Part shown: positions 1 to 64,000 of the stretch, one piece after another | Layout of the letters: every line of letters starts with the position of its first letter | How positions within the stretch are numbered: position 1 is the stretch's first letter | NCBI GenBank assembly: GCA_946965045.2 | Contig: OX337236.1 | Coordinates: 1,984,001-2,048,000, forward strand | Direction: 5' to 3' | DNA length: 64,000 nucleotides | Source of the DNA: Epithemia pelagica | Lineage: Eukaryota; Protista; Bacillariophyta | Translations under genes and position numbers: made by a program | The notes under the pieces: model-generated | Told to the model about the DNA's origin: nothing | Seen by the model: only the letters and a program-made list of their open reading frames with translations | Databases searched by the model: none

Positions 1-767
1 GCAGTGGTTTGACAAGGAAACGCAGAAAGGGGCATCGCCATAGAGAAATTGATTGTTTTCTACATCCAGAGACACTGGAATCTCATCCATGGTAGACCAT
101 CTCGTTGTGCTGCTTGTAGTTATTTTCAGACGTGAAGTGTCTTCAGTTCCAATCAGTCGTGTGGAAATCGTCCCATCCATGTCGTGTTGATCCGTGTGTC
201 TCTCGTTCGTATCGTCGTGGACAGAACTGATTCCATACGGCACACCACTGTTTGATATTCGGAAGCACCATCCATGGGCAACGATGTGGCGTCCGATTCA
301 ATCACCCGGCTGTTTATGTTTACCAGAATCATCCTCCTCCTGTTTCGTCTTCTGTAGTCATTGTCGAGAGAAGTCGCATTCGTATCCTTGGGCGAGCTCA
401 CGGATTTGGGAATCTTCCACAATTTATGAAGCATGTCGAAGGCCCGGGGGTCATGTGGCTCGATTTGAGCTCGATTGTGAGGAAACCACTTGTTGTAGTA
501 GCCGTGCATGTTGTGGAGGCTCATACTTTCCTCCTCGTCTATTTTGCCGGCTCGATGCGAGGCTCCAAGGAAGGCAGCCGACAACTCGGCAACGCAGGTT
601 GGATGATGTATGACGTCTACTTTCTGATTTTATGTACTCGTCGAGACCGTCGAGGCATAAGTCTATTCTCGCGAGGCCTCATCAGCGTATAGCCAGTGCT
701 TAGGCTGTTCCTTGAGCTAAAAAAAAACCAATCCTGCTGCTTTCTCGCCAATTTACTTCTGCGTGGT

Positions 768-1832
768 TTATTTCGCTTCATTCGTTTCCCCTTCATCAGG
801 TTTGGCTCTCTTAGTCGACGTGCTCCCAGTTGCCTGGTCTACTTTGATTCTTTGGGCAGCTAAAATTCCTCCAAGTCGGCCAGCTGCTCTTTGGACTCCC
901 CTGGTCAAGTCGAACAAATCGTCAATCGTGTAAGTCGGTAGGCGAATGGCACCTTCCTCTTTGGTGCGGGAGTTCTCGGGATCAAGCCGCAAAAATATCC
1001 ATTCTCTGTAAGTGGTTGCCACTCCATAGAGAGGAAGGTCAACGCAAAATTGACGTTTTTGTCCTCGGCCTTCCGATGCGGCAGCCAACTGTGCCAAATT
1101 CTGGTGCAAGCCTTGAGTCGCGTTATCTTTCTTGCCTTCGGTTATGCAAATTCGGTGGTTGTGGTAGTGCGCCATCCAGTCAACCGGACCATACCCAACA
1201 GTTCCATGAATATTTTCTTCACATGCCATCTTAACTTCAGCGAGCGAGGCAGCTAAGACAAGGACAGATGAGATAAATTCTCGTCGCGTATATTCGCAGC
1301 CTCTCTCCAAAGGGTTGTATAGCTTATGTTTCAACTCGAGTTCTTTGACAGTGTGCAACAAAAGAGGATCATTGTCGGAGATTGAAAGCGCTGGAGGGAA
1401 CCGCGGATCGTCCAATTCAACATCCAAGATCTCTTTGACCCCTGCGTACTCGAGTGCTTGATGTTCATTGAATTCGGAGAAGCCGATCTGCTTTGTCTTA
1501 ATGAAAAACGTTCTCGGATATTTGGCATGCTGCAAGTAGTTGTCGGATACTTCGTGTGTATACTTATCGTTGGAAAAGATTGAGAAATCGTTCTCTATAA
1601 GCCGATTCCACTTGACGGTCGCTTCATTTCTCAGAGCATCGACAGTCAACGCAGGCAAAGAGAAGTCCGGGATTTCAAGGGAACCATACCTGCTGTATTT
1701 TAACGTCACCGAAACGAAGGACGGCGACGCAGCAGCGCTAAGCAATGTCTTACACTCGTCTGCACTCAAAGTAATAGATGATGAGGACGCACTTTGAAGC
1801 TTGGTCGCTAGCTCAAGGGGTAAAGCCGTCAT
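768..1832 (-). CDS. Crinkler(CR)-like protein with C-terminal PD-(D/E)xK restriction-endonuclease-fold domain
   Basis: Intronless 354-aa ORF. Motifs GPVDW...ICITEGKK...QNLAQL...YGVATTYREWIFL match the CR-REase pattern (G.VDY...EAKK...AQ...YG..TT...W.F). Basic NLS-like tail STKRAKP. Confidence 0.55.
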   Translation of the reverse strand: MTALPLELATKLQSASSSSITLSADECKTLLSAAASPSFVSVTLKYSRYGSLEIPDFSLPALTVDALRNEATVKWNRLIENDFSIFSNDKYTHEVSDNYLQHAKYPRTFFIKTKQIGFSEFNEHQALEYAGVKEILDVELDDPRFPPALSISDNDPLLLHTVKELELKHKLYNPLERGCEYTRREFISSVLVLAASLAEVKMACEENIHGTVGYGPVDWMAHYHNHRICITEGKKDNATQGLHQNLAQLAAASEGRGQKRQFCVDLPLYGVATTYREWIFLRLDPENSRTKEEGAIRLPTYTIDDLFDLTRGVQRAAGRLGGILAAQRIKVDQATGSTSTKRAKPDEGETNEAK

Positions 1833-2208
1833 AATACAATGACTGTTAGACGTTGGACATGATTGGGTCGTTTCATGCGCTGTCGCAGCAGCAGATGAGA
1901 TGAGATGAATTGAGATTTTGTTGTCGGAACCTACGGTCGACGCACAGACTAAATTTTTCGCAGACAGTTTCCCTCCGGGACGGGACGGGCGCCAACCGTT
2001 TGGTCTTGGTCAGTGGAAGGTTTGCGGGAATACAGTTTCTCCGAGACCCATAGCGTTCTTCTGCGGGATTCAAGGCGAGGTTTGGGTCTAGCGAGAGATC
2101 TACCCACTATCCACCATTATGTAGAGATAGCTACTATTCGCATCTTTTTCATACGGATAGGCAATCATTAGAAAATGAGTAGACTACCGTAATTTTCGGA
2201 TTCCTTTA

Positions 2209-2695
2209 GGCCAATCCTTTAGCTCAACAAAACCAATCCGTGCGGGGCCGGGCCGGATTTGGTTTTGGAAATTGTGCCTAACGCCACGCCGTCCTTACGC
2301 ATTCGCAAAACAAATCCAAAAGACCGCGCCTTTTCGAATCCTGTCCCCCATCCTCCCCCACCCTTCACTTAGAAAAATTGAATACTAAAACTTTTGGGTA
2401 CTAAGGAAGCGCAAGGATACCGTTGAAGTCGAACGCCCGTCCATCATGTGTCACGCCCGCCCACCATGTCGAACGCCCGCCTGACATATTCGAAACTGTA
2501 GGCAGCCTCTACACTAGCATTAGTAAAACACTATCCCTAATGCATTTCGTGGATTTGTTCGAACAAATCCAGAGTTCTGGATTGGTTGGAACAAATCCGG
2601 AAATGCTCTTTTACCCGGATATATGACGTCAACGTGACGCAAATTGCTGACGTGCACGAAATTTTGATTTGGTTTTGCGAGCTAAAGGATTGGCC
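2209..2695. mobile_element. Tourist/PIF-Harbinger-like MITE (487 bp)
   Basis: TIR GGCCAATCCTTTAGCTC (17 bp perfect, ~30 bp imperfect) at 2209 and its reverse complement ending 2695. TTA on both flanks (2206-2208, 2696-2698). No coding capacity. Confidence 0.8.
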
Positions 2696-3126
2696 TTACC
2701 CCCGGAATGTGCATGGATCAGACAGGACCAAGAGAATTTTTACTATTTTTTTTAAGATTCCATATGCAAGGTACAATTAACTTCATAGTAATAGTCAACT
2801 TCAACAGCGGAGTAGTAGAGAAGAGTTGGTCGCACTATTCCAGTTAGGGGAAAGACCGTGCTTCAACGCGTAGCCTTAACCCTAAGCATAATACCCATCA
2901 TGCTGTATCTCTTGTTTCTCCTCTTTGATTCACTCCCATGGAATGTCAGGCAGTGTGATAGAAAGCTCGGAACGTGAGGAATGTGGGGGTAACCCTATCA
3001 CCAGGAAAGAGCCTGCAGATAAAAAGTTATGGGGACATGTACATCGGAGGGGGTGGGGGGTACGGGAATGCGAGGGGTACAAAACACCGAAAATTACGGT
3101 AGGGAAGAGTAGAGTTGCTCTCATCA

Positions 3127-4989
3127 TTATTTCGAGTTTGAGTGTTGTTCCCTGGTTTGCACAAAGCCATCCAGTGACGTTTGTTGGGTGCGCTTCCTCT
3201 TGAGAGGCTTCTTGTTGTTCGGTGACGTCGTATTCGTGTGCCGTGTTTGGTCCTTGGTCGGTGGCGATGAGGACAAGAGATGATTCAATGCAGTTTCCAA
3301 CAAAGGGGTATCCGATGCTGGTACGTGTGAATCCATGGCCCACTGCAATGCCCGCTGGACGTCTCGTCTAACAAAACCCATGCTGACAAGAGTCTCCTCC
3401 GTCTCACAATAACTAGAATTACCACCACAGTCTCTACCGTTTCCCTTGGGTAGGTCCATCGACGTGGTGCCGTGAACGGCATGCAACGGCTCGATGGCCT
3501 CTGTAGGCGAGGCTTCCTTCAATGTCTGGACTGGGCAACTACCAAAGCGACCAGATTCAGGATTCCTTGCTGATTTCCTCGTGGACTGGGATGAAAGGCT
3601 TTGCAAAAAATGTTGTTTGGCTCTATTTCGATCAATTGCAAAGAGATTCAGAATTTGCCTCTTTTCGGCTTCACCCTTGTAGACAGTGGGAACAATTTGG
3701 CGTGGCTTCCAATGCTCTTCGACCAACGTTTTCAATTCGGTCAAACTCGAATGTTCGGAATATGGCAGCAAACGAATTTCCACACCAATGGTGGACGTTG
3801 TCGTAGAATGGGGGAATTTGGTCTTGGCACATGTGTGAATGAGATTGTTGCGATTCCAATTGTTCGCCGCTGCCCAACCAGTCGGACAAAATACAACCAC
3901 TCGATCAAAAAAGCATTCCTTATTGTCACCACCGGGTCCATGTTCTAGAGCATATTGGGCACACGCTTGATAGTTTGGCTGGAAGAATGGCCATACATTG
4001 CCGGCCATGTGCATGGGAACCACATGAAGGTTGGTTTCCTCATAGTTACTTGTACAGTAACGACTGTACAATTGTTGCCAGTCATCCTCTTGCTCTGTGG
4101 TTGGATTGCCCTCCACATTGTTTGTCTGATTTTGGCAACACACGTTTAACATACGAAGCTTGCGGGCGTTGGCATACAGTTTTCGATTGGACCTTTGTGC
4201 TACCCTCCACAGGATCTTTTCCTTGCCAATGTTGTAACAACACAAAAGAATCAAAGTTTTACATCCATGAAAATTTTGAAGAGTCCCGTCTTTTGAAGTG
4301 TCTTGGTCATTTTGGGACGTGACATCTTCTTCGAGCACCTGTTGAACCTGATGCGCGGCATCTTCCACTGCTTCGGCCTGCGATGGAAAGGAATGTTTGC
4401 GAGTTGCCAGGGCATAGGTGGTATCCAGCCACACGGTATCTAGTCTGCGTTCTGTCGCTGCATATTTGAGGAGAGGATAATGCAACATGTTTTCATGAAA
4501 CCTCATGTCTCCCGTATGCAAATGAACCAGGCCCCGCCCTCCGTTTGCTTCGTCGGACGAAGGCAGTTCCATCAATATCAAGGCTGCACCAGGACAATGG
4601 TGGGCATTGTAGAAAGTGACTTGACATGTCTGGGTTGGATTGGACGAATCCAGGTCTAGGTTGCCGTCACTGATCTCATTGTCCTTTCGGTTGCGGTAGT
4701 TGCGAAGAAAGTTTTTGTTGCAATATTCCCATGTGTCACCATACTCATGTTCCACCACATAGTCGGATGATATCTCATGGATTTCTCGCAAAAGCTGCGC
4801 CGTAATCGGTGTACAATGAATCAGAGCAGGTCCGGCATACTGACGAGGTAGACTTCCATAGTGATCGCCATGGTAGTGGGACAGAATCAAACAAGCCTCG
4901 GGTTGCTGCCAAAACTTGCTACTCCGAAATGCATCAACATAAAGACCTGGATAATCTGATATTTCGTGGCATGATCGGACAGGATTCAT
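3127..4989 (-). CDS. SNM1: DNA cross-link repair nuclease SNM1/PSO2 family (metallo-beta-lactamase + beta-CASP), C-terminal UBA-like segment
   Basis: LSHYHGDHYG, AHHCPGA, LHTGDMRF, LDTTY, YSEHSS and PTV motifs; ETLVSMGF..DVQRAL is UBA-like. Confidence 0.9.
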   Translation of the reverse strand: MNPVRSCHEISDYPGLYVDAFRSSKFWQQPEACLILSHYHGDHYGSLPRQYAGPALIHCTPITAQLLREIHEISSDYVVEHEYGDTWEYCNKNFLRNYRNRKDNEISDGNLDLDSSNPTQTCQVTFYNAHHCPGAALILMELPSSDEANGGRGLVHLHTGDMRFHENMLHYPLLKYAATERRLDTVWLDTTYALATRKHSFPSQAEAVEDAAHQVQQVLEEDVTSQNDQDTSKDGTLQNFHGCKTLILLCCYNIGKEKILWRVAQRSNRKLYANARKLRMLNVCCQNQTNNVEGNPTTEQEDDWQQLYSRYCTSNYEETNLHVVPMHMAGNVWPFFQPNYQACAQYALEHGPGGDNKECFFDRVVVFCPTGWAAANNWNRNNLIHTCAKTKFPHSTTTSTIGVEIRLLPYSEHSSLTELKTLVEEHWKPRQIVPTVYKGEAEKRQILNLFAIDRNRAKQHFLQSLSSQSTRKSARNPESGRFGSCPVQTLKEASPTEAIEPLHAVHGTTSMDLPKGNGRDCGGNSSYCETEETLVSMGFVRRDVQRALQWAMDSHVPASDTPLLETALNHLLSSSPPTKDQTRHTNTTSPNNKKPLKRKRTQQTSLDGFVQTREQHSNSK

Positions 4990-5385
4990 GTAAAATGGAT
5001 ATCAGTTCGAGACTGCAACAGGGAGTGGTTCTTTGTTCATAGGCGAAAGAAGAGGGAGAACGTTGCGTCGTGATGACTCGACGGCGCCATTGCGGAAAAT
5101 TGCTTCCACCCCCGCATACATGAGAAGATGAGCGATCGCAATCGCTTACCGGTCGCTTTTATGCCATGTGAGAAAGTTGGTTCACGGATCTGTTGTCTGT
5201 TGATCCAACTATCCAAAGTCGTTTCAATCAGGAACGCTGCTGTCACTAAACAGTCTCGTTCGTTTGATCGTAGGAATATGAGCAAAAAGTGTCATTCTAT
5301 TGTAGCTATGAGTCCTGCGAAACACATTGTGTCAGCGGAGATAACTGTGAAGCCAATAGGTATTGCCTCTCATGTCTAGATCCAG

Positions 5386-8316
5386 TTATAAACTCAATTT
5401 GGGTGTCGTAAATGGCTGACCCACCAAGCTCACAACACCTGGCATTCTCCGAGATCCGCTCGGAGTTGTGGCCAAGCTTCCGCTGGCACCAACCTTGCTT
5501 CGTTGAAGGATGAGTGCATCTAACTCTGTGATACGAGCCGCGAATCCATCCACATACTCCTCCAAAATCTTGCGATCGTTCCCCGCAAGGTTGGACTCCA
5601 TCAATAGGGTTTCTGCTAAAAGACCCGCAGCCCGATAGGAGGATCTGGACGCTTCTAACTGACCGAGCAACTGTTTGACAGCTCCTTCTCGGCCTTGAGA
5701 CAGAGCGCTGTTGTAGACGAGTTCCTCCACGGTAGCACTGCGTGGGGGTTCTGTCTTTTCATTTTCTGTCTGAGAGTTTGGAATCTTACTTATCTCATTG
5801 TTTGAGGCCTCCGCCCGTTCGAGCACACCTTTGTACTGTTCGCCAAGCCACTTCAACGTCACCTGACATCGTTTCACAAGCTTTTGCAGCACTGGAACTT
5901 TCTCGGGTGCAATTCGGTTTGTGCTGAGATTTTGTAATTCTCGTTCAACTCCTTGTGCGCCATGCACTGCACCTTTCAGCATCTTCAACGCTTTTATATA
6001 GCATGAAAGAGCCTCCCCAAAGTGATTCCGAATCAAAGATGGGGTAGGTTTCACTGTCGGTCGCAGGCTCGTGATACTAATACTTTTGCTGAATGAGGAG
6101 CTTGCTCGAGACGGCATTCCGGCAGACAGAATCGGAGGTGATTGACAACCTGAGCCTATAGCAAACGGCATTTCATCGTTGTCTTCGTCATCCCCATCCT
6201 TGATATCAGCCATCGATTTATCCGTTACCGTTGACGACCGTCTCCCACGAACGATTTCCGTAGAACTGGAGTCGTCTGTGACGGCGCCACTATCTGCTTC
6301 TTCCTCAATGCCTTCCATTCCAGCACCCGAGATTACTGAGGAAGAACCGTCGTTCATCGTCAACATCTTCATCGCAATGTATGCTCGGTTGTCACCTAGG
6401 TGGGCCACACTAATTGCACGACGTCCCACGTCCTCCGATGCCGCGACCATTTTGGTGATATTGCCAATATGAGAATCCCAATTCATCCCAGGAGCCGCGC
6501 TGTCATAAAGGAGGCGAGTACGGCCTGTGAGCATCCCCATCAAGGCACCGCCTGTGCCTGGACTCGTGCTCAACATTCCCTTTTGTTTCATTACCATATA
6601 GTCTGGCATGACCTGGCTTGTGTTTGGTATGGTGTAAACAGAAGCAGGAGGGGAAGTTTCCCGCTGATGCCGAAGTGGCCCGTTGTTGTCAACAGAAGGT
6701 AAACCACCCGACGTTGCAGGGGAAAGCTGGTATGAACCATGCCCTACCATGACAAAACTGTTGTCATTCGTGGATGAAGAGCTTTTCTGTAAAACCCCAC
6801 TAGGGTTTGCTTGTCGAGGAACGGGTGCGATTTCGGATAAGGGAGGCGTGGATCGTAGATTTGTAGATAGCGGTGCATGAAGCATTTCTACTGGTGAAGG
6901 AGAAACAATTCCCAGAGCCGGTGGACTAGGTACCAGTGGGGCCAAGACAGGTTTGAATGCCTTGGCGGCAACTGACGACACCGGTGAAACGGGGATATTT
7001 CGGGCGTGAGGCAACGAGTACGGTGAACTCACTGGATCACTCACGTGAGCGGTCACCGCCGATAGCGGGGAGGTCTGTGGCACATTGGGTTGTGAAGAAT
7101 GTTGCTGCACGTTTGGTCGCTGTAAGTGAATTAGTTGTTGCTGTTGTTGTTGTGGAGAAGAATGAGGAACGTTCGTGGCCACGGTGAGCATACTATCCGC
7201 AGAAGATACGTTTCTCTCCTGAATTGTCCCGAGACTTGTTCGATGGATCGATGTTTCCTCTCCAAGCTGGGGTCCCTGGCAACCAAGAGCTACCAAGGCA
7301 TTACAGGCTTCGAAGAATTCGGCAAATCCTGCCCGGGTCATAGGGTTTCGGTTCAGTAAAAGGCGTAAAAGGTTCACGCACTCTTTGCTAACCTTGACAC
7401 TAGCTGGAAGCCTCACAGCTTTTCGCTGAATGTTCCGCAGGAGATCAATGTGATTCTCACCGTTGAATGGAGGTTTTCCTGCAATCATCTCAAACAATAC
7501 GGTTCCTACGCTCCACAAGTCCGCCTTGGCATCATATCTGTGTGTTTGCAACAAAATCTGTTAGGGAGCCTTACCCACGACCGATGAACTGCGAACATCA
7601 ACTTACCTATGATGCTGAAGAATCTCTGGTGCCATATACAGGGGAGATCCGCACAGTGTCTCTGCCAATGAAGCAGATTGAAGGTGTCGGGCAAAACCAA
7701 AATCCGCAATCTTAAGCGCAAATTGATCCGAAGGAAAGTCGCGCTGTTTTCTCTTGAGTTCCAGATCTGCTGTCTTCTCAGGATCATTTACTTCATCCAG
7801 TGGCAGTGCGCCTGTTAGCAGTAGGTTTTGTGGCTTGATATCTCTATGAATCAGTTCCTGTCCCCATAGAAATTTCAGACCTGCAGCCAAATCACGCATC
7901 AAGCGTCGTGTCAAGCCCTCGGTCAGTCGTCCGGCCTTTCTGGACCGAATCAAACCTTGTACATCACCACCTCCGCAGTATTCTAGTATCAGATAAAAGT
8001 GTCGTTCTGTTTTTTGTACTTCGTGCAGGCAAACAATGTTCCGGTGACGGTAAGTTCTCAGAATCGCAATTTCGATTTCAAGGTTTTGCAAAACTTTCTT
8101 GGTAAGCTTCTCCGACGTTCGAGCAATGGCTTTGATCGCTACCTTGTCTGCCAGGTGCGGCCAATTTGCTGCTCGAACGCCTTTATATACAACTGCAAAT
8201 GAACCAGAACCGAGTTTTTCCTGAAGGAGATAACCGGCCACAATCTTGCCACTGTTCTGCGAGGTTGATGGAGCCGTGTCGGTAACCTGGACGAACGATG
8301 AAGTGGGCCCGCTCAT
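5386..8316 (-). CDS. ATG1: Serine/threonine kinase ATG1/ULK, 2 exons (8316-7607, 7537-5386), 953 aa
   Basis: LGSGSFAVVY, VAIK, HRDIKPQNLL, IADFGFARHL, TLCGSPLYMAPE. A 69-bp GTAAGT...CAG intron (7606-7538) joins to RYDAKADLWSVG in frame. C-terminal helical MIT-like region. Confidence 0.92.
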
Positions 8317-9539
8317 CTTATCTCTCTTTTGTTGATTCTGACTGGTCTTTGAAGTTCATAAGTTGGTGGAGACGGGTCTCGTGTTTGACTGAGCGGGGAG
8401 CTGATTGCTGATCCCCTCTCTCTTTTCGCTTCTTTCGCTAGATGTTTGGGTTCCTCGTGGTGGCACTCGTGAACGCCCACAGAGACCAGGGAAAACGAAA
8501 CCCGCGCAAACCCCCAACGACACCGACACCGACACGCACACGTCCAGCGCCCAGCGTGGAGAATCGCACGCGACAGAAATTCTGTGAATACGATTAGGGT
8601 TACGTTCCCCAAAAAAATTCTGAACAAGAAAATGGATCTTGTTGACCGAAAATTACGAAGGAAGAATGTCGCCTCTCCTGCTGCGTCCGCTCCAAAAGAT
8701 GGCTCTACGATGATGTCTCTTACAATCCTTTTTTATGATTGGGTCCTAATGATTAGGAGAGCTGTTTTCACTGAGGACCCAGGATCATGGGCAAGAATTT
8801 TTTCATGCCGTCCGAAGATACCACCAGCGATCCACGATGTCAACAATGGTTCAACTCCCGTCGCCGTCCCTTCTCATTTTTCGCGCGCCCGCAACTCTAT
8901 TCAACTACTTAAAACATTGAGCGCGCCGACCATTCTCATTATCGCGTGAGCGAGCTATCCGGATGGTACAGAATAATGAAAGAATACGAACGCATGCGCG
9001 CGAATTTCTCATCTCCCCCAATTCTTCCTGCCACCAGCTGTCTCCTCCAACGTTGAAATCGGAAGCAGCAAAGCACGGAAGTTGGTGGGTTGATGTCATC
9101 GTTTGTGGTTGACGTACGTAGTAAAAGTCGATTGATAAAAGCAAAGTGAAAAGGGAAGTCGTCTCCCAATTCCCAATCTAGGTAGGTACAATCAATTCAA
9201 TCGAAGATCCGAACCTCTTGGTGGCAGGACGCAAAGGAAACCTCCGAGCTTCTCAGCGGAATTTGCGATGGCGTTTGTTTTCTTTTTGTTTCTACTCTTG
9301 GATGACGTGATAAAGTGTCAAATCTCATGGAGAGAATTCGTTCGGTTATATTCTTTGAAAAACTCAAATCTTTCGTAAAGAGATGAATAGCTCAATACGG
9401 CAGTCATCTACTTACTCCAGTCATCGATGAAATGCGGCCAACATCTTTCCGCCTATTGTGATCCACCAACGCCAATGAGTTTAGGATCGCCTTTGTTTTT
9501 GTGTATTCTAAGCGTTCGAAACAAGGTATCTTAAGAGTT

Positions 9540-11210
9540 TTAGGGAAATCTTTGTATCGCCATGGTGACGCCATATTCTTCGTATTCTGTCCGTCCTAGC
9601 CACAATTGTTGGAAGGAGCCCAAGCTGGTTAGAATGCTCCCACCGATCCATGAAGCGCACGATCGTTCCACGGCATGTCGGCTCGCCAGGACCTTGGTTT
9701 TAAATGTGACGTTTTGGGAGACTTCGTACGACAAGCGTTCCTCCAGACCAGCAAACAGGGATGATCCCCCAGTCAAGAGAATGCTGGCGGCCAAATCTTT
9801 GCGAGCATCGACGTCCCCTACGGCGGACAGTGACGAATGAATGAGTTGATGTAGCGGCAAATCGGACAAAGAAAAGTGCTGATTGAGAATGGACGTGTAT
9901 GGATCAGCCTTTTCATACTCTAGAAACGGCATTTGATCGGCAAAAAGTAATTCGGGCACACGACGAATATCTTTGCCAATCTTTGTGGTCAAGTCAATGA
10001 GAGTTCCATCTGGTAATTCAAAGACTGCCGATTCTCCGCCAGGTGGAGAAGTGTCTGGTTGTGCTTCTTGCTGTTGTTCCTCGTCGCCCTCGTCGCCCTC
10101 CTCGTCCTTTTCTTCATTGTCGTCATCTGTTTTCATTGGATGGTCGCCACCATCGGATGAGGCAAACAATGGAGTGCGGCTGGATTGCCAGTCAGGAAGA
10201 GCAACTTCTTTACTAGAACGTAATTCAAACATGAGATCTTGCATGGCCCAACGATGAAAAATTCCTCGAGTTTGTGTCACTGCCGCCGTACGGCTAGTTT
10301 GTTGATACCTTGGCCGTAACAGTGTTTTATTGTCCAGCAAAGCTTTCCATTGTACGTTTCCCATCCAGTCCCCACCACGTCCATTCCGTCGTTGCGATTG
10401 TTTGAGCAAAAAACCATCTACGACGGGCGTCACACGACATCCACCTGCTCCCAAATCAACCACCAAGGCTGTTTGACGTCCATGCGAAAAGGCTGCCAGC
10501 ATGGGTGCCGGAGCGATAAACATTGCGGGGCAATCCAATTTCTCCACAAGGAGTTCGGTCATTTGCATGAGCTGTTTTCGATGGGCAGCGGCCTGCGCAT
10601 CATGCGATAGTCCGACTAAATGTGTAAATCCTGGAGCAACCGCCAACAATGGATGGACACAAGCATGATCGGGAACTCCCGGTCGCATCATGGTACTGGA
10701 CACACCTGATCCAGTTGCTTTGGTTTTGGTATCGGCACTCTTGTTGTCATCACTGGACGTTGCTACGGTCAAGGACCCACCACCCACGGTATGCTTGAAT
10801 CGATCGCGAACATGCAGAGTGTCAAAAGCACATTGCCACAATTGCTCATAGGCATCCCAATCCACAATATCTTGTCCCTGTTGTAGATAATTGGCCGGAT
10901 GGATAATCGGATGCTCGGCTAGCGATAATGAATCCGATCTCGATGTACTTGTTTGCGTCATGGGTGGCATAGAGGACGGGCTTTGTGCGGCACCCCGCAT
11001 GGGTGTTTGGCATGCACCGGAAGCGAGAGAATGGTTGTAACATGATGTTTGGACGTGGAGTCGGGTTGGTTTCGTCGTGGCTGTCGTCGTGGAACAACCG
11101 ACATAGGATGGGACCACATATTTCGGACTGTCGTCTCCTCCGTACCCAAAACGACTGGTATGAGATCCCACATCACCAATAAAGGATCCAGTTTCGTCAC
11201 CACAATACAT
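9540..11210 (-). CDS. ARP4: Actin-related protein 4 (nuclear ARP)
   Basis: MYCGDE...DVGSHTSRFGYGGDDSPK, VVDLGAG...VTPVVDG, ELPDG, TGGSSLF, SWIGGSILTSLGSFQQLW. Confidence 0.88.
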   Translation of the reverse strand: MYCGDETGSFIGDVGSHTSRFGYGGDDSPKYVVPSYVGCSTTTATTKPTRLHVQTSCYNHSLASGACQTPMRGAAQSPSSMPPMTQTSTSRSDSLSLAEHPIIHPANYLQQGQDIVDWDAYEQLWQCAFDTLHVRDRFKHTVGGGSLTVATSSDDNKSADTKTKATGSGVSSTMMRPGVPDHACVHPLLAVAPGFTHLVGLSHDAQAAAHRKQLMQMTELLVEKLDCPAMFIAPAPMLAAFSHGRQTALVVDLGAGGCRVTPVVDGFLLKQSQRRNGRGGDWMGNVQWKALLDNKTLLRPRYQQTSRTAAVTQTRGIFHRWAMQDLMFELRSSKEVALPDWQSSRTPLFASSDGGDHPMKTDDDNEEKDEEGDEGDEEQQQEAQPDTSPPGGESAVFELPDGTLIDLTTKIGKDIRRVPELLFADQMPFLEYEKADPYTSILNQHFSLSDLPLHQLIHSSLSAVGDVDARKDLAASILLTGGSSLFAGLEERLSYEVSQNVTFKTKVLASRHAVERSCASWIGGSILTSLGSFQQLWLGRTEYEEYGVTMAIQRFP

Positions 11211-11732
11211 TGCTCACCCTGCCTTTTCGTCGACTCTTTCGGATCTTCTTTGAACCCAACAACAAAAAATAATGTGGAGCGCCATTCCCGAAGTTAAAAG
11301 GCGACCCAAAGAATACCAATGAGCGACTGGGTGATAAAACGGCTGACGTTGTCGACGATGGCGCGACGATGACACAGAGCCGGTGACTTGTTCCCACCGT
11401 GATCCAAACAGCTATGGCAAATGACATGGTAATGTAAATCAACTTGTGAACGCATGGGAACAAGATGCAGCTACGTTCGGCAAGGATCATTATAGGTTAA
11501 CGGCGGAGCGAATTCGATAGGTTGTGTGGTGTAGGCGTGTTTGCTAGAACCAGAAAGATTCAAGCAATACTAGTGCACGGGTGCACTGTCTAGAGGATGA
11601 GTGTGAAGTGTCATGGACTAGAAAAGAGGTCCATGTCTGGGCGTTGAGTGGCTTGATTTCCAGCTTTCCACGGTTTAATCTCTTTCTTTCCTCGTTGTCG
11701 TCGCGATTGATGCAAGTAGAGGTTGCATCTAC

Positions 11733-12217
11733 CTAGAAGAAAATTCCTCCACCGCCAAGGATCACGAGTACACCAACACCAAGAATAATATAGAGAAGGA
11801 CATTTGTCTGTTTTTCATCCGCATTCAAGCCCGTAGATGCCTCTCGCATCAAACGATCCCGCATCGAGTCCGAGATGCCTGCTTGGGGAGCTGGTTCCAC
11901 CTGTTCAACGAACAATCAGAAGAATTAGTCAAATCTTTGACTAACGATACCACCCCTCGTCTCATCATACGTACTTCATCATCGTAGTATGTTCCGTCCG
12001 CGTTTACGACTGCCTTGTCAGCACTCTCTTCTGAACTAGTCTCGCTGCTCTCGCTTTCCGCTGACATGCGAAACACAAAGGAAGAAGGACGACGATTCAC
12101 TATTCCAACATTTGGCGCTCGTCCGAAGCTGATTCCAACGGAGGGAGAAAATGCCGTGGTAGAGGCAACGGCAAAGAGGAGAAGCGCAATGACAGAAATA
12201 ACAGTTCTCGGCATCAT
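11733..12217 (-). CDS. Small plastid-targeted protein with C-terminal TM helix, 2 exons (12217-11975, 11900-11733)
   Basis: Signal peptide followed by TAFSP. A 74-bp GTACGT...CAG intron joins the two track ORFs in frame. Confidence 0.75.
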
Positions 12218-12348
12218 AGTGTTGACCTCGAAGTATGTAGGAGTAATTGAGATTATGGAAAGAGGTCGCTGACTGTGATCAGAATGAAAAAAGTCAAACT
12301 ATGACACGGTCGAAGATTGATTGCAACGAAGTACAAAATTGCTGCTAG

Positions 12349-12421
12349 TGTCGGTTCCGTGAATCGAACACGGGACCTGCAGATCTTCAGTCTGTCGCTC
12401 TACCAACTGAGCTAAACCGAC
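12349..12421 (-). tRNA. trnF: tRNA-Phe(GAA)
   Basis: Minus strand reads GTCGGTT TAGCTCAGTTGGTAGAGC GACAGA CTGAAGA TCTG CAGGT CCCGTG TTCGATT CACGG AACCGAC A: a complete 73-nt cloverleaf with A and B boxes and a TTTT run downstream. Confidence 0.97.
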
Positions 12422-12601
12422 GCTGACATTCTAGGTATTTTTGCAGTACTTAGTTCCTTTTTGTTTCTCCTTCCTTATTATACAGCTCTTTCACAAATGG
12501 TGTAACAAATAACAACTAGCTTTGAAACTCCTTGCATGAGCAACTCACTGTTCATTCATGGGTACTACTGAATTTCGCTTTGTTACGTTTCCTCGTGTTA
12601 G

Positions 12602-13853
12602 CTAGATGAAGAAGTAAACGGCAGCAAATGCCAGGGCGATCCCTCCTTGTACAAGGGCACCGGCTAGCAGGTTCTCGTCCGTAAAGGCCGCAATGGTATC
12701 TCCAATAGACCGAAAGGTAAAGAGCAAGAATCCAGCCAACGCAGCCTGTTTGGGAATTCCCCCCTGTTTCAATTTTACGAGAGGATCATTGTCCATCTCG
12801 GCTTGGGCTGTCTTTAAATCCTCGACAGCCTTTTCCACTTGTGCGGTTTCGCTATTGACACGCTCCAACATGCTTGCCATGGCCGCTTCGGCATTGGCCA
12901 ATCGTTCCGCCTCGCTAGAGACAGCGTCGACTGCCTCCTGGGCAGTGGTTTCGGCGCTTTGTTGAGCATAGGATTGCTGGCGAATCAGGGCCCAAGGAAC
13001 AAGAAGAGACAGATACAACAAAGACAAGGCGCCATTGAGAGGTTCATCCGCGGAGGACAATGATTGTCTCATAATTTGACCGTACCTGTTCTTTGCGGAT
13101 TTCCTCCAAACTTTCCATAAGTTGAGCACTTCCCTTGTCAAAAATGGCTTCAATCTCTTTCATAATCTTTTCGTCGTTCAATATCGATTCCGAGGAGAGT
13201 GAGTCCGACGATTTCAGTTTGACTTCTTTGAGGGCCTCGTTCAATGCATCGTCCATAAACTTTTCCATATCCGGGTTGGAGGTAGAATCCGTCCCAAGTT
13301 TATCGAAAATAGAGCTTATTTCGGAAACAGTGCTTCCACTTGTTTTGGAAGGAGAGTCGCTTGCTGTGGTGGGTGTGCCTCCCATTTCTTCCATAACGTC
13401 GGAATAGAGTTGATCATCATCCGTTGTCTCCAAATCTTTCATTAACTTGGTATACATTTGGACCTCCTTTTCGGGTGTGAGAGTTTCCGATGCCCCCGTC
13501 TCGGGTACCATGCCCTTGTCGGCCGAAATGGAGCTTTGGACGGGCGCACTTGTTGTTGTTGGTCCTTTTTTGGATCCTCCATCTCCACCGAGAGATTCTA
13601 CCAGCGAATCCAGTTTTTGAAAGGCATCATTCATACCAGGTGCTCCTTGTTCATCGTCGTCATCATCATCGTCTTTCATGCGGTTGACAACAAAGGAACG
13701 TCGATGGAACAAGGGGGAGAACTGACGACATGGTGGTGATGGTGCTTGGTGGACAATGACAAACGACCATGAAAGGGAAAAGCCTTGAAGCAAGATCAAT
13801 GATAGAAGGCACCCAACGATCATCCTGTAGTCTTTCATTGAGCTTTTAACCAC
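12602..13853 (-). CDS. Probable plastid-targeted hypothetical protein with coiled-coil and C-terminal TM helices, 2 exons (13853-13086, 12976-12602)
   Basis: Signal peptide ending SWSF. A 109-bp GTACGG...CAG intron joins ORFs 13044..13853 and 12602..13153 in frame. Confidence 0.7.
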
Positions 13854-14049
13854 AATGCCAAGAGAATTTCAATCAACAGAACAAAAAATGCACCAAAGGT
13901 GCCAACAAGACGACATGGTCCGTGTCGAAAATCTTGTGTTGACAGATGGAGGTCGGTCGCGAAAAATATGGTCGCAGATATATTGTGTGCACGTCTGTAT
14001 GTATGCTTCCATTGCATTCCTTTTGTGGAGACTTTTGCTTACTTCGACC

Positions 14050-17000
14050 ATGGTGGACGGTACCAATGCACCGTCACAGCAACCTGGAATATCATCGTCG
14101 GATGGAGATGGAGGGTTGTCACGTTCCCAAATGATGCAACGTCGAATGGACATGCCGCTTGGAACGAATCCAGCAGCCAAAGTTGTTCGACGATCGACAA
14201 AGCCTTTGGTGCAACCCACCACGAACACACCGTCCCTCTCCACTTCCACACAGGAAGCACGAGCTTCCTCAAGAACAACCGTTGGGCTCTCCTTCCCGAA
14301 TCAGGAGGCATTAGAGAGCCAAAATCCATCGCTCTCCGTCGTGGGAGCAATTGTAGAACGACCACGACGAAAAAAGCGTCAAAACAGAACCAACGACAAC
14401 ACTAAGGTCATGGAAAGTCGACCGACCAAGCTCGAAAATGGATTCCCATCGCTACAAGTACCAATAGGAACTTATCTAACAAAGCCCCAAACGTCAGCCT
14501 CCCTCGCCAGCCAATCACTACCTGCAACGACCACAACTACAGAATCGGAGGATCAACCATCGACGTCCATGTCCAACCTTTGCAAGGAATCCGCGAAGGA
14601 AGCAGATGCCTTGTTGTCCCAAATGTCGCAAGCTGAAATTGAAGAATCGAAACGAGAACTAGAACAAATGTTAACCCCCGACATGGTGGCGTTTCTTCGA
14701 GGACGAAAACACCAGGACGAGGGCAAGCGGACATCCAAGACGCCAATCGAGACCTCACCAACCCAAGACAATGCACCAGAGCAAAGACCTGGCGATCAAT
14801 TCACGTCATCCTCAGAACAGAAATCAATGCCAAACATAGGTTCATATCACGAGCCATCACAACAAGTCCGAACAGAAGAGGAACTTCGTATGTTCCAGCA
14901 ATTGGCTTCCATCCAGACACACGAGGATTTAGATGCGGCCTATCAAGCCGAACATGATGGCGAGAAAAGTCCATTCTTTGTGGAGACGAGCATCGACAAT
15001 GAACAGAATCCTGGTGTGGACAATCTCTGCAAGTCAACCAAAGTTGGCGAGAAAGCCAAGCAAGACTTTCGATTGGCATGTGATTTGTTGCGGTCGGCGG
15101 TGCCGCGACAAAACTTGTGGGCGGTCCGTACCGTCCAGGCAGTACTTCAGCACGACATGGAGTCCCCACAACGTGTGAGGGAAACTCGCATTCATCCTGA
15201 ACGTTCGTCTTCACATCCCTATCCTATCACTCTCCCAGTGTCACTTCGGTGCTTGTTAGATGTCCAAGCGTCGCATCGGGCGAACAATGGATATGTTCTT
15301 CATGCGCATGTCCTACAAGCACTATACCTTTTGCTTCGATTACGAGTGGTGGAAGACCAGGATGTGAATGTCATGGTTGGAAACAGCACTGACGGTACCG
15401 ACGACACGACAGTGATCAATGACACCTCTCACTCCAAATACCAACAATGGTTTGCCCAAGATGCTGCACCGTGCACTCCGGTCGATCTCACCTATCAAAA
15501 ATCCAAAAACCATACAGTGCAATCGATTTCCGTAAATGGTCATGAAAATGTCGCCTATGCATCGACATCGTCTTCAGAATCAGCCGTACGCGATGGACAA
15601 AACTTTTGGCGGGATCCTCTATGGACATTGTTGTCGCAAATGCGCATCATCCCGCAATTGGCACAACTAGTGGAAAAGTCTGCGTCATCTCCCAGCATGG
15701 AACCCACGGAAACAATGCTTCAATTGCCGAAAGAAGGCATTGCTGCCATGTGTGGAATTCTTGCCATCATGGCCCAGCGATCTCCTGGGGCTGCGGCGGC
15801 AATTGCGGAATATCAGAATCTAACGTCCAATCTTTTAACCATGGCGCTTTCTCAAGAGGAGGAAACAAATCAAGAAACTCCATGGCTGGACCATAGTGTC
15901 CTTACTCCAGTTGTCATGTTTCTTTCGGTATTGGCCCGTCAATCTTATGTGGCCGCCAAGTCGCTTCAATCGCACACGGAGGATCTTATTACGAGAGTTT
16001 TTTTGCTTCCAAAAGCCACGAATGGAAATGTGATTTATATACAGCAGTGGACACTTGTTCTTTGGAGGACATTACTGCGATATGGACTTGGAAGGGAGCT
16101 TATGGAAACAGTTCTGACCGTCACGGCGTCCCAGCGAGCTCGGACGAATGGAAAATGGCCGTGTGATGCCCACCTGTTTTCGTGCCTACAAGTGTTGATC
16201 CAGAACACCCCACATCAAACCCCAATTCGATGGGCCACCGTGTCAGTCGAAAAGAGTTGCATACAACAACTTGAAGAAGCTTCAAAGACCCTTCCGGCCG
16301 ACACGCAGAATGCCAGTGATATTCGAACACTTGCCTCCTGCTTGGGGCTTCTTCGAGCAATGGGTGAACACGAGAGATTACGGGGCACAGAAGATTCTTC
16401 TGACTTTAATTGTCATGTCTTTTCAGAGGATGAAACAAGTCGCATTCGTTGTGCGATGCTCTCCATGTGGGAGAGTGGCTTGATAACACACGCGTTCAAG
16501 ATTGTGTTAAAAGACTTGTTCCTTCCTATCGCCCATTCCACCGAAACGTTGCATGACGTGAGATTGGAAGCGGCAATGGCGTCTTTTGTTTGCAGCTTCC
16601 TGTCAATCTTATCGACAGAAGGTTGGATTGGAGCAGTGGATTCCACCTTGGTGCAAACGGAGTTGACCGAGATTGTCTTAGCAGAAGTCAAAAGAGTCCC
16701 GTCATTTTCCGACGCTGACTCTGAAGACGTGTGCATTTTCTCGGTGGCACGGAGGGGATGGCGAAATGTAGCTCATGTTTCTGTCATGGAAACCGTCTTT
16801 TCCGAAGTAATAAAGGCTGGCCATGCGTCTTTAGGAACTGCAATACTGACTGCCTTGATTGGACGGTTGCAATTCGGCGAGGAAGCTCTTGCCCATTTGC
16901 TGCTCCAGCTGGCCCCATCGGTGCCCACATTTTCTACACTGTCCTCAATGTTCACACAAAACTTGAGGTCTTCATCACAACGAGTTGCTCAGGTCAATCG

Positions 17001-18195
17001 TTCTCTAGAGCTTTTTGGGTATGTTTCGGTGTCGGGAAAAAATGATCCTCTCATAAGCTTGTCCTCTTCTTCAACGAGGTCGGTAGATATGTTGCTTCCG
17101 GTGGGCAGATACTGGCTTTGGAAGGTGCTGGCAGGAACTACTGAAACAAGGACACAAAATACATCGTTGTCTAGAGATTTCCTCTCAGTTGTACAGTCAG
17201 CATGTCGTTGTATTCAGGAACTCGAACAAGCTGCAGTGGATGGTCATTGCTGCTTCTCTGCACAGTTAAATCAAGGAGGAAAGCTTTACTACGTCATGAA
17301 TCTGTGTTTACAAGACGAGGAGATTCTTGGTCACAATGAAATAACGGACACTGCAGATAAACTAGTCGCTACTTATGGGGAGCGGTTGGATCGAAGAGCC
17401 ACGGCAAGTTTTATGCACGAGTGCATGTCTCATTCGTCTACGTCTACCGGACAGGCTCAAAAAGAAGAAACCGAGTCGTTGACTCCGGACGAGGAGACCG
17501 CCAAGAGTTGGATGTCTCCGAAAGAGAAAGGCCATGGTGTACCAAAAGAAGTGATGAATTTTGTGAATGATCTTTGCTCCTCCTACGTAAAATATGGTGC
17601 CCAATATGGAGCCTTGTATACTCGATGCATGAGAACCTTTCTTCTTCCCGCGTTTGCTGTGAACCTTCGCTGTGAGGTGCTTCGGCGTCTGGACGGTCTG
17701 TTGCATTTATTTACAATCGAAGACGATGACGAGCAGCTCTACCAAGCACTGTGCTGCTTCGTACGGGTACAAGCAAAGGATGAGGGCGTTGACCCCATGG
17801 ACAAGGCCGTCGTTGGCAATGACGAAATGGATGATCCTGAGTGGTTGGATGCGTTGGCTAGGGTATTTCCGAAAGGCAGTGGTGAAGCACGGTCCGACAT
17901 GAAATTTATCAGAGGATTGGCTGTATATTGCCTTGGGAGAAGCTTGGTACAAGCTCGTCAACGAAACTCTCCACATGCGTGGACGACCTGCAAAGTGCGT
18001 CTTCAAGGCACGGAACCCAGCTTTGGATTGATGTGTGTCCATTTGGCGATTGGCATTGTCAACGGTTCAAACATCGATTCCCAAACACTGATCGTGGATG
18101 CACTTCAAGCACGGAATGACACAGTGAAAGATGACACTATGATAAATGATTTGGAGGACGGTAGTTGGACCAAACTTTACGAATTGTTGGCCTGA
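14050..18195 (+). CDS. RPAP1: RNA polymerase II-associated protein 1 (RPAP1/Rba50)-like
   Basis: LLSQMSQAEIEESKRELEQMLTPDMVAFLRGR is the RPAP1_N motif, followed by a long ARM-like helical region. The track ORF starts at 13855; ATG 14050 is preferred because 13855 abuts the divergent gene's start. Confidence 0.75.
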   Translation: MVDGTNAPSQQPGISSSDGDGGLSRSQMMQRRMDMPLGTNPAAKVVRRSTKPLVQPTTNTPSLSTSTQEARASSRTTVGLSFPNQEALESQNPSLSVVGAIVERPRRKKRQNRTNDNTKVMESRPTKLENGFPSLQVPIGTYLTKPQTSASLASQSLPATTTTTESEDQPSTSMSNLCKESAKEADALLSQMSQAEIEESKRELEQMLTPDMVAFLRGRKHQDEGKRTSKTPIETSPTQDNAPEQRPGDQFTSSSEQKSMPNIGSYHEPSQQVRTEEELRMFQQLASIQTHEDLDAAYQAEHDGEKSPFFVETSIDNEQNPGVDNLCKSTKVGEKAKQDFRLACDLLRSAVPRQNLWAVRTVQAVLQHDMESPQRVRETRIHPERSSSHPYPITLPVSLRCLLDVQASHRANNGYVLHAHVLQALYLLLRLRVVEDQDVNVMVGNSTDGTDDTTVINDTSHSKYQQWFAQDAAPCTPVDLTYQKSKNHTVQSISVNGHENVAYASTSSSESAVRDGQNFWRDPLWTLLSQMRIIPQLAQLVEKSASSPSMEPTETMLQLPKEGIAAMCGILAIMAQRSPGAAAAIAEYQNLTSNLLTMALSQEEETNQETPWLDHSVLTPVVMFLSVLARQSYVAAKSLQSHTEDLITRVFLLPKATNGNVIYIQQWTLVLWRTLLRYGLGRELMETVLTVTASQRARTNGKWPCDAHLFSCLQVLIQNTPHQTPIRWATVSVEKSCIQQLEEASKTLPADTQNASDIRTLASCLGLLRAMGEHERLRGTEDSSDFNCHVFSEDETSRIRCAMLSMWESGLITHAFKIVLKDLFLPIAHSTETLHDVRLEAAMASFVCSFLSILSTEGWIGAVDSTLVQTELTEIVLAEVKRVPSFSDADSEDVCIFSVARRGWRNVAHVSVMETVFSEVIKAGHASLGTAILTALIGRLQFGEEALAHLLLQLAPSVPTFSTLSSMFTQNLRSSSQRVAQVNRSLELFGYVSVSGKNDPLISLSSSSTRSVDMLLPVGRYWLWKVLAGTTETRTQNTSLSRDFLSVVQSACRCIQELEQAAVDGHCCFSAQLNQGGKLYYVMNLCLQDEEILGHNEITDTADKLVATYGERLDRRATASFMHECMSHSSTSTGQAQKEETESLTPDEETAKSWMSPKEKGHGVPKEVMNFVNDLCSSYVKYGAQYGALYTRCMRTFLLPAFAVNLRCEVLRRLDGLLHLFTIEDDDEQLYQALCCFVRVQAKDEGVDPMDKAVVGNDEMDDPEWLDALARVFPKGSGEARSDMKFIRGLAVYCLGRSLVQARQRNSPHAWTTCKVRLQGTEPSFGLMCVHLAIGIVNGSNIDSQTLIVDALQARNDTVKDDTMINDLEDGSWTKLYELLA

Positions 18196-18350
18196 AAGGA
18201 GACTACATGGAGCCTGCCAAAAAAGAGTATCAATGAAACACCACGCCGCTGTGGATCAAAGAAATCCATTAGATTCCGAAATTCGTGCTAGAAACATCTT
18301 TACATTTCACCAATTAGCATACTCTTCACCAATGAGCACGCATCCTAGAG

Positions 18351-19028
18351 TTAGCGGTCTTTGGAAAAGGTAGAATCCCTTCCAAATGCAATTTCATCCA
18401 GGGCTTGTCCACTCCGTTGGTATTCTCCACCCCGGGCCACAAAATTGGGGCACTGATAATGGGTTCGAAACGCAACAAGGACCTCAGTGAGAAAACGATA
18501 TCACACATTCACAGAAAGTCACATCACAGACAACAGGGAGACAATAATCATACTTACCGGTCGGTAGGCTTTAATTGGAATCCATGGAAACACTTGGTAA
18601 AGAGAGCGATCAAAAGGGTGTGATTGAGACTACGACAACAGCGAACAAGATACAAGATCGGCCAACTTACCAGCTCCAATACCACCGGGTATCCGTCCAC
18701 TGCCGTCGCACAAGTCGCAATCGGGACATTTGACATCCACCGCGTTGGTAGTGGCTGTGACTTCTTTCTCCAAAGTTTCAGATACAGAGGACTCCACAAT
18801 TGTTGCTTCAGCGGCAGTGACCGCGTCTTCTTTGTCTTCTTCTGCCATTTTCTGGACAACCGACCACGAACGTGCACTGGTCGTGGACGCCATCCAGACA
18901 AAGGTCGCCTGCGAATTGCAACTAGGTACGAGAGCGAATCCATCACATGGTGCTAGCAAATTGAGACAAAGCACAGTCGCAATCAGACAGGTAAAAAGAT
19001 GAAAAAATAGAGATATCGTCGACGTCAT
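18351..19028 (-). CDS. Plastid-targeted DnaJ-like zinc-finger protein, 3 exons
   Basis: Signal peptide ending CDGF. CPDCDLCDGSGRIPGGIGA spliced to VFPWIPIKAYRP and CPNFVARGGEYQRSGQALDEIAFGR through two GTAAGT introns; stop at 18351. Confidence 0.7.
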
Positions 19029-19521
19029 GGTGACCTTCAACTTCGTGAACAATGAACAGGTCACACCTCGGAGAGAGAATCATATGCGACCAATCCGCGT
19101 GTGATTTCACTCATTCCGTCGGCGCGCCTGTATGGGTATGGGCGCTGCGAGCTCGAGATGTATTCTGTAGTGCCCGCTGCCCGCATAAAATAGTTAGAGT
19201 CACGCACCCATGCCAAACCACCTGTCACTTGTGATGCACGTGTATAGCACGTGTAACGTGGTAATTTGGATTTTGGCACACTCACCACTCACCATCACCA
19301 TGGTGATGATTGATGATCGTCTTGTACTCATGTAGTTCGTAGTCGTGTGGTGTGGAGTTCTTGTTTCATGTTTCATTTCCATCGACAAGACTCAGGAAAG
19401 TTAAAGGTGTGTGGCTAGCTTGGGAATGAAACGATGCATGGTCCATGATCCATGTTGCGCAAAATATCCCTAAAAGACATAGACATGTGCGTGCTCACGA
19501 CCAAAAAAATTTTGTACAACC

Positions 19522-21037
19522 ATGCTAGAACAGTTGACGTATCCACATCATGGTCGTGGACTTCTCACACCCGTGTTGCCTTTCTTTCCCAAGAGTCACG
19601 CACTTTGTCGAACCATGACCAACCATGAGGTACCCTTTCCAGAAGCCGATATCATTCGTCGTTCGCACGGAGGAGAAAGTCGACGAAGACGACGAATGCC
19701 TGCAGAATGGTCTCGACACAATGCCTGTATCATTCTCTATCCTCATTGGGCCACCACCTTTCGACTCGACAAGGCTCAACGTCAAGTAGAACATGTCGCT
19801 CGGACAATTGCGTCGGTGGGGAAGGAAGGAGTGATTGTCTATTGCAACACGCCATCCGATCGAGACAAACTCCAACAACGATTGGGTCAATGGGAAAACG
19901 GCGACCAGAACATTCAACTGGAATTGTGTCCAAGCAATGACACGTGGGCACGTGATACAGCGCCCACCTTTGTCTATGAACAAACGTCCACCACGAAATC
20001 TGAGTGTTTCCACGATCCTGATGAGCAGGTTGAACAGAAACAAGAGTGGACGTCCTTGGCCGGCTTGGATTGGGAGTTCAATGCTTATGGAGGACCAGAC
20101 GAGGGTATGTATTGGCCCTGTGACTTGGATCGACAAGTGGCGTCGGTGATGTGCCGTCAATTGTCCATACCGTGTCGATCTGTTCCCATTGTGTTGGAAG
20201 GCGGTTCTGTCCACACGGACGGCGAAGGGACCATTCTCACCACCGAAGAATGTTTGTTAAATCCGAATCGCAATCCAACTCTGACCAAAGAATACATTGA
20301 AGAACGGGTCTTGTCAGAACTGGGTGCGTCCAAAATGATTTGGCTTCCATTGGGTCTGGCGTTTGATCATGATACCAATGGACATGTCGATAATTGGGCG
20401 TGCTTTGCTCGTCCCGGGCACGTAATATTGGCCTGGACCGACGACGAACAAGGAGATGCCGTCAATTTTGAACGATGTCGTCAGGCCAAGAAACTGTTGG
20501 AACAAACCAAAGATGCCCAGGGTCGTCACTTGACGGTCCACAAACTGCATCTGCCCTCTCCCATATATTACACACGCGGTGATGTGGACGCGCTCCTCCC
20601 CACTAAAGTCAAACAAGATGATGGCAGTATGAAAAACGTGCCACCCCGAAAAGCTGGTGAACGAATGGCCGGAAGGTACGACATCTAATTGGTTTAACCT
20701 TGAATCGCCTTTGTGGAATTCCTTCATCATTCTGTTCTCACATGAATCTTTGTTGCTGTCAATGTTGGTCATTTGGAAACGTGGTGGAATGCACTAATAT
20801 TTGTTGTCTGTCAGCTACGTTAATTTTTACATTGCCAACGAAGCGGTCATAGTTCCACAATTTGGTGACAATGTCTACGATGCCAAAGCAATTGAGACCT
20901 TGACGGGTCTCTTTGCACCACAGCGAACAGTGGTAGGTGTACCGAGTCGCGAAATCTTGATTGGAGGAGGAAACATCCATTGTATTACGCAACAACTGCC
21001 TTCGGTGAATCAACCAACAACTAATTCCACGACATGA
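19522..21037 (+). CDS. aguA: Agmatine deiminase (Porphyromonas-type PAD family), 2 exons (..20675, 20815..21037)
   Basis: [35 protein letters not shown]. Intron 20676-20814 restores AGSYVNFY; catalytic [11 protein letters not shown]. Start codon uncertain. Confidence 0.92.
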
Positions 21038-21472
21038 TTGGAGTGGCGTCTTTTGAAAAGACCTCGTTCGACTTGATCGGTGCGCGCTGTCGGAGCATGG
21101 AGAGTACAATTGTGAAAGGACGCCATTTTGCGTCGAATGGCAATGGTCCCCAACAATCGATAGTAACACAGTGTGGTTGAAGAACGAATATGATCGACGT
21201 GCATGTATCAGTTGAGTCTCATGGTATTCATGAGTCATTTTTGTACGTGATCCGAACAGATAAAAGAGGTTTCTTTTTGTATATTTTGTGCGAGAATAAT
21301 TTGAAATAACCATTATATATTGTCTACTACTACAATTAAATCGCTTTCTGCTTCTTGTGATAATGTGCTGTGTGTTTCGTGTGCTGGCATGTGATGAATC
21401 AGTGGACCATGATGATTGAACTGTTAATGGGGATCTTTCTCATTCCGAATCAGCAGTATCAAGCATCACACT

Positions 21473-23463
21473 TTAGAGGGCTCTGTGAAGATAAGGGTTA
21501 TCGACCGATGTGGAATTTCCCGAGGCACTCGTAATACTGGATCCTGTCGACGATTCCTTTTCATAAATTTGTTCAAAGAGAGCTTCGTCCTCACGATCGA
21601 CGATTTGAGCTGTCATGGGTTCTTGCTTAAGCGCCGTGGCCAACTCCGAATCCAGAAGCTCTTGGTTGGTGATGAGGGTAGTCAAGGATTCTTCTTCTCC
21701 TTGCTCTTCCATTGTTGCATCAACTTGAGTCGACTCTTGTTCTTTTTCAGTTTCCGAGTGGTAAGAACCTGTCAAGGCCGTTTCTGGAACTCGTCCCAGC
21801 AACCGACGACCGAGGAACCGTGCAACGCGTCCGACGGTATTTCGGAGAGTAAAAGAGGCCACACGATCCGTCACAATGGCCGCCTTTTTGAATTTGGACA
21901 CCTTGAGTGGGGTTTCTTCTGTGATTCCTGGCCGGCCCATTTCTCGCATGCGTTTCAATTCTTCACGTTTTACCATTCCCTGAGTGACGGCCCCAATGAC
22001 TTTCAAGGTGGGGCATGGACTGACAACTTGTTTGAGGCTCGGCCACTCGGCTTGGGTAATCATACACGACGTATGGAACAAGTCCATGGCCGTGTCGACA
22101 TCCAACACTTTGCCGGATTGGTCATTTTCAAAGAGGGAATCCCAACCACCTCCTGCTCCACCACCACCAGAGATTTGGCCACCCTTTTCAAGCGCTTCGG
22201 CTCCACGACCCTCACGAGGACCACCGTTCCAGGACCAGTAGACACCCGACTTTTTACAGCGGGGGTCATGTGCGACTTGGAACAAGCGTTGACCTGCCTC
22301 GTGTTCTCCAACAAATCCACCTGCATAGATGCAACAGGAGAAGTAGATGAGTCAGCGCACTCCTTTTTCATTCTTTTGCTTTGACGACTCAATGGCAATA
22401 CAATACCTGTAATAAACTTCATAAAAATTGGAAAATATGTCCGGAACCATTCTCGCTTCTCGCGAAAGAGGGGGGATTCGGCAATACAACCAGGATACAT
22501 GCTGCTGAATGAGATGCCCGTCAATTTGTGGTACTTTTGGTATTAAAGAGAAACAAGAGAGAATAGTGATGAGTATTCCAGTCACACGATTCAACAGGAG
22601 GGAAAATGGTGACTCACCTTGGTATGCAATAAGTTGGCCATCATCATGAGACACAATTTCGAGTCCTTGTAAGCCTTGGCACCAATAAAGCCGTATCCAT
22701 CCGCCATGGCAATGGGATTCTTAAACCCAGCCTTGAAACCATCCAATTCGTGGAGATCCGCAATCGGGTAGACACCTCCGCCACCGACCGTGTTGTCATT
22801 CCCCGTGACGGAACCCACCATGACAACGCGAGGATCAGGCGAATCCATCATGCTGTTCATTAAGAGACTGACCATTAGGAAATGGGACAGATAGTTGATT
22901 TGCATGGTCTGTTCATGGTTGTCGACACTCCACTTGGCGTACGGCAGGGACGGTTGGTAGACGCCCGCGTTGCAAATGAGACGATCAATGGGCTTGGTGA
23001 GTCGGAATTCGTCCACCTTTTGACAAAAGTCTCGTACCGAGGCAAACGAGTTGAGTTCACAGTACATGGGCGTAAAGTTATCCATGTCGAATCCATCCAC
23101 TTCGGCCACGGCTTCCATTTTCTCAACGTCGCGAACGGCCCCAATCACATGGTATTCTCCCGTTTGAAGCAACGCCAAGGCTGTCTTGCGGCCAAGACCA
23201 GATGATGTCCCAGTAAGAACAACCAGTTCTGAAGGAATGCAGAAGAAATGAACAAATGAACCGACAATGAGAAATCCTCCACCCATACAAATCACAGGTC
23301 ACAGTGTGTACGTACTCTTGTCGCCAAACTTGTTTTTCACTTCTTCCTCGTACGGATCATACGTGGGCATTTTCCATCCTTTCATAAACTGGAAGGAATT
23401 GACGCTCGGGGCCCAGAGGCCGACCACCAGCAAAAGCTGCAACCACACGAACTTGTTTGTCAT
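21473..23463 (-). CDS. POR: Light-dependent NADPH:protochlorophyllide oxidoreductase with long C-terminal extension, 4 exons
   Basis: Signal + NSF presequence, TGTSSGLG, NAGVYQP, YKDSK (SDR YxxxK), MYPGCIAESPLFREK, SGVYWSWNGG. Three GT-AG introns join the track ORFs. Confidence 0.93.
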
Positions 23464-23853
23464 GGTGGATTTCTAATTTTGTGTGGTGTCTTTTGGCAAC
23501 CACCAATGTTCGCTTTGATGAGAAATCAAATGGAAGGTAATGAAGGATCGGGGCGGTGTTGTTGAAGATTTTGATTCAACGAATCTATACACCTCAGAGA
23601 TAGGGACATCAAAATTAACAGAAAGTCAAATACTAAAGGTTTTCTTCTCGCCTGGAAGTACGCACGCCCCACAACAAAGACGCCGGAAAGACGCGTCGCG
23701 TGATGGATGGCAGATGCAACTTCCATGGAACACACAAAGAGATCATTCGCGGGGCGGGATAGATCTTTCGGGTGGCCCCATCCATCCCATCTCTATCATC
23801 AATCATCACACACAAACGAGAATTCTTCTTCGAAACATAAACTGACCACCACC

Positions 23854-24582
23854 ATGGGCTTGTCACGTGTCCTTGCCGTTTCCGTAACCAGTTTCTTCTT
23901 GGTTCACCTCTTGGATAGGGGTTCCTCTTGTGCCACCGCCTTTGTTGTCGGACCAAGCCCCGAGACCATGGCAACATCGTCGTCGTCGTCAAGATTGCAC
24001 CCGTTACAGGCGTCAACGGTTCCTCGGAAGAAGAAGGGATACGAACCCAAATGGAAGAAGAAAAAGACCATGGCAGAAGAAATGGGAGGCGACGGAACCA
24101 AGGACCTGGCCCAGATTGGTTTAAAAGGAACCATCCCGGTCGTTTTCAAGCAAGGAAACCAAACCAAGACGACCATGGCGATTCCAGGTCAGCCATTGCG
24201 TGATGTCGCCTCACAGGCTGGGCAGTTTATCAAATATGGATGTGGCAAGGGCGAATGTGGTACTTGCGAGGCTATGGTGGATGGCAAATGGATTCGCCCC
24301 TGTTCGACGGCTGTCCCCGCCTTGGCACAGGGTCAGGAATATGTCATTCAAGTCAAGGAGGTCAAGGCCAAGTCGACAAGTTCGGGAAAATTTTACTCAG
24401 CCCGGTCCTTTGTCATGGGATTTTGGAACAATCTCTTGGGTATGGTGGGATTTGTCAAGTATCGTCGCAATGCCAAGAAAAACTGGAATGAACGCAAAGA
24501 ATACGAAGACCTTATTCGACAAAAGACGCTCGAGAAAAAGGCGGCCAAACTCAAGGCAGAACAAGACAAGTTGAAACCCTAA
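23854..24582 (+). CDS. Plastid-targeted 2Fe-2S ferredoxin-like protein
   Basis: Signal + ATAF presequence. YGCGKGECGTC...IRPC gives the C-x4-C-x2-C...C ligand pattern. Confidence 0.8.
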   Translation: MGLSRVLAVSVTSFFLVHLLDRGSSCATAFVVGPSPETMATSSSSSRLHPLQASTVPRKKKGYEPKWKKKKTMAEEMGGDGTKDLAQIGLKGTIPVVFKQGNQTKTTMAIPGQPLRDVASQAGQFIKYGCGKGECGTCEAMVDGKWIRPCSTAVPALAQGQEYVIQVKEVKAKSTSSGKFYSARSFVMGFWNNLLGMVGFVKYRRNAKKNWNERKEYEDLIRQKTLEKKAAKLKAEQDKLKP

Positions 24583-24967
24583 ATATACCCAATAGTGCAG
24601 ATGTCAAGGGTCAAGGGAGATGGAGTTCTCCTCTGAGGCTGATGGAAGCACCATGTCCTAAAGTAGTTCGTAGCTCATCGTTTGCTTTCACCATTTCTAA
24701 GTTATGTGTTAGTTGCAGCAATGTGTTCCAATAGTCCATCTGCGTACGATGTAGGGAGACAATTGGTTCTTTTGACCTTATTTGCTGACGGATTTGCAAG
24801 AAGTTTGCAAGAAGTACTTTACTCCTTCTAGAGGAAGGGCCAACCCGCAACGGTCTCCTAGCATCCATAGCTATGGGGTCGCGCGTACGTGTTCATGTTC
24901 GGTTTTTCGGCGTACGGTGTACGGTGATGCCAATGGACAATTGATTGCCGAGCGGTGTTTTTCTTCC

Positions 24968-26379
24968 ATGTATCGTCTTTCTGCTCTTGTCGTCGGAATT
25001 TTCTTACCAGGATCCCGCTGCCTGGTATCCAATCAACAATTTTGGAGTGTCGGCCGGAGAAATAGCGTAACAGGTACGAAGTTTGATGTGTGTGGAATTC
25101 GTTGTCTTCATTATTGCATCTCACGTGCCTTGTTCTTTGTCGACGAATCGGCTACAGCTTTCGCGTCCGGCAGGCTACCTGGATTCGGAACAACACATCC
25201 GAGTCCACGTCGGCACTGCAGTAGTAGCCTGTTGCATTCTTCTTCATCCGTCGAACCGACGACCAGTGATAACCAAATCGATAGCTCGATAATGGATCTC
25301 AAGAAAGGTGTCGCTGAGATTGTGGATCAGTTTGATGTCTTTTTGCTGGACATGTGGGGAGTCATGCACGATGGATTCCGCCCCTATGAGGGTGTACTAG
25401 ACGTGGTACAGCAACTACGACAGGCAAACAAAAAGTTGATTATTTTGTCCAATAGTTCGAAACGACGCGACAATTCGATCAAGATGTTGACGAAACTAGG
25501 ATTCAATCCTGAAGATTTTGATGGTATTATTACATCAGGTGAAGTTGCGCACTGGATGCTGTCTGGAAAACTCCCACAGAAATGGGCAATCATGGACAAT
25601 CTACAACAAGACGAGTCGAAACGCAAAGTCTTTGTGTTCGGGAGTGGTGATAACGACGAAGAATACTGCAACAGCTGTGGATGGACCCTGGCTCCAATGG
25701 AAGAAGCCAATCTGATTGTGGCAAGGGGAACATTCACCGTAAATGGTATGTTTGTTGAATTCATTAATACAGTTGGAGAACCAATGTATTTCCTCGCTCA
25801 CAATGTGTGTTTCTTTCTGTTTTTTTTTTTGGCACGAATTCAGATGGACGAGTCGTCGTAAGCAAACGCGATGATGAAGAAGCGTACGAATCCGCCCTGG
25901 AGGAATGTCTGCAACAAGCAGCCCTGCGCCAGATCCCAATGCTCGTCACCAACCCAGACAAGATTCGTCCTGATGCCGAACGACCACCAATGCCAGGAAA
26001 GATTGGAGATCGATATGAGGAGATTTTACAAACAACAATGAGCAAAGAACCCGTGGAACTTGTAAAGAGAATAGGGAAACCTTTTCAGGACGTTTATGAC
26101 ATTGCCTTGACGGAACAAAGCAAACCAGAGGAGCGCAGTCGTGTGTGTATGGTGGGTGATGCGCTGGAAACGGATATTGTGGGTGGCGCTACCAATGGAA
26201 TTTCCACCGTCTGGGTATTGTTGGATGGTGTCTATGGACCAGATTTGGAGACAACTCCATCCGACAACTTGATGGATGCGGCCACAGAGATTGTCCATGA
26301 TTTCAATGGACAGACCGGGACATATGCGGGAGATAGGACCGTCCAACCGGATATTGTGCTTCGTCATTTTTGTTGGTAG
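24968..26379 (+). CDS. HAD-superfamily subfamily IIA hydrolase, probably plastid-targeted (intron 25746-25843)
   Basis: LLDMWGVMHDG (motif I), LSNSSKR, TNPD, IGKP, MVGDALETDI. The 5' end is uncertain. Confidence 0.85.
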
Positions 26380-26789
26380 GGGAAGAACTCAGAGCTCTAG
26401 AGTCGAGCATCTCCCGACTTGTTGGAACAGTTTACAATTCCTTCCCCCTGGATGATATAATAGGTTGCCGGTAGAAGGGCTCCTAATAGAAGTAGCCCTG
26501 GCACTTCCCGGAAAACAGTTCTGGAGATGATAACGAGCACGGATATCTGCTTCCACATACCATGGTCACATGCTTGACCGAGTTGTCAAACCATAACACG
26601 ATAGGAGACTCTCATCAATAGGAGTATTGGTACCATTTACCATTGTGATGAATGATAGGTGAATGATAGGTAGACATTCCGACTTAAGCGCGACTGATTG
26701 AGCTGATGGGGAAAAAATGGGACGACACTCACGTGACAATGAGACTGGCAAAACGATACGATGAAAAAGCGTTGTGATTGTAATCCACC

Positions 26790-29700
26790 ATGACATCTGA
26801 TCATGGCTCAATTTCCTTTCTCCATCGGGGTCTCTGGACGATGCTCTGTCTGGGACATTGTAGTAATGCGTTCATATTATCACTCGATTTCAACAAGGAA
26901 TACATCCGTGCTCCTTCCTTGCCAAGGATATCTTCCGTCCCTTGGACAAGCAGGACCAGTCTTTATGAGGGAACCCTTGATGGTGAACTCACCCAAGTTG
27001 ATGCGCTTCTGATCAGTGCACTAGAACGGGAAGATTCGGAATCAACAAGCTACTTTTATCATAGCCTAACTCATGTGTCGAATGGCATTCGAGCCTGGCG
27101 TACTGCCTTGACCAAGGGACGGATGCCAGTTCCGGGGGAGTTTGTCAATGGATTTTTGTGGCCTGATGAGCCGCTCTTTTCTAAGATTAAAAAGAACATG
27201 AGTATTCTGCAGCTCCCTCGGTTTGCGCTCAGGCATCCAGAAACAGTCTCAGCCATACTGCTTTCAATCATTCGGTTAAGCATCCGTTTCACCAAAGAGA
27301 TAAATCGATTTGATGAAAGTGTGGATGAGAATGAAGAACCAGGACATATAGAAGACTATGAAATCGGAGTCAACCAATTCGTGGACCATAGCGCTCTCTT
27401 GAATGTGGAATCTTTTGCGGATGAATATAGTAGTGAGTTTATGGACAAATGGGCCTCTGTTGTTGAGGGTGTTGGCATTTTGGACCAACTGTTTGGTTTC
27501 GATCATGGACTGCTCCGCATGGAAGCAGACGAGACAAAAGGCCCACCAGTGGATGGATTTGGACTCGAGGATGGAGTTTGGAAACACAGTGGATGGAAAG
27601 TTGTTCCGGAATATCAACGGCAACTGGCTTCAATGCCCGAACTCAAAAAGCTGGTGCGCGAGCTGGGTAGACGACCAACAGCCGACAAAAGCGATCGCAT
27701 GCATAAATTCAACGCCCGAAAGGCGAACAAGGATGGAGGTATGGGTGCGGAAATGGACCCACAAAATCGAGAATCCGTGTCTGGAGTTACTCTTTCGTCC
27801 AGCTTTACGGAAATGCTGCCCTCCGAAGCGGTCCTTCTCCGATCATCAGTTCCATCGGTGCGTCGTTTGTTTCTACAAAAGCATGTGGAATCCAAGTTGT
27901 TGAGTTACGAACTTGCGGGATGGACTGACGTCCCAAGCGTTCCAGTCACACGTCCATTGCGTAAGGAGAGACGTCCCAGTGCTCCGGGTGGGCCAATCAT
28001 CGTATGTCTCGACACGTCCTGGTCCATGTCATCTCGCAGGGAGGACTTGTCGAAAGCGGCCGTACTAGCATGTGTATCGGCGGCTCATAGTCAAAAACGG
28101 GATTGCCAGGTCATTGCATTCTCCACTGAGCGTAACATTATGGAAGCAACGTCTTTGGCAGTGGATTCCAAAGGCATCCCGGATTTGTTGGATTTTTTGT
28201 CCAACTCTTTTGGTGGTGGCACCGATGTGACAGGTGCTCTCAAGTTTGCCATGGATGCACTGGAATCCGGCACCATGTCCGCGGCAGATATATTGCTCGT
28301 TACCGATGGGGAAATCCCAGATCCTCCAGTTCCGCCGTCCATGATGGAATCGTTAGAGATTCTCAAGTCGAGAAACGGAGTGGAAGTACATGGACTATTG
28401 GTGGGGAAAAGTGAGAGTAAGCCACTGTCTAGATTATGCACACATGTTCATGACTTTTTGAGCGTCTACGAAACTATGTTCATTTCTCCACCAAGAAGCA
28501 GCAGCAGGACCCGAATGTACAATGTTGATTCCCGTCATGACACGGAACCGTCACGTTGCAATGCGCGTCCATGGGGTAGAAAAGCTTTCGCGTTTGCATT
28601 GCACGCAAGACGGTCATTCGAAAGTGACGAGGACTGGGAAAGAAGACCCAACAGGAGCCGAAGAAAACGAGACACAAATCACGAGGACGTTTACGATGTT
28701 GGCCGCGGACAAAGACTGGAATCAGACGGCAAAGCGTTCCTTAACAAGGTGGACAGCAGTGTGCGCATTTTGAAAGAAGCGGCTGCCGTGACGTTATCCC
28801 AAACGGTCTGGAACGCTGGCATACTGGAAAAGGAACGACAAGCAACTGGGTCATGCTGGAGGTACAAAGAAGAACTACAAGCCGCGATTGATAAAGTTGG
28901 GGAGGGATTGGTGGAGAGATCGGAAGAAGCTCGTCTTGTTGTTCTGGCAATGCTGGCAACTGAACATATTCTTCTTCTAGGTGTTCCAGGAACTGGAAAG
29001 AGCGTCCTTGGTCGGCGCCTCTCCGTATTGTGTGATGGTACTTTTTTCCAGAGACTACTCACGAGATTCACGACACCAGAAGAGCTTTTTGGTCCTCTCT
29101 CATTGCGAAGTCTGGAGAATGATGAATATCGCAGGGTTACAGCAGGCTACTTGCCTTCGGCATCGGTTGCCTTCTTGGATGAAATTTTTAAATCCAACAG
29201 TTCCATACTCAATACCTTGCTGACAATCTTGAACGAAAGAAAATTTGATAACGCAGGGGGACAAGAGAACTGCCCTATTCGGTGCGTGGTAGGAGCATCC
29301 AACGAGCTTCCTGACAGCGATGAGCTGAATGCTCTATATGATCGTTTTCTCATTCGAAAAGAAGTTGTACCCGTGTCCGATGAAGGACTGGTTAAGCTTC
29401 TTTCTTTGTCCAATTCAGATATTGCTGCATGCGACGTAGAGGGGAGCCAATGTGGAAACGTCTTTCCCAATGGCCTCGACGATGTCGTAGCAGATCTTGC
29501 TTCTACTGCGCGTTCTGTAGCCATGGGCCCCGATGCATGTGCACTCGTGTGTCGATTACGGGAATTTCTACGCGAAGAGTTGAATGCAGAGATTAGTGAT
29601 CGTCGTTTGGTGAAAGCGTCTATGTTGCTTAAGATCAGCGCGGCTAGTCACGGGCGAGCTCGGGTAGACCCTATCGATTGCATGTTGTTGCAGCACTGCG

Positions 29701-30332
29701 TATGGCAAGTGCCGGAACATCGAGTCGCGATCAAAGAATGGCTATGGGAAAATATTGCTCCTGGTAGCAGCAGTGCGATCGGCGAAGATACGGATTCGAT
29801 TACTCAACTGCGCTTCCTTCTGAGCGGTCTCCGACAAGAAGCGCTCATGGTGGTTCGGACAACCAATGGAGATGTTACTGGCGAAGGTGGAGCTAGAGAG
29901 AGCGACTTGGCAACGTTGAAGTCGGTTGCTTCGGAAATCGGTCAGCTTGTTGCCATTTTGGACGAGAAAAAGAGTAATCTCGCACGTCACGCCGAGCTTT
30001 TGAACCAATCGAACAATTATCTGTGGCTCGATCCGGATGAAGCGGAAGCAATGAAGCAGCTGTTTCTCCCGCAAGCGAAAAGTGTGACTGACCAATTCAA
30101 AGATACGCTATTGGACGCAGTTGCATTGAGCATGTCCATACAAAGTCAGGAATACATTGCCGATGACATCCGACTGGAGGTCATAGAAGCTCTTTGGGAT
30201 GACCTAGAGACTACTGCGGTGACTTTTTCGGAAGATGAATTACGAATGAGTATGAAAGAAGCCAAATCGACTTTCGATGGTGAAACATTTCGCAAGTGGA
30301 AGCGTGCACGAAAAAAGATGCCGTTATCCTGA
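26790..30332 (+). CDS. Fused ViaA-like VWA domain + RavA-like MoxR AAA+ ATPase, N-terminal presequence, 1180 aa
   Basis: VWA part: CLDTSWSM (MIDAS), FGGGTD, LVTDGE. AAA+ part: LVERSEEARL, GVPGTGKS (Walker A), TRFTTPEELFGP, FLDEIFK (Walker B), ASNELP, LYDRF. Single open frame without introns. Confidence 0.88.
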   Translation: MTSDHGSISFLHRGLWTMLCLGHCSNAFILSLDFNKEYIRAPSLPRISSVPWTSRTSLYEGTLDGELTQVDALLISALEREDSESTSYFYHSLTHVSNGIRAWRTALTKGRMPVPGEFVNGFLWPDEPLFSKIKKNMSILQLPRFALRHPETVSAILLSIIRLSIRFTKEINRFDESVDENEEPGHIEDYEIGVNQFVDHSALLNVESFADEYSSEFMDKWASVVEGVGILDQLFGFDHGLLRMEADETKGPPVDGFGLEDGVWKHSGWKVVPEYQRQLASMPELKKLVRELGRRPTADKSDRMHKFNARKANKDGGMGAEMDPQNRESVSGVTLSSSFTEMLPSEAVLLRSSVPSVRRLFLQKHVESKLLSYELAGWTDVPSVPVTRPLRKERRPSAPGGPIIVCLDTSWSMSSRREDLSKAAVLACVSAAHSQKRDCQVIAFSTERNIMEATSLAVDSKGIPDLLDFLSNSFGGGTDVTGALKFAMDALESGTMSAADILLVTDGEIPDPPVPPSMMESLEILKSRNGVEVHGLLVGKSESKPLSRLCTHVHDFLSVYETMFISPPRSSSRTRMYNVDSRHDTEPSRCNARPWGRKAFAFALHARRSFESDEDWERRPNRSRRKRDTNHEDVYDVGRGQRLESDGKAFLNKVDSSVRILKEAAAVTLSQTVWNAGILEKERQATGSCWRYKEELQAAIDKVGEGLVERSEEARLVVLAMLATEHILLLGVPGTGKSVLGRRLSVLCDGTFFQRLLTRFTTPEELFGPLSLRSLENDEYRRVTAGYLPSASVAFLDEIFKSNSSILNTLLTILNERKFDNAGGQENCPIRCVVGASNELPDSDELNALYDRFLIRKEVVPVSDEGLVKLLSLSNSDIAACDVEGSQCGNVFPNGLDDVVADLASTARSVAMGPDACALVCRLREFLREELNAEISDRRLVKASMLLKISAASHGRARVDPIDCMLLQHCVWQVPEHRVAIKEWLWENIAPGSSSAIGEDTDSITQLRFLLSGLRQEALMVVRTTNGDVTGEGGARESDLATLKSVASEIGQLVAILDEKKSNLARHAELLNQSNNYLWLDPDEAEAMKQLFLPQAKSVTDQFKDTLLDAVALSMSIQSQEYIADDIRLEVIEALWDDLETTAVTFSEDELRMSMKEAKSTFDGETFRKWKRARKKMPLS

Positions 30333-30657
30333 TCCCCATGTGTGGATGTGGCACCACTGTCTGCGATTACTAGCTCCTTGTGGTAATGGTGTAAGGTTTC
30401 TGGTTTTGCGCATGTGTAAAATAACGGGCCCATTGTTATCATCGTCCCACTTTCTTTTTTCTCACACAAGGCGACCGCATTAATACAGAGTACATAGTAC
30501 ATGTAGTATGTATCGATAGGCTATTACTCCATTGGCTGCCTTCCCGCATCGGCGACGAAACCATGTTACTCGGGTATTCATCCTTGCTCCTTCGATATTT
30601 CATTGGCAGGTACAATCCTCCAACCAACGACGTCAAGCACGTCTAAACCCAAAGTTG

Positions 30658-32349
30658 CTATCTCATATTCTTTGCTTCTGATACTCCCACCATTTTCTTC
30701 CAAGCCTTGCGTTCGGCTGAAGTTGCGCAAGAGGGGGAGTAGTCTCTGTAGTCTCGATGTCGAGATCGGCGCGCTTGTGAGTTGTTCCCTGACAGTACGG
30801 AGCCGAATCGACCCTAGCCCCCCAACCCTATCGAGGAAGCCCCTGCGTGAGCCATAATCCATAAGTCCACAACGGTCCCATATAAGCCAGATTCTGGTTT
30901 CTTGAATCTTGCCCTGGCGTCAAAATGATGTGAAGGGCTCTTGTAGTCATGTCGCACGACAATCTTTGCTGTTGTTGGGATCTCCCAGGCAGGTATGCCA
31001 TAGCCGTGAACATTCTGATTCACTGGATGATTGATAAACGCAGTTACGTTTGAAGAATTCACAAAACCAGCCCACGACCTCGATGGCGAGCCTTCAGAAT
31101 GGTCATCTGACCAAAAGGGACTGGTATGCTTCAAGTAGTCAATGGCCTCGTGGGCATCACTAGCCACATACACATACCTGGTTTCTGGCATGACTCGAAC
31201 AGCACATTCGACAGCGTGATTCGCGACATCCGCTATGGTTCTGAATGTAGTGTTATCTATCATGTTAATCTTGGTGTTCAAACCTTTGTCTGCTCGTCGC
31301 CATTTGGTGTTGGCGAATTGGAGTCTCACACCTCCCGGAAATGGTTGGGGCCATTTGATGCGCATGTGTGCAGCGACATAGTTTCCAGGGGACGTTATCT
31401 CAGGAATCAGTGATAATCGCCGGGCGGTCTCACGAGAGGGCTGGAAGAAGCGCCGAAAGAGGCCTGGCAAAAGAGAGTCTTTTGTGTAGTTCCAGTTCTT
31501 CGGAAGATGGCAGTACGGGATGGCCAAGTTATTGCTGACGAGAACAACTTTCTTGTGCTTGAACTTCGTCGAATTTAATTCTTGAACGCTGTATCTTCTC
31601 CTCCGATCGGCTTTGAAATCAGCTTCTTTGCGTTTTTCCCAACGGTCGAATTCCTCGGTAAAGTAGCCATCGGGGAGCATCCAATTGAAGCCATGGTCAG
31701 CTGGTGGAGGAGGAACCAAAAAGTCCTACAGTGGACGGGGTTTGACATACTTGATGAGTAGTTTGCGTCCAGTTTGGTGAGCAGACCACATATTGTATAC
31801 CAAGTTATACAGTCGATCTGTAAATCCTCCGCAGTCTTCGAGACCGTATTTGTATTTGTAGCACGTCATGACGAGAAACTTATTGGACGGATCTGTTAGC
31901 ATTTCGTGGTGTTTTTGGGGATCGCCAGTTGGTTGTTTGGACAGAAAGTCCTCCATCCATTGTGGTAAGGGAAACATTACTTTGTAGTCTTGATTGTATC
32001 TGATAAAAGTGTAGTTGTAGTCAATTTCCCGTACCATGACTTTACTTTTCGGTTTGAAGTCTCCATGAATCTCTATATGATTTTTCTCTTGTACCCTCGG
32101 CCTATCATTGCTCGATTCTTCTTTGTCTTCAACATGTTTCGTATCTAGTGTTGAACTTTGATTGACCTTGGATTCTCCATGGAAATGGATCGTGTCTCTT
32201 GTACCCCATTCGGCCTTTGCGTTCCGAAAACTTTCATAGCTTAAGCACACAACGACAAGGAGGATAAATAGCTTCTTGCGAGAGTATATTGTTTTTCTCT
32301 TCATATTTCTACCATTCTTTGTCGTCTGATCAATGGTTGGAACATCCAT
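30658..32349 (-). pseudogene. Pseudogenised inverted paralogue of the fucosyltransferase-like gene at 43257
   Basis: Same 1692-nt length as the + copy. Two in-frame nonsense codons: GAG>TAG at 31726 and TAT>TAG at 30814. Confidence 0.88.
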
Positions 32350-32716
32350 GATTTCAGTATCGGTTCTGGTTGGGGTGCTTTGGCTTCTGACAACAAACAA
32401 CAAAGCATTTTAGATTACATTTATTTGTGACCGGAAAGTCATGAAGAAGATGAGATGATGATAATGCCCTATTGGGTGAAATTCTCCCCCAAGTACCCCC
32501 AGACGCAGACTACGTGTTACTCCTTTGGTAGTGTGAACGAATGCAACAAATAATGCAACCGTGTAGAGACAGTACACAAGTTCTCGTATGTATGGTGTAC
32601 GGAGATTTCTTACTGGCAATATCTTGCTAGGCTATCCCCTCATCAATCAAGATACTCCATGTCCAGGTAGCATAGATTACATAAAAGTCTAGTTTCAGGT
32701 GAAGCCGCAGCAACAA

Positions 32717-34909
32717 TCATACTCTTAACCTGTCATCAAGTGAATTCTCTCTAATATCTTTCTTGAGAGCATTGATGATTGTTGTGACCGTGGCTCCATG
32801 GCCATACACATCATAAATTCTGTCACAGGCCATGTGTGAAGTAAGTCCAGCATTGATTAACAGTGCAATCCGATCCCAAACAATTTTTCTTCTGTGATAC
32901 TTGTGCTTACACCGGCCTCTTTCCTGTCTGCTAAACATCCTTGCAGGTTTTCTACCACCAATCCCTACCATGTATTCCTCCCAGAGAGTGTACAAGTTTC
33001 TTGGAGTTGGAGAAAGCTCTGCAAGCACTAGTGGGTTTGCCACTCCGACAGCATCACCATCAAAATTTTCTGCACCATGCTGCTCACCAAGTGGCTGTCC
33101 ACCCGCAAGAACAGCACCACCAGCACCATTACCACCAAAATTATTCTGATATACTGGTGCATTGTTCTCATTATTATTGTTGGCATGATTGTTTCTTTGA
33201 TTTCCATTTTGTTGATTGTTTCCTCGTATTGCACGACGCAAGAGGCGGAGTGGTTCCTGAGAAACGGGGCGCATGTTTGAGTGAACGATTCGAAACTGAC
33301 TCTGCATCATTGCTCTGTCAGTTTCTCTTCCTTCTACAATGGATTCAGCCATTGCTGACATAGAAGACTGGATTGTGTTGAGTTGGTTGACAATCGTATG
33401 AAGCAGTTGCCGGGAAGTCTGGCTCTCCATGTGTCCTCCCAAGACAACTGGTTGCTGCAAGGGTGGTTCATCATTCGGAATGGGCGCTTGCCCTTCAACA
33501 TTATTGTCTTGCGCTGGTGCAGGAGCTGTTGAAACCCCAAGTGATGCAGCAGCTGGTGTCGCATTGATTTCGGTTATGACAAGCGTTGCGTCATCACCAG
33601 TGACAACAAGAAGTTTCTTTTCCACAGGATTAGCAAGGGCTCCTGATGTATCCTCTTCACCCACAAGCTCTCTATAGGCATCAGTTACGCGGGCAACAAT
33701 TGCTGGAGGGACCCAGTGTTTCTTGTCTGAAAAAATTACCCATAGAAGAGCCTTCCCCAAAATTGTAGCTAAAGTCCTTCCGTACACAGAGCCAGCAATA
33801 GATGGCACAACATGATCTAGTATCCAATCATTCGTGACACAACTGTTTGTCTTGATTCGGTAGCTGCAGGGTCCTCCTGGACACAACAATGCCGCAACCT
33901 TGCCATCTGGGTATGGCAGTTCAGCGTCATCATAGACATCCGAAACGCGGCGATTCTTCTTCCAGCGACCTCTATAGTCCTTTTCATCCTTTGATGCACC
34001 TCCTCGCCTAGCTCTTGTTGAGCCAAATTTGCGTATACTATAAGCTCCCAATAGCCCACCACGCTCTCTAACAAATTCACTGCTGGCATAGAGTTTGGTC
34101 AGCACTTCTCGGACATAGTCATTTGTTGCTTCACCTCCTTTGGGTACTCTTGTGTCCGTTGTGAATGCGAAAACATAGGGAGTCAATAAAGGGCCTGATT
34201 GACTTGATAGATAAAACTCAAGCCATATGGCAAGGCCAATGAAAACACAGAAAAATGGATCCCGAGAGCCAAGAACAATCTGCCATGGTGCGTCTCCCTC
34301 TTGTTGCACATTCTTAGCCCATGAGAGTTGCGCCTTGACAGCAAACTCAGGATAAACATCATGTGGCTCTAGGAGCTCTTTTTACCACTGGCTCACGCAG
34401 TCAGGGCGTGCAATCATGTGACTTAGAAAATTCACAAAACCTGGTATGCCATACCGAGTTATGTGGCCATTCTCTGGACTCTCTCGAAGGATGATCTGCA
34501 CCTGGCGGAACTCACCCTCGGTCAAAGGACGGCGAGCTTTCAACTCAACTCCTTGCTTGCGAACTTCCCTCTTTCTCACGCGCGTAATAAGGTCATTAAC
34601 CTCTTGGGACTTTGTTGGGTTGCCGGACATACATTCTTCATTCCAGTGCGGAAGTCGGCATGGCATGAACGATGAAATGGCCTTCTTCCAATATAGTATT
34701 GATGATGAGCGTGCATGTGTTGGATTGGCATCAATTGGTGGATCATCAACCCCAAACGTCTTGAAATTCATCCATCTCACTATGTCTACTGGTTTGAGTC
34801 GCAACAACTGCTCCCTTGAGAACTGCGTTCCTCGGCTGTAGGTCCGTCCATCCCGATGGCTCATCATTGCAACAAGGTAGGGTTTGTAGTCATTCTTGGT
34901 TCGAGGCAT
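32717..34909 (-). pseudogene. Crypton-type tyrosine recombinase with C-terminal GCR1_C-like domain; one premature stop
   Basis: Track ORFs 34382..35029 and 32717..34309 are in frame across a TAA at 34382. Motifs HMIAR, LSWAKNV...APWQIVLGS, GAYSIRKF (HxxR with H>Y), DYRGRWK, VSDVY, and LWEEYMVGIGGRKPA...YHRRKIVW (GCR1_C-like). Element ends not found. Confidence 0.75.
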
Positions 34910-35832
34910 CCTGTTTGTCTTGTAGAAATTTGTTGTTCGCCAGTAGGGATGATTGTCGCTCTCTTGAATTTGTGATGGTTGGTTGTAAGGTTGTATTGAC
35001 TGTACTTTTATCCACAGTACGTGCGTCAAACTAGTTGTCTTTTACGGCCTTAAAAAAACAGCCAAAAGTACGACAGTTGGTTGTATGATGTACCACAGTA
35101 GTCCTAAGAGGGCAGTGTGTAGATACCACTATGTGCTCGCGCAATACCACAACCTCGTCTACTGCCTTCACCTAGAGCCTACTGGAGAAAATACTACATT
35201 GGTTGTATTTCCTAGCTACTCCTCGAGTACCTCTCTAGCTAGAGGAGTAACTACCTCTAGCTCTAGAAGTAGGTAACTACCTTTATCACTCGTCGTTCTA
35301 CCGTCGTCGTGCCCTTCCCCACTCACTGAGGAGTGGGTCACTCCCCACACTCACACTACCTAAGCCCCAAAACTTACTGTACATGGATATTTTTCCTTAG
35401 TGTAGTAATCTAGAATAGCCCGGGAAACGAAAAAGTAGGTGTTGGTTGTTGGTGCTGTGTTGTGTGTTGTGTTGTTGTATCAGTCGGAGTGGGAAATGAA
35501 GAACATTTATTCTAAGTATTCTGTTTGAGTATTTAAAGAACAAGCACGCCTCGGAGTTTGATTGGCATGTAATAAATGTGGGACGAATGATACTTAGACA
35601 TTGAGCGTTATAAGTCATCCGATATAGTTGTATGTGATCCCTTAAGTGACCGGGTTATTTACAAAGGATTAAAGATTGCCTAGTGCGCCATCATGAGTAT
35701 GGCCAGCGTAAGTCTCTAAGACTAATTAGGCTCACGAGTACTAAGTATACATTAAGAGTACCGATCACTTTGGAAGACCGATAAATACCTAGAGCGCGCT
35801 GGCACGACTCCTCGTGACAAAGGAAGCTAACA

Positions 35833-36044
35833 TACTTTAATAGCCCTGGGGGACTCCTCGTCGCAGGGCGCTCCTCGTGGCTTAACTCCTCGTCGGGCAA
35901 TAGCTTCTTGTCGTGAACTGCCCCCTCGATCCGCTTACGCGGATCTCACAGGGGCAATCCACTCCTCGTCGCTATTGCCCTTCTCGGAGTTAAGCCAATC
36001 CTCACACCCTAGCTCCTCCTCGTCCCACCCTGGCTATTAAAGTA
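35833..36044. other. 212-nt imperfect rod-like fold-back with repeated CTCCTCGT loop motif
   Basis: Nested stems TACTTTAATAGCC/GGCTATTAAAGTA, GGGAC/GTCCC, TGGCTTAACTCC/GGAGTTAAGCCA, GGGCAATAGC/GCTATTGCCC, TGCCCC/GGGGCA, GATCCGC-TTAC-GCGGATC. Confidence 0.85.
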
Positions 36045-36053
36045 GATTTACTA

Positions 36054-36391
36054 CCGGTAATTACACAGTCCAAGCACCATGCGTTGAATCTTTCCGCTCA
36101 AATTTGTATAGGACCAATGTGTAGTGCTCAACGCATATACAGTTAAGTCTTAAAGCCGAAATGCCACATGTTTGAAACTGTAACTTTAGAAGTACTTTGA
36201 GTTAGCTAGTCTTATGATTATCATTTGAATCTACTTCAAAAGAGGATTCGATCCCACCCGGGCTCATCAAAATCCGACTTATAGTTCTCATTTTATGGAC
36301 GGATGAAACTCTTTGGGGGCATGCTCGTTTTACGGGTAAATCGTCCGTTTTTTGCACCATTCCAATGGTGCTTGGACTGTGTAATTACCGG
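36054..36391. mobile_element. Tc1/mariner-type MITE (338 bp)
   Basis: Perfect 27-bp TIR CCGGTAATTACACAGTCCAAGCACCAT (36054-36080 / 36365-36391) with TA on both flanks. Confidence 0.85.
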
Positions 36392-36444
36392 TACATACCT
36401 TCGGATAACTACCTCTAGAGTCTGTATTGTGGTCTTTGTACCTA

Positions 36445-36604
36445 CCGTAAATTGCGGAACTTAAGAACCACCAAATGTCCTCCTTTTAGGCAAAATGGTG
36501 CTTATCTTCCGCACATTAACATTAGGGTGGCCCTAGTACGATGTCCTACGAAATGGCCCAAATGGTGCTTATAAGCGGCGGTTCTTAAGTTCCGCAATTT
36601 ACGG
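36445..36604. mobile_element. Tc1/mariner(pogo-like) MITE (160 bp)
   Basis: Perfect 25-bp TIR CCGTAAATTGCGGAACTTAAGAACC (36445-36469 / 36580-36604) with TA on both flanks. Confidence 0.85.
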
Positions 36605-36983
36605 TAGAGTAATTCGCCGCACTTTGAGATGAGGGTCCGGCCGCCCGACGAGCGCCAGAGCAATAACATGCACAATCAATACGATCCCTGCGCGTTTGGT
36701 ACGCCCGGCAATTGCCGGGAAGGACTGGCACTGGCAGGTGTCTTGTCGCTTGTCGGGCATACAATAAAAAGGATCCCAAACAGATACTCCTAAGAATTTA
36801 CCCGTCGCACATGAGTCGTGAATTCGATTTAAATAGTTGCATCGAGTCACTACCCTTAATTACTCGACTCCGCTGGGGGGTACAATACAAAATGCCCTCT
36901 TCGTCATTGCGCCCTTCGCGCCGGGGGACCCCTCCTCGACACCGACAAAGGGAATTTAGAGAGGCGAAAGAGGAGGCACCTTG

Positions 36984-37170
36984 TGTTAAAATATTGAGAA
37001 CATTGCCTCGCGTGCTCAACGGTCACAACGTATGCGCTACACAATTTTGGGGAACGTACACGCGATTCCTACGGGATCAATCCATTCCATTCCACCCTAG
37101 CTATAACCTTATAATCTCTTTTGCCACCTGAGTCCAACTCATCTACTTGGGCCGTAGGAGAGTTTTCACA
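36984..37170 (+). repeat. 5' LTR
   Basis: TGTTAAAATA...TTTTCACA, matches 43011-43197. Confidence 0.96.
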
Positions 37171-37192
37171 CGCTTCCTCTGCGCTAAAGTGC
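37171..37192 (+). promoter_or_regulatory. Putative primer-binding site complementary to the 5'/D-arm of initiator tRNA-Met
   Basis: Reverse complement GCACTTTAGCGCAGAGGAAGCG resembles the eukaryotic tRNAiMet D-arm GCGCAG(C/T)GGAAGCG. Confidence 0.6.
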
Positions 37193-37254
37193 AGTTCACT
37201 TGACAGTCTCGATCAATCCCCTTCGGACCTTCCGAAGTATTTGCAAGCACAACA

Positions 37255-38838
37255 ATGGCACGTCGTACTCGCGGTGAAGACCCACGACGCGGCGTCGGAG
37301 CGCCAGAAGACGAAGAAGAAGCAGTTGCGGGAGATCAAGGAAACCCCAACGAGCAAGAGGAGGAGGAAGAGGAAGACGATTACCTCGAAGCACGTCAAGT
37401 GATGAATCAAGACCTTGTCGACGCGCTGGGTAGCGCCACACAACGAATCGTGATGGCGATCGACCGCGCAGTCGCAGCCATGGGAGCTCCTGGAGGAGCA
37501 GTTCCACCGGGAGGAAATCCGTTCATCCGCACTCCATTGCAAGCACGAACGGATCAGACACTCGACTTCCATCAAAAGGAAGGTCGCAAGTACTACGAGA
37601 ACGCGACGCGCTCGCTGTTCTCAAGCAGTGAAGACAAGTTCGATGTGGAACCGAGCAAGTTCCAACTGTTCATCACTCTATTGTTGAATCGCGCCAAGGA
37701 TTTGGGAATGCTCGATTCACCTGCAACCCATGGGAATGCGATGCTACCCAAAGACCCCAAGAGTCCAGTAGCAGACGGTGCTATCAACATCATCAAGGAC
37801 TACGGACGAGCCCACTTGGAAGACATCAGAAAGTGGGAGCGAGAAATCCTCAACAACAAAAGTAGGATCAGCCAGAACTCAAAGATTCTGTTTGACCTGT
37901 TGATGAACTCCCTAACGGCAAAGGGAGCACAGCGAATCCAGATATGGCGTTCACAGTATACTGTGGACGGTATGGACGCTGGAGCCTGTTTGTTCACAAT
38001 AATTGTCCGCGAGAGTTATCTTGACTCAAACGCGACAGTTTCAACAATCAGACTCAACCTGACTAATCTGGATGAATACATCCGAACAAACGGCAGCGAC
38101 CTAGTCGCATTCAATGCCTACGTCCAAAGTCAAGTGGACGGATTGAAAGCACGAGGCCACACAACGAGCGACCTCGTAGTTAACCTATTCAAAGGATACA
38201 AGGCCGTTGAAGATGACAAATTTAAAGTGTACTTACAAGGCATCGAGAACGGCCACGAAGACGGATCGGCAGAAGTCAACGCACCAACCCTTATGCTTCG
38301 CGCCGTCAACTTTTACAAGACTAGGCTCACCCGAAACGAATGGGAACAACCAACGGAGCAACAGAGGGAAGTACTTGCCTTGCAAACTCAAGTTGAATCA
38401 CTGAAGAAGCAACAGAAGAGGACCAAGAAGGACAATCCCGATGGGAAACGCCAAGCAAAACAAGAAGGAGGATCGGCAAGCAAACCACCCAAGCCAAACT
38501 GGCTCAGAAACAACGTCCCACCAAAGGAAGGGGCCGAGCGTCGATTCCGAGTATGGAACAATGCAAAGTGGTGGTGGTGTGGTCCAAACACAGGAGGCAA
38601 CTGTGGCGGCGGATGGAGGACCCATCAACCGTCCGAATGCCGGACCAAGAAGCGAGAAGCAAGTCCATCCACAAGTAAGAAGAAGGAAGATGGAAGTGGA
38701 CGAAACAAGTCGTCCAATTTCTCGGGCAAGAAGCGCAAGCAAGACGCCATCAAGCTAGCGGTCGCCAACGAGGCCATCATTTCCGAAGATGAAGACAAGA
38801 ACCACTCGGACGCGGAGGACTCGGAATACAGTACCTGA
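37255..38838 (+). CDS. gag: Retrotransposon Gag (527 aa)
   Basis: Directly follows the 5' LTR/PBS. Cys/His knuckle-like WWWCGPNTGGNC...HQPSEC and an acidic tail. Confidence 0.85.
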   Translation: MARRTRGEDPRRGVGAPEDEEEAVAGDQGNPNEQEEEEEEDDYLEARQVMNQDLVDALGSATQRIVMAIDRAVAAMGAPGGAVPPGGNPFIRTPLQARTDQTLDFHQKEGRKYYENATRSLFSSSEDKFDVEPSKFQLFITLLLNRAKDLGMLDSPATHGNAMLPKDPKSPVADGAINIIKDYGRAHLEDIRKWEREILNNKSRISQNSKILFDLLMNSLTAKGAQRIQIWRSQYTVDGMDAGACLFTIIVRESYLDSNATVSTIRLNLTNLDEYIRTNGSDLVAFNAYVQSQVDGLKARGHTTSDLVVNLFKGYKAVEDDKFKVYLQGIENGHEDGSAEVNAPTLMLRAVNFYKTRLTRNEWEQPTEQQREVLALQTQVESLKKQQKRTKKDNPDGKRQAKQEGGSASKPPKPNWLRNNVPPKEGAERRFRVWNNAKWWWCGPNTGGNCGGGWRTHQPSECRTKKREASPSTSKKKEDGSGRNKSSNFSGKKRKQDAIKLAVANEAIISEDEDKNHSDAEDSEYST

Positions 38839-41800
38839 CGGACCTGGAGAAAGTGGAAGATAAGCATACTAACCATGATGGTATATATGTTCACCACTTT
38901 CTCCCTTAGGCACGCCATAGACTGGTTGATTGTTGGTATCGCACACCAAGTAGTAAAGGGGATCCTGATAATGACGGAACTCGTCACGCATATAGTGGAC
39001 GACGATCCCGAAGAGGAACAGGACCCACAAGACTGGTTGTCGCGGGCACTCCACGCCACCGACAAAGGTATAGAAAGAATAGCTGGCAGATTGCACGCCC
39101 GAATCAAGTCGAATCGGAACGGACGAATGCGCAGCATCCAGCATCAACTCAACACAAGACGAAGGCACAAAGTGAGCCTCAGAATCCTTGCAGCCGTCAT
39201 CGCCATGTCAGCAGGAATGTCCAACGGAGCACGACAAGTTGGAACCTTCGACACTGACTCACGATTGGTCGGCATCGACAATCGATGCTCAGGATGCATC
39301 AGTCACAGGAGGGAAGATTTCCCAGGAGAACTGACAGAATGCAAACGAGCAATCAAGGGATTCCGAGGTGCCAGAACATACAATGTTTGGCAAGGTACCC
39401 TCCAATGGGACTGGGACGACGACCAGGGAATCCCCCATAGGATGACAATCCCACGATCGTATTACGTACCAGAAGGACACGTCAGGCTACTGAGCCCACA
39501 GCACTGGGCCCAAACGCGAAAGAACCAAGACAAACGAGGTGGAGCAGGTACAACAACAACTGCCCAGCACGTCACCCTGTTTTGGAACAAGAGGGAGAAC
39601 AGGAAAACTGTTCCCATCGACAGCGAACATACCAATGTCGCAACATTCGCCCTGTCAGGGGGATACGAATCGTATCACCGATACTGCAGGGAAACCAACA
39701 CCGGAACCAAGGATGACGACCGGGATCCAATCACCATCGATGAACTCCGAGTCGACGCAACCGTGGTGTCCGACGACGAGGATGCATCCGATGACGAGGA
39801 TAACGACGAACCAACACAGGAGCAACAAGATCCAAGTGATTGGCCAGTGGAGGACGAACAAAACGACAACAACAAACCACGTGAGTTCGACATAAACGGC
39901 AAACAGGCCACCACATTGGACGAGCCAACCCCAAACATCATCATAGATGAGGAAGAAAGGCTCCCAACACCAACCGCAGAGTTGCTCCAATGTCATCACG
40001 ACTTCGGACACTTACCGTTCACGAAACTTCAAAGAATGGCAAGGGACGGAACCCTTCCATCACGACTCTCAAAATGCAAGGTGCCAGTCTGCTCTGCGTG
40101 TCAGTATGGAAAAGCGACCAAGCGCCCATGGAGATCGCAAAACCGACGCGACCGAGAGGCGGAACGACCACCGAGCAAACCAGGAGAGGTAGTATCAGTT
40201 GACCAAATGGAGTCACCAACTCCAGGACTGATAGCACAAATGACCGGTTTTCTAACGAAGAAGCGGTATAAGTACGCCACAGTCTATGTCGACCAAGCGA
40301 CGGGACTGGGATTCGTCTATCTCCAAAAGTCATCAGGCGCCGAAGAGACGCTAGAAGGGAAACTAGCCTTCGAACGGTACGCCATGGCTAGAGGAGTAAA
40401 GATAGCCGCATACCACGCCGACAATGGCATCTTCAAGGCCAAGGCGTGGGTAGACGCATGCAACCGACAAAACCAACCACTGACTTTTGCCGGTGTGGGA
40501 GCTCATCACACCAACGGTAAGGCCGAAAGGCGGATCAGGGAGTTGCAAGACATGGCCAGAACCATGTTGATCCACGCCAACAGGCGATGGAAGAATGCAA
40601 TAACTGCGAACCTATGGCCCTACGCCATAAGACACGCAAACGACTGCCTAAATGCTGCACCAAACATGCAACAACCAAGCAAGCGCTCACCCCTACAGCT
40701 ATTTAGCAATACACCGGTGAACGTGAATCGAAAGCACCGGAAACCGTTCGGTTGTCCAGTGTATGTCCTGGACAAAGCTCTCCAGGGAAACAAGCCCTAC
40801 CATAAATGGAAGCATAGGGCAAGAGTGGGGATCTACTTGGGACAGTCCCCGATCCACAATAGGAACGTGGCAACGGTCCTGAACCGATTCACGGGACATG
40901 TTAGCCCGCAATTCCACGTCAAGTTTGATAAGAGCTTCGACACTCCAAGACAAGGATTCCTGGAGTCACACTGGCAGTACAAAACACATTTCAGCGCAAC
41001 ACCAGAGCGCGCAAATGTACACCGAACGCCAGAGCCAGAGGGAGGCCAAACGCCACCAAAGACTGGCAACAAAAGGGCGAGAATCCAAGAACCAACTGAA
41101 ACTCCAGCCAGCGAACCAACCCAACAACAGAATGACGAGGACAGAGGGAGCAGGGCGGTAGCACTCCCACTGAACCATCGCCATCACAAAAGACACGGTT
41201 GGGCAGGATAATAAGACCTGTACAGCGGCTGATTGAAATAATGACGACTGAAATAGTCACGAACACAACATACAGCGAGCAGGCTGTAGAAGGTGAATTG
41301 TTTTGTCTCGAGACCATGTTCCCACATGATCCACCAGCATCACCCAACGACTCATTGCTTGCATACAAAGCAGCGGCATCGGATCCAGATACTATGTATC
41401 ACCACCAACCGGACGCAGAGCAATTCATGAACGGGATGCAACAGGAAATGGACACACAATTCACAGATGGAAACTTCTCTATCATCCACCGAAGCCAAAT
41501 CCCAAAAGGGGAAAAGATTTTCCCAGGAGTATGGCAGATGAGGAGAAAAAGGGACATCAAAACCCGAGAAATAAAGAAACACAAAGCACGACTCAACTTT
41601 GATGGGTCGCGCATGGAAAAGGGGATCCATTACGACCAGACCTATGCACCCGTCGCCTCATGGGCATCAATAAGGCTCATCCTTGCCTTGGTCGCCGCCA
41701 ACAAATGGCACACCACGCAAATCGACTACGTCCTCGCTTACCCGCAGGCACCAGTTGAACGCGAGGTCTATATGGAGATTCCTCGCGGGTACGAACTCGC

Positions 41801-43016
41801 AGACGGAAAGAATAAGCAGGACTACGCATTCAAACTCCATGCAAACTTATACGGGCAAAAACAGGCGGGTCGAGTATGGTACCAGTACCTCTCGAAACGA
41901 CTGGTCGAGGACGTGGGATTCACCAAGTCCAAAATCGATGAGTGTGTGTTTTATAAAGGGAACACAGTGTACGTGTTGTATACAGATGACTCCATAATAG
42001 CAGGGCCAGATCAAGAGGAGATCGACCAAGTCATACAGGAAATACAAGACGCAGGGCTAAATATCACTGTGGAGGGAGACATAAAAGACTTCCTGGGGGT
42101 AAACATCGAACAGCAACAAGATGGGACAATACTGTTCACCCAACCACACCTGATTGACAAGATCCTGTCAGCCCTTAGACTGGACGGCAAGGAGGCAAAA
42201 CCCAAGGACGCCCCAGCCGCATCATCCAGGATCCTCAAACGTCATGACGAATCATCACCTTTTGATAACCACTTCAATTACCGATCGGTAATAGGAATGA
42301 TGAATTAACTCGAAGCCGGATCGAGGAGTGATATATCATACGCAACACATCAATGTGCTCGATTTTGTTCCAACCCACGCAAGGAACACGGTGACGCAGT
42401 GAAATGGCTTGGTCGGTATCTGCTGGGAACAAGAGACAAGGGAATAACCTTCCAACCAGACCAAGACGCAGGATTGGAAGTATACGTGGATGCCCATTTC
42501 GCAGGTAACTGGGATCCAAAGCAACCCGAGATCGATGCGGATACGGCACGGTCGCGACACGGATACATCATCCGCTACAAAGGATGCCCTGTCGTATGGG
42601 AATCACAGTTACAGACTGAGATCGCCTTGAGCTCGACGGAGAGCGAATACACGGGGTTATCATACGCTTTGAGAGAAGCAATCCCATTGATGGAAATCCT
42701 GAAGGAGCTGAAGGGACACGGCATCGACATCGCCGACACCAGGGCAAAACTACACTGTAAGGTCTTCGAGGACAACAGTGGGGCGCTGGAAATGGCGAAG
42801 GTCCATAAATTTCGACCACGAACCAAGCACCTGAACGTAAAGCTCCATCACTTTAGGGGATACGTGGAGCGAGGGGACATCACGATCCACGCTATTCCCA
42901 CCACGGAACAACTGAGTGATTATCTCACCAAGCCATTGGCCCAAAACGTATTGGCACCACTGCGAAAGATGGTGATGGGATGGACGACTACAATTGTGCG
43001 CGAGAGGGAGTGTTAA
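38839..43016 (+). pseudogene. pol: Retrotransposon pol (protease, integrase, RT, RNase H), disrupted
   Basis: IDNRCSG (PR), HHDFGH...CSAC (integrase Zn), VSVDQ/ADNG/AERRI (DDE), YTDD (RT), STESEY/EDNSG (RH). Frameshift between 41136 and 41208; premature TAA at 42306-42308. The stop codon lies inside the 3' LTR. Confidence 0.92.
43002..43010 (+). promoter_or_regulatory. Polypurine tract
   Basis: GAGAGGGAG immediately 5' of the 3' LTR. Confidence 0.8.
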
Positions 43017-43197
43017 AATATTGAGAACATCGCCTCGCGTGCTCAACGGTCACAACGTATGCGCTACACAATTTTGGGGAACGTACACACGATTCCTACG
43101 GGATCAATCCATTCCATTCCACCCTAGCTATAACCTTATAATCTCTTTTGCCACCTGAGTCCAACTCATCTACTTGGGCCGTAGGAGAGTTTTCACA
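43011..43197 (+). repeat. 3' LTR
   Basis: 187-bp direct repeat of 36984-37170. Confidence 0.96.
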
Positions 43198-43256
43198 ACC
43201 TTGGTGCTTGGTGGAAAGCCTGCTTTGTTGTCAGAAGCCAAACCGATACTTATATC

Positions 43257-44948
43257 ATGGAGGTTCCAACTAATGATCAGACAACAAAGAATGGCAGAAA
43301 TATGAAGAGAAGAACAATACACTATCGGAATAAGATTTTTATCCTCTTCGTCGTTGTGTGCATAAGATATGAGAGTTTTCGGAACCCAAAGGCCGAATGG
43401 GGTACAAGAAACACGATCTATTTCAATGAAGAATCCAAGGTCAATCAAAGTTTGACACCGAATACGAAGCATGTTCAAGACAAAGAAGAATCCAGCAATG
43501 ATAGGCCGAAGGGACAAGAGAAAAATCATGTAGAGATTCATGGAGACTTCAAACCGAAAAGTAACGTCATGGTACCGGAAATTGACTACAACTACACTTT
43601 TATCAGATACAATCAAGACTACAAAGTAATGTTTCCCTTGCCACAATGGATGGAAGACTTTCTGTCCAAACAACCAACTGGCGATCCCCAAAAACACCAC
43701 GAAATGCTAACAGATCCGTCCAATAAGTTTCTCGTCATGACGTGCTACAAATACAAATACGGTCTCGAAGACTGCGGAGGATTTACAGATCGGTTGTTTA
43801 ACTTGGTATACAATATGTGGTCTGCTCACCAGACTGGACGCAAACTACTCATCAAGTATGTCAAACCCCGTCCACTGGAGGACTTTTTGGTTCCTCCCCC
43901 GCCTGCTGACCATGGCTTCAATTGGATGCTCCCCGATGGCTACTTTACCGAAGACTTCGACCGATGGGCAAACCGCACAGCACCTACTTACAAAGCCGAT
44001 CGGAGGAGAAGATACAGCGTTCAAGAATTAAATTCGACGAAGTTCAAGGACGAGAAAGTTGTTCTCATCAACAACAACTTGGCCATCCCTCATTGCCATC
44101 TGCCGTCGAGCTGGAACTACACAAAGGAATCTCTTTTGCCAGGTCTCTTTCGGCGCTTCTTCCAGCCCTCTCGTGAGACCGCCCGGCGACTATCCCTGAT
44201 TCCTGAGATAACGTCCCCTGGAAACTATGTCGCTGCACACATGCGTATCAAATGGCCTAAACCATATCCGGGAGGTGTGAGACTCCAATACACCAACACC
44301 AAATGGTGGCTAGCAGACAAAGGTTTGAACACCAACATCGACATGACAGATATCACTACATTCAGAACCATTGCGGATGTTGCGAATCACGCTGTCGAAT
44401 GTGCTGTTCGAGTCATGCCAGAAACCAGGTATGTGTATGTGGCTAGTGATGCCCACGAGGCCATTGACTACTTGAAGCATACCAGTCCCTTTTGGTCAGA
44501 TGACCATTCTGAAGGCTCGCCATCGAGGTCGTGGGCTGGTTTTGTGAATTCTTCAAACGTAACTGCGTTTATCAATCATCCAGTGAATCAGAGTGTACAC
44601 GGCTTTGGCATCCCTACCTGGGAGATCCCAACAACAGCAAAGATTGCCATGCGACATGACTACAAGAGCCCTTCACATCATTTTGACACCAAGGCAAGAT
44701 TCAAGAAACCAGAACCTGGCGTATATGGGACCATTGTGGACTTATGGATTATGGCTCACGCAGGGGCTTCCTCGATAGGGGTGGGTGGCTATGGTCGATT
44801 CGGCTCCGTACTGTCAGGGAACAACTCACAAGCGCGCCGATCTCGACATCGAGACTACGATAACTTCTCCCCTTCTTGCGCAACTTCAGCCGAACGCAAG
44901 GCTTGGAAGAAAATGATGGGAGTAGCAGAAGCAAAGAAGAAGAGATAG
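43257..44948 (+). CDS. Type II membrane fucosyltransferase-like glycosyltransferase (563 aa), intact
   Basis: N-terminal TM (IFILFVVVCI), CGGFTDRL, YVAAHMR, YVYVASD and VDLWIMAHA resemble motifs I-III of alpha-2/alpha-6/O-fucosyltransferases. Confidence 0.65.
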   Translation: MEVPTNDQTTKNGRNMKRRTIHYRNKIFILFVVVCIRYESFRNPKAEWGTRNTIYFNEESKVNQSLTPNTKHVQDKEESSNDRPKGQEKNHVEIHGDFKPKSNVMVPEIDYNYTFIRYNQDYKVMFPLPQWMEDFLSKQPTGDPQKHHEMLTDPSNKFLVMTCYKYKYGLEDCGGFTDRLFNLVYNMWSAHQTGRKLLIKYVKPRPLEDFLVPPPPADHGFNWMLPDGYFTEDFDRWANRTAPTYKADRRRRYSVQELNSTKFKDEKVVLINNNLAIPHCHLPSSWNYTKESLLPGLFRRFFQPSRETARRLSLIPEITSPGNYVAAHMRIKWPKPYPGGVRLQYTNTKWWLADKGLNTNIDMTDITTFRTIADVANHAVECAVRVMPETRYVYVASDAHEAIDYLKHTSPFWSDDHSEGSPSRSWAGFVNSSNVTAFINHPVNQSVHGFGIPTWEIPTTAKIAMRHDYKSPSHHFDTKARFKKPEPGVYGTIVDLWIMAHAGASSIGVGGYGRFGSVLSGNNSQARRSRHRDYDNFSPSCATSAERKAWKKMMGVAEAKKKR

Positions 44949-45198
44949 ACACTTTGGGTTTAGACGTTGTACCTGCCAATGACATAATATCGGAAGAGGA
45001 AGGATGATAAGTGTTTTTTTGGCACCGCCGAAGAGTTCTGCCTCTTCGACGACCTATCGTGTTTTCAACGTACGATCTCATCTCACCCGAGCAACATGGT
45101 TCCGTCACCGATACGGGAAGGAAGCCAACGGAGGAATAGCCTGTTGATACATCTGTACTATTTTTACACCACTATTTCTTTCTCACATATTGTGACTA

Positions 45199-46533
45199 TC
45201 ATATAATGTCTTGAATCCGTTCCAATAGGTTACAGACTTGTTGACTCAGCAAATCATTGTGTGTGGTACCAAATTGTTGGGCATGTAGGAGACAGGGAAT
45301 CATTCTCAAGTCGTGTTGTAGCAAGACCGTTTCCAAGACGGCATGGTCCAGAGTCAAATCATCCAACAACAAGAGACATTGAATGGAGAGTGCTGCTTCT
45401 TGTGGACGAGATTCCGCATGCATCAAATTGTAACATAAGGCACGAATCACTGTCGGCCAAGGCGATGGCAATGAAGAAAGTGCAGTGTGTTCCGGGCCTA
45501 TTGTGGTGGTTTCCACAACAACACGTAAAGAGCCAGCAAGAACCTGGAGTGCGAGGTTGTGCAAGACTCCACAAAAATGACCTTGTGCAAACTCAAGTGC
45601 TTCAAAGTCACGTGCATCCTCATTGGACTGGTGCGATTTCCGTTGTTTTTGATTGCCAATGAGATAAGAGGACAATTCATCCAACATACACGTTTTATTC
45701 TCGTTGTCGTTGTTTTTGCCCCATACGATGCTATGCGCCACTTTGTGAATGGTTTCAGGCGCAATCGAGTGGTTGCGATTGAGCATCCAGGCCAAATTCT
45801 CCATGGCCAACAGGGTTTGTTCATCGGATTCACTTTCCAGCATGCAACGGCACTGATTCAGTGTGTCGGACGTCCCTCTTTGTACTGGTGGCAAGGGCTG
45901 CGATTGTGTCAGCGATGTGGATCTCAGGACGGGCATGGAGAGGGTGCACCGATTCAGCTCGTGAGGATCAAAACGAGTACCCGACTGTAAATACAAGGTC
46001 AAAGCTTTGCGATATCTTTGCATCAATACTCCGCAACCTTGTCGTCGTTGCAACTCGACAATCAGTGTGCCATCATCACTGTCAGGTTCCGGACTTCTCC
46101 ACAGATAGATACTAAAACACAACAAGGGACCGACGGCGACACGACAATCGACTCGATTCTCATTGACATGAAAATCCATGGAACACTTTTTGATAAAGCC
46201 ACACAATCTTTGTAAGATCAATGGCAAGTCAGGGTCATTGTCGAATCGAATGGTAGTCCGTCCCAAAACGTAGAATTCGGGCAAATAGTGTGGTTCCAGT
46301 TGGTGCATAATGGTGTCAAACGACTTTGTAGTCGTTGCTGCAGATGTGGCGTAATCCTCCTTGCTGTCATTGATCCTGATTATTTGTGGCGTCCTCAAGT
46401 GTGATGGTGGATTGCTTGACTCGGGGTACAATTCAGCCACTACAAAGGATCGTTGTGCCATGCTTCTGGGTGGAGGCATTTCTTCCGGCTGCACTGGTAC
46501 ATGGAATAATTGTGGTCGATGGTACATGTTCAT
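45199..46533 (-). CDS. Hypothetical protein (KA1-like alpha/beta domain followed by helical region)
   Basis: 444-aa intronless ORF. FSIYLWRS...LIVELQRRQGC resembles a kinase-associated-1-like motif seen in diatom families. Confidence 0.55.
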   Translation of the reverse strand: MNMYHRPQLFHVPVQPEEMPPPRSMAQRSFVVAELYPESSNPPSHLRTPQIIRINDSKEDYATSAATTTKSFDTIMHQLEPHYLPEFYVLGRTTIRFDNDPDLPLILQRLCGFIKKCSMDFHVNENRVDCRVAVGPLLCFSIYLWRSPEPDSDDGTLIVELQRRQGCGVLMQRYRKALTLYLQSGTRFDPHELNRCTLSMPVLRSTSLTQSQPLPPVQRGTSDTLNQCRCMLESESDEQTLLAMENLAWMLNRNHSIAPETIHKVAHSIVWGKNNDNENKTCMLDELSSYLIGNQKQRKSHQSNEDARDFEALEFAQGHFCGVLHNLALQVLAGSLRVVVETTTIGPEHTALSSLPSPWPTVIRALCYNLMHAESRPQEAALSIQCLLLLDDLTLDHAVLETVLLQHDLRMIPCLLHAQQFGTTHNDLLSQQVCNLLERIQDII

Positions 46534-47980
46534 GATGTCTTTGGGATTATTGAACTTTGGTTTTATGAAGATGAAATAACAATCACAAGATCGACAACGT
46601 TTGGGTTTGTCGCTTGCTCAACTTGTGTCGTTTCACCATGTTGTTCATGTCTGTCTTGTCAATCCACACATTCAATTGTGTTTGTTCAATTTGCTTCGTT
46701 TCGCATCCAAGATCGCGATCGATCAACCCGTGAACCTGAACGATATGGAAGCTTCGATTTCACCGAAGCGGTTCGATCTCGATTCTCAATTGGTTCCAAG
46801 AGGTTCGTCGAACACTGCTTGGGTGAGGATGTGATCCGTCCGTCCATCTGTCGTCATACAAATTGCAGTACAGTCGTACACATTTCTTTACAGTTTTGTG
46901 GTTAACTCGCGCATTGGACGTCCCCCAGGGGTCCCCCACTGCGCCGAGTCGTCACACGACAGGAGGAACACCAACTCGCCGTCCATTTCGTATTTCGTAC
47001 ACACAACACACAACAAGAACAAAACATACGAGTACGGGCAGAAAGCAGGACCAAGACAAGATACCTAACCGCCGTACTCTTCCGCCCGACGAACCCAACC
47101 CAACCAACTCCCATTCTCACAATAATCCCCAACACCACGAAACAAAATCGCACCCAAACAACAAGCTATCGATCGTAAATTGCTAATTGCGGATTCCACG
47201 GCCCATGGATTGGGCAGTTCGCCCGTGAAAGGGACAGGCTCGATTTCCCCAAACTCCGTCACGTGTTCTCTAAAGAAACGAACGATTTCCCAACGTTCCC
47301 ACAAAATCGCCATCGTCATTGTGAGAATTGGATGCTTCCGTGTTTGTTACATGGTAGATAGTGTCCTGATGCGAATAATACGTGAAACTTCATGTTCTCA
47401 ATGGAAATACACTGTATGTGGTTGGGATGAGTTGCCACCGTTTGACCGGAGCGCTCCAAATCATGAGACAAGACATCCAACGATTTGGCACGTTTTGGTC
47501 CCTCTTGTTCCCATTATATGAAAGTCACAGTTCCATTCCATACAAAGAGGCTTTTGGTTTCATGGTTGTGCCAAGAAATGCAGCACAAACAAGTGTTTGA
47601 TAGTCGTTGCAGCAGCCATCCCGTCTAACTGGAGGATGGTAACAGGTTTCGTTTGTGAAAGAAACATTTATCAATTGCACAAATTAAGAAAAGGAAGCCA
47701 ACCCACAGAAACCATCCCACAGAACCAATCAACGTTTCCCCTGTAAATAAAGACGTTCATTCAATCAACATCTCCCAACAGGAGGGACAAATACAAACAC
47801 AAAAATGGATACTACGAAATAAAACACACAGACAGAGAGATCCATTCCAAAACAGAGAAACGATGCATCCCCTCTCCATGCTGAAAATGTTGCTTTGCTT
47901 TCCGTCCCAAGTTCCGCTCCGTCCACGGAAAGCGGCACTTGCAACCGTTCCACACCACATTCGACATATTTGTGTTGCTA

Positions 47981-48790
47981 TCACATTGCAAACAAAACTC
48001 GCTGCTTTTTCTCAGGAGTCGATGATGCTGGATCAGTTTCTATCCGTCGTTCTTTGGATGTTTGCTTCAACTCAAGGTTTTCGCTTCTCATTGTCTTGTT
48101 CTTGTTGATTTCCGAAGCACCATTGTTTGTTGGCACGGATGATGGCGACTCGTTGGCAGTGGTGGTGGCCAAAAGCAAGGCCACAGGGTTGTACGGTCGG
48201 TCTAGTCCTACCACATCTTCTTCATTATTATCATCAAACTCGTGATAGTGTCGTGGTGAACTCTCAGAGGTTTGCTCCAATTCGGCTTCATCATCATATT
48301 GTTCGTCCAATTCCACCATTGCGTCCGTATCCATAGAATCTCTTGATTGACTAGCGAGTTTCTTGTTGTCGTCATCACCGTCATAGTGTAATCCAGGTGA
48401 TGGTGATGACAAGGACGATAACGACAAGAGTGGTGATCGAGCCACGCTCCCTCGAATGGTTGTGGGAGACAATCGCTCAATCCAAGCTTGACTGGTAACA
48501 TTTTCGTCATGCTTGCTCATAATTTTTACTTGAATGCCATGGCAATAGGGACATCGGTCCTCCGACACCATGGAATGACAATTTGCACAGGGCCAGCATG
48601 TTTCTGATTGTTGAAAGGAGGAAGGTGTCACTGCTACTTGCACCTGTGGTTGGTCGTTGGGCAATGTGGGCCGAACAAACGAAGATGACATGGAAAGAGA
48701 GCAACCAAAAGAAGAACTGATGTCCCTCTTGCTCCAGCTCTGCGAATGTTGATGGAACAGTAATTGTCTCGAAGATTCAGTCGTTGTCAT
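47981..48790 (-). CDS. Hypothetical low-complexity protein with CxxC...CxxC knuckle
   Basis: 269-aa ORF with WPCANC...RCPYC and an NLS-like PEKKQR. Confidence 0.5.
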   Translation of the reverse strand: MTTTESSRQLLFHQHSQSWSKRDISSSFGCSLSMSSSFVRPTLPNDQPQVQVAVTPSSFQQSETCWPCANCHSMVSEDRCPYCHGIQVKIMSKHDENVTSQAWIERLSPTTIRGSVARSPLLSLSSLSSPSPGLHYDGDDDNKKLASQSRDSMDTDAMVELDEQYDDEAELEQTSESSPRHYHEFDDNNEEDVVGLDRPYNPVALLLATTTANESPSSVPTNNGASEINKNKTMRSENLELKQTSKERRIETDPASSTPEKKQRVLFAM

Positions 48791-49297
48791 GCAACAATTT
48801 ACGATTGTTTGTTCTCGTTTGGACTATAGGATACAGGACGCAGTAAGTTCACCGTGTTCATCGCATGGAATATGGAGTGTGGAATGTGACAATCCCGCGC
48901 AACAGAAAAAATGGGGAGAAATGAGAAGTGATGACGAGCGATTGGTTGTCCGCTTGGTATTTGCTATCAATTAAAACTTTTCCATTATAATGTCCCACTA
49001 CTTGACGTTGCCGATGATTGAAGATGCACGAGAAGTACTTCAAGATCCCAACGGATTTCTATCTCTACATATTTAATACTCGTATCAACCAGTCGCCACT
49101 CTTTATGTCCCAACCGAATGCATTGTTTCTGGTTGGGTGTTTGATAATATATTGTTGGTCTTTCTCAAGACAGAAAGGGATAAGGATAATTTGCTCCCCC
49201 ACCAGGCATCCTTCACCCCACAATATCGGTTTTCACACGATCGTTCAAGTCACCCCTTTATTGTTGATCTGCCCTCAAATATAGACTGACTTTTTTC

Positions 49298-49331
49298 AAT
49301 CAGGAATCAGGAATCAGGAATCAGGAATCAG
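49298..49331 (+). repeat. Heptamer microsatellite (AATCAGG) x ~5
   Basis: Direct reading of the sequence. Confidence 0.9.
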
Positions 49332-49680
49332 CGGAACGACAAAGAGAAAACCCCACACCCACACCCCACCCACAAAATAAGTACCCCCAAATATAAAAGA
49401 TTCCCCGTAAGATGCAGAGGAATCTAATCCGGTTCCGCATGTTATGGGGGTGAGGTGTGATGAGGTCATCTTTTTTGTTTCGTCTCGTACACGAAGCATT
49501 TCTATGCAAATTTCGACCGATTCCCAGCTTGGCCTTCTCCTGTTCTGTTTCCAACCGATGAGGACGTCGACCAAACCAATCGACTCATAAAACAGCAAAC
49601 CAGGCAACACCAACTGCAAGGCTCCACTGCTTTCACTCACCAAAGCCCAGTGTAACAAACAGCAACACGCAAGAAGTACC

Positions 49681-50586
49681 ATGACTGCAATCACATCGTT
49701 TGTCAACAAGAAAGCCCACCGTCAGAGTTCCAACCAAGTCGTCAAAGACACCAACGCTCTCATCAAGGTCAGCAAGGTGGAACAAGACTTGGTGGATCAA
49801 ATGTTGGACGAGTTGTCTATGCAAGAACTTGAGGTGGCGGCCAGAGCCTCTTACGATTACTTGGTCCAACCCGATTCGGATTTGACTCGGTTGTTTGCCC
49901 AACAGTTTGCACTACGATTTCTTCGTTCCAAAGATGGCGATGCCATCAAGGTGGTCAAACGCATGAAGGAAACATTGGCGTTTCGTTGTCAGATCGATGT
50001 CGATGGCCTCCGTACTGCCTTCGACAAGGGAGGCAATGTTGAATATGCCAAACGACTGGAAACGGAAATGCAATCCAAAAATCTCTACGTCCAAGGCTAC
50101 GACAAGGAGGGTCGCTCCACCTACATCTTTGTCCCACGGAATGTCCAAGCCCATGACGAATCCTGGACGATTCGACAACATGTCTACACGTTGGAACGAG
50201 CTGTGGCGTCCAGCAAAGCCCCAGATCGGTCCGTCAATGCCATGGTGGACTTTAATGGATTTTCAGTACGCAATGCGCCTCCAACTCATATCGGAAAGGA
50301 ATTCATGACCACCTTTCGCAATCATTATGCCGGTGCGATCAACAGTATCTACCTGATTGATGCACCAGCCTCCTTTTGCTGCTTGTGGGCCATTTTCAAG
50401 CCCTTGATTGGCCAAAAGACGCGAAGCAAGATTCATTTTGTCCAATCCAAAAAGAATGGACTGAAAAAACATTACAGTCCCAGTGAAGCCGCCAGTTGGA
50501 TGATGTCCACTGGCAAAAAGAATCGGGAGCTGGACACAAGAGAATATTTGTACAATACTCCCTTCTATGCGGCATTTGGCGACTGA
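49681..50586 (+). CDS. CRAL-TRIO/Sec14 lipid-binding domain protein
   Basis: ALRFLRS, YVQGYDKEGR, VDFNGF, FRNHY...IYLIDAP...LWAIFKPLI...TRSKIHF. Confidence 0.88.
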   Translation: MTAITSFVNKKAHRQSSNQVVKDTNALIKVSKVEQDLVDQMLDELSMQELEVAARASYDYLVQPDSDLTRLFAQQFALRFLRSKDGDAIKVVKRMKETLAFRCQIDVDGLRTAFDKGGNVEYAKRLETEMQSKNLYVQGYDKEGRSTYIFVPRNVQAHDESWTIRQHVYTLERAVASSKAPDRSVNAMVDFNGFSVRNAPPTHIGKEFMTTFRNHYAGAINSIYLIDAPASFCCLWAIFKPLIGQKTRSKIHFVQSKKNGLKKHYSPSEAASWMMSTGKKNRELDTREYLYNTPFYAAFGD

Positions 50587-51771
50587 GGACCGATTCCTTG
50601 AGCACATTTTTGTAGAAACTAGCTACCTTTGTTAACATTGAGCCATGACTTTGCAATAGACCCATTCTTGCAAGCACATGCATTAATATGAGGCATGAAG
50701 CCGTCACTGCCATGGTCTTGGCTAGAGGAAGAGAATCACCCCGTCGTTAGGCTACTTCACGGTGATTCATTCCTTTAGAGGAGGGTCGCCCGGCGCGGAG
50801 GGTAGAATGACGAGAAGGGCAAATGTTCGAGGAGGGCGCATGCCCGACAAGACATGTGCCTGTCGAGTCATTCTCCAGACAAGCCGGGCGCCCGACGAGG
50901 AAGGAATGAGAAATCACAGGGGAGTAATCTGCTTACTTTATATCTAGATATGTAGGTAGTGACTACCGCCCGGTTTTATTATGAGATGGGATGTCGCAGG
51001 GACATAATGTTCCTTTCGCGGTTCACCCATGATGTCGCGCGATTCGCACGATCACTACTTCCCGGCTCTACAATAAAATTCTACTGTAAAATAAAAATGT
51101 GAGACGAACTACCTGCATAGCTAGGTATATAGTTAGTACCCCATACCCATACCCCCATATATTTCTCTGGGTCCCCTTCCCCATAATCTCGGTCGCATTT
51201 GACGTGATGGCGATGGCGATGACGATGGGTTCATTGGACGTTTTGACTCCATTTCGACCGACGGCAACGATCGCGTATACACACTCTCAAAACAATACAT
51301 GGATCAATTGCCCTCCATTATCGATCGGTTGGGCCAGGCTAAACTCGAGGATATTGACGATGTTGAAGCAGAGGCAAGGCGTTTGAGCAATGATCCTGTT
51401 TACCTGCAAATCTTAACTCTTTTGGGACGGCAAATTTTTTACTCCGGTCATTGACCATTTGGTTAAAATTTTTACTTAACAAAATCACCGATCACTTATA
51501 GGATTCTCCACGTAAGCGATGACTCCCAACTCGTGATTCAAAAACCATTGACCATAAGGACAATTCCGAAAATCGAGACTTTGTCGTTAATGTAACTCAA
51601 CAACCAAACCATTTGGTCATTACTCCTTCATACATACTCTTCCATTTGTTACAAGCTTTCAGTAGCCGGTCCAAATGCCGAATTCCGACCGGTAGTTCTT
51701 GCGTACGAGCAGTTTTGGGAGTATTTCGTACCCTCATTTTTGTTGCACCTCCTTCGTCTACGACCTTCACC

Positions 51772-54279
51772 ATGGCAGATCGGTCAACCCAAGACACCGA
51801 CAAGCCTCCTTCGGCTGCGAGGGAACTTGACTTTAGACAGCCTGACTCTGATGATGACGAAGATAACGAAGAAACCTCTGTCCCTTTGATTTCTGCTCAT
51901 ACTCCCACAGAAGAACAAATTAGTGCTTGGAGATCGGAAAACAAGTACATTGATGAACAGATGGCTGCGTCGGACCTGGTTCTATTCAACCCGGTGGCTT
52001 GTGCTCAGGCTTACAAAGACGACGGCCCACTTGGACTATTCTTCCAGTTCATCCCGCGAGGATTCATTGATCGCTTCATGCTCAAGGCCACGCAAGAAGA
52101 ATTGGCCTCCAAGGATGGCAACTCTGGCAAGAAGATTGTCCTTACACCCAAGCTTTTTTGGTGTGTCATTGGATTAGATATCGCATTATCTCTTTGCAAC
52201 AGTACCTCCATCAAGGAACTGCGGAGCTCTAAAATGTTTCTCGGCTCTCTGTCATTCTCCAATTCTATGGCCAGAGACACCTTCACTACCGTCCGTGGTT
52301 CGTTGAGGGTGTATTCGACCTCGACATGTCGCAACATGGAAGACCCGCTGTGGCAAGTCCGACCGCTTCTTGGACACGTTCTTCAAAATTTCGCTTCTGT
52401 TGGGTACGTTGTTGGGCCCGTTGCGCTTGACGAGGCGAGTTGTCCGACCAAAGCAAGGACCAAAGCGTCGTCCTACCTTCCGTCTAAACTGGATAAATTT
52501 GCCATCCGTTTTTACGCTCTTGTTGGTTGGAAGAGCGTTTATACGTTCGCCTTGTGGGATAATGGCACCGGTAATGCACTCAACCAAACGCCTGCCGAAC
52601 GCTTTATGAAGGTCTTTGGTGAACTTTGGTCGTCCTTCAATCAGTTTTCACAAGCGTGCAAAAGTTGGATGCGCAACGCTTGTCCAGTAGCATTTGACAG
52701 CGCATCAATGCTTTGGGTGCTGATGATTGGATTGCTATACAGGTCGATAGCAGGAGCTGCTTCTCATCGCCGCAGCAACGATTCCCAAGTCCATACTGTC
52801 GTGTATATGGACAATTACTATACACGACACGCATTAGCCCGGGCTTGTTCGGATTTCACAGACAATTCCATGAAAGTGACCGGTACCGTCAAGATGAACC
52901 TTGTTGACAAGGTGAACAAACCATCTGTGATCCAGGCAACGAAAGATTTAGAAAAACTTGCTCGTGGTTCTTGGATTTTGGTTCAGGTCTACACGGCCGT
53001 GATTCATCCGGACAGTAAAATACAAAAAGAGAAAGAAAAAAAGGACGGTTATTCTAAGTCGTTACCAAGAGCGAAAGTCGGCTTCAACAAGTCCGATATA
53101 CTCGAGGTCGCCAATGAATACTGTATTGTTGCGAAACGATGCGGTTTCATTGTCTTTCATGATAAAAAGCCCGTCGTTTTCTATACGAATGATCTGGCGG
53201 ATACTCCCCAAGCTTTGTTCGGTGACAAGAGTGACGAGCATGCCGTAAGATGCGTACATGGTCTTGCCACGTTGTTTCGGTGGACGGGGGATTCGTATCA
53301 CGCCAAGCAATCATTCAAGGTCCCAGCCCCTGTGGTGGCATACAATTTGTTCATGAACGGGGTTGATCGGGCGGACCAGATGCGATCGACGAATGCTTGT
53401 CGACGCAAGGAGAAACATCTCCATATGACGATCTGGCATTTTGTCGTGGATCTCTGTATTCTGAATGCGTTCCAAGTGTACCTGAAACTTCGGAATTCGC
53501 AATTGATCGACGCTAAAAAGCAAGGCACAGAAGAAGAAGAAATTCGAATGACCAAAGAGATGCCTTTGAGGGAGTTCAAGAGGAAGGTCTGTGTGGCATT
53601 GTGCATGCCGTATGCAGAAACTTACAATGCCACGAAGAAAACAAATAGCAAAGCCGGTCCACAGGTTGCGTCGGCTGAGAACATTCAAGTCAAGTTGCCA
53701 CCTCGTCCCCCAGCACGATACAAGACACCGCCGGTCCGAGCAAGAAAACTAAGACGTTCTACGTCTTCGACAAGGAAGAGTGCCCGTTTTGAAGTTGACC
53801 TGGAAGCGGATACTCCTGGTGGTGCAAGCAAGGTAACCAAAGCCTCCGAAGCTTCAACGGAAACAGAAAAGACTGTCCAGCCACTCCGTTTTGAGACCAA
53901 TTTGTCTCATCACATTCTTCAACCCAACCCAGTTAATCATGGACGCCGACACAGAAGCACATGCTACTTGTGTAGTATCATTGGCACTGGCGGCACACAT
54001 CCAGTCACGAGCTATGGATGTGTGCAATGTCAACGGTGCTTCCATCCCGAGTGTTTTTCACTCTATCACAACAGTTGGAAGGTGGCCTTTTGCAACGATC
54101 GTTGTAAAGAGATTCGCGATCTGTTAGAGGGTTTCTGGACTGCGAATCCCCATGTCCTCGAATACAACATGGAAGGCGAAGATACACCAACAAAGGAAGA
54201 TGTGGAAGAGTACGAGATTCAACAAGGCAAGAAGGGAATTTGTGCGAAAGAAGAAGACATTCGAAAATTTGGAGAATAA
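51772..54279 (+). CDS. piggyBac transposase (835 aa from ATG 51772), intact
   Basis: DDD triad VALDEAS / YMDNYY / NGVDRADQ, and C-terminal Cys-rich domain CYLC...CVQC..CFHPEC. Confidence 0.92.
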   Translation: MADRSTQDTDKPPSAARELDFRQPDSDDDEDNEETSVPLISAHTPTEEQISAWRSENKYIDEQMAASDLVLFNPVACAQAYKDDGPLGLFFQFIPRGFIDRFMLKATQEELASKDGNSGKKIVLTPKLFWCVIGLDIALSLCNSTSIKELRSSKMFLGSLSFSNSMARDTFTTVRGSLRVYSTSTCRNMEDPLWQVRPLLGHVLQNFASVGYVVGPVALDEASCPTKARTKASSYLPSKLDKFAIRFYALVGWKSVYTFALWDNGTGNALNQTPAERFMKVFGELWSSFNQFSQACKSWMRNACPVAFDSASMLWVLMIGLLYRSIAGAASHRRSNDSQVHTVVYMDNYYTRHALARACSDFTDNSMKVTGTVKMNLVDKVNKPSVIQATKDLEKLARGSWILVQVYTAVIHPDSKIQKEKEKKDGYSKSLPRAKVGFNKSDILEVANEYCIVAKRCGFIVFHDKKPVVFYTNDLADTPQALFGDKSDEHAVRCVHGLATLFRWTGDSYHAKQSFKVPAPVVAYNLFMNGVDRADQMRSTNACRRKEKHLHMTIWHFVVDLCILNAFQVYLKLRNSQLIDAKKQGTEEEEIRMTKEMPLREFKRKVCVALCMPYAETYNATKKTNSKAGPQVASAENIQVKLPPRPPARYKTPPVRARKLRRSTSSTRKSARFEVDLEADTPGGASKVTKASEASTETEKTVQPLRFETNLSHHILQPNPVNHGRRHRSTCYLCSIIGTGGTHPVTSYGCVQCQRCFHPECFSLYHNSWKVAFCNDRCKEIRDLLEGFWTANPHVLEYNMEGEDTPTKEDVEEYEIQQGKKGICAKEEDIRKFGE

Positions 54280-54346
54280 GAGTGAGAGATTTGATTCATT
54301 GAAAACTAGGTACACGATAAGATATTCAATAATTTAGTAATGAGGT

Positions 54347-55090
54347 TTATTCTACGCTGTCATCTGTAGAGGAGGCCGAATTGTCATCACTATCTTCGTG
54401 GTTGGTAGCCCCTTCTTTGAGGGACGAATCGGCGTCGAATGGAGCTCCGGAATTACGGAATCCAACGTAGTCGCCATTTGGATCGGGGTACATTTTGTGA
54501 ATGATTAGCTCAATACACTGTGGAATCCGAACTCGGTTCCAACGACCCAATGATCCATACTTGGACGCGATATAGAACTTGTAGAGGTGATGGCGTGTGG
54601 CGCGATTGTGTCCGTTGTTTCGTTTATGGGCTTCAAGACCTGCGGTTTGAAGGGCAATTTCATAAGTCACGCCATCACAGGGGGAAAGTCCACATTGGTC
54701 GCAAAGAAGGTCGTTGTTGTTTTGTATCAAAGGAGAGACAACTGCTGCTGGTTTGGAGTCTTCGGCTTTGTCCTCCTTGTCTTGTTTGTCTCCTTCAGTT
54801 TCGGTGTTAACTCCTTTGGTCCGTTCCTTGTCTTCATCTTTCTTGATCATTGCCTTCACGTCGGAATCGATGATCTGCTGGTTGATTGCTTGAAGATCGA
54901 TTTTCTTGTTCTCTTGTTGTGCTTGTTGTAACAATTCACCACCCAACGGACTTAGGAAGAGAGGGGATGACGATGCTTTGCAAACATGCTTGTAGGTAGC
55001 GGGATCCTCTTCGTCTATGTAAATCGTCTGTGATTCAGATGTTGGAGTACTTGGCTTGTACCGTTTCGAGTGTTTGGAAGGAGAGTCCAT
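54347..55090 (-). CDS. Accessory ORF inside piggyBac with P2X7-ballast/KolX-like C-terminal domain (247 aa)
   Basis: CDQCGLSPC...RHHLYKFY....YGSLG..NRVRIPQCI..IIHKMYP...GDYVGF aligns by eye to the P2X7 C-terminus (RHCAYRCY....FG...ILPSCC..RIRKEFP...GQYSGF). Confidence 0.7.
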   Translation of the reverse strand: MDSPSKHSKRYKPSTPTSESQTIYIDEEDPATYKHVCKASSSPLFLSPLGGELLQQAQQENKKIDLQAINQQIIDSDVKAMIKKDEDKERTKGVNTETEGDKQDKEDKAEDSKPAAVVSPLIQNNNDLLCDQCGLSPCDGVTYEIALQTAGLEAHKRNNGHNRATRHHLYKFYIASKYGSLGRWNRVRIPQCIELIIHKMYPDPNGDYVGFRNSGAPFDADSSLKEGATNHEDSDDNSASSTDDSVE

Positions 55091-56758
55091 GGTGCAACGG
55101 TCGTAAGGACGACACTAATGAAGCACAGTTACTGCTTTTGGATTCGAGTCCTGTAACAAAATTCCCTATAGATTATTCTTACGTGGTTTGGAATCCCCAA
55201 GAGATTTTTTGTCCATTTTGTTAAGTGGCGAAATGGGTCACTAAAAATGTGAAATGACCGACCATATGGTCAAAAGTAGAGGTCGCCGTCCCAAAAGAGT
55301 TAAATTCCTCGATCAAGAGCGCACGGATTCGTGAGGGCGGATACTATTCCACTTTTCAGGACTTGTTTGCGATACAGAGACGTAAATTCAATCAAACTGA
55401 TGTAAATGAATTTGTCAGAACGCGGCGGCCGAAGAGTTACGACGTGCTTGCAGGGAAGCTGGATGACGCGAGTGAAATCGAGCGTTTCCACATAGCGCGA
55501 ACAGCAGATTCTACAATCACTGTGGCACGACGAAATGCGGCTTTTCCAACAGATATATTCGGCAACAGTGGCACGGGTGAGCTTGTACATCTCATACCAG
55601 ATTCGCCAGTTTGTTCGTTGTACTTTGTTGATGTGGGTATTTGGGTCCTACCGTTGGATGAAATCGCGATGCCAGCCGCGCGGAGGCCAAAACGAAATCG
55701 CCTCGACGTTGGTGAATTTGAAGCAAAACGGCGGAAAATGGTTATTAACGGTTTCAAAAAGACAAACAGGTCAAATAAAGTGGCCGATAGCTCTCTCAAA
55801 CGAAGCTTATTGAATCGCTTGAGATTGCGCTTGCAAGGGTACTATTTGGACAGACACCCGTGCGTCTTGATCATTCCACTGGCCGATACCAAATTCCTAC
55901 GAAACTGGGACGACGGAATCGAGTACGAGGCCTTGGTGCTTGTTTCTGAAGACGATACCACAGATGAGAGAATTCCTCCTGATCAAGTCTTCCGAGACAT
56001 AGGATTAACGAGGAAGCTACCAGAATGCGAACCACGCGAGATTCATATGGCTGCCACCTTGCTAGTGACAGCTATGAAAGCGCTAGCCTTGTCAATGTCG
56101 ACGAAACCGAAAAATCATTTCGAAGCATCAACAACTAACAGAAATGAGCTCGTCTCAACGTATGAAAAAATCCAGGTAGAGGGCACAATCGCAGTTCCTA
56201 CCCTTGTTGCGAACGCAGCCAACACTGCTAGGGTTGCCAAGGTCAAATTCGGAGCGGAAAAAGATCCGACCTTTGACCACATAGCTGTTGATCCGACGTT
56301 ACTTCTAATGAAGACTGCTGTTGTGGCATCGGCCCAAGTTGGGGAACGTTTGCTTCCATCTTGCCCGCCGTTAGAAGATTGGACCGCCGAGGACGACATG
56401 CAGGCTCGAAGATACCTGGCAGAGAAACATGCCAGAACGACCATTCCTGCTGAAATCCAGATCTCCAGATCCTAGCTTGGCCTGGACCGTCATCATGTGG
56501 GGACGCTTCGCCCTGGAAAAGCAGCTTGAGGGCGACCGTCATGCCGAGGAGCCGGTCGCATAGGCCTCCTAGACGATAACCGTCCCAGTCCCATAAATTT
56601 TTTCGGTCGCATTTGACGCGATGACGGTATCTTTATCTTTTTGGGTACAGGTCGTGAGATTGCATGAATGACTTCTCCAAAGGGATCCAAAATCCAAAGT
56701 ACAGTTCTCATGTTCTTGCACTGTTGCCTGTTGAGTGAACGGTGCGTGGGAAAATACA

Positions 56759-58034
56759 ATGGCAGAATCGAACAATCATGACCTTACATCCTCATTTCGG
56801 TCCAAGGTGACGTTCATGAAAAACTGGAAGCCTGGAAGTACTCCTTCGGTAAGTCTTTGAAGATCCACACGTCTCGACCACTGTTTAGTCCAGGTTTGTG
56901 ATCCTTTCTACACATTCATCATGTGTCCTCAATCAACTGTTACAGCTCAAGGACAATGGACCACCTGCAAATTGCCGTCTCCCCAATGTCTCATCCAATA
57001 ACCTTCGTGTTCTGGCCCGTTTGTCACAATATGCTCTACGGTCGTAGAATCGTGACAAGTTGGAATTGTATGCACTTCATAAACAGGCCATTTCCGGTGA
57101 CGCACCATCGTCCTTATCAACACAATCCGCAGCCGAACGGGCAAAGTATCAAGCCTGGCTCCAAAAATCTGGACTGACCAAGGCTGAATCCATGCGGTTT
57201 TATATGCAAGAAAGCGACCGACAAGTACGCGTGTATGGTCAAGCCGCAACCGAGAACAACAGTATGATTGGAGCAGAAGATACTTTGTCTCAGCAATCAC
57301 CAGTGATTGGTCCGGAGACGTCGAATGGTGGAGGATACGGTTCAGCCGAACATCCTCGTGGATTGGCAGCAATTCCCTTGCTCTGTGCTGCCGCATCGGA
57401 ATCTCGTCAGGGTTATTTGCGTCGATTGGCCAATACAAGAACCGATCAGGCTTGGTGGGGTCGACAAGAGGCTTTGACGGCAACTCCTGGATCTCTCTTT
57501 GCCTTTCCGGAAATGCTCTTGATAGGATTTGCAGCATTAATCGAAAAGATCAGTTTGACGGCTGAAGGCTATCTGCCCATGATTCCCATTGACGTCTTGC
57601 GTTCCTTTTTGTGGCCCATGCACAATTCACTTCTTTCACTCTGGATGGGATACATAATCATCGCCACATCCTGGACGGCCGTCTTGGAATTGACACAAAC
57701 CATTGTTTGGGGGAGTCGGCGGACTGGGTTTTCGTTGGAGCTGATTTGGAAAGAACAAGTAATTTGGGGCGCCCAATCGGCCGGAACTTTGGCCGAACCG
57801 TATCAAACCCTTACGGCTCGCCTTGTCGGCTTATTTTTGTGGTTTTATGTGCTGTTGGTGAGTTTGGTCAATCCACCAAGTTCGGTCGTGTTCAAGTCCG
57901 TATTGTACACGTTTTTCTTGTGTTCTACATGGTGGTATTGGCTGGTTGTGTTACCCTGGCTGGGCGCCGGTTTGCTGTGTCTTTCAGTTTTGGCTGGAAA
58001 CTGCTTTGCTCTTATAGAACTGGCTGGAGTATGA
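56759..58034 (+). CDS. Acyl-CoA-binding-domain membrane protein, 2 exons (56759-56848, 57048-58034)
   Basis: A GTAAGT...TAG intron gives TPSNRDKLELYALHKQAISGDAP...RAKYQAW (ACBP). Several C-terminal hydrophobic helices. Confidence 0.85.
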
Positions 58035-58372
58035 ACACGATGCCAGTGGTACAATATGGACTGGGAACAAAGCGATGTGAACAGCCCAGCCCGAATCTGC
58101 TGGAAAGAAGGGAACCTTGACCAAGCTAGCGGACGTACATATGGCGTATTTCTATACCCAGAGACACAAGGCTCACCGGTCTTCCGATTCGCGTTGTATA
58201 ACCCGCAAGAAACGTGAGATGTTTTTTCTGAATGCGAATTCTGCCTGAACGGTTTGCTACGGAAAGCAAAATCTCTAGACATGGTACATGGTTTAAAGAG
58301 AATCTCAATTACAGAGGTGCTACAGTTTATTCTATCTAAATTGAATTATTGTATAAGTGGAAAAGCTTGTCA

Positions 58373-59086
58373 TCATCGACGAAAAGTAAATAGCGAAGCG
58401 TTCATGGTGCTCATGTCGTCCTGCTGTTGAAACAAACAAGTTTCATTCAATAAAAAGTGGAAATCTTCTTTGGTCCAGACAAATGACGATGATTCGGACT
58501 CATCCATCGGTTCTAGATCAATGTTTGTGAGACGTGGAAGATCAGAAATTTTCATGTTGCTTGAACTGGTTTTTCGTTCGGGAGATGACGATGAGCAAGT
58601 GGGGACGGGTTCCATAGTGTCTCGATCACTGTTGTCCAAGACACCAGTGCTCTCATCAGAGCTACTGTCTGAATCGGCGTTGTACGATTCCTTTTGAGTC
58701 TTACGGATCAAACTTGCTTTTTTCTTCTTGTCGGCCTTGAGAGCTTGCTTTTTCTCTCGCTGAATGGCGAAGCGAATGGCGTGTCCAACCTTTTCTCGGG
58801 CAACAAAGCCGTCAACTTCTTCCCATGAAGCCGTCTCTTCGCTGAATTTTACAAATCGGATGTTGTGGATCATTTGAAGTTCATCCACAATCATCTTTGT
58901 AATGTTCATTTTCTCCAGTTTGCTGGTAGCACGCTTGTAGGTTGGAAGCATCTTTTCTATATGCGCTCGGAAAAAGCAATTTCCGGGATGATTTAGCAAA
59001 GTTTTATCCTTTGTACACAACACGTCATTGTCTTGAAGTTCCAGTTGTCTAAGAGCAGGTTGCGAGTTGGTCATATCAAGCTTCAT
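58373..59086 (-). CDS. DUF6824-family protein
   Basis: DVLC...HPGN..FR.......Y......EK..I...IV......RF.......W.......AREKVGHAIR consensus of this diatom-expanded family. Confidence 0.8.
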   Translation of the reverse strand: MKLDMTNSQPALRQLELQDNDVLCTKDKTLLNHPGNCFFRAHIEKMLPTYKRATSKLEKMNITKMIVDELQMIHNIRFVKFSEETASWEEVDGFVAREKVGHAIRFAIQREKKQALKADKKKKASLIRKTQKESYNADSDSSSDESTGVLDNSDRDTMEPVPTCSSSSPERKTSSSNMKISDLPRLTNIDLEPMDESESSSFVWTKEDFHFLLNETCLFQQQDDMSTMNASLFTFRR

Positions 59087-59578
59087 CTCGTCAATGGACT
59101 GAATTTTGTGGGCTGGTTCGACGTAAGAGTTTGCGTTTTTCGAGTTTTGTGATCGGATCGACGATCGTCGCTCGATCGTTCGAAATTCGATGCTACTCCT
59201 GGGGGGTACTATTTTCCGGAGATTGAGACATGGATAATGGAAAATGCTATGTGCTACTTTTGCTGCTTTTAGGTTTTAGGTGTACTCCTCTAGTTTGTAG
59301 TGCTGCGTCTATGCTGGATTCAAGCGGAACTATCGAACATCGTAAGGTTCGTCTCTTGATAGGCCTGAAGTTGAGTTCAACATGGCAAAGAGACCTACAA
59401 TTAATTGTATTAACGCTTGTTAACGTCTTGAAGCAGAATCCGAACTTAATGGAGACACAAAGACCGCGACGACGTTGTATTACAGCTATGTACTGTACCA
59501 CAGGCATAGATATGGTTAACGTCTTGTAACGTATGTTTAGCTTCCGAGTTCCATGCAGTTTTGGCGCAGTTTGAGACC

Positions 59579-60696
59579 TTACCCCCAAGCAGGGGTGAAT
59601 AGTAGGGTCGCACATGTGTCGTGAATTCGAGGTGCATAGTCTTATTCACCCCCACGGCGCGAGGGTCCAAAATTGGCGATTTCTCGACTTTGACACAAAC
59701 CACCAAAACACACCACACATTCACCACGGAGCCAATCTTGAGAGTGTCATAACATCACCCATGAACGTTCAATCCTTCACCCAAGATGACCAACATGTCT
59801 CCCTTACCCCACCGGACCATCGTGAACCTGCGGTTGCCTCCGAAACCCGCCGCAACAAGTCTCTCCATGGTCTGCATACCACCACCAAGAACAACCACAC
59901 CAACGAGACAGATGACCGTCCTTTCCATCCATCCATGCAAGCTCTCCTTTTGATCCAACCATCCGCAAGCCTCCCTTGCACCTCCACAGACCAAATGGAA
60001 GCTTCGCATTTGCTCGAAACCACAATCAACCAGGCTTTTTCCGATTACAACGGCAAGACGACTCGTGCTTGGGGATTGTCTATTTGTTTGCTTATCACTA
60101 TCCATGTCATAAACTATGGTTGATTGTTGTGTTGTTGTCTTCGTCTTTGGGGAAGTTAGATGCAACAAACAAGAGGTGATTGCTGTGTGATCTTGGTGCT
60201 TCGTATCTTTGAGCTTAATTTGTGTTGTTGTGTGTGGAGAGCGAAGACCCCAATGTTGTTGTTGTTGTCGAGTGCTGAGGGCCTTGTTTTCCATGGGATA
60301 AAGATAGGCCGATGGAATCAACGAAGGAAGGAGAGAAAGGAAGAGGGGGAACATCGTCGATGCCTGATAGAAAGGAATAATGGGTGAGAAGAAGGTTGTT
60401 TTGGGCGATGCTTCTGTTGCTGCCTACCATGGACCTTGGTAAGCCAATGTCAACCTTTCCGCACCACCATCGAGTCATACAGTCCACATGCGCCTTGTTT
60501 TGGATGATGGTGGCCTTTGGGCAGGGATGATGGGCCATGGACGATCGCATCACCTCCAGTGCCGTGGTGAATGCGCAAAGTGGTTGCGAGGTTTGTGTCA
60601 AAGTCGAGAGCGGAAGGGACGCGTCGTTACCCCCCAGCAGGGGCGACCGGTCAGTCGCACCTAGTGTTGCATTCCCTTACTCACCCCCACGGCGCG
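59579..60696 (+). repeat. Pair of imperfect direct repeats (about 59579-59661 and 60627-60696)
   Basis: Both read TTACCCCC(A/C)AGCAGGGG...GTCGCAC...CTTA.TCACCCCCACGGCGCG. Confidence 0.75.
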
Positions 60697-60797
60697 TCCT
60701 GGGGCTCTCGAGGTTGATACAAATTTCCAAACAGCACATCTTTTTCCCACCATTCAACACGGTGGCCGAGGTGCAGGGTCTCATATCAACCTCCAAG

Positions 60798-63700
60798 ATG
60801 TCGACATCCTCCCACAAGCGCCACCGTCTTTCTCAACAGAAGGCAAGGAAAGCTTATGGGGCTCAAGGCGTCGATCCAACATCCCCACCGGCGTCTGAGA
60901 GAGTCGAGAGAACCACCGAAATCGCCAAAAATCAAGACAACTCCAATCCAAACCCAAACCTTTCAAGTGCCAGTGAAAACGCGTTTCCTTTACCATGCAC
61001 CGACTCTACTGCCGGCGACAACATCAATGCGACGTTAGGGGTTCCTCCTCCCCCATATGAAACTCCGATGGCAAACAACCCGACACTGGGACAAGCTGCT
61101 TCAACACAAGAAAATTCAGAAGAACAACAAGGCTTTCTTGACAGTGCCGCCGCCAGTTCCCTTTCGACAATACCCTCCCAACCGTCCCTACCCGTCCACC
61201 GTCTTCAATTTTCGTACCATCACACCCCTTCTTCCAACGGCAGTGGCAACAATCCCTCTCCCAGTAATCCTCCACCAACAAACCCTGTCACCAAGTCCCT
61301 TGCTTTCAATCTGTTGCATCGACGCCATTCTTTCGGCAATGTTGAATTTGGAACTCAATCCTCACCAGCTAAACCCCTCAACCTCCAAGTGGCTCCCGAG
61401 GATCAACCTTCATCCAATCTCGAAACAGCAAGCCAGCGACAGCAAGAAGCGGCAACAACGACCCATGACGAAGCAAACAATCCTCCATCAACAACAAACA
61501 ATAACGAAGCAGGCCCCCATGCTTCCCAATACACTGTTGCGACTGCTGTGGCCCCGCCCACTGATCCCTCCTCTGACCGTCGTAGTGGTCCCATAGTAAC
61601 CCGCCGTCCTACAAGTCAAAGGGATTTTCCCAACTTAAAAGTGAAAGTGCAGAAAGTTACAGAAGGGTCATATCTGGTTCGCCTTTGGCGTCAGCCACCC
61701 CTCCCATGCATCAACCCTGGCAATTCTGCCTCGCAACACCCACGGTTGGTTATTGTGTCTCCAAACCCCAGCACCACTTCGCCCCTCACTTTAGCATCGA
61801 ACCATTGTTCACAATTAATGCGACAAGCGAAAAATTTTACGGCTGGTGTTTCTCGGTCCAGCAACGGAACAACCAAACAGCGCCGCTACAACAAACAACC
61901 CTCCAAACGGAAACACGCGGAGACCTTGTCGGTGTCTACGGAAGCTGCCTCTGCCTCGTCCACTCATACCAGTCCTCCCGCCCGAAACGAAAGCAATACA
62001 TTGCAAGTCGTCACGTCGTTTGCACTGCGTACCCTTCTACTGGAAGATATGTGGTTTCTTGAAGAAGGAACAGCCGTGGTTTTTTTCGACGAATCACTTC
62101 TTCCACCGCGGTATGGGAAAGAGTGGTTGGAGACATGGCGTGATACTGCGCAGTCCAAATTCCTCCCTACGGTTCTGTTCCAAGGCCGCCCGTACAAGCA
62201 GGTAACAGGGTGGGTCCATCGAAATAGCGATACTGAACATGTCATAGGCGACCATGTTTATCGACATTTGTTTCAGGCCATGTCAGAGCATGGACAGCGG
62301 GGCATACTTATCAAGTGTCCCATTTTCTCTGCTATTGACTGCAACATCTCCTTCCCTCCGACCAATTTCTTGCAACAGCAACTTCCATGGTTTCTCGTCT
62401 ACAATTATCCAAATGGGATATTTGTCCAGGCGGACTATCATCCGGAGCGCAATTGGCTTGCCATTTTCAAGAAGCTCAATGCCGAGAACAACGACAGACT
62501 TACCCTTTTCCATCGTGTTTTACAAGAGAGCCCAGGCGACCGATATATCATGTCGGAACTCAGGAGCGTTTGGGAGCGCTTCCAACTCCAACAGCAAGCC
62601 AATGCGCAGAAAGTGGAATATGAGAAAAAAATGTCAGACGCTCTGGCTCAAGCCAATCAAAAGCATACAGTCCTCCCTCCACCCATCATTGAGCCCAGTA
62701 AAGCCTTTAAAAAGTACTGTGCGATGGTCGATACGAGAGTGACGGAACAATTAGAGCATTGCTTTGGGAAATTCAACAACATCTTCGAGAAATTTCTCTC
62801 GGAGCATGAGATGAGGCAACTAGCGAATGAGCTGGAACAACGACTACCACAACAATTCAATGCCATAATGGGATACAGTGGATACGCGAGGAAAATTGAA
62901 GAGGCTCCCGAGGATGAACGAGCAATGCTCCGGAAAAGGTACAGCTTGGACGTGTTCTTCCAGTTTGTTGTGCAAGCACGCAAACACAACAATCATCTCC
63001 TTGTTCCTTTTGGAATTGTTTTTGCCTTGGCCCAGTATGCATGTGGGCATGGCATGTTGGCCACACAGATTCCGGTTTGGTTTGGACTTTCAGTGTCCAA
63101 GCGAACCATGGAACGAAGGGTTGCAGAATGTATCAACAGCTACGACACAAAGGTACAGCAATCAATAAGGAATGTGACCCATCTTCTCTGCGTATTCGAC
63201 AATTTGCAAGACGGTCGATTGCTACAGTTTCAGCGGGGTCAAAGTGCTATATATACACGCGTGACTGCCCGCTTCGTGATGGCCATGTATCTTGAACGGC
63301 TACCTACGTGGGTTTATTCCTTCCTCGCGAGACCCGAACTGACGTACATCCAACAGGCAATACCGTCGCCCTACCATTTGCCAGCCTTCGAACGTAGCAA
63401 GGACTGTAGTATTGGTGCTACCTTACGATCTGTTTTTGACGGTACATACATCTCCGATATTGAACAAACTGGAAATGCGTTTGATTGTTCAGGAAGCCGC
63501 GTGCGATCTTACGTTCAACTCATTGGCCTATGTCAACAACTACAGTGCCTCAAGCGCTTTCTGTCGACGAGGCGAAAGCCCGACAAGGGCACTGATTACA
63601 CTCTACAACCTGTCAAATTTGCAATCGACAAAAAGAGGGCACTAGTATGCAAGGCAATGAATGGTTTGCGAAAAAAGCGAGACACCAATATTTATTCCGT

Positions 63701-64000
63701 TGCACGGCAGTTCCCATCTAAATTGGTTCGGTTGTGGCGTCATATCCCTCCAGTGGCCGAGTTATTGATACTTCCTGTCTCAGTCCTAGATGAAACAACT
63801 AAGATTGGCGTATCTGGGATTATTCTGGACTTCATGGTGACCCATGGTCTCCTTGTATGGGATGCCGGTAAGAGTGTGTACAAGCCTGGTGCCGATTGGG
63901 AGACAAAATGGCTCTTTGTGGTGGGAGATGGACTCTCGATAGAGCGCATGTTTCAGTTCTTTGATGACGTTATGAGCATCATTGATTCAAAGAAGATGTC
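60798..64000 (+). CDS. Large ORF open to window end (>1067 aa), DUF6589-like putative DDE transposase
   Basis: Manual translation from ATG 60798 shows no stop. Low-complexity N-terminus, then LCVFDNLQ, VLDETTKIGVSGIIL and WLFVVGDGLSIERM (GDQLT..R-like). Not in the supplied ORF track because it lacks a stop. Confidence 0.7.
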   Translation, partial: MSTSSHKRHRLSQQKARKAYGAQGVDPTSPPASERVERTTEIAKNQDNSNPNPNLSSASENAFPLPCTDSTAGDNINATLGVPPPPYETPMANNPTLGQAASTQENSEEQQGFLDSAAASSLSTIPSQPSLPVHRLQFSYHHTPSSNGSGNNPSPSNPPPTNPVTKSLAFNLLHRRHSFGNVEFGTQSSPAKPLNLQVAPEDQPSSNLETASQRQQEAATTTHDEANNPPSTTNNNEAGPHASQYTVATAVAPPTDPSSDRRSGPIVTRRPTSQRDFPNLKVKVQKVTEGSYLVRLWRQPPLPCINPGNSASQHPRLVIVSPNPSTTSPLTLASNHCSQLMRQAKNFTAGVSRSSNGTTKQRRYNKQPSKRKHAETLSVSTEAASASSTHTSPPARNESNTLQVVTSFALRTLLLEDMWFLEEGTAVVFFDESLLPPRYGKEWLETWRDTAQSKFLPTVLFQGRPYKQVTGWVHRNSDTEHVIGDHVYRHLFQAMSEHGQRGILIKCPIFSAIDCNISFPPTNFLQQQLPWFLVYNYPNGIFVQADYHPERNWLAIFKKLNAENNDRLTLFHRVLQESPGDRYIMSELRSVWERFQLQQQANAQKVEYEKKMSDALAQANQKHTVLPPPIIEPSKAFKKYCAMVDTRVTEQLEHCFGKFNNIFEKFLSEHEMRQLANELEQRLPQQFNAIMGYSGYARKIEEAPEDERAMLRKRYSLDVFFQFVVQARKHNNHLLVPFGIVFALAQYACGHGMLATQIPVWFGLSVSKRTMERRVAECINSYDTKVQQSIRNVTHLLCVFDNLQDGRLLQFQRGQSAIYTRVTARFVMAMYLERLPTWVYSFLARPELTYIQQAIPSPYHLPAFERSKDCSIGATLRSVFDGTYISDIEQTGNAFDCSGSRVRSYVQLIGLCQQLQCLKRFLSTRRKPDKGTDYTLQPVKFAIDKKRALVCKAMNGLRKKRDTNIYSVARQFPSKLVRLWRHIPPVAELLILPVSVLDETTKIGVSGIILDFMVTHGLLVWDAGKSVYKPGADWETKWLFVVGDGLSIERMFQFFDDVMSIIDSKKM

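Follow-up and report, generated by a model that had tools for sequence, protein, structure and literature searches.

A two-gene piggyBac transposon of the diatom Epithemia pelagica with a conserved KolX-like accessory protein

Introduction

Canonical piggyBac elements such as T. ni IFP2 and piggyBat encode a transposase only. An element of 3,883 bp (positions 51417-55299) within a 64-kb stretch of DNA from the diatom Epithemia pelagica (OX337236.1; hereafter the window, to which all coordinates refer) encodes a second, small protein, ORF2, next to its piggyBac transposase, which raises the questions of whether ORF2 truly belongs to the element and what it may do there. A preliminary description of the locus suggested an undescribed two-component lineage. 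Elements of this type have already been catalogued: Kojima and Bao (2022, Mob DNA 13:24, Data S6) listed two KolX-like proteins of piggyBacs, piggyBac-2_GrCh_2p from the red alga Gracilariopsis chorda and piggyBac-14_PI_2p from Phytophthora infestans. According to the same work, KolX has the fold of the P2X7 ballast, and the KolX-like proteins of piggyBacs are without most of the ballast zinc cysteines. This was the one paper found in the literature that links ballast or KolX proteins to transposons. The diatom element extends that work, and a two-gene piggyBac is not a new kind of transposon.

Structure and mobility of the element

The features of the element are given in Table 1. The perfect terminal inverted repeats (TIRs), the flanking TTAA duplications, the intact DDD transposase and the convergent, intact ORF2 named in the preliminary description were all found. 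Together with the TTAA the TIR forms a 19-nt inverted pair with 100% complementarity. When the whole window was searched with the TIR at up to three mismatches, only the two element ends were matched, with no chance match expected from 100 shuffles of the window. The subterminal repeats are probable candidates for transposase-binding sites.

Table 1. Coordinates of the element, its genes and the interrupted host frame in the window
Feature	Position	Strand	Remarks
Host ORF split by the insertion, upstream piece	51203-51412	+	resumes at 55304-56475
Left target-site duplication	51413-51416		TTAA, same as 55300-55303
Left TIR	51417-51431	+	CTCTTTTGGGACGGC; perfect 15-bp match to right end
Left subterminal repeats	51445-51485		GACCAT..TGGTC-type and ACTTAACAAAAT; inverted pairs I12, I20, I21; mirror 55215-55273
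piggyBac transposase, 835 aa	51772-54279 (ATG to stop)	+	PF13843, DDD triad, C-terminal Cys-rich domain
Spacer separating the two convergent stop codons	54280-54346		67 bp
ORF2, KolX-like accessory protein, 247 aa	54347-55090	-	no internal stop
Ballast-fold (P2RX7_C-like) domain, ORF2 residues 129-215	54446-54706	-	C130, C133, C138, C192, R166-H167
Conserved N-terminal block, ORF2 residues ~26-92	54815-55015	-	SPLFLSPLG, IDL..I; three predicted helices
Right subterminal repeats	55215-55273		inverted pairs I12, I20, I21; mirror 51445-51485
Right TIR	55285-55299	-	partner of CTCTTTTGGGACGGC at 51417-51431
Right target-site duplication	55300-55303		TTAA

The transposase matched the Pfam family PF13843 (DDE_Tnp_1_7) with an E value of 2e-26. 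Alignment to piggyBat (9c0f) placed the three catalytic residues, D220 (LDE), D347 (YMDNYY) and D532 (GVDRADQ), all on piggyBat motifs. Residues ~701-767 aligned weakly to the piggyBat CRD, and the pattern C..C...C..C..H..C could be read in the C-terminal Cys-rich domain of the translation. The closest named transposase outside the diatom families was that of an oomycete, Nothophytophthora sp. Chile5, at 36% identity.

Three copies of the same family (L001-L003) were found at unrelated loci of a closely related diatom assembly, ERZ21939226. Each is 3,876 bp long, with 99.4-99.8% identity among them and 98.3-98.4% to the window copy, and their ends are identical to the window TIR. TTAA duplications flank the window copy as well as L002, L003, L004, L006 and L007, while L001 is flanked by ATAA/ATAA. 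The k-mer depth of the element was ~3.1-3.6 times that of its flanks in runs of organism A. When the element and one TTAA were removed in silico, a single open frame of 461 codons spanned the junction. The element moves as a unit, and flanks and target-site duplications differ from copy to copy. Among the RNA runs searched for the element, none contained it. The element is a real, recently mobile diatom piggyBac which carries a transposase and a conserved small gene. One host gene of the window, an agmatine deiminase, has its best named matches in Epithemia, Nitzschia, Cylindrotheca and Seminavis.

Sequence and predicted fold of ORF2

ORF2 starts with a basic N-terminal stretch and the conserved helical block; a linker rich in K, E and D leads into the ballast-fold domain, and the tail is acidic. 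The helices of the N-terminal block are predicted at residues 30-39, 48-60 and 66-91. No Pfam family was matched by this block, and one protein (P0082) was homologous to the N-terminal part of ORF2 only.

The zinc-knuckle motif CxxC...PC and the RHxxY motif reported earlier could both be read in the translation, the former as CDQCGLSPC (C130, C133 and C138) and the latter as RHHLYKFYIASKYGSLGRWNRVRIPQCIELIIHKMYPDPNGDYVGF (residues 166-211). The ballast/KolX-type identity proposed from these motifs was borne out by Pfam, by the predicted fold and by BLASTP. ORF2 scored 29.1 bits against P2RX7_C (PF20478; cut-off 23.5), with residues 157-212 aligned to profile positions 137-192 of 192, and its C-terminal half alone scored 30.9 bits. 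The predicted model has a pLDDT above 90 across residues 130-212. Its residues 129-215 matched P2X7 chain residues 478-595 with Z values of 6.6-8.2 in 13 entries (VIA-align), and the best unrelated fold gave a Z of 2.7. The likeness extends over the last ~85-120 residues of the P2X7 ballast (PDB 6u9v/6u9w and 9e3m-q) and of nanor-like ZCD proteins, at an rmsd of 2.7-3.0 Å. In BLASTP, residues 127-212 matched the C-terminus of piggyBac-2_GrCh_2p with 33% identity (E 1e-13). The fold match is confined to the C-terminal portion of the ballast. Unlike P2X7, ORF2 is not joined to an ion channel, and nothing in it corresponds to the N-terminal two thirds of that module or to Pfam profile positions up to ~135. 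By the predicted model, the accessory protein contains a unit of ~85 residues that adopts the fold seen in the final third of the cytoplasmic ballast of P2X7.

Conservation of ORF2 with the transposase

Five homologues of ORF2 were located at seven loci of ERZ21939226, and at all seven the gene was convergent with a PF13843 gene. ORF2 lies inside the TIRs in the window copy and in L001-L007, and it is still intact in L004, an internally deleted copy of 2,245 bp. In at least three other families of this assembly a piggyBac transposase likewise has a convergent ORF2 homologue; TIRs of their own (CCCTTTCAGCCCGGCA, CCCTTTTAGCCCTGCC and CTCTTTTGACCCGGC) and TTAA duplications were found for three families besides that of the window copy. 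Beyond the diatoms, the Nothophytophthora transposase is directly followed by an unannotated convergent ORF which matched the ORF2 family profile (E 2.8e-14). Since the arrangement extends to oomycetes, it is probably old within stramenopiles.

The agreement of phylogenies and the purifying selection, both put forward as checks in the preliminary description, were observed. The ingroup topology, in which the window copy groups with L001-L003, then with L007, against L005 and L006, was the same in the ORF2 and transposase trees. Maximum-likelihood dN/dS between families was 0.011-0.048 for ORF2 (0.235 for one pair) and 0.012-0.025 for the transposase, values that are upper-bound-like estimates and not precise because dS between families is saturated. 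Within the family, comparison of ORF2 between the window copy and L001 gives 5 synonymous against 6 non-synonymous codon differences (omega ~0.3), and by itself this is weak evidence. Across several families the two genes have diverged together, purifying selection acts on ORF2 about as strongly as on the transposase, and the pairing of ORF2 with piggyBac is genuine and old.

Two observations mark the limits of this pairing. One related piggyBac transposase locus of the same assembly (L019) had no detectable ORF2, so the partner may be dispensable or suppliable in trans. No piggyBac transposase was found near the more distant ballast-like small proteins (L010-L016 and L020).

Possible roles of ORF2

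With moderate confidence, we favour the view that the element is an autonomous piggyBac that transposed recently in a raphid pennate diatom, that it belongs to a stramenopile clade of two-protein elements, and that ORF2 acts as a cofactor in, or a regulator of, transposition of the element that encodes it. Members of this clade would encode a DDD transposase together with a convergent KolX-like protein. ORF2 would be nuclear and would probably work by contacting proteins or nucleic acids, either within the transpososome or during the excision/repair step, and not by sensing GDP in the manner of P2X7. We infer the cofactor role from linkage, selection and co-divergence only.

A wider proposal, possible but doubtful, is that two unrelated TTAA-targeting superfamilies, Kolobok Kol0 and the stramenopile/red-alga clade of piggyBacs, both depend on the ballast-fold protein as an obligatory cofactor or as a regulator. 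If so, the ballast fold would have a function specific to TTAA cut-and-paste transposition, for instance in handling hairpin or four-base overhang intermediates or in coupling excision to repair, and the P2X7 ballast would descend from a transposition factor.

Alternatively, ORF2 could be a long-kept passenger acting on the host, outside the transposition reaction, through anti-silencing, chromatin handling or the DNA-damage response after excision. Features typical of chromatin or chaperone-like proteins are present in ORF2, namely the acidic tail at the C-terminus and the K/E-rich linker, and the transposase locus without ORF2 would suit such a role. So would P0015, a protein encoded next to RRN3 in a non-transposon setting, in which a ballast-like domain (P2RX7_C, 27.1 bits) is fused to the RPA70 N-terminal protein-interaction domain (Rep-A_N, 35.5 bits). 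However, no chromatin-binding domain was found in ORF2 by Pfam, and the same domain is also the partner in Kolobok Kol0 (PMC9587614). The presence of the ballast domain in a second TTAA-targeting superfamily points to a role linked with this type of transposition and not with one host, and a passenger of this kind is considered unlikely.

The preliminary description also raised a nucleotide-sensing role. On this reading ORF2 would sense guanine nucleotides and zinc like a P2X7 ballast and would gate transposition by cellular GTP/GDP. The region of P2X7 matched by the fold does bear the GDP site, and ORF2 retains the R-H dyad (R166-H167, invariant in ORF2 alignment A1), Y550 (as Y170), P570-x-C572 (C572 as C192) and the final (F/Y)P...G.Y.GF. 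But of the GDP contacts in rat P2X7 (R546, H547, R574, R578 and K583; PMC7016195) only two of five are kept, R546 as R166 and H547 as H167. The other three are replaced, R574 by E194 and K583 by D203, both acidic, and R578 by H198, and all three replacements are invariant in six aligned diatom ORF2 sequences. The ballast has 7-8 zinc-coordinating cysteines in the clusters PxWCxCx2C, LCCRx3GxC and PSC(C/S)x3IR, whereas C130, C133, C138 and C192 are the only cysteines in the ORF2 domain: the first cluster is altered to CxxCGxxPC, the second is absent, as are the first two thirds of the ballast, and the third has one cysteine and an R-to-H change. In the favoured view, this reduced set would probably hold a single zinc ion and not the dinuclear site of P2X7. 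Moreover, GDP binding is merely conjectured even for the ballast-like proteins of animals (PMC7016195). Nucleotide sensing by ORF2 appears unsupported and is weakened by the residues at the contact positions, and the sensor reading is improbable.

The reading of ORF2 as a one-time capture of host sequence by this copy, or as a functionless chance frame, deserves practically no credence. Nothing was found in its favour, and only the small size of ORF2 and its absence from the RNA runs leave it any room. It is ruled out by conservation in multiple families, with four copies of this family and at least three other families showing the same position and orientation, dN/dS far below 1, the arrangement shared by the oomycete relative and the published red-alga and Phytophthora cases, and no stand-alone intact paralogue found in ERZ21939226.

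Comparison with known elements

As in piggyBac-2_GrCh and piggyBac-14_PI, a KolX-like protein is encoded beside the piggyBac transposase. The motif CxxCGxxPC, followed by R..Y..(Y/F)....G.LG...R..IP.C....I...P...G.Y.GF, is common to ORF2 and to the published proteins, all of which are without most of the seven ballast cysteines. ORF2 is longer than these, and its helical N-terminal block and acidic tail are common to the diatom families. In contrast to the cases of Kojima and Bao (2022), the host is a diatom, which was not among the hosts given there, and at least four families occur together in one genome. For the diatom elements the present analysis documents selection and co-divergence, whereas the earlier account comprises one sentence and two sequences; it thereby adds an accessory gene that is under selection of the same strength as its transposase partner and has diverged in step with it. 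The diatom families also supply several two-gene copies that are intact, almost identical and evidently mobile until recently, and these may bear on the function of the ballast fold and on the possible regulation of piggyBac-type vectors.

With the Kol0 Kolobok elements the diatom element shares a ballast-fold accessory protein in a TTAA-targeting cut-and-paste transposon (PMC9587614). Unlike in Kol0, the sole transposase is a piggyBac PF13843 protein, and the KolX of Kolobok keeps seven zinc cysteines where ORF2 keeps four. The termini are CT...AG (CTC...GAG after the TTAA), unlike the 5'-RR...YY-3' termini of Kolobok. The TTAA target, short TIRs, DDD transposase and C-terminal Cys-rich domain are those of canonical piggyBacs. 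The TIR starts with CTCTTTT in place of the canonical CCCTAGA type, and those of the sister diatom families start with CCCTTT.

Structure of the element and its transposase

The element at 51417-55299 of the window proved to be a genuine 3,883-bp piggyBac with two genes, intact and recently active. Its terminal inverted repeats (TIRs), the TTAA target-site duplications, the two intact convergent ORFs and the 67 bp between their stop codons, all claimed in the preliminary description, were seen in the window sequence. The 19-nt string of TIR plus TTAA, with up to 3 mismatches allowed, was found at two sites only within the 64-kb window and in none of 100 shuffles.

Features of the piggyBac element, in window coordinates
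Feature	Position	Strand	Detail
Target-site duplication	51413-51416 and 55300-55303		TTAA on both sides
Terminal inverted repeat, 15 bp	immediately inside each TTAA, inverted		CTCTTTTGGGACGGC
Subterminal inverted motifs	51445-51485 and 55215-55273		
Transposase frame	first plausible ATG 51772, stop 54279	+	835 aa
ORF2	54347-55090	-	uninterrupted, 247 codons

The plus-strand frame encodes a piggyBac transposase of 835 aa. The protein matched Pfam family PF13843 with an E-value of 2e-26, and its alignment to the solved piggyBat transposase (9c0f) spans the three catalytic motifs, with D220 in LDE, D347 in YMDNYY and D532 in GVDRADQ; the C-terminal cysteine-rich domain aligned weakly to the same structure. 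Membership of the element in the Kolobok superfamily is ruled out by this transposase.

Several observations bear on recent mobility. When the element and one TTAA are excised, 51203-51412 is joined to 55304-56475 in one open frame of 461 codons. Since this frame is intact, the copy must have landed in a coding sequence which has not yet decayed, and the insertion is recent. Thus a gene was probably knocked out by the insertion; the rejoined ORF matched no Pfam family and is possibly itself part of another repeat. The k-mer depth of the element in DNA contigs of the source organism was about 3.1-3.6 times that of its flanks.

Copies, families and selection

A word-indexed protein search gave five homologues of ORF2, with 98, 64, 47, 44 and 44% identity, all from one ENA assembly, ERZ21939226, which is probably that of a close relative of the window's genome and not of the same genome. 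At all seven loci carrying these homologues, a PF13843 gene and the ORF2 homologue converge. ORF2 is therefore not a fragment captured in this copy alone, and a one-off capture or a chance ORF is ruled out by the conservation. Three of the loci (L001-L003) hold copies of the window's own family, each 3,876 bp long and with the same TIRs. Identity among the three copies is 99.4-99.8%, and each shares 98.3-98.4% with the window copy. They are placed between unrelated host genes, two with TTAA flanks and one with ATAA on both sides. The non-canonical duplication is that of L001, at L001:5795-5798 and L001:9675-9678.

The TIRs of the other families (CCCTTTCAGCCCGGCA, CCCTTTTAGCCCTGCC and CTCTTTTGACCCGGC) differ from that of the window element but are related to it, and TTAA duplications are present in all. 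One copy, at L004:5795-8039, is an internally deleted element of 2,245 bp with its own TIRs and TTAA, which retains an intact 262-aa ORF2 despite the loss of most of the transposase. Two further loci, L008 and L009, are decayed remnants. At L005 no TIR pair was found, the right end of its piggyBac being lost; beside it, at L005:9854-12837, lie DUF6589-type ORFs, which may reflect nested transposon insertions. One related piggyBac transposase of the same assembly, at L019:5001-7109 (702 aa, 59% identity, in a protein cluster of 13 member sequences), had no ORF2 detected within 5 kb. This locus represents either a family that lost its partner or a decayed copy.

ORF2 is linked to the transposase, has diverged together with it and is under purifying selection. 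The ORF2 and transposase protein trees agree in the ingroup, where both place the window family with L007 and L005 with L006. Because dS between families was saturated and undefined by the NG86 method, maximum likelihood was used instead; dN/dS between families was 0.011-0.048 in ORF2, apart from a single pair with 0.235, and 0.012-0.025 in the transposase, values which are rough, yet dN is far below dS for both genes.

Domain and fold of ORF2

The presence in ORF2 of a domain of the type found in the cytoplasmic ballast of P2X7, as had been proposed, was borne out by both profile and structure comparison. ORF2 scored 29.1 bits against Pfam P2RX7_C (PF20478; gathering score 23.5), the match covering only the last 56 of 192 profile positions. 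A PDB sequence search gave a weak P2X7 match (E 0.13), later confirmed by fold comparison. A profile-free exhaustive search with ORF2 yielded 447 matches at E <= 0.001, mostly of 80-250 aa, from which an alignment of 119 sequences was made; the AlphaFold model based on it had pLDDT >90 across residues 130-212. In a Foldseek comparison of this model with the PDB, the best 13 matches were all P2X7 receptors, with E-values that were poor (0.3) due to the comparison of a short domain with a chain of about 550 residues. Realignment to these 13 P2X7 entries with VIA-align placed residues 129-215 of the model on P2X7 residues 478-595, with Z 6.6-8.2 and an rmsd of 2.7-3.0 Å over about 85 residues. 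Since the next unrelated chain was clearly separated from P2X7, at Z 2.7, the assignment of the modelled domain to the ballast fold is sound, and it applies to the C-terminal part of the ballast alone. In the ESM Atlas, a PF20478 cluster came up when the search was by shape (TM 0.34/0.47), which lends weak support, and a search by features gave no usable match.

The N-terminal half of ORF2 matched no Pfam family. It is kept among the diatom homologues, with a block SPLFLSPLG ... IDL..I, and three helices are predicted in it by the AlphaFold model. A homologue of 159 aa from elsewhere, P0082, matches this N-terminal block only (residues 3-111, E 4e-7), so the block stands as a separate conserved module. 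Behind the ballast domain ORF2 has an acidic tail, which several distant relatives share.

Relation to KolX and taxonomic range

KolX, the second protein of the Kol0 Kolobok elements, folds like the cytoplasmic ballast, in line with the preliminary description, and probably gave rise to the ballast of P2X7 (Kojima & Bao, Mob DNA 2022;13:24, PMC9587614). The suggestion in that description of an undescribed lineage does not hold, as piggyBac-encoded KolX-like proteins were already reported by Kojima & Bao, whose Data S6 lists piggyBac-2_GrCh_2p and piggyBac-14_PI_2p. Residues 127-212 of ORF2 align with piggyBac-2_GrCh_2p at 33% identity (E 1e-13), and ORF2, with four cysteines in its domain, fits the description of these proteins. 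The window element is thus a new example, from a diatom, of elements that earlier literature had noted. A literature search found no other relevant paper mentioning KolX and none on two-gene piggyBacs in diatoms, and the evidence given here on selection, co-divergence and diatom-oomycete range extends beyond the published sentence.

Among named sequences, the host agmatine deiminase gene at 19522-20688 of the window is closest to those of Epithemia, Nitzschia, Cylindrotheca, Seminavis and Pseudo-nitzschia, which points to a raphid pennate diatom. The best match overall to this gene, with 96% identity, lies on an ENA contig that is probably part of ERZ21939226. Outside ERZ21939226, the nearest relatives of the transposase include those of Nothophytophthora sp. 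Chile5 (36% identity) and Phytophthora nicotianae. In the former (MBAC02006405.1), an unannotated ORF at L017:2673-3119 on the minus strand matches the ORF2 family profile (hmmsearch E 2.8e-14); it is convergent with the annotated piggyBac transposase gene, slightly overlaps the end of that gene, and appears decayed or spliced at its C-terminal end. Pairing of the two genes in this way is thus shared by diatoms and oomycetes. At the P. nicotianae locus, which has a partial transposase, no ORF2 was detected. A metagenome scan with an alignment of six diatom ORF2 sequences gave only six distant ballast-like loci, and no piggyBac transposase lay near any of them, so the wider ballast-like family cannot be called piggyBac-linked. 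One distant homologue of 238 aa, P0015 (L020:3484-4200), combines in one chain a match to PF04057, the RPA70 N-terminal domain (35.5 bits), and a ballast-like match to PF20478 (27.1 bits); its gene adjoins an RRN3 gene on a metagenome scaffold, and no transposase was seen around it.

Possible role of ORF2

In rat P2X7, GDP is contacted by R546, H547, R574, R578 and K583, and three cysteine clusters define the ballast zinc site (Rump et al. 2020, PMC7016195). Two of the five GDP contacts are kept in ORF2 and the middle cysteine cluster is entirely absent, and for this reason a reduced module making macromolecular contacts is favoured. Such a module, probably with a single zinc, might tentatively be seen as a factor that aids or regulates transposition of the element itself. 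The overall explanation that contains this step is moderately probable.

The main rival is a host-directed role, for example in chromatin handling or damage response. It would accord with the fusion of a ballast-like domain to an RPA70 N-terminal domain outside a transposon context, and with the related transposase locus (L019) that lacks ORF2. A GDP sensor like that of P2X7 is less likely than a reduced contact module: R166-H167, Y170 and C192 of ORF2 are kept in the HMMER alignment, whereas E194, H198 and D203 stand at the other three GDP positions and are invariant in six of the six aligned diatom ORF2 sequences.
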